The position numbers were made by a program, and so were the translations under genes. 64,000 nucleotides of DNA, from NCBI GenBank assembly GCA_049517415.1, contig JBEKSC010000004.1:82243-146242 (forward strand). The letters run 5' to 3'. The DNA comes from Candidatus Bathyarchaeia archaeon. GTDB taxonomy: Archaea > Thermoproteota > Bathyarchaeia > 40CM-2-53-6. How positions within the stretch are numbered: the first letter of the stretch is position 1; each line of letters begins with the position of its first letter. The notes below the pieces were generated by a model, which had not been told where the DNA came from, did not search any database, and saw only the letters and a list, made by a program, of their open reading frames with translations. Below are positions 1 through 64,000 of this stretch, in pieces.

Positions 1-584
1 CAACTTATGTATTGAAGGTTTCCGCTAACCTTAGTGCCCATCGCTTGCTGCGCACGGTCCAGCATCGTTCCGCCACCGGCAGCCGCGTTGAAGATACCGA
101 TTTCATTCCACGCATAGTCGGCGACGGCGCTGGCAAAGGTTGCCTGCCAAGTCGCCAGCTGCGAAGATCCGAAAGTCGGGTATCCTCCATTCATGGCTGC
201 GTATGCTTTGTTCGTGCTGGCTTGAAGTGCGACCTGTGTTGCTACTGCCGCGCTTGTGCTATCACCCACACCGATGTACGCGTTGACATTGTTGAATAGA
301 GTTGCACCCGTCCCGGCTACTAGAGTCCAAAGTATGTTGATTCCAGCGTTCAGAAGGCAGTTGCCGCGGAATCGTTTGATGGCCAGTAATGTGTCGAACT
401 GTCGCATGATCTCGTCTAGCCCTACGCCGTCTATGGCTGCGCGAGCCACACGGTCCTTGGGGTCCCTGAATTTGTGGATCGTGAACTGCGAATAGTGCTG
501 GGCGTAGTCGTGTGCGCCGTATCGTTGGGCGACGCGGATGGCGGCTCTTGCAATAGCCCGATCTACTAGGTTCTGGCCTGTCAA
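1..584 (-). CDS. Tail-fibre/collar-type virion protein (partial, runs off the left edge; absent from the ORF track)
   Basis: Manual translation from TTG 584: MTGQNLVDRA...NCLLNAGINILW...AYIGVGDS...ATFASAVADYAWNEIGIFNAAAGGGTMLDR. The IGVG...ATF...W.E.GIF...ML.R pattern is typical of phage tail-collar/fibre proteins. No stop before base 1. Confidence 0.7.
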   Translation of the reverse strand, partial: MTGQNLVDRAIARAAIRVAQRYGAHDYAQHYSQFTIHKFRDPKDRVARAAIDGVGLDEIMRQFDTLLAIKRFRGNCLLNAGINILWTLVAGTGATLFNNVNAYIGVGDSTSAAVATQVALQASTNKAYAAMNGGYPTFGSSQLATWQATFASAVADYAWNEIGIFNAAAGGGTMLDRAQQAMGTKVSGNLQYIS

Positions 585-766
585 GTTCCCCCACCCTCCA
601 CATAGCGAGCGAGTTCTGCGATCACTGCGTTAGCGCTCATCATTAGGGCAGCAGAAACAGGGCCCAGTTTCAGTGTGCCGTCTTGACTTGTCAGTATCAA
701 GTTGCCGTTGACGTCCGACTGGAGAGTCCAATCGGCGTTCTGGACTGCGAAATTAAAATAGCTCAT
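581..766 (-). CDS. Small hypothetical viral protein
   Basis: 61 aa, GGAGG upstream, stop overlaps the next start. Confidence 0.65.
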   Translation of the reverse strand: MSYFNFAVQNADWTLQSDVNGNLILTSQDGTLKLGPVSAALMMSANAVIAELARYVEGGGT

Positions 767-842
767 AGAAATTTTTCCTCCACTTCCCTATCTACTTGTA
801 AGGCGCTGCTGTTAGGAGGCGCCATCATTCAGTAACGAATGA

Positions 843-2930
843 TTATGCTGCCAGGGTGATTCCGGCGCTGAGGTCGCTTAGCATTCGGCTTGAGGTTTCG
901 TCAAGCTCCCACAGTTGAGGCATACGCCGGTTCAGGTCGATTGTGGCAATCGTCGGGTCACTTAGATCCCGCTGAATGCGAACCACGGTGTATAGGCCAG
1001 CTAACCCGAGGTCGGGAATGTTGACGGTAATCGAATCCTCAGGCCCGAAAGTGTCTGGAGGATTCGTGTCTCTCACAGTTATTTGGGCGATGAGTTCGGT
1101 GTTTTCGGAATCCGCGAGCATAGCCTGACAGGCTATGGCTAGGGTGGTTGCGTCGGTGACGGTTTTCTGGAATGCCACCTGTTCAATTAAGCCGTATTTG
1201 TTGATGCTATCGCTGTCACTTTGAATGCTGACTATACCGTTTCCAACCAGGTACATTCGGTTGCCCATCGTGGAGAAATCTAGTTCACTCGTTGAGTCAC
1301 CCACCGTATCGCCTTCATTGAAGGCAACGTTCGATGTGCCGCCTCCGAACTGCGAGGCGAAGTCAAGGGTCAAGTTCGGGTTGACTCGGTACGTCCAACC
1401 AATGAGGCCGCAAACCTGCTGGATCGCAGCGCGAAGCGTAACATCAGTGAAAAGTACGCTTGGTAACGTGATGCCCGTAGTGCCTAGCTGTCCCACCATT
1501 ATGCCGCATTGGTAATTGGTTAGTAGGCTGTTGATGATGAACTCTGGGCTTGCCGCAAGAAACTCCGCTTCCTGAATTATTCGGGTGTCTAAGAGTTTGG
1601 AGGCGTCAGAACCTGAAAGAGTAATCTTGTACGAGCTGCCTATAGTTCGCTTAATATCCTCTAGGAGTCCAGCGTACTCTAAGACACCGTACCGATAGAC
1701 CCGAACGATTCCCCGCGGCGTAAGCGTTGGATAATAACGCGGCAGGTCGAACGTGAAGGTTTCGATCTTCTGCTGATAGTTCTGCCCGTAATGACTTGTG
1801 CCACCGGTTCCACCCACATAGGAATACGGGCAGCCCTCAACGTATAGTTGGAAAGGCTGCGTTTCATCCGGTCCCTCAGCATCGTAGAATACGTGAACGT
1901 TGACGAAGCCGGTTGCAGCGCCCACGGTAGCGTCGCCCGTCCAAGTTGCTTGAACCACAGCGAGGCCCGGGGTGGTCGAGGTGAGGGATACGACCGCTAA
2001 CCCAGCGGCGCTTGTGGTCGCACTTGCCGCGCTGAGTGTTCCGAGGGAGGTTGAGAAGTTAATTGTTTTACTAGGATACGGTAACTTGGTAGCTAAATTG
2101 ATCAGCGTAGCCGTGATAACTGCAGTTGTCGGCTGGGCTTTGGATGGGGCGTTCTTCTGGTAAATCTGAAAATTATCCACGGTGAGACTCAACGTTTGAA
2201 GCGGTGTCCAATTCCAAACGTCGCCGCCACACATTGTTTGAGGCTGCGTCTGCTCAACTAAAGTTGAACCATCGGCGGCGTAGACCATCGCGTATATTTG
2301 CGCGGGCAAAGCAGCCCAAACACTCGCAAGACTGATGACGACTGATGTGGCGTTACCAGCACAGGTGGCAGACCCGACTAAGCCACCGCCGGGTCCAGCC
2401 GTGTAGAGTGAAACTTTCTGACCGCCAGCTAACCCAGTTATAGTTACATTGTTAGACGAGTAGATCAGTAGGTCCTCGACAGCGATCTCTACGCTTTGGC
2501 CAGAAGTATCGGGGCTAAGGGCGAAAGCGTAACCGATCTGAATTTGTTGCGTACCACCCGGTAGAGTACCCTGTATGCCTGTCCAAGCTGCTTCACCAAC
2601 GGTACCGAAACTGGTGCTTCCCACTTTAAGTGCGGCAACGTTCGACCTACCTGCAGCTGGCGGAATTGGCGTCTTGTAATTCAGCCGGAAAACTGCGCCG
2701 GTTCCGAGGTTGAAGGACTGATAGAAGTAAGCGTAGGCTTCGAAGCACGCGTAGAAAAGAGCCCACGCGTTGCCGTTGCTGAACGCCGTAGTCTCAAAGA
2801 AACCTGGGACGGTGCATGTTCCCAGACTATAATTATCGTTGGGCGTATCCCAAATGGTGGTTTTCCAATTACCGAGCGAACTTAAATCGCTACTGTAAAT
2901 GATGCCCGAGGACCGCTGTGTGAGCGTCAA
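843..2930 (-). CDS. Tail tip/baseplate hub protein with an Ig-like (Big_1/invasin-type) domain
   Basis: 695 aa directly after the tape measure. Central ITATL...TINFSTSLGTLS...TSAAGLAVVSLTS is Ig-like. The C-terminal half (ITLSGSDASKLLDTR, LRAAIQQVCGLIGW, SDSDSINKYG, YTVVRIQRD) resembles hub/Tal proteins. Confidence 0.75.
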   Translation of the reverse strand: MTLTQRSSGIIYSSDLSSLGNWKTTIWDTPNDNYSLGTCTVPGFFETTAFSNGNAWALFYACFEAYAYFYQSFNLGTGAVFRLNYKTPIPPAAGRSNVAALKVGSTSFGTVGEAAWTGIQGTLPGGTQQIQIGYAFALSPDTSGQSVEIAVEDLLIYSSNNVTITGLAGGQKVSLYTAGPGGGLVGSATCAGNATSVVISLASVWAALPAQIYAMVYAADGSTLVEQTQPQTMCGGDVWNWTPLQTLSLTVDNFQIYQKNAPSKAQPTTAVITATLINLATKLPYPSKTINFSTSLGTLSAASATTSAAGLAVVSLTSTTPGLAVVQATWTGDATVGAATGFVNVHVFYDAEGPDETQPFQLYVEGCPYSYVGGTGGTSHYGQNYQQKIETFTFDLPRYYPTLTPRGIVRVYRYGVLEYAGLLEDIKRTIGSSYKITLSGSDASKLLDTRIIQEAEFLAASPEFIINSLLTNYQCGIMVGQLGTTGITLPSVLFTDVTLRAAIQQVCGLIGWTYRVNPNLTLDFASQFGGGTSNVAFNEGDTVGDSTSELDFSTMGNRMYLVGNGIVSIQSDSDSINKYGLIEQVAFQKTVTDATTLAIACQAMLADSENTELIAQITVRDTNPPDTFGPEDSITVNIPDLGLAGLYTVVRIQRDLSDPTIATIDLNRRMPQLWELDETSSRMLSDLSAGITLAA

Positions 2931-2931
2931 C

Positions 2932-5265
2932 TCATGTTACCGCCGTGTATTTGTAGCCTGAACCAAATTTTCTTTGCCGAATAATCTTCTGCTCAAGTAT
3001 GCTTGCGACCGTTTGCCCATCCAACTGAACGACGGTTTGGTTCTGAAGTTGCATCGGGCCGGATCCTCCTTGGGAAGTTGGCGCTGCGGGTGGCGTTAGA
3101 CCTGCGCCTATGGCTGCCTGTTGCGCCGGCGTTAGAACCTCCTCGCCGCCGTGAAGCATGTAGATCCCCGTTGTGGGAACCATGCCGCCGAGTTGATAGC
3201 CTGGGCCTGTAAATTCTCCAAGTCCAGCCCCCGAAAGGCTCACGTTAATGCTGGTCATAATCTCGCTGGGGATTTTGTCGAGCCAACTGATGACGTTTTG
3301 AATAACGCTGATCGCATCATCCGCAATCGTGGTGACAGTCGTTTCTATCATCGACGGAATTGTAGAGATAACTGCGGTGACTTGGTCGAATCCAGTAACC
3401 GCATCCGAAACCACAGAACTAACAGTGATGTCCTTTGTGGACGGGATTGCCGCTAAACCTGAGGTAACGGCGCCGAACGCTGCCTGCGCCCCACTTTGAA
3501 TCTGCGACCATGTATTACTGAGAGCCGCAGCCACAGGCTGCACGGCCGTTGTTACTTTAGACCATAACGTTGAGCCAAGGTTAGTGTTGATTTGGTTTCC
3601 AATATTCAAAGTGGTAGTGGCCAGCGGCCCCATCCCGCTCGCTGCTGCGGTGGTCACGTCGTCCGTTCCAGTAGTCGTATCCTGGGTGGTCTTAGCCCAG
3701 AGGCCGTTCCACCAGTCGGTTAGATCTTGCCCCGCTGTCTGCGCGCCCTTCTGGATGCCCGTCGTGAAATTAGCCCAGTCCTGCTGGTACGTTTGAAGCC
3801 ACCCGGGGGCGTTTTGTTCTTGGTTCGCGCCAGTGAAAATTTGGTCGGTCGGCGGGTTTAGGTTCTTTTGACTGAAAGCTTCGGGCGGTGGCGTTACATT
3901 CGTAAGTGTGGCCTGGTATGTCGGGGCGTTGGATTGAGGAATGACTTGGGCCGTCTGTGCAGTCGCGACGCCCATTGGTATGATGCCTACACTTTGAAGC
4001 CACTTCACATCGGTCATGATGGCGTTTAAGAAATCCATGCCCGTGATCGCGAGGTCGAGTGCTACTTCAATTGCGCCTTTAGCAACCTCAGAGACGAACC
4101 CCATGAGTTCAGTCAAGTCGCCAGAAGCCACGAACCCCGAGAAGACGCCCATGAATTTACTCCACGTTGTCTGGACGCTTGGGTCGAGGGCTAGTGAAGT
4201 GATCCAGCTTGTGAATTTGGGCAGGTTGTCGTCAAGCCAACTGGTGAGGGATGTGAGTGTGGGGAGAAGCATGTCTCCAATTTGTATTTGGAGGTCGGCC
4301 CATTCGTTCGTGAGTTGCTGCTGCTTTCCCGCGTACGTGTCCAGCTGGGTTTGAGCTGCGCTCCCGAACTTATCGTTCAGCTGCGCCATAATGTCGTTGT
4401 AGTCTGACGCCTTAGCCGTTGCCCAGTCAAAGTTGATGCCCAGGGCGTGAGTTATGTCGTTCATCTGGGATGTGGTGATGGTGCCGGCTTTCCATGCGGT
4501 AACTAACTCGCCCGTAATCTGTGTCGCAGTCAGCTCTTTCCCGGTAGTAGTTGTGAGGCTGATTCCTGCCTGTTGAAGTATCTGTGTGAAGGGTTGTAGG
4601 GCGTTGACGCCGGCTTTCTGAATCGCAGCCGTTAAGTCGGCGGTTCCTTGTTTAAGATCTGCGTTCGCCTTCGTCGTAGTCTGAATAATAATTCCGTACC
4701 GGGAGAGGGTGGTTGTGACACCGTCGAATGCTTTCCCGACAAGGTTCACGGCAGTGGTTAGGTCAAGATTCTTCGCGGCGGACAGGTTAGTTGCGACGGT
4801 CAGCGCTTGTTCCGCTTGCGTTGCGTTCATGCCGTAGGTTGCAAGAAGTTGCAGCCCCTGAACGGCAGCGGTTTGGCTGACGGTTGAAACCTGCTCTAAG
4901 CCCTGGACGAAGTTCTGGATCTGTGGTTGCTGCGCAGCCCAGGCGGCGCCGGTTAGGTGGAGGGATTGTTGAAGCATCGCCCACGCTGACTGTGAAGCTG
5001 CCGCAGCGGCTACGGCTTGTTGTATGCCTTGGACGACTTCGCCGATTCCAATAACCGCCGCGCCTGTCCATCCTGCAACCGCGAAGCCTTGCATCATCTG
5101 GCCGACTTGCGCGAAGCCTGGGCCGAGCTGCTGCAACTCCATACCCATTAGGCCCATTGAAGCGCTAATCTTCCCCATCACACTACTTGCTTCGTGACGG
5201 CGCCGTTTTTGTTACGGCTCTACCGCTTGGATGGCGAAGACTATACTTCCGATGTTTGTACTCAA
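2932..5265 (-). CDS. Tape measure protein; proposed true start TTG 5265, interrupted by a 24-nt BHB intron (5196-5219)
   Basis: Ala/Gln/Thr-rich helical protein with TMP motifs (ATNLSAAKNLDLTTAVNLVGKAF, LSRYGI, FGSAAQTQLDTYAGK, C-terminal YMLHGGEEVL, VQLDGQTVA). Splicing gives MSTNIGSIVFAIQAVDEASSVMGKIS. Confidence 0.9.
5196..5219 (-). other. Candidate BHB micro-intron in viral mRNA
   Basis: mRNA CGGU-AG^A-GCCGU-AACAAAA-ACGGC-GCCG-UC^A: 4-bp central helix, two 3-nt bulges and an internal stem. Contains an in-frame UAA. Confidence 0.8.
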
Positions 5266-5330
5266 ATCACGTTCACCTTCGTGGATGGTGTTTCTTAAAA
5301 ATCGGAAGCCAGGTTCGTTGCAGGGATGGT
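5255..5330. repeat. Diverged direct repeat of 7095-7175 (3' end of GT chaperone + start of tape measure)
   Basis: tttgtactcaaatca.. tcaccttcgtggatg.tgttt.ttaaaaat present in both copies. Confidence 0.85.
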
Positions 5331-5607
5331 CCCATGTTGGCGCAAGCGCAAGAAGTCGAAAGGCTCCGCGAAGAAAACAGGGGACATAGAGAAATTTAAT
5401 CGGCTAGAAAAAGTTGCCAATGAGATAATGATAAAGCAAGAGGAACGAATCAAGAAACTAGAGACCGCATCAAGCCTCAAGGTCGAGCACCCAAGCCACG
5501 ATAAGACGCCCGTATCCAAGGACAAGAAGCCTTAATCAAACTCTAGGGACGATAATTGGCTTTGTCGTCCTCCAATTCTGAAGACCCTATCCCGTTTTTC
5601 GCCATTC

Positions 5608-6122
5608 TCATGTGTTTATGGGAAGCTTGAAGTACATGAATGGCTCGCGCCGACCTTTCGGTTGATTTTCAGCCAGTTTGAATCCGCAATGTTCGTAGAA
5701 AGGAATAGACGCTATCTTTGCATTTAGTATCACAAATTGACATGCAACTTCCTCACGTACTTTGGCAGCTGTGGCGATGGCATAGAGGCAGAGTATTCGG
5801 CCGACTCCCTTGCCTTGAAATTGCAGTTCAGTAGCAAGTCGTCCAATCATCAATGACGGATAGTATCGGTACGGCGTGTGCAACGGGCGGTGTTTTTCGT
5901 CAATGCTACTGACTTCGATGCTGCTCATACAAGACTCAAGAAGCCTGCAATTTGCGTGTTGAACAAGGCCAGATAAATGACAGCCGCGTGCTGAAGTTGC
6001 TGGTCTTTGGCTTGGTATCTTATGTAGTCATTAAGGTCTGAATTGCCGCAGTCAAAGAACCCTGTGTCGTCAGCTATGCTTAGCTTGCGTAGGTTGATTT
6101 CTTCGACGGAAAAGATGGACAA
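5608..6122 (-). pseudogene. GNAT acetyltransferase toxin, frameshifted near 5930
   Basis: FDCGNSDLNDYI (5925-6122) plus IGRLAT..FQGKGVGR..FYEHCGF (5608-5928); one base missing at the junction (real change or assembly error). Confidence 0.8.
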
Positions 6123-6131
6123 GAAAATAAG

Positions 6132-6260
6132 TTACTTCGGGAAGCGTTTCAAAGCCTCTTCGACTAATCTCTTCTGCGCTTCTGTCGGAGGCTCCGCTGC
6201 GTCTTTCAAGAACGCCTCTGCTTCCTTCCCCTTCAAGGTTGGGGGTGGATTTGGTAGCAT
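6132..6260 (-). CDS. Small antitoxin partner of the GNAT toxin (below the ORF-track cutoff)
   Basis: MLPNPPPTLKGKEAEAFLKDAAEPPTEAQKRLVEEALKRFPK, directly upstream of the GNAT gene. Confidence 0.65.
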   Translation of the reverse strand: MLPNPPPTLKGKEAEAFLKDAAEPPTEAQKRLVEEALKRFPK

Positions 6261-6356
6261 TTTCGTATCCTCCGTTGTCCATTATATCATCATGATGACG
6301 ATGCCATATAAGTCGTATGCTTGGAAATTAGAACCCTCTCGAACTTCGCTAAGCTG

Positions 6357-6569
6357 TCAAGTCGTAGTGGCAGCAGTCGTAGTGATAGTTACAGTGACAG
6401 ACCTCGTCGCAGTGTTAGTAACCGTAGCAGACTGCGTGTAAGTCACACTCCTAGTTGAAAGGGTCTTAGTGGAGGTAACACTCACAGTGCTCGAGGTAAC
6501 CGAATTGCTGGTCTGAGTGGCGCTCATGGTCCGAGTGTTAGTTACGGTCGCAGTACTAGTAACTGTGGC
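6357..6569 (-). pseudogene. 3' fragment of a Thr-rich secreted-protein gene
   Basis: ATVTSTATVTNTRTMSATQTS...VTITTTAATTT*; same composition as genes at 27876-29513; no N-terminus. Confidence 0.7.
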
Positions 6570-6710
6570 ACTCTTTCCAAAAGTACGTGCACAAGAGGAA
6601 GTTGAATGTAACGCTTAGTTCCATCCTTCTGGGTGAAAAGGTAGCTGAGATACTTGCAGACAATCTTGGTTCCCGCAGCTTGAGACATGGGAAGCCCAAG
6701 AAAGCTACCA

Positions 6711-6926
6711 CTACATGACCATTACAGGATCTGACGGAACTTTCATCACGAATGGGATCTTGTCTGGGTACTGGTGCTTGGCCTTTATGAAGACCTCTTT
6801 CGCGGAATTGCCTTCAGCGATGATCTTGTCGTCCACAACAGCAATCCAGCAATTCACATAGTCCCCTAGCTTATCTCCAATTGACATTACGTACTCTAGT
6901 TCTCCTTTCATGGGGAATTTCCTCAA
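6711..6926 (-). CDS. DUF5678-like small protein
   Basis: YVNCWIAVVDDKIIAEGNSAKEVFIKAK..YPDKIPFVMKVP; paralogue of 31141-31359. Confidence 0.75.
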   Translation of the reverse strand: MRKFPMKGELEYVMSIGDKLGDYVNCWIAVVDDKIIAEGNSAKEVFIKAKHQYPDKIPFVMKVPSDPVMVM

Positions 6927-7111
6927 GAGAGAGATGACCGGTGGTCATCACTCTATATTTATGTGTAGTCACCAAGGCACACTCTCAATGCATCCCACTT
7001 CGATCTGAACTCTAGCTTCAGAGCCCTGCACTCCTCAGCGTGCGATTCACTTAATCCAAAATCAGGGGACTGTACCAACCCCTCGCGGGAATTTTTGTAC
7101 TCAAATCATTT

Positions 7112-7647
7112 TCACCTTCGTGGATGCTGTTTTTTAAAAATGAGAAGCAGCCACTCTTGTTGTAAACGAGTGGGTTCCTCCATTCGTTCGGTTAACTTGT
7201 AACCGAACTCTGAGACTAGGACTTCGAGAGGGGCCGAGTAGACGGATCCTTCAGCGAATGAACTCAGTTTGGCTTTGAGGCTTTTGGGCCCGCGGACAAT
7301 CCGGATAGCTCAAACGAACGCAGAATAAGTTTCAAGCTTTCCATGGGCATCAAGGCTTTGGCCACGTCTGGCGCGCCTGTGGCGATGGCTGCGCCTTTCT
7401 GTAGAAACGCCAAGTTCGACGCCAACTTATCCTTGTTGCCGATATCCTTCAAGTCCACGTTTGTTGACTGTAGGAGCTCTGCCAGGTCCGCGTCGCTCAT
7501 TGGTGAGACCTCGAACTTGTGCAGTTCATTGTCGACGCCCTTGACCTCGACGGCTTCATGGTACTTGGTGCCCTTCGTGATGAGTTCGGCTAGTTTCTGG
7601 TTCGCCGCTCTGGCTTCCAAGATTGCCTCTCGTTTTTCTTGACTCAA
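7112..7647 (-). CDS. Tail assembly chaperone G (7264-7647) and GT via programmed -1 frameshift (to 7112)
   Basis: Lies between the tail tube and tape measure. Slippery C-CCA-AAA at 7288-7282, just before the G stop. The -1 frame stays open (KLSSFAEG...WLLLIFKKQHPRR*) up to the original TMP start. Confidence 0.8.
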
Positions 7648-7743
7648 ATCTTTTCACGCTCCTCGTTTTCTTCCCGTGAGCTTCCGCCTTTGTAGCTTGA
7701 TCGCGGAAGTGTCACCTTGAGGATTCAATGCACTTGCGTGGCA
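7562..7743. repeat. Diverged direct repeat; copies at 8642-8829 and (more diverged) ~9444-9548
   Basis: tacttggtgcccttcgtgatgagttcg...ttgactcaaatcttttcac...cacttgcgtggca in both main copies; corresponds to the 3' end of the 9458-9787 gene plus the 5' end of the chaperone gene. Confidence 0.92.
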
Positions 7744-7818
7744 GGCAGGAGGTAGACGCCAAGGTAGGATGATAAGTATTTATTGATAACAGTTATCAAT
7801 AATTAATATGGTGGGGGC

Positions 7819-8139
7819 ATGCCTTCAAGTTACAATCTGCCGGAGCTCGTCAAGAAGGAAATAAGTGCGTTGGTCAAGGCTGGATACTACTCAAGCAAGT
7901 CCGATGTCGTAAAGGACGCCCTCAGAACCTTTCTCTCTTCGAAGCGAAGCCTGAGACTAGCAGCCGCAGCAGAGTTGTATAAGGACGGCGAAGTCACGTT
8001 GGGCAAAGCCGCCGAGATTGCGGAGGTTGGGGTAGTTGAGTTCAAGGAAATGTTGGCAAATCTCGGTCATAAGAGGATGATCTCCGTAAACAGGAGCGAT
8101 GTCAGAAGGGCTGACGAAATTATGAAAAAGATGAGATAA
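7819..8139 (+). CDS. Antitoxin (RHH + UPF0175-like HTH)
   Basis: LVKAGYYSSKSDVVKDALR; LYKDGEVTLGKAAEIAEV. Confidence 0.85.
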   Translation: MPSSYNLPELVKKEISALVKAGYYSSKSDVVKDALRTFLSSKRSLRLAAAAELYKDGEVTLGKAAEIAEVGVVEFKEMLANLGHKRMISVNRSDVRRADEIMKKMR

Positions 8140-8621
8140 TGGACGTTGTCGTCGACACAGACATTCTCTCCACATTTGCCAAGGTCAACAAGCTGAAACT
8201 GCTCGTCAGACTTTTCCCAAAATCGCGAATCTTGGTCTGCCCAAGTGTTAATCTGGAAATTAAGAAAGGAGCAGAATTGGGGCTTCTGAGATACTCGCAT
8301 CCTCCCGATTTCATTTCAGTCAAGTTGGGCATGCGTGAAAAGGCGGCAGCCGGAGAAGTCAGAGAAGCTCTGAACTTGGGGTTAGGAGATGCTGAATGTT
8401 TGGCAGTCGCTCGAAATAGGAATTGCTTACTTCTCACCAACGACAGGAAAGCGGAGAGGGCTGCGGGTTCGCTTTCCATCCATTATCTCAATCTCCCGTT
8501 GCTGTTGAGAGAACTCTGGAGGAGCCACGTTATGACTAAATCGAGGGTGGCCAAACTTATCGACGAAATCGAGAGAAAGGATAACGTCGTGATCAAGAAT
8601 CGAGAATTTGTTTTCAAATGA
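8139..8621 (+). CDS. PIN-domain (VapC-like) toxin
   Basis: VVVDTDIL...LGLGDAECLAVA...LLTND. Confidence 0.9.
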   Translation: MDVVVDTDILSTFAKVNKLKLLVRLFPKSRILVCPSVNLEIKKGAELGLLRYSHPPDFISVKLGMREKAAAGEVREALNLGLGDAECLAVARNRNCLLLTNDRKAERAAGSLSIHYLNLPLLLRELWRSHVMTKSRVAKLIDEIERKDNVVIKNREFVFK

Positions 8622-8856
8622 ACCCCAAATCACAAGAACGATACTTGGTGCCCTTCGTGATGAGTTCGCCGAGTTTCTGGTTGGCCGCTCTGGCTTCCAA
8701 GATTGCTTCACGCTTTTCTTGACTCAAATCTTTTCACACTCCTTCTGTCTTCTGCCTATGAACTTCCGCCATTGTAGTTCAGTGATTGGGCAAGTGTAAC
8801 CTTGCAGGATCCGGTCCACTTGCGTGGCAATTGCTACCTAGAAGCAGCCGAACAAA

Positions 8857-9117
8857 TTACCTTTCATAAGCATCCTTCCGATGCTCAAATCTCAATAAGA
8901 TCAGCTTGTCACCCTCGACTTTGTAAATGAGTCTGAAAGGCTTCACGTAAATGCACCATTCGCCCTTCAGGCCATAACGCAGGTGCTTTCCGAAGTTTGG
9001 ATTATCGGCAACTTTGTCTATTTGCTTTTGCAGTTTTTCCTTCAGGCTCTTGTCCCTTATCCTTCTTACATCACGCTCGAATTTGTCGGTGGGTACGATG
9101 AACTTTATTTCTACCAT
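8857..9117 (-). CDS. RelE/ParE-family toxin
   Basis: TDKFERDVR...NPNFGKHLRYGLKG...FRLIYKV...FEHRKDAY. Confidence 0.88.
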   Translation of the reverse strand: MVEIKFIVPTDKFERDVRRIRDKSLKEKLQKQIDKVADNPNFGKHLRYGLKGEWCIYVKPFRLIYKVEGDKLILLRFEHRKDAYER

Positions 9118-9389
9118 TTCTTGAACTCTTTGAAGAAGGCTTTCCTCGAATAGATCTCATACCTTCCTTCTTCTATATCCTGCCATGCTTCCTCAATCAG
9201 CTTAAGTGTCCTCAAATCTTCGGGCTTCATTCCGGTCTCCAACTTCTTCAACACGATCATATCCTTCCTCGCCGTCACGGCGAACACGCTCCCCCTCTTG
9301 ATCCCAAGCTGTCTCCTAATGATGCTGGGTATCACTATCTGGCCTTTCGAACTTGCTTTTGTCAACTCAGGGATTCTTGATTCTTTCAT
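9111..9389 (-). CDS. AbrB/MazE-family antitoxin
   Basis: SSKGQIVIPSIIRRQLGIKRG. Confidence 0.9.
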   Translation of the reverse strand: MKESRIPELTKASSKGQIVIPSIIRRQLGIKRGSVFAVTARKDMIVLKKLETGMKPEDLRTLKLIEEAWQDIEEGRYEIYSRKAFFKEFKKW

Positions 9390-9457
9390 ACGAGTAAGAT
9401 ATGCTTACATCTATTTAAAGCGAGGATGAACGAACTGCCTGCGACGCTTTTCTAGAC

Positions 9458-9787
9458 TCAAGTCTTTTCGCTCCTTCTCGTTTTTCGATTGTGAATCTCA
9501 GTGAGTACACTCAGGTCGCCCTGAAGGGCTTTCTCCACCTGCGCCGCACGCAGAAGGAAGAGTGAATTGTTGCTGACGGTTTGGAACACTATGCGTCCCC
9601 CAGCCTCCTGAATCTGACTCCGGATCTTCTGCACGTCGCCAAGTCTGCAGCTCATGACGACGCCAAAGGTGATGGGGAATTGTAGGTCGGGGCTATCGCT
9701 AGGCTGTGTTGCGTCCGGAAAAAGAGTAGGGGAGTTATGTTCTTGCTTGCTTAATTCTTTGTAACTGCGGTTCTCCATTTTCTCCAT
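9458..9787 (-). CDS. Hypothetical viral protein between tail tube and chaperone
   Basis: 109 aa; diverged copies of its C-terminus occur at ~8730-8829 and ~7650-7743. Confidence 0.65.
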   Translation of the reverse strand: MEKMENRSYKELSKQEHNSPTLFPDATQPSDSPDLQFPITFGVVMSCRLGDVQKIRSQIQEAGGRIVFQTVSNNSLFLLRAAQVEKALQGDLSVLTEIHNRKTRRSEKT

Positions 9788-9817
9788 CTCTCCAATCTTA
9801 AACGGCCTAAGAAAGGC

Positions 9818-10279
9818 CTACGGACCCGGCGAGCCGGTGGTGTTGGTGATTGAGGCGAACATGAAAGTCCATGTTTCCTCAAGGAACCCGTCAGTAGTCT
9901 TGAGATCCTCTTGGTAGTCACCTATACAGCCACAAAGCACGATCCCGGTCCCGGTTAGCTTGTTCTTGACCGCCAAGAAGAGCGGTGTCAAAGCACCGAT
10001 TGTGAAGGCGCCCACATTTGTTGCGAAAGATCCTGTGGCACCGGATACTTCGGCGAGTTCATCAACCCAGCGTACTATCGTGCCAGTGTACTTGACGAGT
10101 GTTCCGTAGACTTCGGTCCCTCGAGAGCCGATTCCCACGGCCACCTGTGTGGTGTTCTGATTGACTTTGTAGGTGAGACTCTCAAGGTTGGTTAGTGGAG
10201 GCGCAGTTAGGCAGTTCGTTGCTGAGGTCCCTATTCTTATGACCACCTCATCGCCAGTGTATTTCAAAGCTTGTTTCAC
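9818..10279 (-). CDS. Major tail (tube) protein, putative
   Basis: 153 aa beta-rich; position in the module; KYTGTIVRW...FLEETWTF pattern. Confidence 0.7.
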   Translation of the reverse strand: MKQALKYTGDEVVIRIGTSATNCLTAPPLTNLESLTYKVNQNTTQVAVGIGSRGTEVYGTLVKYTGTIVRWVDELAEVSGATGSFATNVGAFTIGALTPLFLAVKNKLTGTGIVLCGCIGDYQEDLKTTDGFLEETWTFMFASITNTTGSPGP

Positions 10280-10314
10280 GCTCCGTCAGGTCTCAATGAG
10301 ACTGTGACCAGAAA

Positions 10315-10666
10315 CTACTGGAACGCCCAGAGAATCCCGTCCCGAACAAGGGACAATAACTTCGCCTGCCCCTCTTCTGCCGAAGGGCGAATGAACGGCT
10401 CCGCGGCCATTTTCCGCGTGCCACATTCCACGAAAAAAGGTGTAGTCGGCATCCGCTCCTAATTCCAGCTGCATCCCGTCCACCGTGTGGTAGATGCTGC
10501 TTTGCAGATGGCCCGTTCTTACCGGGACCAGCTGCCTCGAGTGAGCTTCCATATCGGTGCCGGCCTCCTCAAGGGCGGTAGCGATCGCTTTCTGAATCTC
10601 GGCTTTCGCGGCGAGAAGCTTAGCCGTAACCGTATCCGACACAATCTGGATGCTGAAGCCTGGCAA
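10315..10666 (-). CDS. HK97 gp10-like tail/neck component with a +1 frameshift in a T6 run (10433-10438)
   Basis: VPVRTGHLQSSI...ADY; removing one T gives FFVECGTRKMAAEPFIRPS, the family's C-terminal motif, with a stop at 10315. Confidence 0.85.
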
Positions 10667-10888
10667 CTATTTTCCCCAACCGATGAGTTTGACGTCGTCG
10701 TGAAATCCGCAGAGCGTGCAGAGAACGCTTGGCCGTACGGTCCCATCTACTTCAATCGTATGCCTGGCCAAGGAGAGCAGGTCGGTTCCGTCGTTGATGT
10801 ACACAATTCGCCTGCCGTCCTGGGCTTGATAGTAGTGCCAGGTGCGCGGTTGCCAGTCTGCGTTCAGCGCTTTCGGAAGTTCCAACAT
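10667..10888 (-). CDS. Small Cys/His protein
   Basis: TVRPSVLCTLCGFHDDV. Confidence 0.6.
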   Translation of the reverse strand: MLELPKALNADWQPRTWHYYQAQDGRRIVYINDGTDLLSLARHTIEVDGTVRPSVLCTLCGFHDDVKLIGWGK

Positions 10889-10894
10889 TCCTGA

Positions 10895-11341
10895 TCAGCT
10901 TGAGTAGAGTACAATGTTCGCGTGGAAATCGTCAGGCAACGGCAGCATGTTATGCGCCCACACTTCAACGGTGAACGAGCTCAGCGGTTCCGGGAAGGGC
11001 GTGTAGAAGTTCGCGTTCCCACTATCGCCAGTGTTGACCTGGGCGATCTCGGTCCCGTTGACGAAGATGTGAATCGAAACATGGAGCCAGAACCAAGTCG
11101 AAACTGTGACCTGCGCCGCCTTCACTGGCTGCCCAAGATGGACAATGATGAAGCGATAGTAGACGGTCTTGGCGGAAATCATCTCGTACACGTAGATCGG
11201 ACTCTGCGTCGCCGTCACCTGTTCAGTGAAGACTGGTTGCGGTAACGCGCCGTAGAATGATAGGAACACTAGGCTGATCAGTACCAGGAAACCGAATTGC
11301 TTCAGCGCCGATTTCGTGCGCTTGACAATGTCTTCTTTCAT
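10895..11341 (-). CDS. Hypothetical protein with an N-terminal membrane/signal segment
   Basis: 148 aa, in the operon. Confidence 0.55.
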   Translation of the reverse strand: MKEDIVKRTKSALKQFGFLVLISLVFLSFYGALPQPVFTEQVTATQSPIYVYEMISAKTVYYRFIIVHLGQPVKAAQVTVSTWFWLHVSIHIFVNGTEIAQVNTGDSGNANFYTPFPEPLSSFTVEVWAHNMLPLPDDFHANIVLYSS

Positions 11342-11342
11342 G

Positions 11343-11810
11343 CTAAGTGGCCAGCTTACGGTGGGTCCAGAAGGTCCAATCTTGAATCACCCTGGCTTCT
11401 CGCGTCAATACCGGGACCCGTACTGAGGCGCCGAGGGGTAACGTGTCTATGTCCATGACTTTCTGTAGGCTGTGAATATCGTAAGTGTCCCGGAGAGCGT
11501 CGTGGGCGTTCCAGATAGCCTGCTCAACCTGGTCGGCCAGTTTGCTGCACCCTGCTTTGTCGTCGAAGTTCACGTCGACCTGCAGCCGGTAGAGGTTCAT
11601 GACTGCACGGCCACCCGGGGCGCTTGCCGGTCCGCCGTACATGCTGACGCCAGTGGTTCTACTTGTGCCGGCAACTATGGTGAGGACGATGCTGCGTATG
11701 TCGGCGCCTTCGAATGGCAACTCCTTGTAGATCGTGACTCCCAGGTTCGCGGCTGTGAGAACCGCGGCGAAGGCTGCGCGGACATCCTGCCGAGGCGTAG
11801 GCGTACTCAA
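11343..11810 (-). CDS. Tail completion/terminator protein, putative
   Basis: 155 aa; YRLQVDV..KLADQVEQAI pattern; position. Confidence 0.65.
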   Translation of the reverse strand: MSTPTPRQDVRAAFAAVLTAANLGVTIYKELPFEGADIRSIVLTIVAGTSRTTGVSMYGGPASAPGGRAVMNLYRLQVDVNFDDKAGCSKLADQVEQAIWNAHDALRDTYDIHSLQKVMDIDTLPLGASVRVPVLTREARVIQDWTFWTHRKLAT

Positions 11811-11932
11811 AGGAGGTCATCCGTGAAGCGCTACGGCGATGGCTAGGACGATGAGTACGACCGCGGCGCAGATGCCCAGAGCGATGTAGCAACCTGAAAG
11901 AAAACCACGTACGGCAGCTCGCAGCATTGAAA

Positions 11933-12136
11933 TCACTTCTTCTTGAGCATGCAGAGGACAGCTACGACGGCGAAAGCGAGGCCGCCAAGCGTCAGGCTGC
12001 CCGTGAGGTACCATACAACGACGGCCAGCACGATGGCGGGTAGGAAGTAGATTGCCGCCTTCAGTAGAATGATCAGGATCGTCCCAACCACGAGAAACAC
12101 GCCTAAGAAGAATATGTCAACCAAGAATGGCATCAT
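11933..12136 (-). CDS. Small membrane protein (possible holin-like)
   Basis: 67 aa, almost entirely hydrophobic, ends KKK. Confidence 0.55.
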   Translation of the reverse strand: MMPFLVDIFFLGVFLVVGTILIILLKAAIYFLPAIVLAVVVWYLTGSLTLGGLAFAVVAVLCMLKKK

Positions 12137-12152
12137 AACATTCTCACCTCTC

Positions 12153-12536
12153 CTAATTCGCCAAGTACTCGGCGATCGGGAACACGACCTTCCGCAGCAC
12201 CCAATCCTTTAAGGCCGCATGCGGCCGGTCCAGTTGGATGTACATTCGATATCGGCTAACGGGAATGACCGAGGGTAGCTTGCCTTGGGCAACTCTCTTG
12301 AGTCGACAGAACATCAGGCACGTGAAGTGCGGGCGCCGATAGTGCAGGCCTGGGTGGCAGATGCAATTCCAACGCGTAACCACAATGTTCGGCGGCGTCA
12401 TCTTCATGTACAGTTTGCCGTCGAGAACGTCACGCATGATCATGGCGTTTGGGCCAAACGGCTCAAGCGGAACCAGGTTGTCTCCGGATCCCGTGCCACC
12501 GGATACGTGCCACTCATTGGTCGGGGGTTGACTCAT
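12153..12536 (-). CDS. Hypothetical viral protein
   Basis: 127 aa, in the operon. Confidence 0.55.
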   Translation of the reverse strand: MSQPPTNEWHVSGGTGSGDNLVPLEPFGPNAMIMRDVLDGKLYMKMTPPNIVVTRWNCICHPGLHYRRPHFTCLMFCRLKRVAQGKLPSVIPVSRYRMYIQLDRPHAALKDWVLRKVVFPIAEYLAN

Positions 12537-12774
12537 TAATTTTCACGTTCACGTTCCAGAACACTTTCCAAGGTCTGCAGCCGTAGACATCACTATGTCG
12601 AACCACGGCAGCCACAACGTCGTCAGCTGAAATACGGCAATCTTGTCGGAAGCAGGAGTAGATAACACGAAGGCAAAGGGGGCAAAGCGCTGAGATTGGC
12701 GGAACGATACAACACTCTAGTATCACTGCGACTTTGGGAAAGTCTTCAACTGATGATAGTTTGCTCAATCCCAT
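12514..12774 (-). CDS. Hypothetical Cys-rich protein, apparently inserted
   Basis: CPLC motif; flanked by 25-bp diverged repeats at 12513-12537 and 12786-12810. Confidence 0.5.
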   Translation of the reverse strand: MGLSKLSSVEDFPKVAVILECCIVPPISALCPLCLRVIYSCFRQDCRISADDVVAAVVRHSDVYGCRPWKVFWNVNVKINESTPDQ

Positions 12775-12786
12775 GTGACTTCCCTC

Positions 12787-13266
12787 TCATTGGTCTGGAG
12801 TGGGTTCATTCCAGCCGTCGACTATGTTCGGCGTCTGGTACTTGCTGACAGCGGTGTACGGATAGCGCTTGATCCAGGGCGTCAGCAAGTCCTGCAGATC
12901 CTTGGGTAGCACGGCCTGGAGGGGGATTGAGATTTGGAACATGGTCTCGTGAACGAGTGGTCCCATCTTGTTGGTGACCATGTACTGAATCATATTCGAC
13001 GACGCCCGTGCGGCAATGTCCTGGATGGCAGGCGGGATTGCTCCTGGGAAGTCGACGTCGAAATCCCGCTTACAGAAACGATTGATGTGACTTTGAGCCC
13101 GAGGAATCAGCGTGTTGTCTATGAAAGTGTTGAACGCGGCCTCGTTAGGAAATGGGGCTTGAACGCCCCCTGCGCCCGTCGTGCCAGACACGTTGAGAGC
13201 ACTCCACTTCGTAGCCGCGTAAATCTTGACTTCAGCGCTGGTGGTCCATGCTGACATACTATGCAC
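12787..13266 (-). CDS. Head-tail connector (gp6/gp15-like adaptor)
   Basis: LIPRAQSHINRFCKRDF...IPPAIQDIA...LQDLLTPW. Confidence 0.75.
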   Translation of the reverse strand: MHSMSAWTTSAEVKIYAATKWSALNVSGTTGAGGVQAPFPNEAAFNTFIDNTLIPRAQSHINRFCKRDFDVDFPGAIPPAIQDIAARASSNMIQYMVTNKMGPLVHETMFQISIPLQAVLPKDLQDLLTPWIKRYPYTAVSKYQTPNIVDGWNEPTPDQ

Positions 13267-13269
13267 CTG

Positions 13270-13566
13270 CTACCTTCCGCTATCGCTAAGGTTCTTCTCG
13301 TTGAGTCGCCGCGTAACATCTCGGACGGCGAGCCGGCGCTTGGCTTCTCGGAGGTCTGCTTTGCCTGCGGAGCCCGCGGTGCGGAGGCGTGATCTAATCG
13401 GGGCCTTCTTGGCCACGACGACCAGGGCTTTGGTTACCGCGTGAATGGTCTTGATCAGTTTCGCTTTCTCGTTCACAGAATGCAGCAAAGTGAAGGTGGT
13501 GAGTAAGGTGTTGATGCTCGTGGCTACAAGGGCCACGGAAACGAGGACGGTGTCAGCATCTACCAT
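13270..13566 (-). CDS. Hypothetical protein (N-terminal TM segment, basic tail)
   Basis: 98 aa, in the operon. Confidence 0.5.
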   Translation of the reverse strand: MVDADTVLVSVALVATSINTLLTTFTLLHSVNEKAKLIKTIHAVTKALVVVAKKAPIRSRLRTAGSAGKADLREAKRRLAVRDVTRRLNEKNLSDSGR

Positions 13567-13569
13567 CTA

Positions 13570-13830
13570 CTATCTACCTTCCACTGATGATTAGTCCCGC
13601 TCGAGTGGGACGGCTGGGGACAGCCGAAGTCTCGTTCACTATGCGACCGCTGGCCGCATGATTATTGTGACTGCTGATCCTTCAGGTTCCAATGTTCTAC
13701 GGTCACGCTGAGGGGTACCGTGTCGGCGCTTGCCGCCCACTCGGGTGTCGGGGTATGGTACCGCATGATTAGGATCCTCACGGGAGAAAAAGTGAGGTTA
13801 GGGATTCACGCCCGTCTAGGTGACGGGTAA
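13570..13830. other. Highly structured intergenic region downstream of MCP (possible ncRNA or processing element)
   Basis: At least five hairpins and a duplicated ccgcatgatta; no ORF. Confidence 0.4.
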
Positions 13831-13845
13831 CTCACGAAAGAACTA

Positions 13846-14835
13846 CTATGCGTGTACGTTGGTGATTTCGTTGATTGCAGTCGTGACGCCGGTTTGTGGT
13901 TGCAGGTACTGGCGCATTATGTATGCGTCGTAGCCTGCGGCTTCGTTTCTGTACCTTGCCGCTTCGGTCGGGCCAGATCCCAAAATCATTGCGGATACTG
14001 GGTCTAGCACGTAGCAGCTGGTTGTCGGGGTTATGAAGAAGTCGCTGTAACCCATGACTCCTGGTAGGCCTGGGATTTGGAATCCTCCGCCCTGCGTAAA
14101 GTCTGGGTACACTGCGCCGGCTAGTTGGCCTTTGACGTAGTCGTTGCCGAAGAACGCGGACCATCCAGTCGGGTGCATCACTACTGACGTCGGATGGTAG
14201 CCCGCGGTTGCGATCGTAGTCATAGCGCCGATTATGTCCGTGTACGGGTTGAATTCGCTGCGGCCGCTTGCTAGTGTGGTCCAGAGGCCGCTTGCAGCCG
14301 GTTGCAAGCCTCCAGCTGCGGCGAAGGCTTGGCTGATCTGGTGGTTCTCGCTGTATGCTAAGGCACCTGCGGCGTCTCGGGTTGCAGTTCCGAAAATATC
14401 CACGTTCGCTAGTCTCTGCAATTCGTCCGACACGACGACGTGTTGAACGTTCTTCCAGAGAGCGAAGGTGACAGTGGTCCACGCGTCGGGGTCAAGGGAA
14501 GCTTCCACAAGTGGCGGAACCTTCTCTGTTGCCGTTCCCTTCGTGTAGATCGGAATGCTTGCCTTGAGCGCGTTCATGGTGATGATGCGGCATGTGTTGC
14601 GCAGGTTGTACACTGGCCTTTGCAGGCCCAGTATTTCCTGCAGCAAGATTGGGATGTTGATGGCGCTGATATCCGATAGGCTCGGGAGCGCTGCTTGCTT
14701 CATATTCCGAGCGTTGAAGATTTTGCGATTGACGTCGCCGATTCTGCCCTGATAGACGTTGTTCGTGGTTGGGTCGAACCAACCAATTTCTTGTAGTTCT
14801 CCTTGTAGTCCACCATCAAGTTTGTCCATGTTCAA
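13846..14835 (-). CDS. Major capsid protein (HK97 fold)
   Basis: 329 aa; VVVSDEL..ANVDIF...AGALAYSENHQI...YHPTSVVMHP; position. Confidence 0.88.
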   Translation of the reverse strand: MNMDKLDGGLQGELQEIGWFDPTTNNVYQGRIGDVNRKIFNARNMKQAALPSLSDISAINIPILLQEILGLQRPVYNLRNTCRIITMNALKASIPIYTKGTATEKVPPLVEASLDPDAWTTVTFALWKNVQHVVVSDELQRLANVDIFGTATRDAAGALAYSENHQISQAFAAAGGLQPAASGLWTTLASGRSEFNPYTDIIGAMTTIATAGYHPTSVVMHPTGWSAFFGNDYVKGQLAGAVYPDFTQGGGFQIPGLPGVMGYSDFFITPTTSCYVLDPVSAMILGSGPTEAARYRNEAAGYDAYIMRQYLQPQTGVTTAINEITNVHA

Positions 14836-14841
14836 CCTCTC

Positions 14842-15276
14842 CTAGTTTCTCAACATTACACGGGTGAGGTCACCGGGGTTCGTTGTAGTGTCAAAGTTCA
14901 TTCCGACAAGCATTCCGCCTGGCATCAAGGATCCAGTCATGCCGGTGCCGCCTGATGCGCCTGTGCCCAACGCTAGGGCTGTGGCTGTGGTGACGTAGGC
15001 TACTGTGCTTGGTACAACTGGGGCGAACTGCACTATTGCACCCGCCGCAGCGACCCAGACAACGCCGTCGATGACAATTTTGCCTTTCATGTCGGCGCCG
15101 CTGGCTACGCCTTGGTTTGCGATGCCGAACGGTCCTAGGTCGCCAGCCTGCCATGGCCGGCCGTCTTTGAGGCTGATGATTTGGCCTTTGGTGATGGTTG
15201 CAGTGGCGTTCTTGCTGACTGGCAAGTAGAAGAAGTCGTGAGCCATGTCAATATCGCCTGCATTTGGCATGGTCAC
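14842..15276 (-). CDS. Capsid decoration/cement protein, putative
   Basis: 144 aa; ITKGQII..PFGIA..DGVVWVAAAGAI; immediately upstream of MCP. Confidence 0.7.
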   Translation of the reverse strand: MTMPNAGDIDMAHDFFYLPVSKNATATITKGQIISLKDGRPWQAGDLGPFGIANQGVASGADMKGKIVIDGVVWVAAAGAIVQFAPVVPSTVAYVTTATALALGTGASGGTGMTGSLMPGGMLVGMNFDTTTNPGDLTRVMLRN

Positions 15277-16919
15277 TTACCTCCTATGATCTCGCCGTGT
15301 TCGTCTCGGCGGTAACCGAACAGTTTCTCGCGTTGATCTTCAATGGTGTTCATCGCTTGTTCTTGGGTGTGTTTCGCCTTTGGGCCAGAAGGCATCGAGT
15401 CTAAGCGTGCTTGGACTGCTGTTAGTTCTTTCTCGACTGCGTCGAGTGCATCAGCTGACAGCTTCTCAAGCTCGCTGAAAGCTTGCGCGTGGTCCTTTGG
15501 TTCCAGCATGCCGCAGTGGGTTTTCAGTTCCACTATGGTCTGAACCTTGGCCATGCGCTGCTTCTTTTCAACCTCGGCCTTGTAGGCCTTGAGCGTTGTG
15601 AGTTCTGCTTCGAGGGCTGCGTTCTTTGCTTGTAATTCGTTACATTCTGACATTTCCTGTTCCTCCTTTGATTGATGCATCCCACTCTTCGTACCGCACA
15701 ACTCGCTGTCAATATCGAATTTCTTGGCAGCTGCACAGATCTTCTTCTTCGCCTCAGCTTTCGCTGAATCGTTCTCGAACGACGTCGCGCTCCATCCATT
15801 ACCGCCAAGCGCAGCCCTAACGTGGTCTGCGTCGTGAATGGGAAGGTGCCGTCCGCCTTTCGAGTCGATGTACGCGAAGTCGCTGTCTGAGAGGTTGTTT
15901 CGTTCCTCGGTCGTAAGTGGTGCGGCTGAGAGTTGGGATGTTTGAGTGGTTTTCATTTTGTTACCCCCCTCCATTTTCTGGCCCAGTTTTGTCTCGAGGT
16001 CTTGCTTCTGGCTAGGGCTTGGAATAGGCCTCACAGGGTTCATCTCCCCATCACTCACACTCTTGTGAGAAGAAAGCGCCAAAGGCGCGATCATAGGTTC
16101 AGGTTCCGGTTTAATGTGCAGGATTATTTCGAGGCGTTCCTCGAGCGCGGTTAGGATCCCACGGGCGCTCTGCACCGCCTTCCTCATAGTCGAAAGGTCT
16201 TGGTCATTGATCGAGAATACGCCGGCCTGACTCTCGCAGGCAGCCTGCAGCGCCTGGTAGAAGTCGCACTTAGTTTCGCTGTCGCAGGTCCCGTCAACCC
16301 CCGCGTCCGGATAGGCGCCTTTGTCGACGAAGAGTACATGTTCGAAATTGAAATCGTCCACAACGTCCACATCGCCTTCCCGGTGTTCAACGAATGCCAG
16401 GACCGAGGGGCTGACGGCTTTCCAGTTCTTGTTCTTGATGTTGTCCCAAGCGTAGTCCTTGGTGATTTCGGCGATGCCGTGGGTGACATGGTTAGATTGG
16501 AAGTCGACGAATTTACCGATCGGCGACCATAAGCCTTCGTGTGGTGCGCCTGGTGGACCACCGACCACGTTGCCTCGTTCTCCAGGAGCTGGCGGACCCA
16601 GCAATGGAGCGTCGAGTAGGGATTTCAGCGCCTTAGCTCGAGCGGTGGTCGTGACCTGCCACTTGTTCAGGTTCGGCGCCAAATCGATTACATGAATTTT
16701 GGCTAAATGCTTGCCTTGTTCCTCGTAGGGCTCAAACGTCGCCTGGTACGCGAACGCAACCTTCCGTAGGCTCTGCTTGCTGGGCAGATGGCCACAGATT
16801 CTCTTAGCCGCCGCTTCGCTAAGTCCCTCCTTCATGTGCGCGGCTACGCAACTCTCACGGTCGGGGAACTTAGCGATCTCCGGCAAGTCCACTGCTTTCA
16901 CATCTTCCACACTCATCAA
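15273..16919 (-). CDS. Prohead protease-scaffold fusion with an internal DUF6582-like segment
   Basis: Protease-like part (NLNKWQV, H, AVSPS, FEHVLFVDKGAY); ERNNLSDSDFAY..RHLPIHDADHVRAAL; coiled-coil C-terminus. Confidence 0.78.
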   Translation of the reverse strand: MMSVEDVKAVDLPEIAKFPDRESCVAAHMKEGLSEAAAKRICGHLPSKQSLRKVAFAYQATFEPYEEQGKHLAKIHVIDLAPNLNKWQVTTTARAKALKSLLDAPLLGPPAPGERGNVVGGPPGAPHEGLWSPIGKFVDFQSNHVTHGIAEITKDYAWDNIKNKNWKAVSPSVLAFVEHREGDVDVVDDFNFEHVLFVDKGAYPDAGVDGTCDSETKCDFYQALQAACESQAGVFSINDQDLSTMRKAVQSARGILTALEERLEIILHIKPEPEPMIAPLALSSHKSVSDGEMNPVRPIPSPSQKQDLETKLGQKMEGGNKMKTTQTSQLSAAPLTTEERNNLSDSDFAYIDSKGGRHLPIHDADHVRAALGGNGWSATSFENDSAKAEAKKKICAAAKKFDIDSELCGTKSGMHQSKEEQEMSECNELQAKNAALEAELTTLKAYKAEVEKKQRMAKVQTIVELKTHCGMLEPKDHAQAFSELEKLSADALDAVEKELTAVQARLDSMPSGPKAKHTQEQAMNTIEDQREKLFGYRRDEHGEIIGGK

Positions 16920-17079
16920 AACACATCACCAGGACAACTAGGGAGTTCAGTAGGTCCCGTGTTCAGCCTTAGTTGAGATTACATCCAGAAACGGTCGCGC
17001 TGAAAGCTTCGAAGGCAAGATGATGAAACTTATGGGGATTACGTTATCGTTCAAATTCAGTCGCCCACACCATCACGAT

Positions 17080-17215
17080 CACAACAACAAGTTGGAAGGT
17101 GTGAACGGAGAAATCAGGGACAGAGAACGCGTCATGCGAACCTTATAGAAAACGGATACGCAATTCTTTCTGGTATGCAAATCTTCCACAGCTACGTGCG
17201 CCCCATCTGGGGCCG
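17080..17215 (+). mobile_element. Degraded DDE transposase remnant (IS6-like)
   Basis: HNNKLEGVNGEIRDRERVMRTL* then MQIFHSYVRP after a frameshift; resembles the NN..ER.NG..RDREK...HNY.RPH C-terminus of archaeal DDE transposases. Confidence 0.65.
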
Positions 17216-17232
17216 AACGAGAAAACTATTTT

Positions 17233-18282
17233 ATGCGCACAGGTTGGCTCTTGATGAGTATGAAGTCGCAACTAGTGGTAAGTGCGCTTCTCGTAGTGAC
17301 AATAATTCTGTCGATCGCGTTACCTTGGTATCCAGTTGTCTTGAATTGGCAGAAGTACATGATTATGACTCCAAGTCTTGCAGTGGAGGGTGGCGGTTCG
17401 GGAGCGATTGGGGAGCCCACGGTTATCTACGAGAATGATGTTTGGAGAATGTGGTACAGCTGCAACGAGTGGCACCAGTCTCAAACTTGTTACGCTGAAA
17501 GTTCCGATGCCCTGCATTGGACGAAGTTTGGTAAGGTTACAGACCAGCGATTAAGCATGATTGTAAGATACAACTCAACTACTCTGTTCTTTTACACTCG
17601 GGGCTTGTTGACCCAATATAGCCAAGATGGGATCCATTGGACTCACTTCGCACAGCAATACGGCGTGTTGCCGCCGAATCAACCCTACGACAACTACAAG
17701 TGGAATCCTTCAGTTCTCCAGTTGCCGAACGGCACTTGGCTAATGTACTACGAATGCACAGCCACCCTTGCCACCTTCCGTTCCTCTAGCTATTGGGCTT
17801 CATGCTTGGCATCGTCTCCTGACGGAATCCACGACTGGGTAAGGAACTCCGTGAATCCTGTGCTTGGCGGGAGGCGTCAAGGTTTCAGGGTTGGAAACCA
17901 AGATGTGCTTTACGACAGCGGGGTTTACTACATGTTTTGGAATGACTACTCTAAAGTGCCTTTGCAAATAGCGTTGTCAACCTCAACTGACGGCGTACAT
18001 TGGACGCAGGTGTTCTGGAAGACGAGTCCGTTAATTGCTCGCACCATTGAAGGCAGTCGATTCGACCAGATTGGGGACCAGGAAGTGGTTGTTAGGCCAG
18101 ATGGGATCTACGTTTTCTATGCCGCAACAGACAATATCGTTGGCTATGGACAAATCTGGCTTGCGAAACTACCGAACACAACATTACAACAGTTAGCCGG
18201 AGCAATTACCATAACGGAAAATGGCGTGGCTAGATCTGTAAAAAAGTGTAGCTTGCTGGGCCTAATGCTCAGACGTTGCTAA
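17233..18282 (+). CDS. Secreted five-bladed beta-propeller glycosidase-like protein (GH32/43/130-like)
   Basis: Signal/TM segment; repeated EPTVI..WRMWY, S.DG.HWT, NPVL blades. Confidence 0.75.
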   Translation: MRTGWLLMSMKSQLVVSALLVVTIILSIALPWYPVVLNWQKYMIMTPSLAVEGGGSGAIGEPTVIYENDVWRMWYSCNEWHQSQTCYAESSDALHWTKFGKVTDQRLSMIVRYNSTTLFFYTRGLLTQYSQDGIHWTHFAQQYGVLPPNQPYDNYKWNPSVLQLPNGTWLMYYECTATLATFRSSSYWASCLASSPDGIHDWVRNSVNPVLGGRRQGFRVGNQDVLYDSGVYYMFWNDYSKVPLQIALSTSTDGVHWTQVFWKTSPLIARTIEGSRFDQIGDQEVVVRPDGIYVFYAATDNIVGYGQIWLAKLPNTTLQQLAGAITITENGVARSVKKCSLLGLMLRRC

Positions 18283-18390
18283 AAGATGGGGAATGAAAAC
18301 TGGTCAACCGACAACTACACGTCTTACTTGATTGACTTCGTTATGATCGTCTGTTGCGAGCAGTAAATTCTAGACCGAAAGCGTAGAGCG

Positions 18391-18501
18391 CTAAGTTTGC
18401 ATGCACCAAATGCATTTTTTGATGATTGTACCGTCGGCTGCCTCAACTGTAGCGAGGGGATAGCCGCAGTAGGGACAGTATCCGGTTGAGGCAGTGCTCA
18501 A
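18391..18501 (-). CDS. 36-aa zinc-finger protein (below cutoff)
   Basis: MSTASTGYCPYCGYPL...IKKCIWCMQT. Confidence 0.55.
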   Translation of the reverse strand: MSTASTGYCPYCGYPLATVEAADGTIIKKCIWCMQT

Positions 18502-18753
18502 GCTTTCATCAGCAAACTAGGGACTGAAACTCTCTTCAAGCGTGGCTTTCGGCGTCTTGTGCGGAGGATTCCTACCGGGCGCATGCTCACCGCTTGGCTG
18601 CAGGCCGCGGCGTCGTATTCCCTTCTTTCGATTCTCTCAAGTTGTCGTCGGCGCCTTCCTACTTTGTCGTTGTCAAGTTTCGCCGGGTGGGTTGCGGTGT
18701 TCTGGATTAGAAAAACTTCTGATGTCCGACCACCACAGACATTATCTCTTAAC

Positions 18754-19509
18754 TCACTCAAGGCGTTGCGATATGCGATGCGGCCAGTCACACTCAACCG
18801 AAAACCTTTGTCTAATCTCAACTGTAATTATGTCTGATTTCACCGTCCCATCTTCGTTTAGCATTGGAGAAAATAACAAGTCTGTCGAAGCAAGAAACAT
18901 TGTAGTCGCCTCGATCTTATTGTAGACTTCCGTTAGACAGGCTGCTTCGGCGAGTATGGTTTGGTCGTTAAGACTTGGCGATTTACCTAGAAGCCGTCTA
19001 AGCTGCGTCCTATCAACCAAAAATTGCCTAGCGTATATGTTTGAAGCAATGCCTCTGAGATATGGGGGTACTGTCGTTAGGCGGCTTTTCACATGACTCC
19101 TCACCTTAGAACCCGCCGTCTGTCTTGCCGCACCCAACAGTTTTCCGTACATGGTCACAACATCCCCTAATCTTTCGGCCAACCGTGACTTATTCGTGAC
19201 ATCCACCATAGCTAAACAACCAAGAAGCTCGTGCATCCTGTCCCAACAAAGGTTCAGAACCGTGGAGCGTATTTCATTTGAAAGGCTTGGATTGAGACGC
19301 TGTGTAACAGCACTGTTTAGTTTGTGTGATGCCTCAATTTCGACAGTTTTGGTTACAAGTCCAATTTCACGATGGGCTTTCAGATATCCAAAGAGCCGCA
19401 TTGACCTATCGAAGTGGGTGTCCTTGAACTGAACAACGCCTGCCTTCGCCGCGTAAATCGAACCAGACAGTAAAACCGATGTCTCGATGAGAACCTTATT
19501 GTCAGTCAG
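18754..19509 (-). CDS. Large PIN-domain-like protein
   Basis: Frame extends upstream of the listed ATG to CTG 19509: KVLIETSVLL...LNDQTILAEA...FLASTD. Confidence 0.6.
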   Translation of the reverse strand: MTDNKVLIETSVLLSGSIYAAKAGVVQFKDTHFDRSMRLFGYLKAHREIGLVTKTVEIEASHKLNSAVTQRLNPSLSNEIRSTVLNLCWDRMHELLGCLAMVDVTNKSRLAERLGDVVTMYGKLLGAARQTAGSKVRSHVKSRLTTVPPYLRGIASNIYARQFLVDRTQLRRLLGKSPSLNDQTILAEAACLTEVYNKIEATTMFLASTDLLFSPMLNEDGTVKSDIITVEIRQRFSVECDWPHRISQRLE

Positions 19510-20014
19510 AAGTCGTCATCGGCTTCAATAACTCGTCGAAGGCCGTAATCAACTTCGCCTTGTCCACTCCCTTCAGGTTATCCCTAGGGTCAATCATTTG
19601 GACTGCCCGGGCAGATGAACGCAATTCGCGCACATAATTCATCACATCGTCTGAATTAGTTTGAGTTGGGTCGCTTTCCATGGACACGAGAGTCGCGATT
19701 GTCGTAAGAATGCGCGGAAAAATCATTCTTGCTTGTTCGACTACGAGAGGGTTGTCATGTGCCACGTGTGCCTGCGCGAATCTTACGCGCATCTTGGAGA
19801 ATATCAGTCGAAGGTTTCGCCAAGAGTGATACATTGTGAAGTTAGCAGGTGAGGGGTTTGCATTTCCCCAAAATTGTTCTTGTTTGCTAGAATACATGAC
19901 CAAATGGTCGAGATGTGGCCCGATTTTCCTGTCAACTTTACCTACCCTTTGCATAGCTGCGAGTCGTGATTCGACTATCGCGGCTTCATCAATCAACTTT
20001 CCGAAATCGGGCAT
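19502..20014 (-). CDS. Hypothetical protein coupled to the PIN-like gene
   Basis: 170 aa; overlaps the next gene. Confidence 0.6.
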   Translation of the reverse strand: MPDFGKLIDEAAIVESRLAAMQRVGKVDRKIGPHLDHLVMYSSKQEQFWGNANPSPANFTMYHSWRNLRLIFSKMRVRFAQAHVAHDNPLVVEQARMIFPRILTTIATLVSMESDPTQTNSDDVMNYVRELRSSARAVQMIDPRDNLKGVDKAKLITAFDELLKPMTTSD

Positions 20015-20195
20015 TTCCCAACGCCGAACTTATGCGAACTACACCTGGTGGAGTACTAGTTTCCGCTGTCACTTTAATAGACTTGCTTTAGTGACCTCAT
20101 CCGAACTGTATATAATGCGGCTAGTTTGATAGATTATTGTTGTTTTCTCGTAATCCTTTGAACCCACGAAGACTTGACAAGGCCCTTCTTTCCCA

Positions 20196-20333
20196 TCATG
20201 CTTCACTGAGAACCATTGATGGGCGCCTCGCACGTAGCTGCAGATCCCGTATGTCTAGGAGTACCTCGAGGCGGAGAGCGTCGAGTGGGTTTCCGGACTT
20301 TGCGTCGGCTTCGATTTCTTTTCTCGGTCTCAT
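20196..20333 (-). CDS. 45-aa viral protein (below cutoff)
   Basis: MRPRKEIEADAKSGNPLDALRLEVLLDIRDLQ; ATG overlaps the portal stop. Confidence 0.55.
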   Translation of the reverse strand: MRPRKEIEADAKSGNPLDALRLEVLLDIRDLQLRARRPSMVLSEA

Positions 20334-21988
20334 TGTCCTTCTAGCTCTTGTTGTTCCGTTTCCTCTTTGACTTCAGCGGGGGATTCCGGCTCTTCAGTTG
20401 CTGGGCCGGTTGGGCTAGGTGGCTGCGTTGCTACCGGCTCTTTGACCTCCGCGGGGTCAAAAGCGGAAGAGGGTCCATCCCGCATGATCTCGTACGCCTT
20501 CTCTAAGTTCACGAATCCCAGCCCACCGTCGTAGGCAACTGAGACTGCGGTGAGGAGTGCGAAGAAGTCGGTTGTGCGAATCTCACGCCACCGATGCCGC
20601 ACACGCACCGGCGGATCCTGGCCCGTGGGAGTCTTGAGGTAGAAGCGTGTCAGAGGGTCGTACCATTGCTGCTCAACAATAAGCTGCACCCACCGTTGAA
20701 TAGCCGTTATTGGGCCATCGACAAAGGACTCCAGTTGACTATAGCTTGTTGCCCGGTTCACGGCTTCGGTGCGATTAAGAATGAATTTCGGAACCTGAAA
20801 GTTCCCAATGATCTCCTGGTCTAGGTCGGTCTTGACTGCGACGAGGCCTGGGAGGTCAGGCTTGATGTCGATAACCTGAACGGTCCAACGATTGTCTGTG
20901 GCAATATGCTTTCCAGGACGCAGCGATGCGATGTGCGTGTTAATGAGGTCCTGCACGTCGGCGTCGGTTAATCCGGCAGGCAGGCGATCCACATCTAGGC
21001 TGTGTATGGCTATGCCGGCCCAGAGAGTTGTCGCAGCCTCTTGGAGGTCTTCTATGCGGATCTTGGCCCTGGTGATCACGTCGTCTAGGACTGGTTCGAT
21101 CTCGCTGAGGCCTTCCCAATCTGATTCGAGAGAGTTGTTTGTGAAATAGAGTAACTCGCTTGGTTTGTAGAAGTCTTTTTGGCCACGCCACCAGAACCCT
21201 TGCAGCACCCAGTCCTCGTCGACGTCGGGGCGCAGGTCGTAGATGGTTAGGAGTGGGAGGGAGATTAGGCGATTCGGTTCCATCTTCGCGTTGAGTTCAA
21301 TTTCGAAACCTTTCTTGCCGTAAATCTTGGCACCGATGATGCCGGCATACAGAACATGGTCGAGGTCGACGCGGAGGTTGATTTTGTCAATCCACTGTTT
21401 CAACGGCAAATTATCAGCAATGATCTTTTCCTCTTGCTGCGGGGTTAGGCCTTCGCCGACCGGTTCCAGAACAGCGTCGAAAGACTCCTTCGTGGTCCAG
21501 TAGGCGAGGGCGTTGATGCAGCCGCGCACGAGCGCATCCATACGATAGGCGCGGTAGTGCTTCTCCATCCCCTTGTAAGCGTCGAAGATGGTTTGCGTCA
21601 TCCCAAGATAATATTGGGACTTGGCGGCTGAGAGCTGACGACTCAGAGGGAGGCCGCTTAGTTGCATTGCGGCTGCTTCAGCAACACGCCTCGAGCTAGA
21701 ATGAACAGCAATACGAACGCCTTGGGGCGTTCCTAGATACGGGAAGGAGATCGTGTTCTCTTTCACTGTAACGCCTGGGATCCGTTCGAGAGCTGAGAAG
21801 TCGCCGAGGCCACTTGAACCGGCGACCCTGGTCCCTGCTAAGGGACGATGGTCTCTCACCTCGGCCCGTTTGGTGGCCATCATCGGCCGCTTAGTTGTCG
21901 CGTTTCGCTTGTTTGTTACGGAACGCTTACGCCGCTTACGAGGCGGTGGTTTGTTCTTTGCCTTAGTCATTTCTTTTCGAAGACCCAA
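20330..21988 (-). CDS. Portal protein
   Basis: 552 aa after terminase; AKIYGKKGFEI, LLYFTNN...EGLSEIEPVL, EIIGNFQVPKFIL...NRATS. Confidence 0.88.
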   Translation of the reverse strand: MGLRKEMTKAKNKPPPRKRRKRSVTNKRNATTKRPMMATKRAEVRDHRPLAGTRVAGSSGLGDFSALERIPGVTVKENTISFPYLGTPQGVRIAVHSSSRRVAEAAAMQLSGLPLSRQLSAAKSQYYLGMTQTIFDAYKGMEKHYRAYRMDALVRGCINALAYWTTKESFDAVLEPVGEGLTPQQEEKIIADNLPLKQWIDKINLRVDLDHVLYAGIIGAKIYGKKGFEIELNAKMEPNRLISLPLLTIYDLRPDVDEDWVLQGFWWRGQKDFYKPSELLYFTNNSLESDWEGLSEIEPVLDDVITRAKIRIEDLQEAATTLWAGIAIHSLDVDRLPAGLTDADVQDLINTHIASLRPGKHIATDNRWTVQVIDIKPDLPGLVAVKTDLDQEIIGNFQVPKFILNRTEAVNRATSYSQLESFVDGPITAIQRWVQLIVEQQWYDPLTRFYLKTPTGQDPPVRVRHRWREIRTTDFFALLTAVSVAYDGGLGFVNLEKAYEIMRDGPSSAFDPAEVKEPVATQPPSPTGPATEEPESPAEVKEETEQQELEGQ

Positions 21989-22218
21989 ACCTTACTCAAC
22001 AGGAAGTGGACGGTGCCCCCGATGATTGTGGTGAGCTCATAGAATCCCACATCAACCGCATTGAACCGGTACAACAGCACGGTCCAGAACAGGTCCGGTA
22101 GCTGGCCCTTCAAACCGTAATAGAGCACGGTGCTAACCGAAACACCAACGAGTCCGCTGACACCGAACTTCAGCAACTGCAGGAGTACGTGCTTCGCCGA
22201 CAATTGAGCCTCAACCAA
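21967..22218 (-). CDS. GtrA-like small membrane protein
   Basis: QLLKFGVSGLVG...VHFLLSKVWVF, the GtrA terminal motifs; start probably TTG 22218. Confidence 0.6.
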   Translation of the reverse strand: MVEAQLSAKHVLLQLLKFGVSGLVGVSVSTVLYYGLKGQLPDLFWTVLLYRFNAVDVGFYELTTIIGGTVHFLLSKVWVFEKK

Positions 22219-22798
22219 ACGATCGTGAGTACGGTTTGAAACCAGGGACCGTTGGGCCTCTTGTTGCGAATACGGCCAGGGCGACGGCCCAGGTGCGGTC
22301 GTCATGGGTACCGTCTGGGTGGCTGTACTGAATCTTGCCTGCCTTCGTGAGTTGGAACCGTTCAATGTTCAGTTCGTTGGCTACATCGAGTTGGTAGGCG
22401 ATTAGGAGCCGTTTCTGTTGCATCATCATCTTGAGGAAGTTCATGATGTCTTGCTTGGATGACTCCGAGAGCATTATGCCCCCGACGTGGGGTACTGATT
22501 TCTTCGCTTCTTCTACGACGCTCTCTCCAACGCCGGTCTGGTCCATGAGAATCTTGTGGATGGTTTGCAGTTTCTGGTTGAGGACTTTGAGGAAGCTGAT
22601 GACGCCTGTCTCGCCTGTGTAGTCTGTTCCGAGCGGGAAGATCTTCAGGCCCACTAGGCGGAAGATGTCACCGTCCTTCCTTATGACTGCCACGACACTG
22701 TAGTCGACTTTCTTCCCGAGGTCGACGCCGACCCAGTAGTCAGCGCGGGAGGTCTGGGGGGAGGTCTGTTGACCAGAAGCTGTGGAGTTCGCCGCCAA
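22211..22798 (-). CDS. Terminase large subunit, nuclease domain
   Basis: VGVDLGKKVDYS, DQTGVG, THDDRTWAVALA. Confidence 0.92.
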   Translation of the reverse strand: MAANSTASGQQTSPQTSRADYWVGVDLGKKVDYSVVAVIRKDGDIFRLVGLKIFPLGTDYTGETGVISFLKVLNQKLQTIHKILMDQTGVGESVVEEAKKSVPHVGGIMLSESSKQDIMNFLKMMMQQKRLLIAYQLDVANELNIERFQLTKAGKIQYSHPDGTHDDRTWAVALAVFATRGPTVPGFKPYSRSFG

Positions 22799-23660
22799 AT
22801 TCCTTAATCTCCATTTCCGGATCCGTACAGCCAGTGATTAGCGAAGTAGGGAGCCAGCAATCGTCGTCTTCGCTCCACTCTGCTTCCATCTCACGGCGCC
22901 AACGCCACGGGTCGCTGGCGAACTGTTTCTTGATCTTCGCAAGGATCCCTTTCTTCAGGGGTCCGTTTGGTTCCAGGGCTTGTTCCCAGTTGACATGGTG
23001 ACGGCTGTAATCATCGAACTCAGGGTCGTTGCAAATTTTATAGAATATGTGATTGCGGGACCAGGGCGTCGAGTTAGCGATGAAGAAACCGTTCGTTGTC
23101 CCAAGTGTGAAAAGAATAGCGTCGTACAGGTCGACGTCGTCACGGACGAAGTTGAACTCTGTCGCCAGGATTCCATTCAATGTTGGCCCGCGTATGGTGT
23201 CGGGGTTGCATGGGTAGGCTTCGATGATTGAGCCGTTGACTAGGGAGACCTTCGTCTTCAGCGGTTTCCTTCCGACTAGGATTTCCCGGTAGGGGACATC
23301 CTTGGGAAGGCTCTGTTGGATGAATGAGTTGATCTTGCGAATTACCAGCTTGCTTTGCCGAAAGCTGGGACCCACAACGGCCAGCTGCACTCCATCGTTG
23401 GCGACGGCGTACCAGAAGAGCTTGCTGCAAGCTGCGTAGTCTTTCCCCGACTGCCTGGACCACAGCTGGGCGATGAATTGCGCCTTGTCTTCGAGGAACT
23501 CGACCTGGTATTTCGTGGGTTCGAATCCCAGGGCCTCCTTGCAGAATGCTACCGGGCCCTTCGCAGCGATCCGCTGTAACCGTTGAAACGCCCCGGTGAC
23601 TTCGACAACACCTCTGTGGCGTTCCTCAACTTTCTTTTCGAGTTTTCGCCGCCAAGCCAT
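22740..23660 (-). CDS. Terminase large subunit, ATPase domain
   Basis: PTKYQ, WSRQSGKD (Walker A), PSFRQS, TIRG, ILATEF (Walker B-like), STP, WRREMEAEW. Confidence 0.92.
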   Translation of the reverse strand: MAWRRKLEKKVEERHRGVVEVTGAFQRLQRIAAKGPVAFCKEALGFEPTKYQVEFLEDKAQFIAQLWSRQSGKDYAACSKLFWYAVANDGVQLAVVGPSFRQSKLVIRKINSFIQQSLPKDVPYREILVGRKPLKTKVSLVNGSIIEAYPCNPDTIRGPTLNGILATEFNFVRDDVDLYDAILFTLGTTNGFFIANSTPWSRNHIFYKICNDPEFDDYSRHHVNWEQALEPNGPLKKGILAKIKKQFASDPWRWRREMEAEWSEDDDCWLPTSLITGCTDPEMEIKEFGGELHSFWSTDLPPDLPR

Positions 23661-24153
23661 CCGAGTCTACCCCTAGCTCTTTGAGGAGGGCATCGACGAA
23701 TGCATCGTCAGTGTGTTTGAGAATCATGAGTTCTGTTCGCATCAGCCCGTTTGCGACACGCAGCGCCAGCAACCTGGCCTCAGCATCCTTCGCAGCGTCC
23801 TCGGTCTTGCTGTACAAGACGGCTGCCTGGACGGCCTTCCAGGTGAGTTCCTCGAGGGCACTTCGTTTTTCGACCCCCGGCAGCTGTGCGTCTTTCTCAG
23901 CCTTCATGGGAACCTTGGTTGGATTTTGTCTCTCAAGCTGGGCACGGGTGATGAACTCCCTGGTGAGGCGTGTTAGGTCCTCAAGGTGTCTGACACCTAA
24001 TGAATGGGTGTCTGACACCCCTCGTAGATGTTCTTCTACAACCACCCGCAAGTACTCTCCGACTGGTTGACCCTTCTGCCTGGCCAGGAGACGGATGGCT
24101 AGGTCCTTCTTCCTGGAAAGGCGGAATGTTAAACGGGGATTTCCTTTTGACAT
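23626..24153 (-). CDS. RHH-containing DNA-binding protein; terminase small subunit candidate
   Basis: From ATG 24153: RLTFRLS...GQPVGEYLRVVVEEHL; overlaps the terL start. Confidence 0.55.
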   Translation of the reverse strand: MSKGNPRLTFRLSRKKDLAIRLLARQKGQPVGEYLRVVVEEHLRGVSDTHSLGVRHLEDLTRLTREFITRAQLERQNPTKVPMKAEKDAQLPGVEKRSALEELTWKAVQAAVLYSKTEDAAKDAEARLLALRVANGLMRTELMILKHTDDAFVDALLKELGVDSDGLAAKTRKES

Positions 24154-24155
24154 GG

Positions 24156-24400
24156 TTACTTTGCCCCGGCATCCTTCATGGCTTTTAGCGCTGTCTTCTT
24201 GACCTTCTTCGCTGCGACCATCACGTTGTTGGCCACCAGGCCAGCGTACATCGCTGCAGGGACCAGGATCGTGGCCGCGGCCACCTCGGGTGCCTTCCAT
24301 CGGTACGCCATCCACCACGCGATGCCCAGGATGGCACCGGGGACGACGACCAGTTTCAGGAGTAACGCGGCGCTCAGATCCTGCGCAAAACCCTCTCTAG
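24156..24400 (-). CDS. Small membrane protein or remnant (start uncertain)
   Basis: LLLKLVVVPGAILGIAWW...YAGLVANNVMVAAKK...GAK*. Confidence 0.4.
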
Positions 24401-24421
24401 CCGCGACAAACGTTACGGCAG

Positions 24422-24724
24422 TTAATCGCGAGAGTCCGCATTTGAATCCTTTAGCAATAGATTTGTCGATGACCGCACGTGGCCCACGTGATTTTCCCGA
24501 TTGGCGTTATTCGAATTCTCTAAGCGCGACAACGGAAACTCAGTACCCTCCGGCACGAGGACGATTGCCGGGCCAAACAGGCGCACTAGATACTCTACGG
24601 ATCGGTCCACTTGGTCTCCTATCGCGACCGGTAGGTACAGGAGGTAACGCTTGCAACGGTAACGCCCCTTCCGCATGTACCGCTTCCAATACCAAACCAA
24701 CCGAATACGAGCTATACTCCACAC
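24422..24724 (-). CDS. Hypothetical basic protein
   Basis: 100 aa; KRYLLYLPVAIG, possibly AbrB-like. Confidence 0.45.
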   Translation of the reverse strand: MWSIARIRLVWYWKRYMRKGRYRCKRYLLYLPVAIGDQVDRSVEYLVRLFGPAIVLVPEGTEFPLSRLENSNNANRENHVGHVRSSTNLLLKDSNADSRD

Positions 24725-24773
24725 ACAACTCGGCCATTAGAATCAGCATCAAGAGCCAAACAAGCCACCGAAA

Positions 24774-24813
24774 ATTCACATATCCAATACAACCATAAAA
24801 CCAGCGAGACGCC
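24774..24813. repeat. 40-bp direct repeat (35/40 identical) with 25642-25681
   Basis: attcacat.tc.a.tacaaccataaaacc.gc.agacgcc. Confidence 0.85.
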
Positions 24814-25013
24814 CACTAACCACCCCGAGACTTCAAGGAAAGTAAAATGAATTGTACGTGTGGATCCGCGGGCGTAACTAGTGCACTTGTGGTATTCTAC
24901 TCATGCTGTCACCCCACCGGCGGCGGGAGGAGGGTACTCCTAAATACTCCTGTCATCATGACGACGCTGTTTGGCTATAGAATCGCTATAGCTAGGTTGA
25001 GGTCGAAGTCGGG

Positions 25014-25226
25014 TTGTCGGATAGGTCGTTTCACGTAAACATACGAAGAGATGAGGCGGGGTACTATGTGGCTCACTGCCTAGAACTTCCGGCAGCTATG
25101 ACCGAAGCAAAAACTGAAGAAGAAGTTATTCGCAGAATCAAAGAAGCTATTCATTTAGTTCTTGAAGGGACACACGAAGGAGAGACAGCGAAACTCGCCG
25201 TAAAGGCAGTCGAAATTGTGGCGTAG
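25014..25226 (+). CDS. HicB-family antitoxin, followed by a truncated HicA start (MSKLPRISGR)
   Basis: DEAGYYVAHCLELPAAMTEAKTEEEVIRRIKEAI. Confidence 0.85.
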   Translation: MSDRSFHVNIRRDEAGYYVAHCLELPAAMTEAKTEEEVIRRIKEAIHLVLEGTHEGETAKLAVKAVEIVA

Positions 25227-25295
25227 TTGTCCAAACTTCCGCGAATTTCTGGGAGATGCTGGTAGGGTACAATCGCAGTCTACGAACCTATTTAG

Positions 25296-25607
25296 GTGAG
25301 GATTTCCTTACTCAACGACGAAACCGTGACCAGCGAGCTTACCTTCAAAAAGGTGAAAGTTTCGGACAAGGGGCAGATTTCGCTGCCAATGGAAATCCAA
25401 CGAGAAGTCGGTATAAAGAAGGGCGACGAACTCCTTCTGATCAGAAAAGGGCAGAAGATAGTTCTGGAGAAGCCTCGAAGAATCGTCAAGGCTCTTGAGG
25501 ATGAGTTCGCAGAATTGCAAGATATTTCCGAAGCTTCGTTACGACGCATGTGGCTAAGGAAGAAGGAAGATATCTGGGACCGGTACCTTGAGGCGAGCAT
25601 TAAGTGA
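25296..25607 (+). CDS. AbrB/MazE antitoxin, followed by a truncated MazF/PemK start (MIFQRDIVLLSFPFT)
   Basis: KVSDKGQISLPMEIQREVGIKKGD...EDIWD. Confidence 0.85.
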   Translation: MRISLLNDETVTSELTFKKVKVSDKGQISLPMEIQREVGIKKGDELLLIRKGQKIVLEKPRRIVKALEDEFAELQDISEASLRRMWLRKKEDIWDRYLEASIK

Positions 25608-25683
25608 TTTTCCAGCGTGATATCGTTTTACTCTCATTCCCATTCACATTTCTACTACAACCATAAAACCGGCAAGACGCCTA

Positions 25684-25748
25684 CCGGTGGAACAAGCGGG
25701 GTCGATGAATCAGGAACCCCACGACCTTTAGACGTGGGAGTATGTCAC
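25684..25748 (+). mobile_element. IS200/IS605-family right-end remnant
   Basis: tcgatgaatcaggaaCCCCACGacctttagaCGTGGGagtatgtcac: subterminal hairpin + TCAC, preceded by PVE...SMNQE resembling a TnpB tail. Confidence 0.65.
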
Positions 25749-27259
25749 GGTGGGATTTTTCTGAATGGGAAGGCTGCGTAGCTGAAGGGTGTATCGAAGA
25801 AAAACCCAACTAGGACGAAGAAGACGTAAGCCAGTAATACGCTTCTTGGAATATTTTTGTTGCTAACCATCAGGGCGACTGCGCCGGCTACCGCGGGTAC
25901 CGTGTTTTGGAAATAGAAGATGTACGAGATTCTGTTGCCGATGTATGAAAGTGGAAAGAAGGGAAAGTAGGTCGCCGCAAACCAGCAGAGCATGAGGAGA
26001 GCGAGCTGACTGTTCTTTTCATCGTAGCGGTATAGGGCGTACACCATGGCGGGAATCGTCAGGTAGAGAATGAATGGGTTCATCGCCCCCCAAAAAGCAA
26101 TAGTCTGATACGTGATTCCCCCAGTGGAGACGCTCACTCCGAGATACGGAATCGGAACTTGGTTGAACAACCAGTCGAGCGGTCGGCTTTCGATTCCTAC
26201 CGGAGCAGCTCGAACTAGCGCAAGCGTGTAACTGTAAATGAAACGTATATGATCGAAGGGATCCCTGCCACTAACAAAACGGTCAAGCACGAACAGGAGT
26301 GTGAATCCCGTGGCAGCATAATAGAAACTAAAGGGCAGCAGCCATTTTAGTTTCGGGATCAGTATCGACCGCCATTTCTTTATCAATTCATTCGGGCGCA
26401 CATCTCTCAGTACGTGAAAGATTACTATCACAAGAAAGCCGTAGAATCCACCGATCTTGGTAAGCGTGCTGAGTGCGAGGGCTACGGCTGAAAGCTTAGT
26501 CCTCTCCGAGAAGTACAGGTAGAAACCTAGCAGCATGAATGCTAAGGTGAATATGTCAAGAATTGCAATCCTGCTATCTACGTAGATTAGGTTGTCGAAG
26601 CTGAAAAGAAACGTAGCCAGGAACGAATATTTGCCATTCTTGCTAGTTTTTTTCATCAACAAATAAAATAGAAGGATTGAGACTGAGCCCATTATGACGC
26701 TTGGAAGACGCCAACCCCACGCATTGTCGCCCAGCAACTTCATCGAGGCCGCGATCATCAACTTCGCTAGCGGCGGATGTTCCTGGTTGGGGTCGGTGCC
26801 GGGAACGGCGTTCGGATAAGGTATCTTCGTGGGGTCCGGTCCCTGAGGCCATCCCAGCAGGTTTCGCGCCACGTTCACGTAGTAGTATTCATCAAAGATT
26901 AACGTCCCACCAGTCCCATACCCGCTCGGGACATCAAGCCAAACAACTCGTAAAGCGATCGCGATAAGAAATAGAACGAGAAAGAATCTATCCCACTTGT
27001 AGCCTAAGCTCAAGTCGAAGAACCTTCCCTTTGCGCCGACTTTCACCGGCACGCCCGTGTCCTGCGAAGTTTGCATAACTTGGTCAGCGCTCCCTAGCGC
27101 CGCTAAAACTGAAACACACCAATGACGTTCGCCAATTTGACCCGCAACGCTATTTATAACATTCTGGTTCTTGGTTCTGTCTAATCTTCGGGAGATTTGA
27201 CTCATCTGCATCGACTGAGGGATTCCCGTCAGTCTCGGATTCCCATACCATCGCTTCAA
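25745..27259 (-). CDS. Dolichyl-phosphate-mannose:protein O-mannosyltransferase-like (GT39/PMT); true start probably ~60 codons downstream
   Basis: IFDEYYY, EHPPLAK, WGWRLPS, SRIAILD, ESRPLDW, MNP, YIFY; multi-TM. Confidence 0.85.
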   Translation of the reverse strand: MKRWYGNPRLTGIPQSMQMSQISRRLDRTKNQNVINSVAGQIGERHWCVSVLAALGSADQVMQTSQDTGVPVKVGAKGRFFDLSLGYKWDRFFLVLFLIAIALRVVWLDVPSGYGTGGTLIFDEYYYVNVARNLLGWPQGPDPTKIPYPNAVPGTDPNQEHPPLAKLMIAASMKLLGDNAWGWRLPSVIMGSVSILLFYLLMKKTSKNGKYSFLATFLFSFDNLIYVDSRIAILDIFTLAFMLLGFYLYFSERTKLSAVALALSTLTKIGGFYGFLVIVIFHVLRDVRPNELIKKWRSILIPKLKWLLPFSFYYAATGFTLLFVLDRFVSGRDPFDHIRFIYSYTLALVRAAPVGIESRPLDWLFNQVPIPYLGVSVSTGGITYQTIAFWGAMNPFILYLTIPAMVYALYRYDEKNSQLALLMLCWFAATYFPFFPLSYIGNRISYIFYFQNTVPAVAGAVALMVSNKNIPRSVLLAYVFFVLVGFFFDTPFSYAAFPFRKIPP

Positions 27260-27875
27260 TTGCAGACGCGACGGCCCCGAACCTCACGGCTCTCATCCGG
27301 CATCCACCGGATCAGCTAGACCATTCGCGCAGTCAGGGTTTTACGCTCGGTCAAAGCAACCAATTACCCAACATCGGCCCAGTCGGCTAATTCGGGTAAG
27401 AACCCACATACCGCCATAAGACCAGGCTTCATCAACTGATGACTAGACAAGGCATAGCTGGAACCGCAGAATTAAAGCGGGAAGGTGAATGAAACTAGTC
27501 AATCTTCCGAGGGTTTGACAGAACCTGGTTCTTCATTAATGGTTCGACATCATCGAAGGACCACAGGTTCAATGTCGAGGGCTGAAATCCTACGAGCCCT
27601 ACCGGATGAATCATCTTCAATGTGAGCGTATGAGTGCAAGTTTACACACGATTTGTTCGCGGATGTCTTTATCATAGAAGACATTGACACTCCAGCCTCT
27701 TCCTTCAAACCGCCTACTTCGATCGGTTTGAGCTTCGAAAAACGAAGGTTTGACAGAACCAAACGCCAGCAGAGGTCTACTTGAAAGGTGTGTCAAATCT
27801 GAGACATATTACGACTTCGTACGAAGGTTATATATACAAGAACGAAGAAGGGCAAGTCCTTACGTGGTAAATAGT

Positions 27876-28682
27876 TTGCAAAGTAGATTGATGCGAAAGA
27901 TTGCACTGGTTACGATTCTTATGCTCCTTCCAATGTTCATGGTCCAATTCACGCCTGTATTCGCCGTTACTACTAACACCACGACCACGATCACCGTTAC
28001 GAGTACGAAGACTATTTCCGCTACTACCACCTCAATCGCGAGTACGGTGCTGAAAACTGCGACCGTTACTGCGACTCAGACCGCTACTGTCACTACTACG
28101 AGTACCGACGTTGACTTTGCCACGACGGTTTCGACTTCGACCGTTTCTGCTAGCGCAACTAAAACTGTAACTTCAGTTGCAAGTACGACTAATACTGCTA
28201 CTCGTACTGTTACGCTAGTTTCTACGGCTTCCGCGGTTACCGTGACTCCAATTATTACTGCGGCAACCGTGACCTCAACGCCGCTAACTACCGCCTCTAC
28301 AGCAACCGTGACTGCAACGAGTACCGTGGCTACGGTGCACGTGACCGCAACTACAGTTACTACGATCTTCCGCACTGTTACTCTCGGGGTTACCTACGTT
28401 CACACCCGTCATGCCACGACTAGCCAGACTGTTACTTCCACCTCATTCAGCCCTGTCGTTACGCTAACTACAGCCCTCACTACGGTGCGGGTGCCTGTAA
28501 CTACTACTGTCACTACAACCAAGGTTACCACTAGCACTAGCACCAGCACGAACACTGTTGTGGTGAGCACTAAGACTAGCACTCAAACTTCAACCGGTAC
28601 GGAGATCGTCGTAGTGACTACGACTCCTCCCACAGTGACTACTGTCACCACCACCACGGTGACGACAACGGAGACGACATAA
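27876..28682 (+). CDS. Secreted Thr/Val/Ser-rich low-complexity protein 1
   Basis: Signal peptide (RKIALVTILMLLPMFMVQFTPVFA), then TVT-rich sequence; start set by alignment to the paralogue. Confidence 0.8.
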   Translation: MQSRLMRKIALVTILMLLPMFMVQFTPVFAVTTNTTTTITVTSTKTISATTTSIASTVLKTATVTATQTATVTTTSTDVDFATTVSTSTVSASATKTVTSVASTTNTATRTVTLVSTASAVTVTPIITAATVTSTPLTTASTATVTATSTVATVHVTATTVTTIFRTVTLGVTYVHTRHATTSQTVTSTSFSPVVTLTTALTTVRVPVTTTVTTTKVTTSTSTSTNTVVVSTKTSTQTSTGTEIVVVTTTPPTVTTVTTTTVTTTETT

Positions 28683-28697
28683 TAGGAGGCCAGTAAT

Positions 28698-29513
28698 TTG
28701 AAAAGTAGATTTATTCGAAACGCGGCGTTGGTTACCGTACTTATGCTGCTCCCAATGTTCATGGTTCAAGTCAATCCTATATTCGCCCTGCCGCCCGCAA
28801 TCACTATAACCCATTCCACTTCTACCACTATCACCTCAGTCGTAGCTACGTTGGTGAAGGGAACCACTACTACTGCGACGTCGACTGCTTCCGCCACCGT
28901 TACGCGTACTACGACTAGTGTGTTCAGTACGGTTCAGACTTCCACTCTTTCCGCGACCGTAACTCAGACCTCGACTTCAACTGCGACTGCAACCGTGACT
29001 AATACTAAGTCGGTTACGGTGGTTTCTGCGGCTTCTACGAGTACCGTGACTCCAACCAAAACTGCGGCAACCGTCACCACAACGCCGACCGCGACCGCCG
29101 CTACTGCGACCGTGACTGCAACTAGTACTGCGGCTACCCTGCGTGTCCCCGCAACTACTACTGCTACCGATACCGACACTACTCATGTGACCGTTACCTC
29201 CTATCAGTACACTGACATTCATGTTACGGTTACCTCGACTTACACTGTATTCTCTCCGACTGTTACGCTAACTACTACTGCGGCTACCTTGCGCGTGACT
29301 GCAACTAGTACTACCGTCAGCCACACAGCCACTGCGACTAGCGTTACAACTGCGCCTGCAACCGTGACGAAGACTGCGAGTAGCACCTCAACCTCAACCG
29401 TTACCGTCCTCCACATAGCTAAGACAACTACTCAGACTACGACCGCTGCCACTCCCACTGTAACAGTAGTCACCACGTCGACAGTATGCACAGGCAACGG
29501 TTGCCCAGATTAA
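28698..29513 (+). CDS. Secreted Thr-rich protein 2 (paralogue)
   Basis: Near-identical signal peptide; GGAGG RBS; ends CTGNGCPD. Confidence 0.82.
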   Translation: MKSRFIRNAALVTVLMLLPMFMVQVNPIFALPPAITITHSTSTTITSVVATLVKGTTTTATSTASATVTRTTTSVFSTVQTSTLSATVTQTSTSTATATVTNTKSVTVVSAASTSTVTPTKTAATVTTTPTATAATATVTATSTAATLRVPATTTATDTDTTHVTVTSYQYTDIHVTVTSTYTVFSPTVTLTTTAATLRVTATSTTVSHTATATSVTTAPATVTKTASSTSTSTVTVLHIAKTTTQTTTAATPTVTVVTTSTVCTGNGCPD

Positions 29514-29884
29514 CAGTAGTCACCACGGTGACAACAACAACAGGCCTCTGAGGCGCCTCCTCCTCCCCACCGTTCTCTTTTCTTTTCATATCCTCCGCCC
29601 TACCCTTCCGCCTTCACCTTCGAGAAATTGCCACTCTCACTTACACTAAGGCCAGCACTAAGGTTCCCACGAGCTCTGCGAGTTACCACTTAGGCCGTTT
29701 CACCTAAGTTGAATTTCCGTGAGTAGGCCCAATAATAATCAATCATCAGGCTTCATCGACTGGTGACTCACAACGGATACGTTCTCAATCGCAATTAAGG
29801 CGGCCAGCTGGGTAAAAATGAGTGCCAACGATAGATGTAACAGAGTCGGTACTTAGTATGCGGGAGCTAGAAGTTCTTCGCCCA

Positions 29885-30388
29885 TCAGCGTTCTTTCTCG
29901 GTCAGAAGACGACCCAGGATTTTCTGCGGCTCTGTCTCCACGTTAGCTGCTTGCAGGTTGGCTAGTTTCGCGACTTCAATCAACTCTGCGTCTGCGCTAA
30001 GGAAGAAATCGCACTCGAGGTTCTTCGCCGTTGCGATCTGGATGGCGTCAGCTTCGTAGATGTGGCTTGAAAGAATCAGACGCCAAGCATCAACGAATAT
30101 CTTGGCAGTTGGAGAACGTATGTCGAGGTAGCCAAGCCTAAACAGTTTTATCGTTTCTGCGATAAAATTCCTAATGCTAGTCCCAAACTGAGGGTCCGAG
30201 ATGACTTTCCTGCGGAGATGTTGGTCAAGCGCACCTATCAGTTCGCCCACGTTCCACATCGAGAACGATATCCTAAGGGCACCCACCTCGGCTCGGCCGT
30301 AGACATCATCAACGAGCTGGGATCCTTTCTCTTCGACATACCTCTTGACGATGGCGCTTGTGTCAAGATACACGTTTTTTGCGCTCAT
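29885..30388 (-). CDS. PIN/VapC toxin
   Basis: VYLDTSAIVKRY...EADAIQIATA...FLSAD. Confidence 0.92.
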   Translation of the reverse strand: MSAKNVYLDTSAIVKRYVEEKGSQLVDDVYGRAEVGALRISFSMWNVGELIGALDQHLRRKVISDPQFGTSIRNFIAETIKLFRLGYLDIRSPTAKIFVDAWRLILSSHIYEADAIQIATAKNLECDFFLSADAELIEVAKLANLQAANVETEPQKILGRLLTEKER

Positions 30389-30686
30389 CTCTCATCCGTC
30401 TGATCGTTCTCGCTGTCGATACCCTGACCTTCGGCCTATGACTTACGATCTCTTGAGATGAAGGATATGAGTCCAAGACAATTCCAGCGCTGGACGCAAA
30501 AGCTTCGAGGACCGCGACAGGCGTAAAGCTGCTTAGAGCTTCCTCAACGCCAGCGCTCATCTTTCTTCTCGTCCCGTAAGCTGCTTCCACGAACCGCCTG
30601 AACTCGCTCCAAACCTTCTCGTCCAGGACAAGCGTCGTCTTAACAGTCGCCAAGAGCCTCCGCCATCTGGAAGGTATACCGTACAA
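30363..30686 (-). CDS. Antitoxin (RHH-like)
   Basis: VKTTLVLDEKVWSEFR...IRRMRDER; overlaps the toxin gene. Confidence 0.78.
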   Translation of the reverse strand: MYGIPSRWRRLLATVKTTLVLDEKVWSEFRRFVEAAYGTRRKMSAGVEEALSSFTPVAVLEAFASSAGIVLDSYPSSQEIVSHRPKVRVSTARTIRRMRDERKKRVS

Positions 30687-30782
30687 CCTTATTATTATCC
30701 CTTCCCCGTGGCGGTCCGGGTTCGGTCTCGAAACTTTGGTTTGGCGAAAGAGAAAATGACGAATCGATCAAGTTTGCGTTCG

Positions 30783-30917
30783 AGCACCCAATCTTCAACC
30801 GTTACGGTGCTGGTCGTAAGCCATACGGTAACGCAGACAACTACTCAGACTACGACTGCGACTCCGGCTACTGTAACAGTAGTCACCACGGTGACAACAA
30901 CAAGAGGTCAAATTTGA
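30783..30917 (+). pseudogene. Diverged duplicate of the 3' end of Thr-rich gene 2
   Basis: agacaactactcagactacgac...actgtaacagtagtcaccacg shared with 29382-29485 and 29511-29540. Confidence 0.8.
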
Positions 30918-31140
30918 CCAATAGAAGAACACGAGACGCTTCCTTTCCCCTAGCTTTCTCTTTGTCGGTTAATGGCCTCGTATACCTAATCAGTGCGCGA
31001 TATTCAGAATGAGGCCACCCAAGGAAGGAAAGGTATAGTGAACCCAACGTCTATAGCAGCTCCCGAATCCTCCCACCAGAACAGTATCGAATCTCGGCTT
31101 TCCTTGGAAGCTAGAGCTTTTAGCGAGTTACTCGTGAAGT

Positions 31141-31359
31141 GTGGCCAGGCGAGTTGAGTTGAAGAAGCGGTTCTTCGTTGCAATCGATTTCTCGAGGTAC
31201 AAGGGCAGGTACGTGGCAGTGGTCGGAAAGAGAGTCGTTGCTAGTGGAACCAACGCGAAACAAGTGTGGTTAGAGGCCAAGAGGAAGAATCCTACCGCTC
31301 GACCAGAACTCCACAAGGTCCCGAAGGGCGAGACGCTCGTGTTGATTATATGCGGGTAG
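31141..31359 (+). CDS. DUF5678-like protein
   Basis: YKGRYVAVVGKRVVASG.NAKQV. Confidence 0.78.
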   Translation: MARRVELKKRFFVAIDFSRYKGRYVAVVGKRVVASGTNAKQVWLEAKRKNPTARPELHKVPKGETLVLIICG

Positions 31360-31745
31360 AGTTTCCCTACCGTAAAGAGAAGTCTTCGACTTTCAGGGTA
31401 ATTTTTCGGCCAGTTGCAAAAGTGATCTTGGAAGACGAATTTGATCAATGGTTATACGTTGACTCGGGAGCAGACATAACCCTCATTCCTCTGTCGGTTG
31501 GGGACCTAATCGGGTTACGCCGATTGAAGCAGGATAAGCTGCGGAGGATCATGGGGGTCGGCAAATCTTCCGTCCCAATCATTGTCAAAACAGTATCGAT
31601 GCGCATAGGCTCCATGAGTTTCCGAGCGAGAGTTGCTTGGAGTCAAGTGGAAGAGGTCCCGCTCCTCCTCGGAAGAACAGATGTTTTCCGTAAGTTCTCT
31701 GTGACATTTAGGGAGAAGGAAGGCATAACAATTTTCAGGGCATAG
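31350..31745 (+). CDS. Retropepsin-like aspartyl protease
   Basis: VDSGADITLIP...LLLGRTDVF; start ATG 31350. Confidence 0.85.
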   Translation: MRVEFPYRKEKSSTFRVIFRPVAKVILEDEFDQWLYVDSGADITLIPLSVGDLIGLRRLKQDKLRRIMGVGKSSVPIIVKTVSMRIGSMSFRARVAWSQVEEVPLLLGRTDVFRKFSVTFREKEGITIFRA

Positions 31746-31872
31746 ACAACGAACGATGCTACGCTGGCCGTATTTCGAAACGAATCTGGCATACGAATAT
31801 CGTGTAATCAATCATTTTGCTCTTGAGAGGTAAGGCTTTATGCTATTTCCCACTTATTTGGTGGGATTATGC

Positions 31873-32109
31873 ATGACTCAGACTGTTGTCGATCAACGTG
31901 GGAGAGTCCTCATCCCAGAGGATGTGAGAGAAGGGGCAGGGCTGGATGAGGGAACCATAGTTAGGGTTGAGAATCAGGAAGATGGGATATTGATCAAGCC
32001 CATTCGCAGAGGTAAGAGAACTTGGAGGGAACTTTGCGGACTTATCCCGAAAAGGACCGGTAAACCAGAATGGCCTACCACAGAAGAGATCAAAAGCATC
32101 TGGCGATAG
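31873..32109 (+). CDS. AbrB/MazE antitoxin
   Basis: VDQRGRVLIPEDVRE. Confidence 0.88.
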   Translation: MTQTVVDQRGRVLIPEDVREGAGLDEGTIVRVENQEDGILIKPIRRGKRTWRELCGLIPKRTGKPEWPTTEEIKSIWR

Positions 32110-32504
32110 ACTCGAACGTCCTCGTCGCGTACGTTGACCGAGAGCACCCCCAGCATAGCAAAGTGAGCTCATTGGCCTCTCGTAGAGTCGCGTTGAACCC
32201 GACAGTCGTGCATGAAACTTACCATACACTAGTTTTCAAGTTGAAATGGGCGTCAGATGATGCTGCGGAAGTCCTCGCGGAGATGCTCGACGACAATCAC
32301 GTTCTATTCCTAAATCAGACTAAAGACACAACTAGGACCGGCTTGAAATTCGCAGAACGATATGCGCTCGGTGGAAGGGACGCGTTAATTTTGGCGAGCT
32401 TTGTCAACCCTTCTGTTGCAGAGTTCGAAACCTTCGATAAGGAACTGGTCCGGCTACGTAGAGTTGAGCATGGTCGCCGCAAACTGATGATTCATTCCGC
32501 GTAA
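32070..32504 (+). CDS. PIN/VapC toxin
   Basis: IDSNVLVA..HPQH..HE..DALILAS..TFD. Confidence 0.88.
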   Translation: MAYHRRDQKHLAIDSNVLVAYVDREHPQHSKVSSLASRRVALNPTVVHETYHTLVFKLKWASDDAAEVLAEMLDDNHVLFLNQTKDTTRTGLKFAERYALGGRDALILASFVNPSVAEFETFDKELVRLRRVEHGRRKLMIHSA

Positions 32505-32726
32505 CTTGCTAATGCTCCTCTTAGGTTGGAAGTTGTATCAGTGGCTACACTAGGCGTGAAACTCGGATGTTTCAGTCGTTAATTCTCTGGCGAGATCCAT
32601 TCTTCATCAGGTTCTGGGACGTAGACGCCTTCGGTCTTCTCGTTCATGATGTGACTCACCGGGTTGAATGGTCGCTAAGTTGCCTATTTGGGTTAAACAT
32701 AGTCAATATAAGGCGGTTTACGGGGT

Positions 32727-33341
32727 TTGCATCCTTCAACCTTGTTAACCACAAACATCGACCCTAATCCCGACTTTGAGGAATTTGACCTCGACGACCG
32801 AGAGCGTGAAGTCTTGAAGCTACTGTCAAGTGAGCAGAATGCACACTTCTCCTTCCAAGGCTTGAGGAGAAGGCTGGGGTTACACCAGGAAACGCTCACG
32901 CGGACCCTGAAACGCCTCGAAGAAGCCCACGTGATCGAACGATCTCCTGAAGGGTATAAGCTCAGAGGAACGGGAAGCAACTACTCATTCGCAGTTCAAA
33001 CTAACCAGCTCTTAGCCAAACCAATAATCGACGCGTATCTGCCAAGTCAAGTTGACGTAACTGTCCTCTTCCAGAAGCTGAGGGGCAGGTGGTTCAGTAA
33101 CTTCCGTTGGCTCGGCTACTCCCACGACGGCAACCAACTTTCCATGAGCTGGATCAGCGAAGACGGCCGAATGCAACTTCAAGCTCGCATCAGCAGCGGC
33201 AAAATAACCATAGGCGCTGACTCATACACAAATCAAACTGAGTCGGAACAAATCGCCGCGGCCTACCAACTCTTCGACCATATTACGAAAGTTGCGGAAG
33301 AAATGGTGCAACTAGCGAGCCCGGCACCGGTCGCCAACTAA
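32727..33341 (+). CDS. Winged-helix DNA-binding protein
   Basis: FSFQGLRRRLGLHQETLTRTLKRLEE. Confidence 0.78.
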   Translation: MHPSTLLTTNIDPNPDFEEFDLDDREREVLKLLSSEQNAHFSFQGLRRRLGLHQETLTRTLKRLEEAHVIERSPEGYKLRGTGSNYSFAVQTNQLLAKPIIDAYLPSQVDVTVLFQKLRGRWFSNFRWLGYSHDGNQLSMSWISEDGRMQLQARISSGKITIGADSYTNQTESEQIAAAYQLFDHITKVAEEMVQLASPAPVAN

Positions 33342-33546
33342 CCCCTGACCGAGTCCAAGCTTTACCAGTCATTATGGAGCAGATCCCACATTGCTACGGT
33401 AGGTGCTGAAAGAATGAAAACAACAATTGGCTATGATTCGATATGTCTCGAATCCTCCGTAACTATTCCGTGGCATCCGATCGAACGTGAACCTAGGCCG
33501 CTCGAACGCCCACCAGACCGCGGGCGCTTCTAAGGCATAGTTCCGG

Positions 33547-34482
33547 TTAGATGGCTTCGACTCGGCTTGCTAAGTGCGGGTCGAGTGGTTCGTTGAATAG
33601 TTCGGGATGAATAATGTGGGCCAGGGTCCCTATGCCGTCGAAGAGTCTTGGTCCAGAACGGCTAAAGTAGTTGTGCCCGTCCGTAGCATAAACTCGGTCA
33701 TTTCGCACAGCGTTCAGCTGTTTTGCTTTCGGTTGCTCAAAGAAATACCTGGCCTGTTCAATTGTTTTGCTTGTTGTGAATCCGCAGGGCATTAGGATGA
33801 TGACCTCGGGGTCGAACTTCAATACTGAATCCCACTCGATGTATCTGGATGGCTGTCCACGTTCGGCGAGCTCATCGATTCCCCCAGCGTACTCAACCAT
33901 CTCTGGAACCCAATGGCCAGCATTCATGATAGGCTTCAACCACTCTACAGAAAAGACTCGTGGCCTCTGAACGTTTTCAGTTAACTTTCTAACGGCCTCT
34001 GCCTTCTCGTTCAATTTCGCTATCAGTTGCTCAGCTTTCTCAGGGCGGTCAGCCGCTTTCGCTATGCTTCTGATGTCGCGTTCAATATCGCTCAGTGAGT
34101 GGGGGTTGAGTGAGACAACTTTCACCGGTTTCCCGAGCTGGTTAACGGCGGCCAAGACGTCCTCCGCTCCAATAGCGCAGACATCACACAATTCCTGCGT
34201 TACCACCAAGTCCGGGTTCGCTCTCTTAAATTCCTCAAATTTTATTTTGTATAATCGTTCCCCGCGCTTCGTGTACTCCATAACCAGTTGGTCGATTCTC
34301 TCGCTTTCCAGTTTTCGGGTGTCAAATGCGGTTTCAATCATCTTGGGTTTTCCCTTAGCGTCGGATGGAAAATCGCATTCATGGGACACGCCAACCAGTT
34401 CGCTTCCAAGCCCGAGCGCATAAACGATTTCCGTTGCGCTCGGTAGAAATGAGACGATTCGCAAATCTGCTACACCCATCAT
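33547..34482 (-). CDS. Cobalamin/Fe-siderophore ABC substrate-binding protein (BtuF-like)
   Basis: RIVSFLPSATEI..VGVSHECDFP..QELCDVC..YFSRSGPRL. Confidence 0.88.
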   Translation of the reverse strand: MMGVADLRIVSFLPSATEIVYALGLGSELVGVSHECDFPSDAKGKPKMIETAFDTRKLESERIDQLVMEYTKRGERLYKIKFEEFKRANPDLVVTQELCDVCAIGAEDVLAAVNQLGKPVKVVSLNPHSLSDIERDIRSIAKAADRPEKAEQLIAKLNEKAEAVRKLTENVQRPRVFSVEWLKPIMNAGHWVPEMVEYAGGIDELAERGQPSRYIEWDSVLKFDPEVIILMPCGFTTSKTIEQARYFFEQPKAKQLNAVRNDRVYATDGHNYFSRSGPRLFDGIGTLAHIIHPELFNEPLDPHLASRVEAI

Positions 34483-34512
34483 GCACTGAGTTCTCGAATA
34501 TGATGCGGCTAC

Positions 34513-34725
34513 TTGAAATACTGCACGTTGGCCCTTCCTGACGTGAGCTCTATGCCCCGAACCATGCGGTGTGAGATTTGCGGGTCAACTTTCTCATGTG
34601 GTATGGGTGGCAGCGAGTGTTGGTGCACGGGTATGTCCTTAAGCGATGAAGCGTTGGCGAGACTACGGACTCTGGCAAAGGATTGCGTTTGTCCAGGTTG
34701 CCTGTCCAAGTTCGATGGCGTTTGA
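34513..34725 (+). CDS. Cys-rich CWC-family protein
   Basis: CEICGSTFSC...CWC...CVCPGCL. Confidence 0.78.
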   Translation: MKYCTLALPDVSSMPRTMRCEICGSTFSCGMGGSECWCTGMSLSDEALARLRTLAKDCVCPGCLSKFDGV

Positions 34726-34893
34726 ATGTAATGTATGCGGACTTGCGGGCCGACCATGTGCCTTCTGAGAATTGACTGTTTGTGCCCAGGCGGACAAACT
34801 CAATATTTTTCAAGCGCTATTGTCAGGTTTGGTTGTGACACGCAAATCTTCTTAATGCATCCTAACCTTTCCGCAACACGTTTGGTGTAATCG

Positions 34894-35283
34894 ATGACTG
34901 AAAGACGAATAATCGACGACGCCTCGTTCCCAAACGAATGGCCCAAGAAAGAAGACCATGAAGGCCATGAGGTGCGTTGGAAAGAGGGCGTTAGCAAAGA
35001 GTACGGCGTGCATGGTGTCGCTGTCGCGGTTGACTTCGACATATGCATCGCAGACGGTATCTGCATCTCAGTCTGCCCAGTAAACGTATTCGACAAAATG
35101 GACTTTCCAGCTGAGCAGGAGAAGATTGACAAGCAGATTCCGAACGACAGCGGCAAAACGCTGCTAGACCGTTGGAAGGCCGACCCGGCCCGAGAACGGG
35201 ACTGCATCTTCTGCCGGGCATGCGAAATTCAATGCCCAGTGCAGGCGATTAAGATCACCGAAGGCGTAGGGCCCTTCGCGTGA
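34894..35283 (+). CDS. Dicluster ferredoxin
   Basis: CIADGICISVCP and CIFCRACEIQCP. Confidence 0.92.
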   Translation: MTERRIIDDASFPNEWPKKEDHEGHEVRWKEGVSKEYGVHGVAVAVDFDICIADGICISVCPVNVFDKMDFPAEQEKIDKQIPNDSGKTLLDRWKADPARERDCIFCRACEIQCPVQAIKITEGVGPFA

Positions 35284-35442
35284 TCAACCCCACATTCTTT
35301 ATTCGGCTTCGGAATGAGTAAAACAGTCTCCACACAAAATCAGACCACCCACCGTACTCCGACATCGTTTTCAGTCACCTGTCCTCGCAGTTTTTGTAAA
35401 ACGCTATATCCGTGCTCTGCACATTTCACATAGGGACTAGAA

Positions 35443-35757
35443 TTGCCGATTTTCCTTCTCGCAGCCGGGGCACTGCTCGGAGCTGCGGCAGGCGGAGCGT
35501 TAGGTTACGGCGCGGCGGGGTTAACGGGCGCGGGCGTGGGCATAGGCGTAGGCGCCCTCGCAGGCTTAGGAGTCGGTGCCGCTGCGTGGTACGCCACAAG
35601 GCCGAGGTACTGGTACCCATATCCAGCCTACCCAGGCTACTTCCAAGGCTACCCAGGCTACTTCCAAGGCTACCCAGGCTACTTCCAAGGCTACCCAGGC
35701 TACTACTACACCCCAGTCTACTACCCCGCACGCCGCGTTTTCTACACCTGGGCCTAG
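35443..35757 (+). CDS. Glycine-zipper membrane protein with a GYFQGYP-repeat tail
   Basis: GALLGAAAGGALG; Tyr/Pro/Gly-rich C-terminus. Confidence 0.65.
   Translation: MPIFLLAAGALLGAAAGGALGYGAAGLTGAGVGIGVGALAGLGVGAAAWYATRPRYWYPYPAYPGYFQGYPGYFQGYPGYFQGYPGYYYTPVYYPARRVFYTWA
35628..35704 (+). repeat. 21-bp coding tandem repeat (~3.7 units)
   Basis: ctacccaggctacttccaagg. Confidence 0.95.
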
Positions 35758-36054
35758 AATAGAGACAACGCACAACGTTGCTCCCGCAACGGAGCTTGGA
35801 CCTCGACTTACTATAACAGAAGTTTTCGCCCACCGCAAGAATTACGAGAAGTTTCTCGGGAGAGCCCTGCCATGAACCCTAAGATCACTCTCCGTCCCGG
35901 AGAGAAGAGGTAGCAGACTCTCCCAAGAGGACTGCCTCCACTGCCATCAATATTAATAATTTACGGGATGCGACGACCCATCAGTTCTGCGAAAGAGAAG
36001 TATCACTCGGCGTGTTGCTAACGGATTGGTTTTGGGCGCTCGCAATTTGGTTGA

Positions 36055-36486
36055 GTGGCCGTCAAGCTTAAAGGTGCAGACGGGGCGCTCGAACTCCGGT
36101 TGGCATTTGTTTTGAAACCTGTTCCAGTTTTGGGGACGGTTGTTTTGCTCGGCGCAATAGTTCAACTCATTTTAGGTTTTGTGGTCTCCGGCGGAATGGA
36201 TTCTCTCGTTGGAGTCCACGTACTATTCGGGCTTGTTGGATTGGCCTTGGTAATTGTGCTAGCTGTCATTGCTTTCAGGGCTAAGACTGCTACCCTATAC
36301 TCGAAGCTCGCCATGGTCATTCTTACAATCGTAGTTCTGGCTCAGGTGGGCCTCGGTCTTCAACTGCTAAGCGGAACAGAAAGTCTAATGCTCTCGCATG
36401 AGGCGAACGGGTTTGTGGTCGTCATCCTCTCGCTTCTTGTGGGAGGAATAACCTTCTGGACCGCGAAGAGGAAAGTCAAAGTCTAA
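36055..36486 (+). CDS. Four-TM membrane protein with His in helices
   Basis: VHVLFG...SHEANG. Confidence 0.65.
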   Translation: MAVKLKGADGALELRLAFVLKPVPVLGTVVLLGAIVQLILGFVVSGGMDSLVGVHVLFGLVGLALVIVLAVIAFRAKTATLYSKLAMVILTIVVLAQVGLGLQLLSGTESLMLSHEANGFVVVILSLLVGGITFWTAKRKVKV

Positions 36487-36571
36487 CCGACTCAGCGGCC
36501 GTTTCCGGCATTAGCTTTATGTCGCTATAGCCCTACGAAGAGTTCTGTGCGGGGTAGGACCTTTGGCTTAT

Positions 36572-36766
<195 letters not shown>

Positions 36767-36878
36767 TTTCTGCTAACGCATTCTCTTAGGACCACATCCT
36801 GAAGCCGTAGAACCGTATGCTGGTATACGGTATGCGGGATACTCAATACCCAAAACGTGCTCCATAGAACGACTGAGC

Positions 36879-37112
36879 TTGCCAGAGACAACGGTTACCG
36901 AGAAATTTCAGATCACGATTCCTAAAGAGGTGCGAGACGAGATGGATCTTCGCCCGGGCGAAAAAGTCATAGTTGAAAAGCGCGATACCGACAGCATCTT
37001 GGTCCGCCGCCACAGAAGGGTGCGCAACCCGCTCGAGCATCTCATTGGCGAGAAAGTGTATCATCGAAGAGTTTCCGTTGAGGAACTCGAGGAAAAAATT
37101 GAATTGCGATAA
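36879..37112 (+). CDS. AbrB/MazE antitoxin
   Basis: VTEKFQITIPKEVR. Confidence 0.88.
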   Translation: MPETTVTEKFQITIPKEVRDEMDLRPGEKVIVEKRDTDSILVRRHRRVRNPLEHLIGEKVYHRRVSVEELEEKIELR

Positions 37113-37540
37113 CGGCCCCGGAGAGTTGTATTTCATCGACAGCAACATCTTCCTCTACGCTAAGATCATGGACGGAGAGTATGGGGCGGCGTGTGCAGAG
37201 GTTCTTCGCAAGATAGAGGATAACAGTATTTCCGCGGGCAACATCTACACTCGTTGTTCTGGAAGTCGCCAATTTACTAAGAAAGTTTGGACTCACGAAA
37301 CAGGTAAAGGATGTGGTGGACTCAATCTTCTCACTTGAGCTCAGGATACTCGAAATGTCAAGTTTTGACGTAAGAAACGCGATCGAGATCAGCCAACGAG
37401 TGAACATCAGCCCGTACGACTGCGTCCATGTAGCCGTGATGCAACATGCCGAGATTGGAGAAATAGTTTCTGCGGACAAGGATTTCGACCGAGTTCCGGG
37501 GATTAGGCGGAGAGACCCGAAGGCATTCTCAGCAACCTAA
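37099..37540 (+). pseudogene. PIN/VapC toxin with a +1 frameshift at GGG 37236-37238
   Basis: FIDSNIFLYA, then ATSTLVVLEVAN...YDCVHVAVM...SADKDFD in the next frame. Confidence 0.8.
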
Positions 37541-37792
37541 GAGACTCTTCTATCGCCTTCGCGTCCAAAATGGCAGTCGACACATCGAACAGACGCTATC
37601 GCCCTCAGGAATGAGTCGGTCTACATCTGCAGCAGTTTTCAATATAACAATCTGCATCCGACACCCGAATGGCACCTCGTTGCAATGTGTCCACGATTAG
37701 CTGGACATTTCTGTCATGAGTTCGAATCCCACGAGGTGGCGTTCCAGATGGACCCCGCCGCTAACCAGCCGGTGCCTTGCGAAACGTAATCG

Positions 37793-39382
37793 TCAACTAA
37801 CGCGTCTGTCGAAGACCGCTAATCCTCCGAAGAGGCTCTTGAACCAGTCAAGTATCCTCTGAAGGGCGGCGATGAGATAGTCGTAGGCAGAGGTGGGCTG
37901 AGTGTGCGGCGTGTACGGAACCGGAGTGTTCACGGTGCCCTCGTCCCCGTGGACCCATCCTCCGCACGCCTGGTATTCGACTGCGGCTGTAAACGTGAGC
38001 GTGCCAGAGGTGAGGGCTGACGGCGGGTAGGAGTACATGTACGTGAACGTGGTGGTTCCCTCCGCGGAGTTCTGCTGCGTGAACGATGACTGATCCTGAG
38101 CGACTACCGTGATCCCGTAAGTCAATTCTCTGTGCGAGACGTTATCGAACCTTTCGATGGTAATCCTGAGGCCTGTCTGGACTGGGAGCGCATACCTGAT
38201 CACCAGCGTGATCGTCACATGCCCCGTCGCGTTCGTCAAACCTGCATATCGGGCGGTGACCTGGTTGAAGCGCGCGTAGTACTGCGGCCTCGTTATGGTC
38301 ACGTTGTAGTACGAGGTCCAACCCGGATCAGTCTTCTCCCAACCCGCCCCTTCGCCACGATCAAACCAGACGAACCCCTGCCCCGTAAGCATATACTTCT
38401 GGACACACGTACCGCTCCCACCGTAAGTCGAGTTCCTGAATGGCGCACGCACCGTAAACGTGTAATCCCTCGTCCCCGACCCAGACGACTTCACATTATC
38501 CACCTTATCCTCAGAGGACGGCTGAGTCTGATTATTCCGGTGGCTCACCTTCAACGTAGCCGACCCGGGGAAATGATAGGAAACATGGATAACCACACTG
38601 AACTGATCACCCTCACTCACAGCCAGGGGCGAAGTAGTGATGCTCTGAATCACCGCGTAGTAGGCCTGAACATCGAACCTGATCTCCGCAAAATCGCCCT
38701 GCGGATACGGATTCGCGTCATTGAATTGATTATTCGGGTCCACGATGCAGGTCAACGTATGCATCCCCTTCGTGGCCGTCCAAGTCTGAGGCACCGTGAG
38801 ATCCTGCGAACTAGGCTGAGGCGCGAACGTTAAGGAACCAGTGTAGTACGGCGCCTGATCCAGTAGGCAGGCCACCTGAACCGTCATCGACTGCGGACTA
38901 TTCGTGCTCACCAAGGCGATGGTCGTGTGGAATGTCACCTTGTCCCCCTCACCCGGCGCCGCAGGATTCAACCACACCTTCACCACATTCCAATCGGTGA
39001 TGATGGGCTGGACCACCTCGTAGTTCACAGAGGCTGTATCCATGACGACGCGGGATCCTTCCCGCGTTTGACCGTAAAGGGTGAGTGTTAAGGTGTAGGT
39101 GCCGGGGGTTGAAGGTGCCGTAAGCGTCATCATCAACGCAATCGTCCCGGAGCCGGAGACGGCCACCTGATTCGTGTTATACGGTGGGCTCTCAATCCAG
39201 AGATAGTACGAGCCGAAAATGCTGTATTGGACGCCGATCGTGAGCGAGTAAGTTTCGCTCGTGTAGACCTGGTAGGGGCTTGGAGGGATGATCTTCGCCT
39301 GCGCCCTTCCCTGCGCCGAGACCGGCCCCGTCACCGCTCCTAGGGCCAGGAGGATGAAGGCGACCGCGCAAACCTTCTTCAT
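37793..39382 (-). CDS. Secreted multi-Ig/CARDB-domain surface protein
   Basis: Signal peptide MKKVCAVAFILL; WTATKGMHTLTCIVDPNN. Confidence 0.78.
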   Translation of the reverse strand: MKKVCAVAFILLALGAVTGPVSAQGRAQAKIIPPSPYQVYTSETYSLTIGVQYSIFGSYYLWIESPPYNTNQVAVSGSGTIALMMTLTAPSTPGTYTLTLTLYGQTREGSRVVMDTASVNYEVVQPIITDWNVVKVWLNPAAPGEGDKVTFHTTIALVSTNSPQSMTVQVACLLDQAPYYTGSLTFAPQPSSQDLTVPQTWTATKGMHTLTCIVDPNNQFNDANPYPQGDFAEIRFDVQAYYAVIQSITTSPLAVSEGDQFSVVIHVSYHFPGSATLKVSHRNNQTQPSSEDKVDNVKSSGSGTRDYTFTVRAPFRNSTYGGSGTCVQKYMLTGQGFVWFDRGEGAGWEKTDPGWTSYYNVTITRPQYYARFNQVTARYAGLTNATGHVTITLVIRYALPVQTGLRITIERFDNVSHRELTYGITVVAQDQSSFTQQNSAEGTTTFTYMYSYPPSALTSGTLTFTAAVEYQACGGWVHGDEGTVNTPVPYTPHTQPTSAYDYLIAALQRILDWFKSLFGGLAVFDRRVS

Positions 39383-39431
39383 TCTTCCACTCCACTCCAA
39401 CCCCGTCAATCCTGCAGCCACCCCACCAAGA

Positions 39432-42182
39432 TCAAGCGTGGGCGTCTCCAGTCTGCTTGGTCCCGCACTTCTCGCAATACTCGTCACCCGGCCTAAGCCT
39501 CGTCCCACACTCGATGCAGAAGGCTCCTGCGCGGTGGGCTCTAAGCCTCCTCACCGCCAACACCACACCCACAACCACCACGGCAACAATCGCGGCCAGG
39601 ATCCCCATCGCAAGGTAATTCACCGTCGCTTCTGTGGACTCTGGGTTAGCAAGCTGTCCCTGCACCAGCACCGTAGCTGAAACCTGCTTACCTTCAACCC
39701 CCGAACCAGTCACTGTTATACTGTAGTAGCCCGACGCAGCATCCTTGCTCAACTGCACGGTCAATGTTGACTGCCCATTCGGAGCCAACGCGCTTGGATC
39801 AAACTTGGCTGTGGAGTTAGGAGGCAGATCAGAGGCTTCCAGGTTCACAAGCTGCCCATAACCCGAATTGGATGCCACGGTGACGTTGAAGGTCGCGGTC
39901 CCACCCGGACTCGCCTGAACCGTATCCGGAGCCACAGCCAGCGAGTAGTCCGGCCCACTCGTGACATCGAGCACCAAGGACGCATATCGCGCAATCCCAG
40001 CCGCCGTAGCGTTGATGGTGAGCGGATACGAACCCGCAGGCACCGTGCTCGCCGCGGTCACAGTCAGCGTGGACGTGAACCCGGGCATGCCGGATGGTGG
40101 GGTGAAGTAGTACGAGACCCCAGCTGGGGCTCCCTGAAGATCCAGTTGAACTGTCTGAGGCGTCCCAGAGGTCGAGTTCACAGTCACCGTGTACGTGGCA
40201 GGGGCGTCAATGGTCTGCTCCATCGGAACCGCCGTCACGTAGAAGTCAAACGCCCCGCCAGGCTGCGTCTGCCCCGGAGGAGGCTGCGGTGGCGTCGATG
40301 TAACATTGAACGTGGCCTTCATCATATTATTCGCTCGGTTGGGGTCGTTAAACTGCATATCCGGATCCACAACCCAACTAACCGTATGCTGACCCAACGT
40401 GGGCGTCCAGGGAGGAGAAGAAACCGACAGGAAAGCCATCCCAGGCTGGTAGGTAACATAACCCTTCAACTGCTCCACCCCATCAATCGAGTAGGCGACC
40501 GCGACGGTCTGCGGCAACGGGGAACTCGTCGTAACCCCCACCTGAGCTGTGAACGTCACATTCGAACCCAACGACGGGTTCACAGGGGAGATGGAAACCC
40601 CCGTAATCGCCCAATCATAATTCCCACCAGGCGGCCCTCCACCACCAGGCCCTCCCCCAGGCGCTCCAACAAGGTTCACATGGAATATCCGCGTGCCAAG
40701 CTGCGGGGTGGTGCCGGTGGTGAGGGCCTGGGCTTCTAGACCCCACGAGCCCGTGTGTGGAGGTATCTCAGCCGCTGGAACCTGAATTGCCACGGTTTGC
40801 GAGCCGTCTCCGCCTTGAGGGAGAGGAGGCAGAAGTTGGGAGGCGAGACCAAGATTGAAGCCGTTGAGATTGTATAGCATTAGGAAAATTTGGGAGCCTT
40901 GAGGAAGATGCCATTGAAGCTGCAACTGCACGTTAAAGGGGCTTCCCAACGCCACATCCTGCGTTGGAGGCGTCGGCGCACTATTCACCTGAACAGCGAC
41001 TATATCGCAGAACATTGAGAGCAGGTTAGGGTCGTTAGTCACCTGTGAACCCGAATCAAAAGTGTCGTAGACAGGTGGTGCGGTGCCTGACACGCTGAGT
41101 TCCGCAGTTATGGTGTACCAACCTGTGGTTGAAGGCGCCATTATGTTGAACAGCAGGCTGAACCCACCTTTTCCTTTCCGATTTGGCAAAGTCCGCGTAG
41201 TCATGGGAATGACACCACTACTATCCTTGATATCGATCACAAGCGTTCCAGTACTGCTCCCCGGAAAGATGTACTTCCCTACCAGCCTCACTGCAAAAGT
41301 GTGTGACGGCTGCACAAAGGATTGGGCTCCCGACTGATCCTGAGCGAATGCAGCCCACGGACTATTCCTATCCTTGACAGGTATTTCTAACGAAACCGTA
41401 TCCACCAGAGGCGCGTGACCAGGTGCGTCAACCTCGTATTTGATGTCCCAATGCCAATCCGCCATGGGATTGGGTGGAGCATCCCCACCCCCAAAAAACA
41501 TGGGGGTTTGTGAGTAAGATTCATCCTGTGGAATTGGAACTGGGGCTGGATTTTCGGCCACATTCACCCACCCATCCGGTTCTAGAGACATCAGTTCTGA
41601 CGCGGTGTATGATGGAGGGGAGTTTCTGAAGGTCTCCTTCAATGTCGAACCGGCCGTTATACAAATATCCTCTGTGCCCTCTATGAAGAAAGGCTGTTCA
41701 ACGCTTAACTCGTTCTGGGGGTTTCCTTGCACATCAACTACGTGGGCGTTGGTTATTTTGATGTAGGGCTCAGCGTCAGGTTTTACGATGGTTATGAAGA
41801 AATCGTATTGGGTAACCAAATTTGATAACCAGGTCACCCCTGCCTGTAGGTGCCAACTGAACTTTCCCGACGGATCCCACTCATTTGAGTTTGGCGTATA
41901 GGCTTGCAGGATAGCAGGTTGCACGCCAAATGTTCCGGATGCCGGAGACTGCTGACTTGAGCTGTAACTGCCATGTACCGTCGTGCCTGGAGCCCCATTG
42001 ACTTCCTTCACCCACACGTCCAGAGCGAATGGACCAGAGCTCTGATAAGTGCCGTGGATGGTAACCAAGAAAGTATCTCCTGGTCTAGTTTCGGAAGGGG
42101 AATCAACTGAGGTGATGCTGACCGTTAACGCTCCTTGAACTGGTCTAAGATTCAATCCCAAAACGATTGGGATTAGGAGCAT
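39432..42182 (-). CDS. Large surface protein: Ig/CARDB repeats, C-terminal TM and zinc ribbon
   Basis: WVVDPD..DPNRANN; DYSLAVAP repeats; FCIECG..YCEKCG. Confidence 0.82.
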   Translation of the reverse strand: MLLIPIVLGLNLRPVQGALTVSITSVDSPSETRPGDTFLVTIHGTYQSSGPFALDVWVKEVNGAPGTTVHGSYSSSQQSPASGTFGVQPAILQAYTPNSNEWDPSGKFSWHLQAGVTWLSNLVTQYDFFITIVKPDAEPYIKITNAHVVDVQGNPQNELSVEQPFFIEGTEDICITAGSTLKETFRNSPPSYTASELMSLEPDGWVNVAENPAPVPIPQDESYSQTPMFFGGGDAPPNPMADWHWDIKYEVDAPGHAPLVDTVSLEIPVKDRNSPWAAFAQDQSGAQSFVQPSHTFAVRLVGKYIFPGSSTGTLVIDIKDSSGVIPMTTRTLPNRKGKGGFSLLFNIMAPSTTGWYTITAELSVSGTAPPVYDTFDSGSQVTNDPNLLSMFCDIVAVQVNSAPTPPTQDVALGSPFNVQLQLQWHLPQGSQIFLMLYNLNGFNLGLASQLLPPLPQGGDGSQTVAIQVPAAEIPPHTGSWGLEAQALTTGTTPQLGTRIFHVNLVGAPGGGPGGGGPPGGNYDWAITGVSISPVNPSLGSNVTFTAQVGVTTSSPLPQTVAVAYSIDGVEQLKGYVTYQPGMAFLSVSSPPWTPTLGQHTVSWVVDPDMQFNDPNRANNMMKATFNVTSTPPQPPPGQTQPGGAFDFYVTAVPMEQTIDAPATYTVTVNSTSGTPQTVQLDLQGAPAGVSYYFTPPSGMPGFTSTLTVTAASTVPAGSYPLTINATAAGIARYASLVLDVTSGPDYSLAVAPDTVQASPGGTATFNVTVASNSGYGQLVNLEASDLPPNSTAKFDPSALAPNGQSTLTVQLSKDAASGYYSITVTGSGVEGKQVSATVLVQGQLANPESTEATVNYLAMGILAAIVAVVVVGVVLAVRRLRAHRAGAFCIECGTRLRPGDEYCEKCGTKQTGDAHA

Positions 42183-42627
42183 GATCAGGACTAGTGACGC
42201 GCGCAGGTTGATAGGAGAATGAACGTGCAGGCGAGAACACCCGCGTGAAAAATTGTCTCGTACTAGATGATAAAACTTTGCAGCTTACGTACTTTTAGAA
42301 TTCATATTGAGCGCGGTGCTCGCGGTGACTCATGACGTATGACTTATCCTTTGGGATTTTCCGTCCAGAAAATCATAAGATGCCAAATCCGTAAACGGAT
42401 GGTGGCGGCTCCATAATAGTGGCTTGGATCAAGACTAGCATGGTCATTCGAACGGTTTGATCGCACATAACATTAGACGTTATTCATTGACTAGTTCAGA
42501 TTGCGAGCCGCAAAAAATCGAAGTGATTGGCTGCAAAGTGTTTTATCTCAAATCATACGATAACTTCTGATTCGAGAATACTTTTGGCAGGGAAGCCAGA
42601 CTCTATGGGATGAGGAGATTCTAGGGC

Positions 42628-43095
42628 ATGGTGGTTCTAAAGAGAGTTGGCGTTATGTCCGTGGCGAAGATCTTCGCGGTCCTTTCAGCGATAGTTGGGT
42701 TGATCGAAGGAATCGTGCTTGCGGGTGTTGGAAGCATGATGGGTGACATGCTTATGCAAACACCTGTGGGAATTCTCGGAATGCTCGGAGTGTTCGGATA
42801 CACCGCCATCATCATGTTCCCAATAACTGGCGCCATATCAGGATTCATTGGAGGAGCCATCGGCGCCCTCCTGTACAACCTCGTTGCGGGTAGGATTGGC
42901 GGAATAGAAATGGACTTGGTGCAAGCTGCCGGCACCCCACTCCCGACCCCACCTGCAACTTTTCCCACAGCCGCACCCGTGGCGACGGCTCCCCCCGCAG
43001 CAGCCGCGGCTCCCGCGAAGTTCTGTTCAAGTTGTGGCGCGAAGATTTACGCGACCGCAAAGTTCTGTGGAAAATGCGGAGCCAACCAGGCGTAG
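42628..43095 (+). CDS. Membrane protein (DUF3566-like) with a C-terminal zinc ribbon
   Basis: LYNLVAGRIGGIE; FCSSCG..FCGKCG. Confidence 0.78.
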   Translation: MVVLKRVGVMSVAKIFAVLSAIVGLIEGIVLAGVGSMMGDMLMQTPVGILGMLGVFGYTAIIMFPITGAISGFIGGAIGALLYNLVAGRIGGIEMDLVQAAGTPLPTPPATFPTAAPVATAPPAAAAAPAKFCSSCGAKIYATAKFCGKCGANQA

Positions 43096-43158
43096 AACCC
43101 TAGGAATGAATCGGGTTCGGTTGGTTCCGGAAGGAAGGAGAAGCGGAAGGGAGATCAC

Positions 43159-43890
43159 GTGGCTGGCAACGTGAAGACTTCGGTTCTGATCCTTCTCTCC
43201 ATCTCTCTAGTCCTCTTCAATGATGTGGGGGTGGTGCATGTTGCGGCCTCGCCAACAAACTGGCCGATGTTCCATCAAAACCTCAACCACACCGGCGTAA
43301 CACCGGACATTGTAACCCCACCACTCAACCTTCTATGGACCTACAAGACGGATGCCGGTGTCAGCTCTTCCCCCGCTGTTTCAGGGGGCATAGTGTACGT
43401 AGGGTCAATGGACGATAATGTGTATGCGTTGAACGCTGTCACTGGAGCCGTGGTCTGGAATTACACAACAGGGGACCATGTCTCATCCTCTCCTGCTGTC
43501 TCAGGGAACGCATTATACGTGGGCTCAATGGACGGTAACGTGTATGCGTTTGCGGAGGCTGGTACGAGCCCTACTACGACAGCCGTAATGGCAACAACCT
43601 CGGCGTTCAACTTCTCTAGTGTGACGTCGTCCTCAAACCAGCCCAGTCCGTTGCCTGTTACCGGGGCGAGCGGCACCATGGCTATGTTTTCGCAGACTAA
43701 TCTCCTGTTAATCGGCGTCGTCGTAGTTCTCGTCGTCGGAGTCTTAGTAGTGGTCAAGTTGCGTCGTCCAAAGTCGGGTAGACGCGCGACCGGTGTGAGG
43801 GGGGAAACGATCTACTGCCGAAGGTGCGGGGCTCAGAATTCCACTAGCCAGCAATTCTGCGAGAATTGCGGAGCAAAACTGAAACCGTAA
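43159..43890 (+). CDS. PQQ-repeat membrane-anchored protein with a zinc ribbon
   Basis: WPMFHQN..HTG; SSPAV..VYVGS.D.NVYA x2; TM; YCRRCG. Confidence 0.82.
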   Translation: MAGNVKTSVLILLSISLVLFNDVGVVHVAASPTNWPMFHQNLNHTGVTPDIVTPPLNLLWTYKTDAGVSSSPAVSGGIVYVGSMDDNVYALNAVTGAVVWNYTTGDHVSSSPAVSGNALYVGSMDGNVYAFAEAGTSPTTTAVMATTSAFNFSSVTSSSNQPSPLPVTGASGTMAMFSQTNLLLIGVVVVLVVGVLVVVKLRRPKSGRRATGVRGETIYCRRCGAQNSTSQQFCENCGAKLKP

Positions 43891-43912
43891 ATCATAATCT
43901 CATGGTGGTTGC

Positions 43913-44548
43913 ATGTTTGGGATATTTGGGCTGGGCGACGGGAAGATGGATTTGCAGCTAAAGAATGTGAATGTTGCTCCAGGTGATACTTTGGAAGGCA
44001 CCGCTTCTCTTACCATGAATAAAGATGTCATGGGCAAGGAAGTGGTTGCAATCTTGTACGCGGAAGAAACGGTGAGAGAGCGCGAAGCGAATGGCAGGGA
44101 GGTCAGTAAACAAATCACGCTCTATTCAAAGTCGGAGATACTGGACACTGAGAAGCTGTACACAAATGCGAATAGCCCATATCAATACAAATTCGCCTTT
44201 GTTATACCACAAACCGGTCCAAGCGCAACGCATGCCTCTAGCATATCCGTAGGAATGATTTCGAATCTCCTTCGTAGCGGAGGCATCGTGCGCTGGTACG
44301 TCAAAGCAGAACTGAAACATGAAGCTGCATTGAAGTTCCCCGTAGCAAAAACACAGGAGATAAACATAGTCGCAAGAAGTGATGTTCAGGGTGGTGTTGC
44401 AAGAACAATGGCCGTTCCATCGGAATCCGCTACGCAATCCATTTCCTCCGAGACTGTTCCGTTGGGGGAAAAGAGGTTTTGCGCTAATTGCGGCACCCAG
44501 CTGAATCCAAGAGCCACCTTCTGCAGCAACTGCGGATCCAAGCAATAA
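43913..44548 (+). CDS. Arrestin/Spo0M-like Ig-fold protein with a zinc ribbon
   Basis: PGDTLEGT..YKFAFVIP..VRWYVKAEL; FCANCG. Confidence 0.65.
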   Translation: MFGIFGLGDGKMDLQLKNVNVAPGDTLEGTASLTMNKDVMGKEVVAILYAEETVREREANGREVSKQITLYSKSEILDTEKLYTNANSPYQYKFAFVIPQTGPSATHASSISVGMISNLLRSGGIVRWYVKAELKHEAALKFPVAKTQEINIVARSDVQGGVARTMAVPSESATQSISSETVPLGEKRFCANCGTQLNPRATFCSNCGSKQ

Positions 44549-44645
44549 GCCCGTCAAAAGGTCGGCTGCGAATATTTGCTACCTATGGAAGAAATCTCTC
44601 CAACCGACGTCCAGAAACCATTCAAGTAGGAAGTTGACCCTAATC

Positions 44646-45125
44646 TTATCGTTTCATTGTGACCTCCATTGTTGTGATTACCTGACTGTCTAAGGTATCT
44701 CGTTCGCGTACCGTGAATTCCCTTGGACTCATGATTTTTGCTTCTATTTCCTCCCTGTAGATTTTTCCATCTTGCAAAGCTTCATGAAAGACACTGAATG
44801 TTTTGTCATCTAACCACCTGCCCTTGTGGTCGCGAGCTGCCCCCGTGTTCGTAACGGCAAAGAAGTGGAACATCTTCTCGCCTGGGTCGAAACCAAGTAT
44901 GTCGACTTCCTCGTATGCACCTAGCCCTTCGATGTCCATCTTGCCAACATTCAATATCCCCCATCCAGCAGCCGCCGAAGAAAATTTCCACGAGCCCTTC
45001 ACTTTGAAAGCTCTGCCCTGGAAAGTCAGGCTGCCCTCAGCATTCCAGTCTCCCACAAAGTACTGCAGCCTCTTGGCTTCGTTGGGCAGAGGAAAGATGT
45101 CACTAAGCTTAGGCTTGTCCTTCAC
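44646..45125 (-). CDS. DUF1579-like beta-barrel protein
   Basis: RLQYFVGDW..GFDP. Confidence 0.65.
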   Translation of the reverse strand: MKDKPKLSDIFPLPNEAKRLQYFVGDWNAEGSLTFQGRAFKVKGSWKFSSAAAGWGILNVGKMDIEGLGAYEEVDILGFDPGEKMFHFFAVTNTGAARDHKGRWLDDKTFSVFHEALQDGKIYREEIEAKIMSPREFTVRERDTLDSQVITTMEVTMKR

Positions 45126-45407
45126 AGTAACACCCTAGCAATAATTCGGAAGAAATGATGTTCTATAAGCATTCTTGGATGGCGAAATTGCGTGGAAAAC
45201 CCATTGCTGAGACCTCTTCGGTGAATGTCTTCTCGTCTCGCATCTTCACTACTTTTCTTTAGCGAATATAATGTTGCGGTCGTCCAGATTTGAATCGTCG
45301 TTGTTCGTTATCAAAGGTGTGTGTGGGTCTAATGGTGCGCGCACACCTTTACGAACCAGGAACGACGGCGGCTCAAATTCCATCATGCCTTCCGATGACG
45401 TAACGGA

Positions 45408-46157
45408 TCATTTCTCTCCAGCAATTATTCCTATTCTTCCAACCATAAACGGCAATCTTAGCATCAACGGAATAAAGCTCGCTTTTCGTGTCTCGACAAA
45501 TTCTACTCTCGATATCCCCCAACGCTGAATGGTCGCCAGAAAATCCCCTATATCACCGTAGACGTGTCGCAACAGAAAGAGATCCTGAAAAGAGAATTTT
45601 CCCCCCTTCTTCAACACGCGTAAAGCCTCGCGTACAACTTCGCGCTTATCCGCAGAATCACGTACCTCATGAAAAACCAAATTGCTTACGACGGCATCAA
45701 AATATCCGTCGCCAAATGGCAAGGCCGAGGCACTTGCTTTCTGGAAAGTTACTCGACCAGTCACGCCTTCAATCTTCGCATTCCTTTCACACATCTCTTT
45801 AGAGTATTCCCAATTTCCACTCCAGGAATCAACTCCCACAACCTGGGCAGTGGGATACCTCTCAGCAAATTTGAGCGTAAGGGCGGCGCTTCCACAGCCT
45901 ATGTCTAACGCGCGTCCTTCCCCACTCCAATCCAAGTGGGATAAGACCAACCCAACGATTCGCCCCTGTACATTTCGTTTTCCGGCAAATAGAACCCGAG
46001 CATAGGCAAAATATGCTGAAACAAGAAGAAAGAAAACAGCAGGAATCAGCAACACAGAGTAAAGAAGACCTAACATACACAACATGAATCCTACAACAGC
46101 TGGCGTGTAGATGATTCTCTTTGAGACCCAATTACCGTAATCCGGTTTTGTAGTCAT
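45408..46157 (-). CDS. Class I SAM-dependent methyltransferase with N-terminal TM segments
   Basis: LDIGCGSA; LPFGDGYFDAVVSNLVFH. Confidence 0.92.
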   Translation of the reverse strand: MTTKPDYGNWVSKRIIYTPAVVGFMLCMLGLLYSVLLIPAVFFLLVSAYFAYARVLFAGKRNVQGRIVGLVLSHLDWSGEGRALDIGCGSAALTLKFAERYPTAQVVGVDSWSGNWEYSKEMCERNAKIEGVTGRVTFQKASASALPFGDGYFDAVVSNLVFHEVRDSADKREVVREALRVLKKGGKFSFQDLFLLRHVYGDIGDFLATIQRWGISRVEFVETRKASFIPLMLRLPFMVGRIGIIAGEK

Positions 46158-46330
46158 CGTCTTGGTCTCCGAATTCCAGGCGCCAAGCAATCGTTACCAC
46201 CGGTACGCCACACATTAAAAGTAGACTGGTTCAAAATAATAATAAAATAATGAGCATGCACGCCAAGGCTAGGACAGACTCGAGCGATTCCTTAAGAAGC
46301 ACCCGGCCTAGAGGTCTTTGACAGGAGAGC

Positions 46331-47323
46331 TTGAGAATGGTATTAGTCCTAACGCGTAAAGACGTCGAGTCAGTTCTCACGATGAAGGATACGCTCGTTG
46401 CGGTTGAAGGAGCATTCAGAGAATTAGCGGAAGGCACCGCAAACTTGCCCCTCCGGCCAACTATACAGTTAAAGAAACACAACGGCCTGATAACCTTCAT
46501 GCCGGCCTACCTAGGCGGGATGGATAGCCTCGGAGTGAAAGTCGTAAGCGTATTCCCCGACAACCCAACAAAATACAACTGCTCAACAATTCTAGGAACC
46601 GTCCTGTTGAACAATCCGAAGACCGGCGGGCTCCAAGCCATAATGGACGGAGCGTGGATAACGGCCATGCGAACCGGAGCCGTAAGCGGCGTAGCCGCAA
46701 AATACTTGGCTAGAGAAGACGCTGCAACAGTGGGCATCTTTGGAGCAGGAGTCCAAGCCAAGACTCAACTCCTGGCCATGAACGAGGTTAGGAAACTGAA
46801 AGAAATCAAAGTCTACGACGTCATCCTAGAAAACCTACGCAAGTTTACAGAAGAGATGACTAAACTACTTGGCGTGAAGGTCGTTCCCCAGAAGAACTCC
46901 GGTGACGTAGTGAAGGGATCGGACATCGTGATCACGGCGACAACATCGAAAGTGCCAGTCTTCGACGGGCAGCTACTCAAAGAAGGAACCCATGTCAGCG
47001 GAATTGGCTCCCATCACGGACCAGGAATAAAGGAGTTGGATGACGTGACCATAAAACGAGCCAAGCTCGTAGTGGATCAGAGGGAAGCAGCGTTAAAGGA
47101 AGCTGGAGACATAATCGACCCGATCGCAAAGGGCGTGATCACGCCCGACCACATCTACGCTGAGCTAGGAGAACTCGTAATAGGAAAGAAGAAAGGACGC
47201 ACCAGCAACAACGAAATCACAGTCTTCAAATCCGTCGGCCTAGCCGTCCAGGACATGTCAACAGCTGCCAAAGTATACGAACTCGCGCAGAAGAAGAGCA
47301 TAGGAAAAACTATCGAAGTCTAA
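46331..47323 (+). CDS. Ornithine cyclodeaminase/mu-crystallin (archaeal alanine dehydrogenase) family
   Basis: ITAMRTGA; GAGVQA; FKSVGLAVQD. Confidence 0.92.
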   Translation: MRMVLVLTRKDVESVLTMKDTLVAVEGAFRELAEGTANLPLRPTIQLKKHNGLITFMPAYLGGMDSLGVKVVSVFPDNPTKYNCSTILGTVLLNNPKTGGLQAIMDGAWITAMRTGAVSGVAAKYLAREDAATVGIFGAGVQAKTQLLAMNEVRKLKEIKVYDVILENLRKFTEEMTKLLGVKVVPQKNSGDVVKGSDIVITATTSKVPVFDGQLLKEGTHVSGIGSHHGPGIKELDDVTIKRAKLVVDQREAALKEAGDIIDPIAKGVITPDHIYAELGELVIGKKKGRTSNNEITVFKSVGLAVQDMSTAAKVYELAQKKSIGKTIEV

Positions 47324-47726
47324 TCCGATCTCAATTCCAGACTTCTTAACGAAGCAGAACTACTCGATCACTTCAACGATAATAGGCAGCGCCACCGTTT
47401 ACATGATGCAAGGCCAAACCTATAATTTCCAAGCGGTTTTGACCGCCTGGACCGCCGCTGGCGCTCCCGCAGTATCCACAACGGGAGTTTGGATTCAGCT
47501 AGGCGGACCTGGTCTGATGGCGCTCTCAATATCCTGATTTTTCCTTTCCGATGAGTATGTGTCGCCTCTGGCGAATTGAAATCGAACTCTGGCCATAGCG
47601 TCAGCCGTTCGCAAACCTATGCCTACCGGTAAATTGCGGCCAGAATCCCCTCCCCCTCTCTGCGAGTGTATCGTTACTTTGAGGAGACAAGTTCGCTTAA
47701 GATCCGAACCATCTCGTTGACCGATT

Positions 47727-48707
47727 CTATTTTCCTCTGTCAGTCGATGAATTGTGGGTCCAAATCTTGCCTACGGACGTGATTTGCACTCGGCTATGGG
47801 TGAACTCAGCATGCTTTACCTTACCGTTCTCAAGTAACATCTCGACCTTTGTCGTTTCCGTGCCTCCTAGAAATGGGCCGTCTCCGGAGTCGAATCTAAG
47901 CGACGCCGACGGTTCGGTAATTCTTCCACTGTAGGCTAATGCGACGGCTACTGCGATAGTACCAGTACCGCATGAGGGTTCAATGTGTCCGATAGGTATG
48001 CTGTGAGGAAATAGCACACGTCCATGCGTCGAATCTTCTGGATACATGTCAAATAGTGAGTAGTCAGCATTGGCCTTTGGGATCAGATGCTGATTGTCAA
48101 AGTCTTTCTGCATAACCATTAACACTTCTTTGGCCGCTTGGTTCATGCTCACAAAATCCGCGGCAGGATGACTCTTGAGAATCTCACTTGCATCTACTAC
48201 AAGGAATTTGCCAATCTTGAGAGCGTTCACGCCTGATACTTGGATCTGAGACAAACCTCGGCGATAGCACTCATCCACGAATTTCGTCATGTCGGTGAAA
48301 GCTACGGTTTCCCCTTTCACACTTTTCACTGATATTCTCACGATGCCCAGATCTGTTTCGAGGTCAATCTTCTTCATCGGTTTTCGAATGTCGAAACGCT
48401 TGCCAAGATAAGTCTCGGCAAGTGCCTTGGGAAGCACTTGGGACAAACCACCGCACATCGTGATGAAACCTCTTGCGGTTCTGTCAACGATCTTGACTCT
48501 TATGTCGCCGGAACCTTTCGGTTTTAGCAGAACTCCTGTTTGATCACCATGCACGCTTGGCGAATCCAGAGCGGACAGACCGACGTCAACATAACGTTTC
48601 GGTGAGATCTGAGATCCGTCCAGGAATACAATTTCGTTTCCACCCATATGTCCTTTGACGTAGTCAAGTTTGATTGAGTGTCTCAAGAACTGGTCACCGT
48701 TGCACAT
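47727..48707 (-). CDS. Diaminopimelate epimerase/proline racemase-fold enzyme
   Basis: Two catalytic-Cys motifs, TMCGG and PSCGTG. Confidence 0.75.
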   Translation of the reverse strand: MCNGDQFLRHSIKLDYVKGHMGGNEIVFLDGSQISPKRYVDVGLSALDSPSVHGDQTGVLLKPKGSGDIRVKIVDRTARGFITMCGGLSQVLPKALAETYLGKRFDIRKPMKKIDLETDLGIVRISVKSVKGETVAFTDMTKFVDECYRRGLSQIQVSGVNALKIGKFLVVDASEILKSHPAADFVSMNQAAKEVLMVMQKDFDNQHLIPKANADYSLFDMYPEDSTHGRVLFPHSIPIGHIEPSCGTGTIAVAVALAYSGRITEPSASLRFDSGDGPFLGGTETTKVEMLLENGKVKHAEFTHSRVQITSVGKIWTHNSSTDRGK

Positions 48708-48761
48708 TCTTCCTCAGTCTATGCTTGACAGTGGGATTGCCGCATTAGCGTACGTACTTGG

Positions 48762-49763
48762 CTAGGTTTCATGGACTAGTGTTCTCTTTGCTGATAATGC
48801 CCAATCCGGATCCGCGAGCAACGCCCTACCAACAGCAACTAGGTCTACCCTGCCCTGCCTGATCGCTTGATCTGCAAAAGCGGGGTCCGTGATTCCGCCG
48901 ACGCCAATAACTGGCGCCTCCACCGCCTGTTTGATCTTTTCCGCCAAGGGCAAGAAATATCCTTGCGCGGTCATTCCCTCAGGTGCGGGGCCGATTAGGC
49001 CACCTGACACATCAACTATGTTGATTCCAGCCTGAACGAGTCTTTGGGCGAAACTTTGCGACTCGCCGATTGTAACCCCTTGTCCCTCACCGTCAGATGC
49101 GCCCAGACGATAGAGCACGAGAAAATCTGATCCCACCGTCTTTCTAACCTCCGCGACGATTTCAAGTGGGAATCGGATTCTGCCCTCAAAGGAGCCGCCG
49201 TACCCATCAGTCCTCCTGTTAGTCAGTGGGGAAGTGAATTGGTTCAACAAGTAGCCGTGGGCCCCGTGAACCTCAACAGCATCGAACTCCGCCTTACGCG
49301 CTCGCCCAGCAGCCTCGCCAAAGAGACGGACGAGACGCTGTATCTCATGCTCTTCCAGTTCCCTTGGAACCTCATATGATTCACCTGCTGCTATTGCGGA
49401 GGGACCAATCGGTTGATTGCCGCAGATACTACTACGAGCCATGCGGCCTGCATGAGTGATCTGGATACAAACGGGCGTTCCACTTGCATGAATCGATTTG
49501 ACCAGACGCGCCAGACCGTTGAGTAAAGTATCGTCATAGATCCCAAGTTGTCTGGAGGATAGCTTGCCATCTCTGGAGACATACGAATGCTCTACAATCA
49601 CGAGTCCCACTCCCGGTGCACGTCGCGTGTAGTGCGCGATTAGTCGGTCGGTTACTCTCCCCTCCATGTCCGCTAGGTCGTTGGCCATTGGAGGCAACAC
49701 TATTCGGTTTTTTAGCGTCAGATTACCAATCACTAGAGGATCAAAGAGCTTTGCCACAAACAA
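48762..49763 (-). CDS. NADH:flavin oxidoreductase (Old Yellow Enzyme family)
   Basis: LKNRIVLPPM; VEVHGAHGYLLNQF; NRRTDGYGGS. Confidence 0.95.
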   Translation of the reverse strand: MFVAKLFDPLVIGNLTLKNRIVLPPMANDLADMEGRVTDRLIAHYTRRAPGVGLVIVEHSYVSRDGKLSSRQLGIYDDTLLNGLARLVKSIHASGTPVCIQITHAGRMARSSICGNQPIGPSAIAAGESYEVPRELEEHEIQRLVRLFGEAAGRARKAEFDAVEVHGAHGYLLNQFTSPLTNRRTDGYGGSFEGRIRFPLEIVAEVRKTVGSDFLVLYRLGASDGEGQGVTIGESQSFAQRLVQAGINIVDVSGGLIGPAPEGMTAQGYFLPLAEKIKQAVEAPVIGVGGITDPAFADQAIRQGRVDLVAVGRALLADPDWALSAKRTLVHET

Positions 49764-51042
49764 TTCACCGGTTCCTCATCTTCCTTAGATTTCAAGATTT
49801 GATCAGCATGAGTCAAAAGTATTGCGCTTTGAAAATGCTTAAGCCAAGTAAGATTGCGATGAACGCTCCTCTTGAAATGACGGGATGTCATGCTACTGAG
49901 GCTACCTGTCAATCAGAGAGATTATTTCAAACGGGACGCACAAACCGGATGGATCACCATTCTGTGCACAACTAACGAGCCCACTCCGGGAGATTTGAAT
50001 TCCATAGACAGCCTAGGCTTAACCAGCGACGCTATGACAGAGCTTTTGCTGAATTACTAACAGCTTCAGAAATCGACGGCTATTCAAACTAACCTGGCAA
50101 AGAAGTAGGCTTCGAAGAATCATTTCATTTTCCGTGCCAACTGTTGCTTATCTGTACCGGTAAATTGGGGTCAGAATCCCCTGCCCCACCTCTGAAGTTG
50201 GTGAACCCAGTAATCTGGTCAACTTGAGTACATTCCAACATAACATTCATCAACAAGGAAGGAAGATCAAGCGTATCAAACTCTTCCTCAACGCTTCACG
50301 TTTGACGTTAAATCTCAGATCTTGTTCGCTCCCAAACTATTCTCTCATTGATGAATCATGTTTGAGATCGCCAGCCATTATTCCTAGCGATTTGTTAGTT
50401 CAGAGGTACACTCTAATCTTAGCTGAGGCGTCTTCAGATTCAAGCCTAGTTTAGGCGAAGATGCCCCAATGTGGCTTGTCCATTTGGGGCGGCTGGCGTG
50501 GAAATTTCTCACGCCGGCCACATTACAATCCGCTACTACAATTGTGAAGTGTGCGGCCGTAAATGGGAAAAACAAGTGGATGACGTGCGATAAATCCAAC
50601 CGTCTACGTTGAGGGGCGGCTGAAGTCCTGAAGCACATGATGAAGCAGCTCTTCACTTACTTTGCTTTCTTCTTTGGTTTCTTCTTTGCCTTCGGCAATG
50701 ATATCACGTGTAGACCGAAGGTCCCCATTGCGGGTTTAACACTTCCGACCGCCACGAAGTCCAGTCACATTTACCAGTGAATTGAAGTTGAAATCCCTTG
50801 CCCCATCTCTGAAGCAAGAGAGCCCATCCATGGTTGAGGTTTACCTTCAGCTGTTTAGTTTGTGAAGCATAATATCAGGATCGCTTCTTGCGCTACCTCA
50901 TAATAGGTTGGCGGACCGATTGTGATTTCATAGTGGTGGTGAGAATGCCTTTTTCGCATTCATTGAGCCCAAAAGGGCTCCTCAAAAAAAGTGGAGCAGG
51001 TTTGTGAGGTTTAGTAGCGCTGACGTTGCTCGATGTTTCTGC

Positions 51043-51141
51043 TTAACTGCAGTCTTTGTGGTAGCTCTTCTTCATCAGGAAGAAGCCTTTCTTGACCTCT
51101 TGCCCTGCAGGAATCTCTTTCCCACACTTAACACAATTCAC
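51043..51141 (-). CDS. 32-aa zinc-binding micro-protein
   Basis: MNCVKCGKEI...SYHKDCS (LIM-like half-domain). Confidence 0.55.
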   Translation of the reverse strand: MNCVKCGKEIPAGQEVKKGFFLMKKSYHKDCS

Positions 51142-51275
51142 GATTACAATTCCTCGCAGGTACCGCTGTTGGCGCACTGTATTAAGCCATTCCGATAACC
51201 TGAGAAGCCCGTGAGTCCATTTTTAGCGAATAAACATCTGCCGAGTAAAGCGGTAAAGTATTTGTGTTAGAAGAA

Positions 51276-51413
51276 ATGCAAATGTGGCAGGTTACAAGCT
51301 TGGTGTCCCCATTCGAAAAGGAAGGGCAACGATTTGTCTGCGATAAGTGTGGTTTCGAAACGAACAGTTCAGAAATCTTCCCTTTACACAAGAAGAACTG
51401 TCCCCAAGTTTAG
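51276..51413 (+). CDS. 45-aa zinc-finger micro-protein
   Basis: FVCDKCGF...LHKKNC. Confidence 0.5.
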   Translation: MQMWQVTSLVSPFEKEGQRFVCDKCGFETNSSEIFPLHKKNCPQV

Positions 51414-51508
51414 GTTACTCTGCCCGCACCATGAGTGCCTGCACAGAAAGCAGCGACGATTCAACTGAGGTCAAATTAGGGCCTGTTCTACTATTATGAT
51501 CCTTACGT

Positions 51509-51949
51509 GTGTGCATTACTGGTGTCATTCATCAGAAAGCGAGAAATAATGAAGTATGGATGTTTCAGTACATGTCCACTGAACCCAGTTTGCTCGATTT
51601 GTTCTACGATAAGAATGGGCGGCTAGGGGTATTTCGCAGGCAGGTAGAGGCCAACGTACTTGAACATCTTTCAGGTTATTCGATATTTTGCGAGTCAAAA
51701 CAGGCTAACGGTTTCGTTGCCTTCACCGAACGGTATGCTGACATGGATCTTTTGGGTGCTGACATTCCAGCTAATCGGAGCGGGATCATCTCACGTCTTC
51801 GCAATCAAGCGTTGAGTATTTTGCAGGCGAAGTCTATCAAGGCTCTTGCCAAACCATGCTTTGAGGTTAAAGTTGAACGTGACACGGGTATGGTAGGTTT
51901 TACGCTGACAATTTCCCTAGGGTTTTTCAATCCTGATAAGCCAGTGTGA
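51509..51949 (+). CDS. Hypothetical protein
   Basis: 146-aa ORF. Confidence 0.45.
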   Translation: MCITGVIHQKARNNEVWMFQYMSTEPSLLDLFYDKNGRLGVFRRQVEANVLEHLSGYSIFCESKQANGFVAFTERYADMDLLGADIPANRSGIISRLRNQALSILQAKSIKALAKPCFEVKVERDTGMVGFTLTISLGFFNPDKPV

Positions 51950-52139
51950 CCACAACCGTGCTTTGCGGCTGGTTTCTTTCTCAGTCTCATGGCCGCGCAA
52001 ACGCCCTTGCGATTGAGGGTGCCGCGATAATACAATCTAAGCCAGCAATAGTGCTCTTCTTAATCATCCGTCCAAGGGCTGAGGTTTGTAACCTCGAACT
52101 CTACTCAGCGATAATGCGTTAAGTAGCTCGCCTCGTTAC

Positions 52140-52331
52140 GTGGGGTGTGAACATCTCATGGCGAACAAAGCAGGCGCACAAAGTAACTGCGGAGAATGCG
52201 GCAAAGACTTAGTCGATAGGCCCGTCCGTAACTGGGGCAGATGTGAAACTTGCGAAGTTATGTTTTGTAAGAACTGCCTTCAAGTATTTCACAACTTGAA
52301 TTGTGAGAGTACACGAATAGCACCACACTAA
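52140..52331 (+). CDS. Small zinc-finger protein
   Basis: CGECG...CETC..FCKNC...H..C. Confidence 0.6.
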   Translation: MGCEHLMANKAGAQSNCGECGKDLVDRPVRNWGRCETCEVMFCKNCLQVFHNLNCESTRIAPH

Positions 52332-52712
52332 CGGCGCCCTCCGAAAATGGACATTGACAAATTGAGCGCCTAGGTTCATGCGGGAATGATTTGGTGACTT
52401 GAAAACATCTATTCGAAGCGGGACTCGTCTCAAGGAATATGGAAACGAATCCGTCTAGGATCACCAAGAATTAAATAACCTAGCAGGAGATTCTGCGCCA
52501 CAAAATGAAGCCTCTCAGCTTCATTATTACAACATCATATGGGCAGATGTGTCGTGTACTCTTAACATCCTTATCTCTAACGCAGCCCTATAGACTGTAT
52601 CAGTCATCTGGATGAATACTTCAGCCCGTGGGAACGAGGTCTGAAGTCGAACGACGCGCGTTGTACTGAAGTGATGGCTCGAGCGTAAAGCATAGTGTGA
52701 ATTGATGAAAAA

Positions 52713-53654
52713 ATGAGTACGAGTACGACAACCAGAAAGATAAGGAAAATCACGAATTGTCCAGAGTGCAGTGGCGCAAACCTCGTTGAAGATTATGATT
52801 TAGGGGAGGTAATCTGCCATGATTGTGGCCTTGTTCTGAGCGAGCATGCGTTGAATCAAGGGCCTGAGTGGCGTGCCTTTACCAAGGAGGAAAAAGACCA
52901 ACGTGGCCGCGTCGGTTTGCCGATTTCCTTCTCCATTCACGATAAGGGGCTCTCCACGGTTATTGATCGTGTGAATCGAGATGCTTCCGGTCGCCAACTT
53001 CCATTTGCTACAAGGTTACAGATGCTCCGCTTAAGGAAATGGCAGATCCGGACTAGAGTCCATTCATCGGCAGATCACAATCTGGCTCAAGCTATGGCTG
53101 AACTTGACCGCTTAGCAGATGTGCTTCACATTCCAGCCTCAATCAAAGAACGTGCCGCACTGGTTTACCGTAAGGCTCTCAGCAACGCGCTCGTGCGGGG
53201 ACGATCAATAGCCGCATTAGCCGCAGCCTCATTGTATGCAGCTTGCAGGATATCTGAAACTCCAAGGACATTGAAAGATGTCTCAGCCGCAAGCAGGATT
53301 CGCAAGAAAGATCTCGCAAGATGCTACAGACTGCTTGTAAGAGAACTCGACCTGCGCATGCCCGTTGTAGACCCAGTGAAGTGCATCTCAAAGATCGCTA
53401 CGAGAGTGGAGATTTCCATGATAACTCAACAGAGAGCAATTCGAATGATAAATGAAGCGAAGAAGAAAGGAATAGTCACGGGCAAAGAGCCGATGGGGCT
53501 TGCGGCTGCATCGCTCTACGTTGCATGCGTCTTGGAAGGAGAAAGGAAGACACAGAAGGAAATAGCTGAAGTTGCGAACGTGACCGAGGTCACTGTTCGA
53601 AACAGATACAAGGGACTTAAGGAAGCACTGAACATCATTTTCGCTGACACATGA
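52713..53654 (+). CDS. tfb: Transcription initiation factor B
   Basis: CPEC..CHDCG zinc ribbon; GPEWRAF; HDKGLST; VTEVTVRNRYK. Confidence 0.97.
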   Translation: MSTSTTTRKIRKITNCPECSGANLVEDYDLGEVICHDCGLVLSEHALNQGPEWRAFTKEEKDQRGRVGLPISFSIHDKGLSTVIDRVNRDASGRQLPFATRLQMLRLRKWQIRTRVHSSADHNLAQAMAELDRLADVLHIPASIKERAALVYRKALSNALVRGRSIAALAAASLYAACRISETPRTLKDVSAASRIRKKDLARCYRLLVRELDLRMPVVDPVKCISKIATRVEISMITQQRAIRMINEAKKKGIVTGKEPMGLAAASLYVACVLEGERKTQKEIAEVANVTEVTVRNRYKGLKEALNIIFADT

Positions 53655-54491
53655 TAATCGGAGAGAGAGTCGGACAGAATCACTTGTGCCGGCAAATTGG
53701 GGTCAAAATTCCTTGCCCCATCTCTGAAGCGGTTCAGGCCTTTCCTGAGTCGAGTTCTAAGGCTAGCGACGACTTGAGCCATAGATCAGGGCTACCATGA
53801 TTCGGTTTCAGGCAACTCCCATAGTCCTCACTATGTCAACTATGAGATACTTACGAAACTTGCCGGTCTTTCCAGCCTTATATAGAACCACGACGAGAGT
53901 ACGCAAAGTTAGTTGTCGAGAACGAGAGACGCGAGTCATTTACAACGATTGCCCGCATGTTCTTCTTCTTGTTGCAACTGACCGAACTCGCGGAAGTCCG
54001 AGGAAACAACCGAAGTCTTGTTCCCACAATGGGTCAATGACCGAGATGGAACCAGGTTTCCGCCATCATTCTTTGATGAAGAGGTGGGCGAAGTTGTTGG
54101 AGAACTTCGAAACTGTCACGGCCAATTATGTGTGAGCAAGTAGCGTAGTGCCTACTGCCGCAGAAATACGCGCTAGAACATCATTAATACTCACATTGAT
54201 GGGCAAAAAGTCCATTGAAAGTCAGAAAATCGCCTTTTCCAACTGCGGAACTAGCCCAGTACTGAAGACTAGGTTAGACTACCGCACTGAGCCTAGAGGA
54301 TTCTCCTAGCGCGAATTGTCAGCTCGATACTTGATCCCAGCAGAGGCTAGCGAGTTATATGTACCGGTAAGTTGGGGTCAGAATCCCCTCCCCCGCACCA
54401 TTAAACTCTCTTCCGATTGATTCTGCGCGTTGTGGTCCTTGTGGGGCCAAGAATAGAATCTGTATGCGTCGAGCCGGTCCTAGCCAGGAGT

Positions 54492-55070
54492 CTATCTCGT
54501 TACCGAACTTAGGATTTCATAAGTTCGAGAGATGTCCTCTCGGTTAACGACGATCAGTGTCTTGGTATAGCATGACACGAATTCTATCACATTGATTCCC
54601 TGCTCGGCGAGAATCGACGTTAGGTATGATACTACACCAGGGGTCCCTTCAATAAGTGGGGGGGATGTTACCACAAAAGTACCGCACAGTTCATGCGTCA
54701 AAAGCAAGCGCGATTTTGCTATTGCACCAGATTTGCTCATGAGATAAATGAAAACATTATCCAGACTTACGGCGACCTTGGCATTGAGGTCAACCGCTTT
54801 ACGTGATACGATTACCCGCAAGCCGTCTTCTATGCTTATGGTGCTTTGCCTTAGGACCTGGCGCACACTTTCTTCTCGTTTCTTCTTTTGCTTGCGAAGT
54901 TCATCAGCAAATCGACGTACGGCAGCCTTTATGGCAATGCGATTCGTGAGTTTGAGCTCTGAAGCAATCTTGTTGGACAGCGCACTCTGGTTTGCTATAT
55001 CCTCTTCGAGTGCTTCCAGAAGGTATGGTCGCTGCTTGAGAAGGGTCCTCACCTTGTCAGCAATTGGCAT
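54492..55070 (-). CDS. HTH + ACT-domain amino-acid-responsive regulator
   Basis: ANQSALS..AAVRR; TPGVVSYL..GINVIEFVSCYT; divergent from argG. Confidence 0.78.
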   Translation of the reverse strand: MPIADKVRTLLKQRPYLLEALEEDIANQSALSNKIASELKLTNRIAIKAAVRRFADELRKQKKKREESVRQVLRQSTISIEDGLRVIVSRKAVDLNAKVAVSLDNVFIYLMSKSGAIAKSRLLLTHELCGTFVVTSPPLIEGTPGVVSYLTSILAEQGINVIEFVSCYTKTLIVVNREDISRTYEILSSVTR

Positions 55071-55179
55071 ACTACAAATGTCTCATTTGATACATTTAAG
55101 TTTCAATTGGTAGCAACTGAGACGCTAACGATATAAGCCTACAAACAGTGGGCGTGTTACAGATAAGGAGCAGAACGCT

Positions 55180-55410
55180 ATGCAAGCGCAGGTAAATCTG
55201 AAGGAGATTCTGGCCAAGCTTACTACCACGATCAAGACCAGCTACACGCAGAATCCTGCTTTGGGTAACCCTCATCCGAAGTACGAGACTGACCCAGAGC
55301 CGATGGCAGCTGGCTTGCTTGCAATAAAAGAAGCAAGTTGCGAGGAATTAGACGACGAATACTTGCCAACATGTTGCCGGAATGGTAAACCGCACCGTCA
55401 CCCAGTGTGA
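55180..55410 (+). CDS. Hypothetical small protein upstream of argG
   Basis: 76 aa with AGGAG upstream. Confidence 0.45.
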   Translation: MQAQVNLKEILAKLTTTIKTSYTQNPALGNPHPKYETDPEPMAAGLLAIKEASCEELDDEYLPTCCRNGKPHRHPV

Positions 55411-55498
55411 GTATCGGAGCTTGTGGAAGTATTCTCTAAGATCATACTCGTTACTCGGTGCCCCTCCAACGTTTGGCGTTAATTAGCAGGTAATTTGC

Positions 55499-56785
55499 AT
55501 GGGAGACGAAGCGGAGGGTGAGAAGCTCGAAGTTGGCGACAAAACCAGTAAGAAAGTGGTTTTGGCGTACTCGGGCGGATTGGATACTTCTTGCATACTC
55601 AAGTGGCTTATTGACAGGGGCTACGACGTAATCTGCTACATGGCGGATGTTGGCCAGAAGGAGGACTTCGAAGCTGCGAAACAAAAAGCCCTCAAGATCG
55701 GCGCCAAGAAAGTGGTCATAAAGGATCTGAAGAAGGAGTTTGTCACCGATTACATTTTCCCCGCAATTCGCGCTAATGCGATTTACGAAAGCAGATATCT
55801 TCTTGGGACTTCGCTTGCAAGACCCCTGATCGCCAAGTACCAAATGGAAGTGGCTGAACAAGAAGGAGCAGCATACGTCGCACACGGCGCCACCGGCAAG
55901 GGCAATGACCAAGTGAGATTCGAGCTCACCTACTATGCGCTGAAACCAGAGATTAAGATAATCTCCCCCTGGAAGGACTCTGAGTTTTTGAGGCAATTCA
56001 AGGGCAGGGACGACCTCATGAATTATGCGAAGAAGAACGGCATTCCGATCATGCAGACGCACAAGAAACCCTATTCCGAGGATGAGAATCTGCTGCACAT
56101 CAGTCATGAGGCAGGCATATTGGAGGATCCAGCGCATGTGCCCGATGACAACATATACTCAAGAACTACCTCGCCAATGAAGGCACCGGACAAGATTACA
56201 ACGATAGTGGTACACTTCAAAGATGGAACTCCCGTTAAGATAGAGAACAAGAACAACGGCGCAGCGAAAACCGATCCACTGGAACTTTTCCTTTATGCGA
56301 ACCGGATCGGCTCTGAGAACGGAGTCGGAAGGATGGACATGGTGGAAAACAGATACGTCGGAATAAAGTCTAGAGGCTTGTACGAAACACCAGGCGGCAC
56401 CATACTCATGACTGCGCACAGGGATATCGAAGCAATAGCAATGGACAGAGAGGTCATGAGGCTGAAGGACATGCTCTCGCCTATCTATGCCGAGATCATT
56501 TACAACGGCTTCTGGTTCTCACCGGAAATGGACTTCCTCACAGCAGCCTTCAACAAGAGCCAGGAATACGTGGACGGCAAAGTCACGCTGCAGATCTACA
56601 AAGGCAACGTGTTCACCGTCGCAAGGGAATCACCCACCTCGCTCTACGACAAGAAGTTCGGCTCCATGCACGAGGCGGGAGGATTCGACCAGAAGGACTC
56701 AGTGGGCTTCATCAAAATAAACGCGATAAGACTGATGGCTCACAAGGCGATTCTAGACAAGATCAAAAAGAAAGGGAAGAAATAG
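55499..56785 (+). CDS. argG: Argininosuccinate synthase
   Basis: [35 protein letters not shown]. Confidence 0.98.
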
Positions 56786-57096
56786 CTTAGCTAACCGCGA
56801 ATAGTACGGAGCATCAAACTGCTCCTAGCCGGAGGATTATAGAACGGTTTTGCAGATAGCCCCCCTTATAGAAGACATAGCATCCCGCATCCAAAAGAGA
56901 ACACCACGACCTACAACCGCGCTCTCGACTTTGCATACGTGAGGCCAGTCTGGCGTCGGATCGGTGAACGGTCAAGCGTTTCGTCGAGTTACGTACCACA
57001 TTGGATCAACGAAATCGTCCCGATTGGTGTTGACAAACGTGACATATACGCGGTGTCGTGACTGAGTGGGTCTCAATCCTGAAAGAGGTAATGGAT

Positions 57097-58566
57097 TCAA
57101 ATTTTACTAATGACTGTAGAAAGTGCGTGAAGGCTTTTTCGTATGCTTCGATGGAGTTTCGATCTTTCCTCTTGGAGAGCTGTGCACTCTCGTTTTCTTC
57201 GCAGAATCGCATTCCTCATTTCTCTTGGGTTGGGGCTTCCTTTCGTTTGATAGGTCAGCAGATGTGCCTTCAAGTCCAATGCACGCGCCATCAGAGAAAT
57301 TGTTCGCGCTTTGATTCTTCTATGCAGATGTCCTTCCCAATCCTTTCGGCTAAAACCCTTCAGAGTTTTCGATTGCTGAAGAGCACTTCTGACTGCTGAA
57401 CCCACGACGTGATGTGCGAGCCGAAATTGTATTCCTTCCTCTCTTACAAGCACGTTTGCGATCTCGGTGGCTGCGGTGAATTCGAGGTATTGTCTTACAG
57501 CGATTTCTTTGTCTACCTCAATTCTAGGGATCAATTCAGTCATTATATGGAGACATGATTTAAGTTCATCAATTGATTGCCAACACAATGGGGTAATTTC
57601 TTGAAAATCCAGGTTGTATCCAGAAGGCAATCCATGTAGAACTGTAGACGCCCCGCTAAGATTGCCTGTAATTCTGGCGCACTTCGCTCTCACTAACTCT
57701 AGTGAGTCGGGATTCTTTTTTTGGGGCATAATGCTGCTTGTGGAGGCGAATTCATCTGGAAGCGTGATGAGGCCCGCTTCAACCGAGCCATAGAGGATGA
57801 GATCCTGAGCTATTCGTGACATGTCTGAGGCTATCAAGGCGCAAACACAAAGCGTCTCGAGAACGAAGTCTCTACTTCCAACCGCGTCCAAGGAGATTTC
57901 CATCAATCCGTTGAAACCGAGCAGGCTCGCGATCAAGTTTCTATTGAGTCTAAAGCTGGTTCCGGCGAGAGCCGCTGCACCCATAGGAGAGCAGTTGATT
58001 CGACTATAAGCCTCCATGATTCGATGACTGTTCCTCAGCAAGGAATCCACGTTAGCCACGAGGTAATGAGCAAAGCTGATTGGTTGCGCGGGTTGAAGGT
58101 GAGTGTAGCCGGGGAAGACAGTTTCGGTATGTTTCTCCGCCAACCTCAACATTGTACTTACCAATGAGAGGAGGTTGCTGGAGAGTTCTAGTATCTCTTC
58201 ACGGAGGACCATCCTGATGGCGGTGGTTACTTGGTCGTTCCTGCTCTTTCCGAGGTTAAGTAGGCCGCCGATGTTAGGTCCCGTGTCCTTGATCACGCTT
58301 TCCTCAATGAATACGTGAACATCCTCGAGTTCACGTTTCGGTATCCTCTGTCCTTCAAGTTGTCTTAATGACTTGAGAATCTTGCGAGCTTTATTCCGAG
58401 GTATGACGTGAGCTTTTGTGAGGGCAATTACATGCGCCTCATTGATTAGAATCGTTGATCGTGCTATTCGCCTGTCATCCTCGAAGGACGATATGAAATT
58501 AATCACATTTTTGTTGGCGGCGCCTAACCTTCCGCCTTTCAGCAACGAGGACATTTCTGATTTCAC
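57097..58566 (-). CDS. argH: Argininosuccinate lyase
   Basis: GKSRNDQV; PGYTHLQPAQP; TSSIMPQKKNPD. Confidence 0.97.
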   Translation of the reverse strand: MKSEMSSLLKGGRLGAANKNVINFISSFEDDRRIARSTILINEAHVIALTKAHVIPRNKARKILKSLRQLEGQRIPKRELEDVHVFIEESVIKDTGPNIGGLLNLGKSRNDQVTTAIRMVLREEILELSSNLLSLVSTMLRLAEKHTETVFPGYTHLQPAQPISFAHYLVANVDSLLRNSHRIMEAYSRINCSPMGAAALAGTSFRLNRNLIASLLGFNGLMEISLDAVGSRDFVLETLCVCALIASDMSRIAQDLILYGSVEAGLITLPDEFASTSSIMPQKKNPDSLELVRAKCARITGNLSGASTVLHGLPSGYNLDFQEITPLCWQSIDELKSCLHIMTELIPRIEVDKEIAVRQYLEFTAATEIANVLVREEGIQFRLAHHVVGSAVRSALQQSKTLKGFSRKDWEGHLHRRIKARTISLMARALDLKAHLLTYQTKGSPNPREMRNAILRRKRECTALQEERSKLHRSIRKSLHALSTVISKI

Positions 58567-58935
58567 ACAGCCGTGGCAGAGAGGATGTTTGAGTTTAGCT
58601 TTTCTGCGGTCGAAGCAAGCACGCTTGAAAAGTGTGTGTGGGTCAGCTGGTGCTGGCGACCAGACTTGAATCGGCTTATACGTACCGGTAAGTTGGGGTC
58701 AGAATCTGAACCACATCTGAGGGTAACGCCGCGAAGTGGATTATGAGGGTTCAAACGAGGGTGCAAAGTTAAAACCCCGCACCAAACCCACAAGGCTAAG
58801 CTTGCTAGGAAACGACTCAAGCCGTTGGAAAACAGGACCAAGAACATAGAAATCGTCGACCCTATGACTGAGAGAATGGCGATAGAAACAATCTCGAAAC
58901 TGTAAAGCTAATGAGACTAGGTCTGAGCTTGAGGC

Positions 58936-59553
58936 TTGAAATCCATGAAGATTGTGGCCTTTGGGGACAGTCTGACGGTTGGAGAAACCGGCTTCTCTGA
59001 TTCTGATGAATTCGTCCCTTACCCGAAATATCTTGAGACCCTCGCTAAACAGCATCTGAGCAGCCTCCAATCAGGTTTGGAGGTTAACGTGCTGAACAGG
59101 GGAATTAACGGTGATCTGACCTCGGGTATGCTTGAAAGGTTCTCGAGGGACGTGGTTGATGAGAATGCGGATTACGTGGTCATACTTGGAGGAGCCAATG
59201 ACTTAGGTTGGGGTTTTGATCCGGCAATGGTCGCCCACAACTTGACTACCATGTACGATGCTGCTCTGAAGAAGGGCATTGTGTCCGTGGCATGCTCGGT
59301 GCCATCGATTCTTGGATTCGACGCGCTTATCCCTCCCAGACTCCAGCTTAACAGACTGATCCGTACGGAAGCAGAGAAGAGAAGCATACGATTCGTGGAC
59401 TTTTTCACGGCAACTGCCGACCCACGGACCAATAGGCTCTCAGAGGATTACTCTGCCGACGGGCTTCACCTAAACACAAAGGGTTACCAGGAAATGGGCA
59501 GATACATGTTCGAGAAATGGTTGAGGGCACTCCTGGACCAACATACAACGTAG
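58936..59553 (+). CDS. SGNH/GDSL hydrolase
   Basis: FGDSLT; GINGD; GGAND; DGLH. Confidence 0.93.
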   Translation: MKSMKIVAFGDSLTVGETGFSDSDEFVPYPKYLETLAKQHLSSLQSGLEVNVLNRGINGDLTSGMLERFSRDVVDENADYVVILGGANDLGWGFDPAMVAHNLTTMYDAALKKGIVSVACSVPSILGFDALIPPRLQLNRLIRTEAEKRSIRFVDFFTATADPRTNRLSEDYSADGLHLNTKGYQEMGRYMFEKWLRALLDQHTT

Positions 59554-59730
59554 CCTCTTGTTGTGACTTGGGGGAGCCGGTAAGTTGGGGTCAGAATCCC
59601 CTCCCCCACACAGAACACGAAACGTCATAGGATTTCACTCCGATTACTTTGCAAAGAACTCGGCCCTTAGTTTACCGACGAGTTTACAAACTCTCGGATA
59701 CCATTGAATTCTTGAACCGTGTAATCGACC

Positions 59731-60234
59731 TTGAATTTTCGAATATATTCCATCAGGTATGGATTTACTCAGCATTTCACTGTCCCAGCGAGAAAGGCAT
59801 ACGACTGGTGCACCGACTACAAGCCATACGACCTGTCACTGATGCGCCTGGAGGGCAGTAGGAGAATTCGAAAACTTACTGACGATGCCATCCTTCTGAG
59901 TGGAACTACTTTCGCCAACGGGAAAGCCGTTAAGAAGACTAAACTGGTTCGCCTTAACCGAAGACGCTTGTCCTGGTCAAACACGCATCTATCCGGCCCC
60001 TTCCTTAACTCACAATTCCTGTACCAAATGTCTCCTGTCGGAAAGAACCGATCGAAATTGAAATTCGACGGATTACTATTAGTCTATTCCCCCGTAAGGC
60101 TTAGTCGCGACAAAATTAGGCGGATAGCCAAACAGGAAAGGCAGCAGGATTCAACTTCCTGGCGTCACCTCGCCAAGGCGATGGCAGAAGAAGTAAGAAA
60201 GATCAGTTTTCAGAAATTCATGAACTCAAATTAG
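59731..60234 (+). CDS. Hypothetical protein (possible SRPBCC fold)
   Basis: VPARKAYDWCTDY; C-terminal helix. Confidence 0.6.
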   Translation: MNFRIYSIRYGFTQHFTVPARKAYDWCTDYKPYDLSLMRLEGSRRIRKLTDDAILLSGTTFANGKAVKKTKLVRLNRRRLSWSNTHLSGPFLNSQFLYQMSPVGKNRSKLKFDGLLLVYSPVRLSRDKIRRIAKQERQQDSTSWRHLAKAMAEEVRKISFQKFMNSN

Positions 60235-60255
60235 GCTAACTATCATAATTCAGCC

Positions 60256-60477
60256 TTGACAGAAGCGGGCGACCTAATCATGTCTATTGCCGAAAAATCC
60301 ATCGACCACATCTGGGGTAGACTGGAGGTAATCCTAGGCAAGAGGAAAGGTCGGAGGCCAGATCTGGAGACCACACTGTACAAGTCTGTAGGGCTGGCTC
60401 TTCAAGACGTGTCGACTGCAAGCGTAGTATACGAGAAGGCTGTGCAACACGAAAAGGGATCCAATGCAAAGATCTGA
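60256..60477 (+). pseudogene. 3' remnant of an ornithine cyclodeaminase-family gene
   Basis: EAGDL...YKSVGLALQDVSTA, homologous to the C-terminus of 46331-47323. Confidence 0.8.
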
Positions 60478-60492
60478 AACGCAGCGTAGGGG

Positions 60493-61800
60493 TTGAAAGA
60501 TTTGGCATCGAGGAGTGAAGAGTATGACGTCGTTGTTGTAGGCGCGGGGATAGTAGGATTAGCCAGTGCGTATCACATACTCTCTCAGAATCCTGGATGC
60601 CAGGTTGCGGTCGTTGAGAAGGCCGCTTCAGCTGGGCAAGGGGACACCGCTAAGACTGTTGCGGGCATAAGGAACACCTTCACATCAGAAGTCAATCGCG
60701 TACTCTCCGAGACTTCTATCGATTTTTACAAACACGTACAGGATGAACTGAAGTTTGATCTCCACTTGGAGTTAGTCGGCTATCTTTGGCTACTCACGGC
60801 TGAGCTCGCGAAACAGTTTGATTCCGTTATTGATCGGATGAAGAAGGATGGTATAGCCCTCAAACTCTGGCAACCGGATCAACTATCCAAGATGCTCCCA
60901 CGATCCAGAATAGCGATTGATTCAGGGGACGAGGAGGCCAAGATCATGGGACTCAACAGCATAGCCATGGGGCTACAGGGGCTGAAATGTGGAACCATAG
61001 CAGCGGAGAAGCTGGTTGAGTTCTACGAGCGGGAAATCCGTAAGATGGGAGGATCCATCCTTTACCGAGAACGAATGAATTCATTCATTTTGGAACCTCG
61101 ACCAAAGTTGGGATTGCCGAAGGAACCTCTGGTGTGGCAGAACGCGAAAGTGGAGGGCGTGGTAACTACTCGAGGCAGAATTCGGGCAGAGCAGACGGTA
61201 GTAGCTACGGGCTGCTGGAGCACAGACCTTCTGAGTCATCTGGGTATTGACTCTCATGTCAGAGCAAAGAAAAGACAAGTTTTCGCACTTAAGGGGGCTG
61301 GAGTAAGTGATCTGCTGTTCTCGAAAGGCTTCAACGAGCAAGGTGTTCTCCCCATGACGCTCATACCACCGCGGTTGATCTATATGAAACCGAACCGATC
61401 CGAAGGAACTTTTTGGGTTGGGGTTTCAGATTACGTAGGAAGACCCTTCACCTTTGAAGAAGAACCTGCCGCCGAGGATGATTTCTACACGTACGACATC
61501 TACCCCGTCCTGTCTCACTACTTCCCTAATTTCAAGGACATCAGACCCTTCAACAAGTGGGCTGGCCATTATGACCTAAACACGATTGATGGCAACCCCT
61601 ACATCTTTGAAGATTCAGGTCTCATAGTCGCTGATGGCACCAGCGGCAGCGGAATGATGAAAGCCGACGCAATCGGACGCATCGTAGCTGCTGTGCAGGC
61701 AGGGAAAGACATGGCCACTCTTTACGGCGGCAAACACTTTAAAGTTGCAAAGTTAGGCGTCGAGACACGCCAAGTGGAACCTGAAGAATTCGTAATCTAG
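60493..61800 (+). CDS. FAD-dependent oxidoreductase (DAO/sarcosine oxidase beta/proline dehydrogenase family)
   Basis: VVVVGAGIVG; WAGHY; GTSGSGMMKADAIG. Confidence 0.92.
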   Translation: MKDLASRSEEYDVVVVGAGIVGLASAYHILSQNPGCQVAVVEKAASAGQGDTAKTVAGIRNTFTSEVNRVLSETSIDFYKHVQDELKFDLHLELVGYLWLLTAELAKQFDSVIDRMKKDGIALKLWQPDQLSKMLPRSRIAIDSGDEEAKIMGLNSIAMGLQGLKCGTIAAEKLVEFYEREIRKMGGSILYRERMNSFILEPRPKLGLPKEPLVWQNAKVEGVVTTRGRIRAEQTVVATGCWSTDLLSHLGIDSHVRAKKRQVFALKGAGVSDLLFSKGFNEQGVLPMTLIPPRLIYMKPNRSEGTFWVGVSDYVGRPFTFEEEPAAEDDFYTYDIYPVLSHYFPNFKDIRPFNKWAGHYDLNTIDGNPYIFEDSGLIVADGTSGSGMMKADAIGRIVAAVQAGKDMATLYGGKHFKVAKLGVETRQVEPEEFVI

Positions 61801-61917
61801 TCCAAGTACGTGACGGCAGGCGATGTAATCTCCTTCTCCGCCCACCAAATGCATCAAACTGGTTGCAACCTTAAGAGAGTGCCGTCTCAGTTTTCCGCTA
61901 CCGACGAGAAGGGGTCG

Positions 61918-64000
61918 ATGACTATGGTTTGGCAATACGATGTTTACGCGTTGCTCCTATTCTTTGCAGCTTCAGTATCAGCTGGCTTGGCACTGTTCAT
62001 GTTGAGACGCTGGCGTTTTCCAGATGCGGCCGCGTTCACGGTGCTGTTGCTGATGATTGCCGAGTGGTCGTTGACGGATGGCTTAGAATACGTGAGTGCT
62101 GATTTGCCGTCGATACTCTTCTGGGATCAAGCTATCTACGTAGGCGCCGCTATTGTTCCTGTCGCATTTTTCGTTTTTGTTCTGCTCTACACAGGCCGAG
62201 GGAAACGGCTAAGCCTGCCCAGTCTGGTTCTTTTGTGTTTCGTGCCTGCTGTCACGGTCCTACTTCGATGGACAAACGACACTTATCACTTGTTCTATAG
62301 CGGGTACAGTCTGGTCACGAGCGGAGGGCTGTCGATACTTCAAGTGAGTTTCGGGGTCGGGTTCTATGTTTATGCGGCATACTCATACGCAATCGTGTTG
62401 TTTGGAATAGCTCTTCTTGTGCAGCAATTCCTACGTTCGAGGGTACTGCGGCGGCAATCAGTGATTCTGATAATCAGCGCGGTGGTACCGCTTGGGGCGA
62501 GTGTTCTTGATCTCCTTCCCAATGTGGTTTTCCCATTTGACTGGACTCCTTTAGCTTTCGCTTTCACGGGCTTGGTTTACTTCTGGGGAGTGTTTCGTAC
62601 TCGCCTTTTCGAATTCATGCCTGTGGCTCGTGAAGCTGTTGTTCGCGGGATGGGTGACGGAGTGATAGTTTTGGATTCGGGTAATCGGATAGTGGACATT
62701 AATCCGGCATGTGAAAAAATGTTTGGGTGTGGGGTTGAAGTCCTTGGGAGGTCTGCTGTTGAGTTTTTCGAGTCGCGTGGACTGAACGGAGAATACTTGG
62801 TGAAGGAGTCATCAGAGATCGTTCTGCCCATAAAGGATGCGCGGCGTTATTTTGACCTGAATTTCTCCTCCCTGCATGATAAACGGGGCGCTCTCATGGG
62901 GCGGATAGGAGTGATGCGAGACATTACTGAACGCAAGCAGATGGAGGAGAAGCTGATCGAAAGCGAAGAGGTTTTGCGTCGACGGGCTGAGGAGTTGGCT
63001 GCACTTCAAGCAACCGTACTTGACATGACAGACGCTTCATACGACCTGCCGAACCTGCTCGAGGTCATCGTAAAGCGAGCGGTTACCTTGCTAGATGCAA
63101 AGAGCGGGGGACTTGACCTATGCGACCCTGAAAAGCACGAGGTGCGCTGCGTGGTAAGCTACAACACGCCACAAGATTTCAGGGGATTAGTGCTCAAATA
63201 CGGCGAAGGGTCATCCGGCTTGGTGGCCGAGACCCGGAAACCGCTCATAATCAATGATTATCGCAAATGGAAGGGCGCCGCACCTATCTCTGGAGCTACA
63301 AGTATCGGGGCTGAAATCAGCGTGCCTATGATCTGGCGAGGCCAAGTAACAGGAATAATCCAAGTCGCCGAAGATTCAGCAATTCGACAGTTCACGCAAT
63401 CAGACCTTGACTTGCTCATGCTCTTCGCCAACCATGCTGCAATTGCCGTTGAGAACGGACGCCGTGCGGAAGGCCTAGAGCAAATTGTTGCCGAGAGAAC
63501 TAAGGAACTCATCGAAGCTCAGGATCGGTTACTGAAGGCGGAGAGAATGGCGGCTATTGGAGAGACAGCAGCGATGGTTGGCCACGACTTGCGGAATCCG
63601 CTGCAAGCAATTTCCACAGCAACGTATGTTCTCAAGAAGGAGTTGACCCCATCAGCAGACGCAAAAACCCGTGAGATGTTTGAAGTGATCGAAGACAGCG
63701 TGGCCTACTCGGACAGAATAGTGCGTGACCTATTAGACTATTCCCAAGAGCTTGAGTTAGAACTCTCAGAAGCGACCCCCAAGCTGATAGCAAGCGACGC
63801 AGTTAGACAGGTAGAAATCCCAGCGAACATAACGATCTCGGATCTAACGTTGGACGAACCCAAGATACGAGTTGATACAGCCAAGATAAGGCGCGTATTC
63901 GTTAACCTGATCGAAGATGCGGTCGACGCTATGCCGGACGGTGGCAAACTTACAATTTCAAGCAACAGGTCAGATGACTTTCTAATCGTCAAGTTTGCTG
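61918..64000 (+). CDS. Sensor histidine kinase (N-terminal 7TM, PAS, GAF, HisKA, HATPase); partial at the right edge, absent from the ORF track
   Basis: Open frame from ATG 61918; TM region; DGVIVLD..IVDINPA (PAS); GAF; H-box AAMVGHDLRNPL; N-box NLIEDAVDAMP. Confidence 0.92.
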   Translation, partial: MTMVWQYDVYALLLFFAASVSAGLALFMLRRWRFPDAAAFTVLLLMIAEWSLTDGLEYVSADLPSILFWDQAIYVGAAIVPVAFFVFVLLYTGRGKRLSLPSLVLLCFVPAVTVLLRWTNDTYHLFYSGYSLVTSGGLSILQVSFGVGFYVYAAYSYAIVLFGIALLVQQFLRSRVLRRQSVILIISAVVPLGASVLDLLPNVVFPFDWTPLAFAFTGLVYFWGVFRTRLFEFMPVAREAVVRGMGDGVIVLDSGNRIVDINPACEKMFGCGVEVLGRSAVEFFESRGLNGEYLVKESSEIVLPIKDARRYFDLNFSSLHDKRGALMGRIGVMRDITERKQMEEKLIESEEVLRRRAEELAALQATVLDMTDASYDLPNLLEVIVKRAVTLLDAKSGGLDLCDPEKHEVRCVVSYNTPQDFRGLVLKYGEGSSGLVAETRKPLIINDYRKWKGAAPISGATSIGAEISVPMIWRGQVTGIIQVAEDSAIRQFTQSDLDLLMLFANHAAIAVENGRRAEGLEQIVAERTKELIEAQDRLLKAERMAAIGETAAMVGHDLRNPLQAISTATYVLKKELTPSADAKTREMFEVIEDSVAYSDRIVRDLLDYSQELELELSEATPKLIASDAVRQVEIPANITISDLTLDEPKIRVDTAKIRRVFVNLIEDAVDAMPDGGKLTISSNRSDDFLIVKFA

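Follow-up and report, generated by a model that had tools for sequence, protein, structure and literature searches.

A predicted 24-nt BHB-type micro-intron with an in-frame stop codon in the tape-measure gene of a bathyarchaeal provirus

The locus described here raises a simple question: why should a provirus tape-measure gene whose frame is otherwise open carry a stop codon soon after its start? The gene lies in a stretch of 64,000 nt (hereafter the window) of a Bathyarchaeia MAG from a peat archaeon, and the parts of the tape-measure locus described below are on the minus strand. A TTG codon at 5265-5263, 7 nt 3' of a Shine-Dalgarno-like GAAGGTGA (5273..5280), opens a frame that by sequence reading is ended by TAA 5214-5212. 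Past the interruption the frame is open through GTG 5181 and ATG 5178 to a stop at 2932, and the ORF list shows a 749-aa ORF at 2932..5181. The identity of the product is indicated by matches to four tape-measure families of PHROGs (E 1.9e-11 to 1.1e-7), the Pfam match to PhageMin_Tail being weak, and by the position of the gene between a chaperone-like pair of frames and distal tail genes, with the downstream ORF 843-2930 matching Prophage_tail. The pair (7115..7647) consists of ORF 7264-7647 and the overlapping frame 7115-7543, which are 81% and 57% identical to a pair of overlapping frames located just 5' of the tape-measure gene in the related genome G043; it is this position that points to a role of the pair as tail-assembly chaperones.

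The relatives of the gene read straight through the interruption. In the homologues the 23 upstream residues are a conserved N-terminus with its own SD and TTG, and purine-rich boxes like that of the window are found 5' of the TTG in the relatives too. All eight related provirus DNA sequences (G043, G048, L009/L021, L010/L022, L013, L023, L024/25 and L026/27) pass the site without the 24 nt, and so do 25 of 29 homologous proteins, the other four being the window's own protein in three versions and P0031, a close variant whose start was called at that same Met downstream. In a blastn alignment with L027 the insert appears as 24 gaps. Excision of 5219-5196 gives the reading shared by the eight DNA sequences and the 25 proteins; the relatives have A-[I/V]-D-E-A-S at this point, in agreement with the A-x-D-x-A-S start that the initial annotation had expected upon removal of 24 nt, and the TTG frame, the in-frame stop and the extent of the insert which it had proposed are confirmed to the base. 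No homologue with a called N-terminus begins at the GTG/ATG further downstream, and in no homologue are the 24 nt part of the coding sequence. Among 401 Bathyarchaeia genomes ten match the tape-measure N-terminus, and stops within the matched segment occur only in the window (one TAA) and in G048 (two TAG). The insert is no product of misassembly: in four public DNA runs (2014-2020), the source sample perhaps among them, one contig each spans 4900-5600 with neither a difference nor a gap, and all four keep the insertion unchanged. Roughly 20 DNA runs contain the locus, and no RNA run is listed for 2932-8000.

The RNA across the insert can fold in the manner of a relaxed BHB. The alignments permit just two placements of the insert, 5219-5196 and the equivalent 5218-5195, and the BHB cut rule picks the former (5196..5219) as the predicted micro-intron. 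A 4-bp central helix, with three G-C pairs and one G-U, pairs an exon strand (5222..5225) with an intron strand (5198..5201). The exon strand is followed by the 5' bulge 5221-5219, with the cut between 5220 and 5219, and the intron strand by the 3' bulge or loop 5197-5195, with the cut between 5196 and 5195. The inner hairpin (5202..5218) has a 5-bp stem, 5218-5214/5206-5202, and a 7-nt loop, 5213-5207, and the outer helix comes down to G5226:C5194 alone. A geometry check (central 4/4, inner 5, loop 7, outer 1) reproduced the helices, bulges, loop and 1-bp outer helix claimed at the outset. The minimum free energy fold has the central and inner helices and the 5' bulge, with pair probabilities of 0.96-1.0 (0.97-1.0 for the central helix); in the partition function the outer pair has probability 0 and the 3-nt stretch on the 3' side is unpaired. 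Since the outer helix is not predicted to form, the 3' cut site is placed in a loop, which makes the motif a relaxed, bulge-helix-loop-like one that retains from the BHB a 4-bp central helix and two 3-nt bulges on opposite strands. The fold of the 81-nt segment has z = -2.61, with two of 200 shuffles folding as well, and 355 of 5,288,662 genome positions (6.7e-5) fit the motif at exactly 24 nt of intron length, an inner stem of at least 5 and an outer helix of at least 1. A search with Rfam gave nothing at gathering score in the window, and only five chance-level matches in 4800-5700.

The sister provirus G048 carries a different insert of 21 nt in the same gene, between codons 9 and 10, six codons upstream of the window's site. 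Its minimum free energy fold comprises the whole helix-bulge-helix-bulge-helix, at pair probabilities of 0.6-0.99, rule-based excision restores both the frame and the conserved I-V-F-A-I-Q reading, and the chance of a fit of this type is 2.7e-5. Judged from sequence and predicted fold, the G048 insert counts as a second, independent case. Another two breaks of frame in the tape-measure gene of G048 were also considered as introns and rejected: they are single-base shifts, which may be assembly errors.

The host appears equipped to process such RNAs. The EndA domain PF01974 is found in two genes, in the regions G000:C10:75178-75423 and C2:42070-42309 (79.5 and 56.5 bits; ORFs of 190 and 187 aa), RtcB (PF01139) in one gene with 572.9 bits, and 23 of the 28 tRNAs called by ARAGORN contain introns; the multi-intron tRNA-Leu was not detected by ARAGORN or Rfam. 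The initial annotation had likened the layout of the insert to that of the 24-nt intron of the window's tRNA-Leu (36695-36718, plus strand), and the two do share the pattern 1+5+7+5+4+2, though only 3/4 pairs form in the central helix of the tRNA intron. As a control, tRNA introns located through ARAGORN coordinates gave a clean BHB in two of eight tRNAs with a narrow search window, and cbf5 was used instead. The host cbf5 gene contains a 19-nt BHB intron in its catalytic Asp codon (G000:C24:34228-34246), conserved in G043 and G048, and the cut rule applied to the tape-measure insert restores here the catalytic G-T-L-D-P motif. With central 4/4, inner 3 and outer 1, the geometry of the cbf5 intron is no better than that of the tape-measure insert. 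The host must splice an equally relaxed intron from its own essential cbf5 mRNA, and cutting is therefore the default expectation for the tape-measure insert as well, if its RNA is made.

On these grounds we propose, with a probability of roughly 0.75, that the 24 nt are an archaeal protein-spliced BHB (tRNA-type) micro-intron in codon 16 of the tape-measure gene, an Asp codon split after its G. Exon 1 (5220..5265) would run from the TTG through 15 codons to the G that opens the Asp codon, and exon 2 would be 2932..5195; the two together amount to 769 codons and a stop, and when joined in silico they give 770 codons including the one terminal stop. The gene would be transcribed with the insert included, and the RNA would fold so that the 4-bp helix between exon 1 and the 3' part of the intron lies between two 3-nt unpaired stretches. 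The host endonuclease, whose two paralogous subunits suggest the broad-specificity (alpha-beta)2 kind, would cut after the second nucleotide of each stretch, and RtcB would join the exons into an mRNA for the full 769-aa protein with its conserved N-terminus. From unspliced RNA one would expect a peptide of 17 residues and, at most, a protein from GTG 5181 that is truncated at its N-terminus; without splicing GTG 5181/ATG 5178 (5178..5183) is the only possible start. That the tape-measure RNA is in fact cut and ligated is what we infer from these features.

The alternative that survives best, although we consider it unlikely, is that the BHB-shaped insert is not spliced, or that its splicing is irrelevant, and that it is a lesion in a decaying provirus whose tape-measure gene is either dead or makes a protein from GTG 5181 lacking the 23 conserved residues. 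The state of the provirus speaks for this view. Its HK97-gp10-like gene carries a frameshift due to a 1-nt insertion, fixed in 67 of 67 contigs on record, and three toxin-antitoxin-type cassettes are inserted in the tail module. The provirus thus looks at least partly defective, and with the frameshift and the cassette insertions nothing requires a functional tape-measure gene. The restriction of the intron to one lineage and the loose structure of its 3' cut site point the same way. Against the lesion stand an insert geometry at least equal to that of the cbf5 intron, the 749 other codons of the gene, which are all open, and the preservation of the TTG, SD box and exon 1, while GTG 5181 has no SD-like box before it. 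In sequence terms exon 1 and its SD box are intact: the exon 1 amino acids are identical in the window and G048, with nine of 15 codons differing synonymously (read by eye), and the comparison of exon 1 with L027 gives pS 0.62 and pN 0.06. Relative to the closest intron-less relative, codons 2-23 (pS 0.68, pN 0.10) are similar to the rest of the gene (codons 24-330: pS 0.52, pN 0.11). This signal of purifying selection could predate a recent insertion. The same frameshift also weakens the suggestion that host splicing might act as a gate on tail assembly; a regulatory role of the insert as a "gate" for expression is unsupported.

We attach little probability to a third explanation, by which the insert is a scar or recognition hairpin left by cassette insertion at the same end of the gene and not an intron. 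It starts from a shared feature: both the window and the G048 genes have a foreign cassette right after tape-measure codon 4, and L027, the closest relative, has neither cassette nor insert. In the window, copies of a 58-nt direct repeat flank an inserted 1.8-kb cassette (GNAT, DUF5678), and copy B (5252..5309), 88% identical to 7091-7148, spans the promoter/SD region and the first tape-measure codons. However, the inserts are found within the gene and past the repeat or junction, at 32 nt in the window and about 15 nt in G048; the two are unlike in sequence and position and have no terminal repeats; the other cassette junctions of the window (7562-7663, 8642-8743 and 9444-9469) show no such hairpin; and in L022 the upstream region is non-canonical and no insert is present. 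Exon pairing in BHB register would also not be expected to arise twice from a scar.

Still less probable is a chance hairpin upstream of a true start at GTG 5181/ATG 5178, in a frame that does not code. Gene callers do place the start there (P0020 and P0030 begin 3' of the insert), and 35,959 BHB-like sites can be counted in the genome with loose criteria; but the 23 upstream residues are conserved in the homologues, so that this reading fails the homologue comparison, the window keeps those residues broken by exactly 24 nt alone, and the fit at 6.7e-5 is joined by an independent one at 2.7e-5. Translational recoding can practically be set aside: in known bypass sites a stable hairpin comes after a stop codon, a layout that the insert resembles, yet for a ribosome hop over the 24 nt (of the T4 gene 60 type) the take-off and landing codons do not match in a way that brings back the frame (the CCG before TAA recurs at 5200-5198, and GUA has a near match, GUC, at 5198-5196, but both land out of frame), and read-through of the TAA would add eight residues where the homologues have one Asp.

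If the insert is a micro-intron, where did it come from? Neither the 58 other genomes of the family, at up to 3 mismatches, nor the viral contigs, by exact match, contain the 24-nt sequence; the viral contigs yielded no closer relatives of the window's protein either, and within the host genome no 24-mer other than the insert itself comes within 5 mismatches. From these comparisons the insert is to all appearances a recent gain, private to this lineage, and since a single clonal lineage carries it, neither conservation nor covariation can show that it is maintained. The initial annotation had considered spread from tRNA introns. No tRNA-intron relative of the sequence occurs in the host genome within those 5 mismatches, and the closest match is an mRNA intron, that of cbf5: across a span of 13 bases, the last three of the exon and the first ten of the intron, 12 agree with the cbf5 intron of G043 and 10 with that of the host itself. 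Leaving cbf5 aside, 12/13 is the top score in a set of 244,561 BHB-like sites, and just five others reach 11. Each of the two introns interrupts an Asp codon behind its G and places a UAA two codons into the unspliced reading. To align the 3' half with the cbf5 intron a 5-nt gap is required, in an element that is itself very short. The cbf5-like 5' motif AGNCNTAAC is not enriched in the genome (315 found, about 323 expected), and the eight next-best cbf5-like sites proved to be ordinary coding or non-coding sequence, not interrupted genes. On balance we lean slightly towards the view that the insert arose when a cbf5-type intron was copied ectopically into a site of similar appearance (NUA-G^A in an Asp codon).

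A further scan of the genome looked for BHB sites at which excision would join two open frames into one. At no threshold was there an excess of the true geometry over the four decoys (for example, with at least 50 codons on both sides, 616 loci for the true geometry and 649 and 633 for decoys, and with at least 100 codons 74 against 81 and 73), a result of low power that is compatible with a few real cases. Those inspected at the top of the 43 strictest candidates resemble the usual boundaries between genes, the supposed "intron" containing a stop codon, an SD box and a start. An idea of escape from CRISPR was followed separately by searching the host genome with eleven 30-mers at up to 7 mismatches: no spacer-like match to the exon-exon junction was found, only partial self hits. 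A wider proposal combines two statements, that BHB introns move between mRNAs, as in a cbf5 copy reaching a provirus gene where NUA-G^A in an Asp codon imitates the cbf5 exon junction, and that viruses of intron-rich Bathyarchaeia repeatedly gain advantageous micro-introns in the 5' part of the tape-measure gene; we hold it to be doubtful. Were it true, the benefit might be a switch tying tail production to the splicing enzymes of the host, or else the disruption of a target sequence at the DNA level with the protein kept.

These results can be viewed in the light of known cases of tRNA-type splicing outside tRNA. The nearest is the BHB intron of cbf5 pre-mRNA in Crenarchaeota, removed by the tRNA-splicing endonuclease and ligase (Watanabe 2002; Yokobori 2009, PMC2738675). 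It too is a short BHB intron within protein-coding sequence, and the cbf5 intron of this host, like the tape-measure insert, has a split Asp codon, an AG|A 5' bulge and an early UAA if unspliced. Yet cbf5 is an essential host gene whereas the tape-measure gene is provirus-borne; the cbf5 intron here is 19 nt long and frame-shifting, the tape-measure intron 24 nt and in-frame; and the former is conserved across a genus, while the latter is private to a lineage and its splicing predicted. In Haloferax volcanii the HVO_1309 mRNA has a BHB intron described as shown in vivo and in vitro (PMC7714728), again a target of the archaeal splicing endonuclease that is an mRNA and neither tRNA nor rRNA; that intron is in the untranslated leader, whereas the predicted one of the tape-measure gene is inside the reading frame. 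Multi-intron tRNA genes of Thermoproteales provide the model of intron transposition (Fujishima 2010, as described in PMC4090602): their short introns are alike in size class, in the layout also seen in the window's tRNA-Leu, in the enzymes and in the idea of a recent gain by transposition of an existing intron, but the target here is an mRNA, and the genome has no tRNA intron related in sequence within 5 mismatches over the 24 nt.

Among archaeal viruses, genes of the rudivirus SIRV1 contain 12-bp indels referred to as "putative 12-bp introns" (Peng 2004, via PMC2738675 and PMC4390879). They are likewise short insertions in viral ORFs suspected to be intron-like, and 24 is a multiple of 12; as those two sources present them, however, no BHB shape or splicing is demonstrated and the indels may simply be translated, whereas the tape-measure insert has a stop and an explicit BHB geometry, and the 21 nt of G048 are not a multiple of 12. 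The unconventional splicing of HAC1 and XBP1 mRNA in eukaryotes, mentioned in PMC4090602, also removes a small mRNA intron by an endonuclease and a tRNA ligase (RtcB in animals) and changes the protein; it differs in relying on Ire1, in the recognition of stem-loops instead of a BHB and in being regulated by stress.

In the literature consulted (PMC7714728, PMC2738675) no archaeal protein-coding sequence other than cbf5 is described as having a tRNA-type intron, and the spread of such introns is presented as an open question in PMC4090602. The present locus offers a second gene family with such a predicted intron, in a virus-derived gene, together with two independent, datable gains for which intron-less relatives are known, and with the host cbf5 intron as a likely donor. 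For annotation, it suggests that gene callers silently truncate genes of this kind at the next start codon. With a second family, two gains and a likely donor, the transposition of tRNA-type introns becomes testable with two defined sequences.

The tape-measure gene of the provirus starts on the reverse strand at TTG 5265, behind an SD-like box (GAAGGTGA, 5280-5273, -). From this TTG the frame reads 15 codons into an in-frame TAA at 5214-5212; beyond it the frame is open via GTG 5181 and ATG 5178 up to the stop at 2932 (-), and the 749 aa ORF that begins at GTG 5181 has hits in four tape-measure families of PHROGs (E 1.9e-11 to 1.1e-7). The gene is flanked by a chaperone-like gene pair on one side and a Prophage_tail-like gene on the other, and the provirus also has HK97-type capsid and portal genes. 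With respect to related tape-measure 5' ends the window has a surplus of exactly 24 bases, for which the alignment permits two equivalent placements, 5219-5196 or 5218-5195 (-). The initial annotation had read this surplus as a bulge-helix-bulge (BHB) micro-intron, and its coordinates for insert and frame all proved correct on recheck. The window is contig 4 of the host genome (2.65 Mb, 59 contigs), and the titles of related contigs are those of Bathyarchaeia or Bathyarchaeota MAGs. The stretch is present in twenty public runs, all of DNA, from peat, wetland and soil. For four runs (2014-2020), among which the source sample may be counted, one contig per run was compared over 4900-5600 and showed zero differences, which rules out an assembly artefact as the origin of the insert.

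Eight related tape-measure 5' ends were compared as DNA (the sister genomes G043 and G048, and the sequences L009/L021, L010/L022, L013, L023, L024/25 and L026/27). Each has a TTG start with a similar SD box ahead and reads A-[I/V]-D-E-A-S-G-V-M-G-K unbroken at the window's insert site, so that all eight lack the 24 nt, just as had been anticipated. Among the homologous proteins fetched, 25 of 29 continue across the site, the remaining four being three versions of the protein of the window itself plus P0031, a close variant whose call begins at the same downstream Met. The N-terminal profile was matched in 10 of 401 sampled Bathyarchaeia genomes, with internal stops only in the window (one TAA) and in G048 (two TAG). 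In comparison with L027, the closest relative without the intron, codons 2-23 give pS 0.68 and pN 0.10, and codons 24-330 give pS 0.52 and pN 0.11; the exon 1 protein is the same as that of G048 despite differences in 9 of 15 codons. Such substitution patterns show long purifying selection on the N-terminus, a signal that cannot date the insertion. The intron sequence has no other occurrence in 59 family genomes or viral contigs. The tape-measure intron is a recent gain.

If both 3-nt bulges are cut behind their second nucleotide (the EndA rule), the insert has a central helix with 4/4 pairs, an inner stem of 5 bp, a loop of 7 and an outer helix of 1 bp. With 110 to 330 nt of context, the partition function assigns the central and inner helices a probability of 0.96-1.0; the lone outer pair does not form in the prediction, in agreement with the caveat raised at the outset about a weak outer helix, and the 3' cut site is thus placed in a loop. 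Positions that fit as well at the exact length and quality number 355 of 5.29 million in the genome (6.7e-5); because two placements are allowed, the chance of a random insert fitting in register is ~1e-4. The 24 nt are a genuine insert and belong to the archaeal BHB-intron type. Across the genome, BHB sites that join open frames on removal were no more frequent than sites of decoy geometries.

The host genome encodes two EndA-domain proteins (190 and 187 aa) and one RtcB ligase; according to PMC5829648, this two-EndA make-up is that of the broad-specificity (alpha-beta)2 enzyme. ARAGORN in intron mode places introns in 23 of 28 tRNA calls. In the multi-intron tRNA-Leu(CAG) of the window (36572-36766, +), the 24-nt intron at 36695-36718 has the same 1+5+7+5+4+2 layout as the tape-measure intron, a match that the initial annotation had rightly noted; further introns lie in the D-arm and the anticodon stem. 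This tRNA is missed or misread by ARAGORN, in default and intron mode, and by Rfam. The host cbf5 gene serves as a positive control: a 19-nt BHB intron in its catalytic Asp codon (G000:C24:34228-34246, on host contig 24; L040:1369-1387) divides it over two frames, and the cut rule gives back G-T-L-D-P-K-V-T-G. Its geometry (central 4/4, inner 3, outer 1) is no better than that of the tape-measure intron, and G043 and G048 conserve it in the matching position (L043 and L044, 1700-1718) with the small inner stem altered. Hence the cell must already be splicing one relaxed mRNA micro-intron of this sort. The host tRNA-splicing machinery is predicted, very probably, to excise the tape-measure intron as well, provided that the gene is transcribed.

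In G048 the A-V-D-E-A-S site is uninterrupted, and a different insert of 21 nt with two TAG codons lies between codons 9 and 10. Its MFE fold is a complete helix-bulge-helix-bulge-helix (4-bp central helix, two 3-nt bulges, 5-bp inner stem, outer helix of 2+5 bp) with pair probabilities of 0.6-0.99; the cut by rule coincides with one of three placements permitted by the alignment, and the chance frequency of such a fit is 2.7e-5. The two inserts share no common sequence, and that of G048 is a second, independent case. The same G048 gene has two further frame breaks, single-base shifts without an insert (L008 3480-3540 and 4421-4478), which could be assembly errors or decay.

As to origin, a tRNA-intron relative was sought and not found; PMC4090602 describes the mechanism of tRNA intron transposition as unknown. 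The cbf5 intron is a likely donor on sequence likeness, and may have been copied. Over the last 3 exon bases and the 10 intron bases that follow, the tape-measure site is identical to the G043 cbf5 intron at 12/13 positions, and to those of the host and of G048 at 10/13 (counted from printed strings). Among 244,561 BHB-like genomic sites scored in this way against the three cbf5 variants, the tape-measure site ranked first after cbf5 itself, and only 5 others reached a score of 11; the common motif is not enriched genome-wide, and none of the next-best sites checked is an interrupted gene. Each of the two introns interrupts an Asp codon behind its G, with a NUA codon preceding, and each, if unspliced, leads to a UAA stop two codons in. 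In the central helices the two outer pairs are identical; the two middle ones are different on either strand, as relocation into a new exon would demand. The 3' halves can be aligned only with a 5-nt gap, and for this reason we keep the probability of common descent at about 55%.

It had also been proposed that splicing acts as a host-range or regulatory gate on tail assembly; this idea is without support in a provirus with the following lesions. The HK97-gp10-like gene (10286-10666, -) has 1 nt inserted near 10410-10425 (a T following an ATG), which puts it out of frame with G043, G048 and L027; 67 contigs of several sources all have the shifted product (126 aa, various start calls) as the sole form. 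The tail module holds three foreign cassettes, each between copies of a duplicated gene start: GNAT + DUF5678 (about 5310-7090; direct repeat 5252-5309 / 7091-7148, 58 nt at 88%), a PIN + UPF0175/RHH pair (7664-8641; direct repeat 7562-7663 / 8642-8743, 102 nt at 93%) and a MazE/AbrB-like gene (9111-9389; third repeat copy 9444-9469, 26 nt). In each repeat the next gene's SD box and first codons are duplicated, which leaves the ends of both neighbours intact; L027 has the MazE-like cassette alone. Given the frameshift and the cassettes, the provirus may no longer make virions. G048 carries a cassette of ~2.7 kb (G048:C18, about 4715-7441; L019) after codon 4 of its tape-measure gene, with a truncated gene-start copy upstream, at the identical insertion point and with different cargo; on inspection by eye, its ORF 6505-6822 resembles a Vsr-type endonuclease. 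Upstream of the window's tape-measure gene, two overlapping frames at 7115-7647 (-), conserved in G043 (81% and 57% identity), show the sequence pattern of a tail-assembly chaperone made via programmed frameshifting. A second short match to the tape-measure C-terminal end, on a different host contig (G000:C29:32389-32484, L002; 66% over 32 residues), is perhaps a remnant of another provirus.

In the literature available without subscription, a search for viral structural genes with a BHB intron gave no earlier description. For an archaeal virus, PMC2738675 mentions putative 12-bp introns (Peng 2004) without demonstrated splicing, which PMC4390879 terms 12-bp indels of rudiviruses and lipothrixviruses. 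According to PMC7714728, BHB introns outside tRNA and rRNA are confined to the cbf5 mRNA and the HVO_1309 5' UTR.
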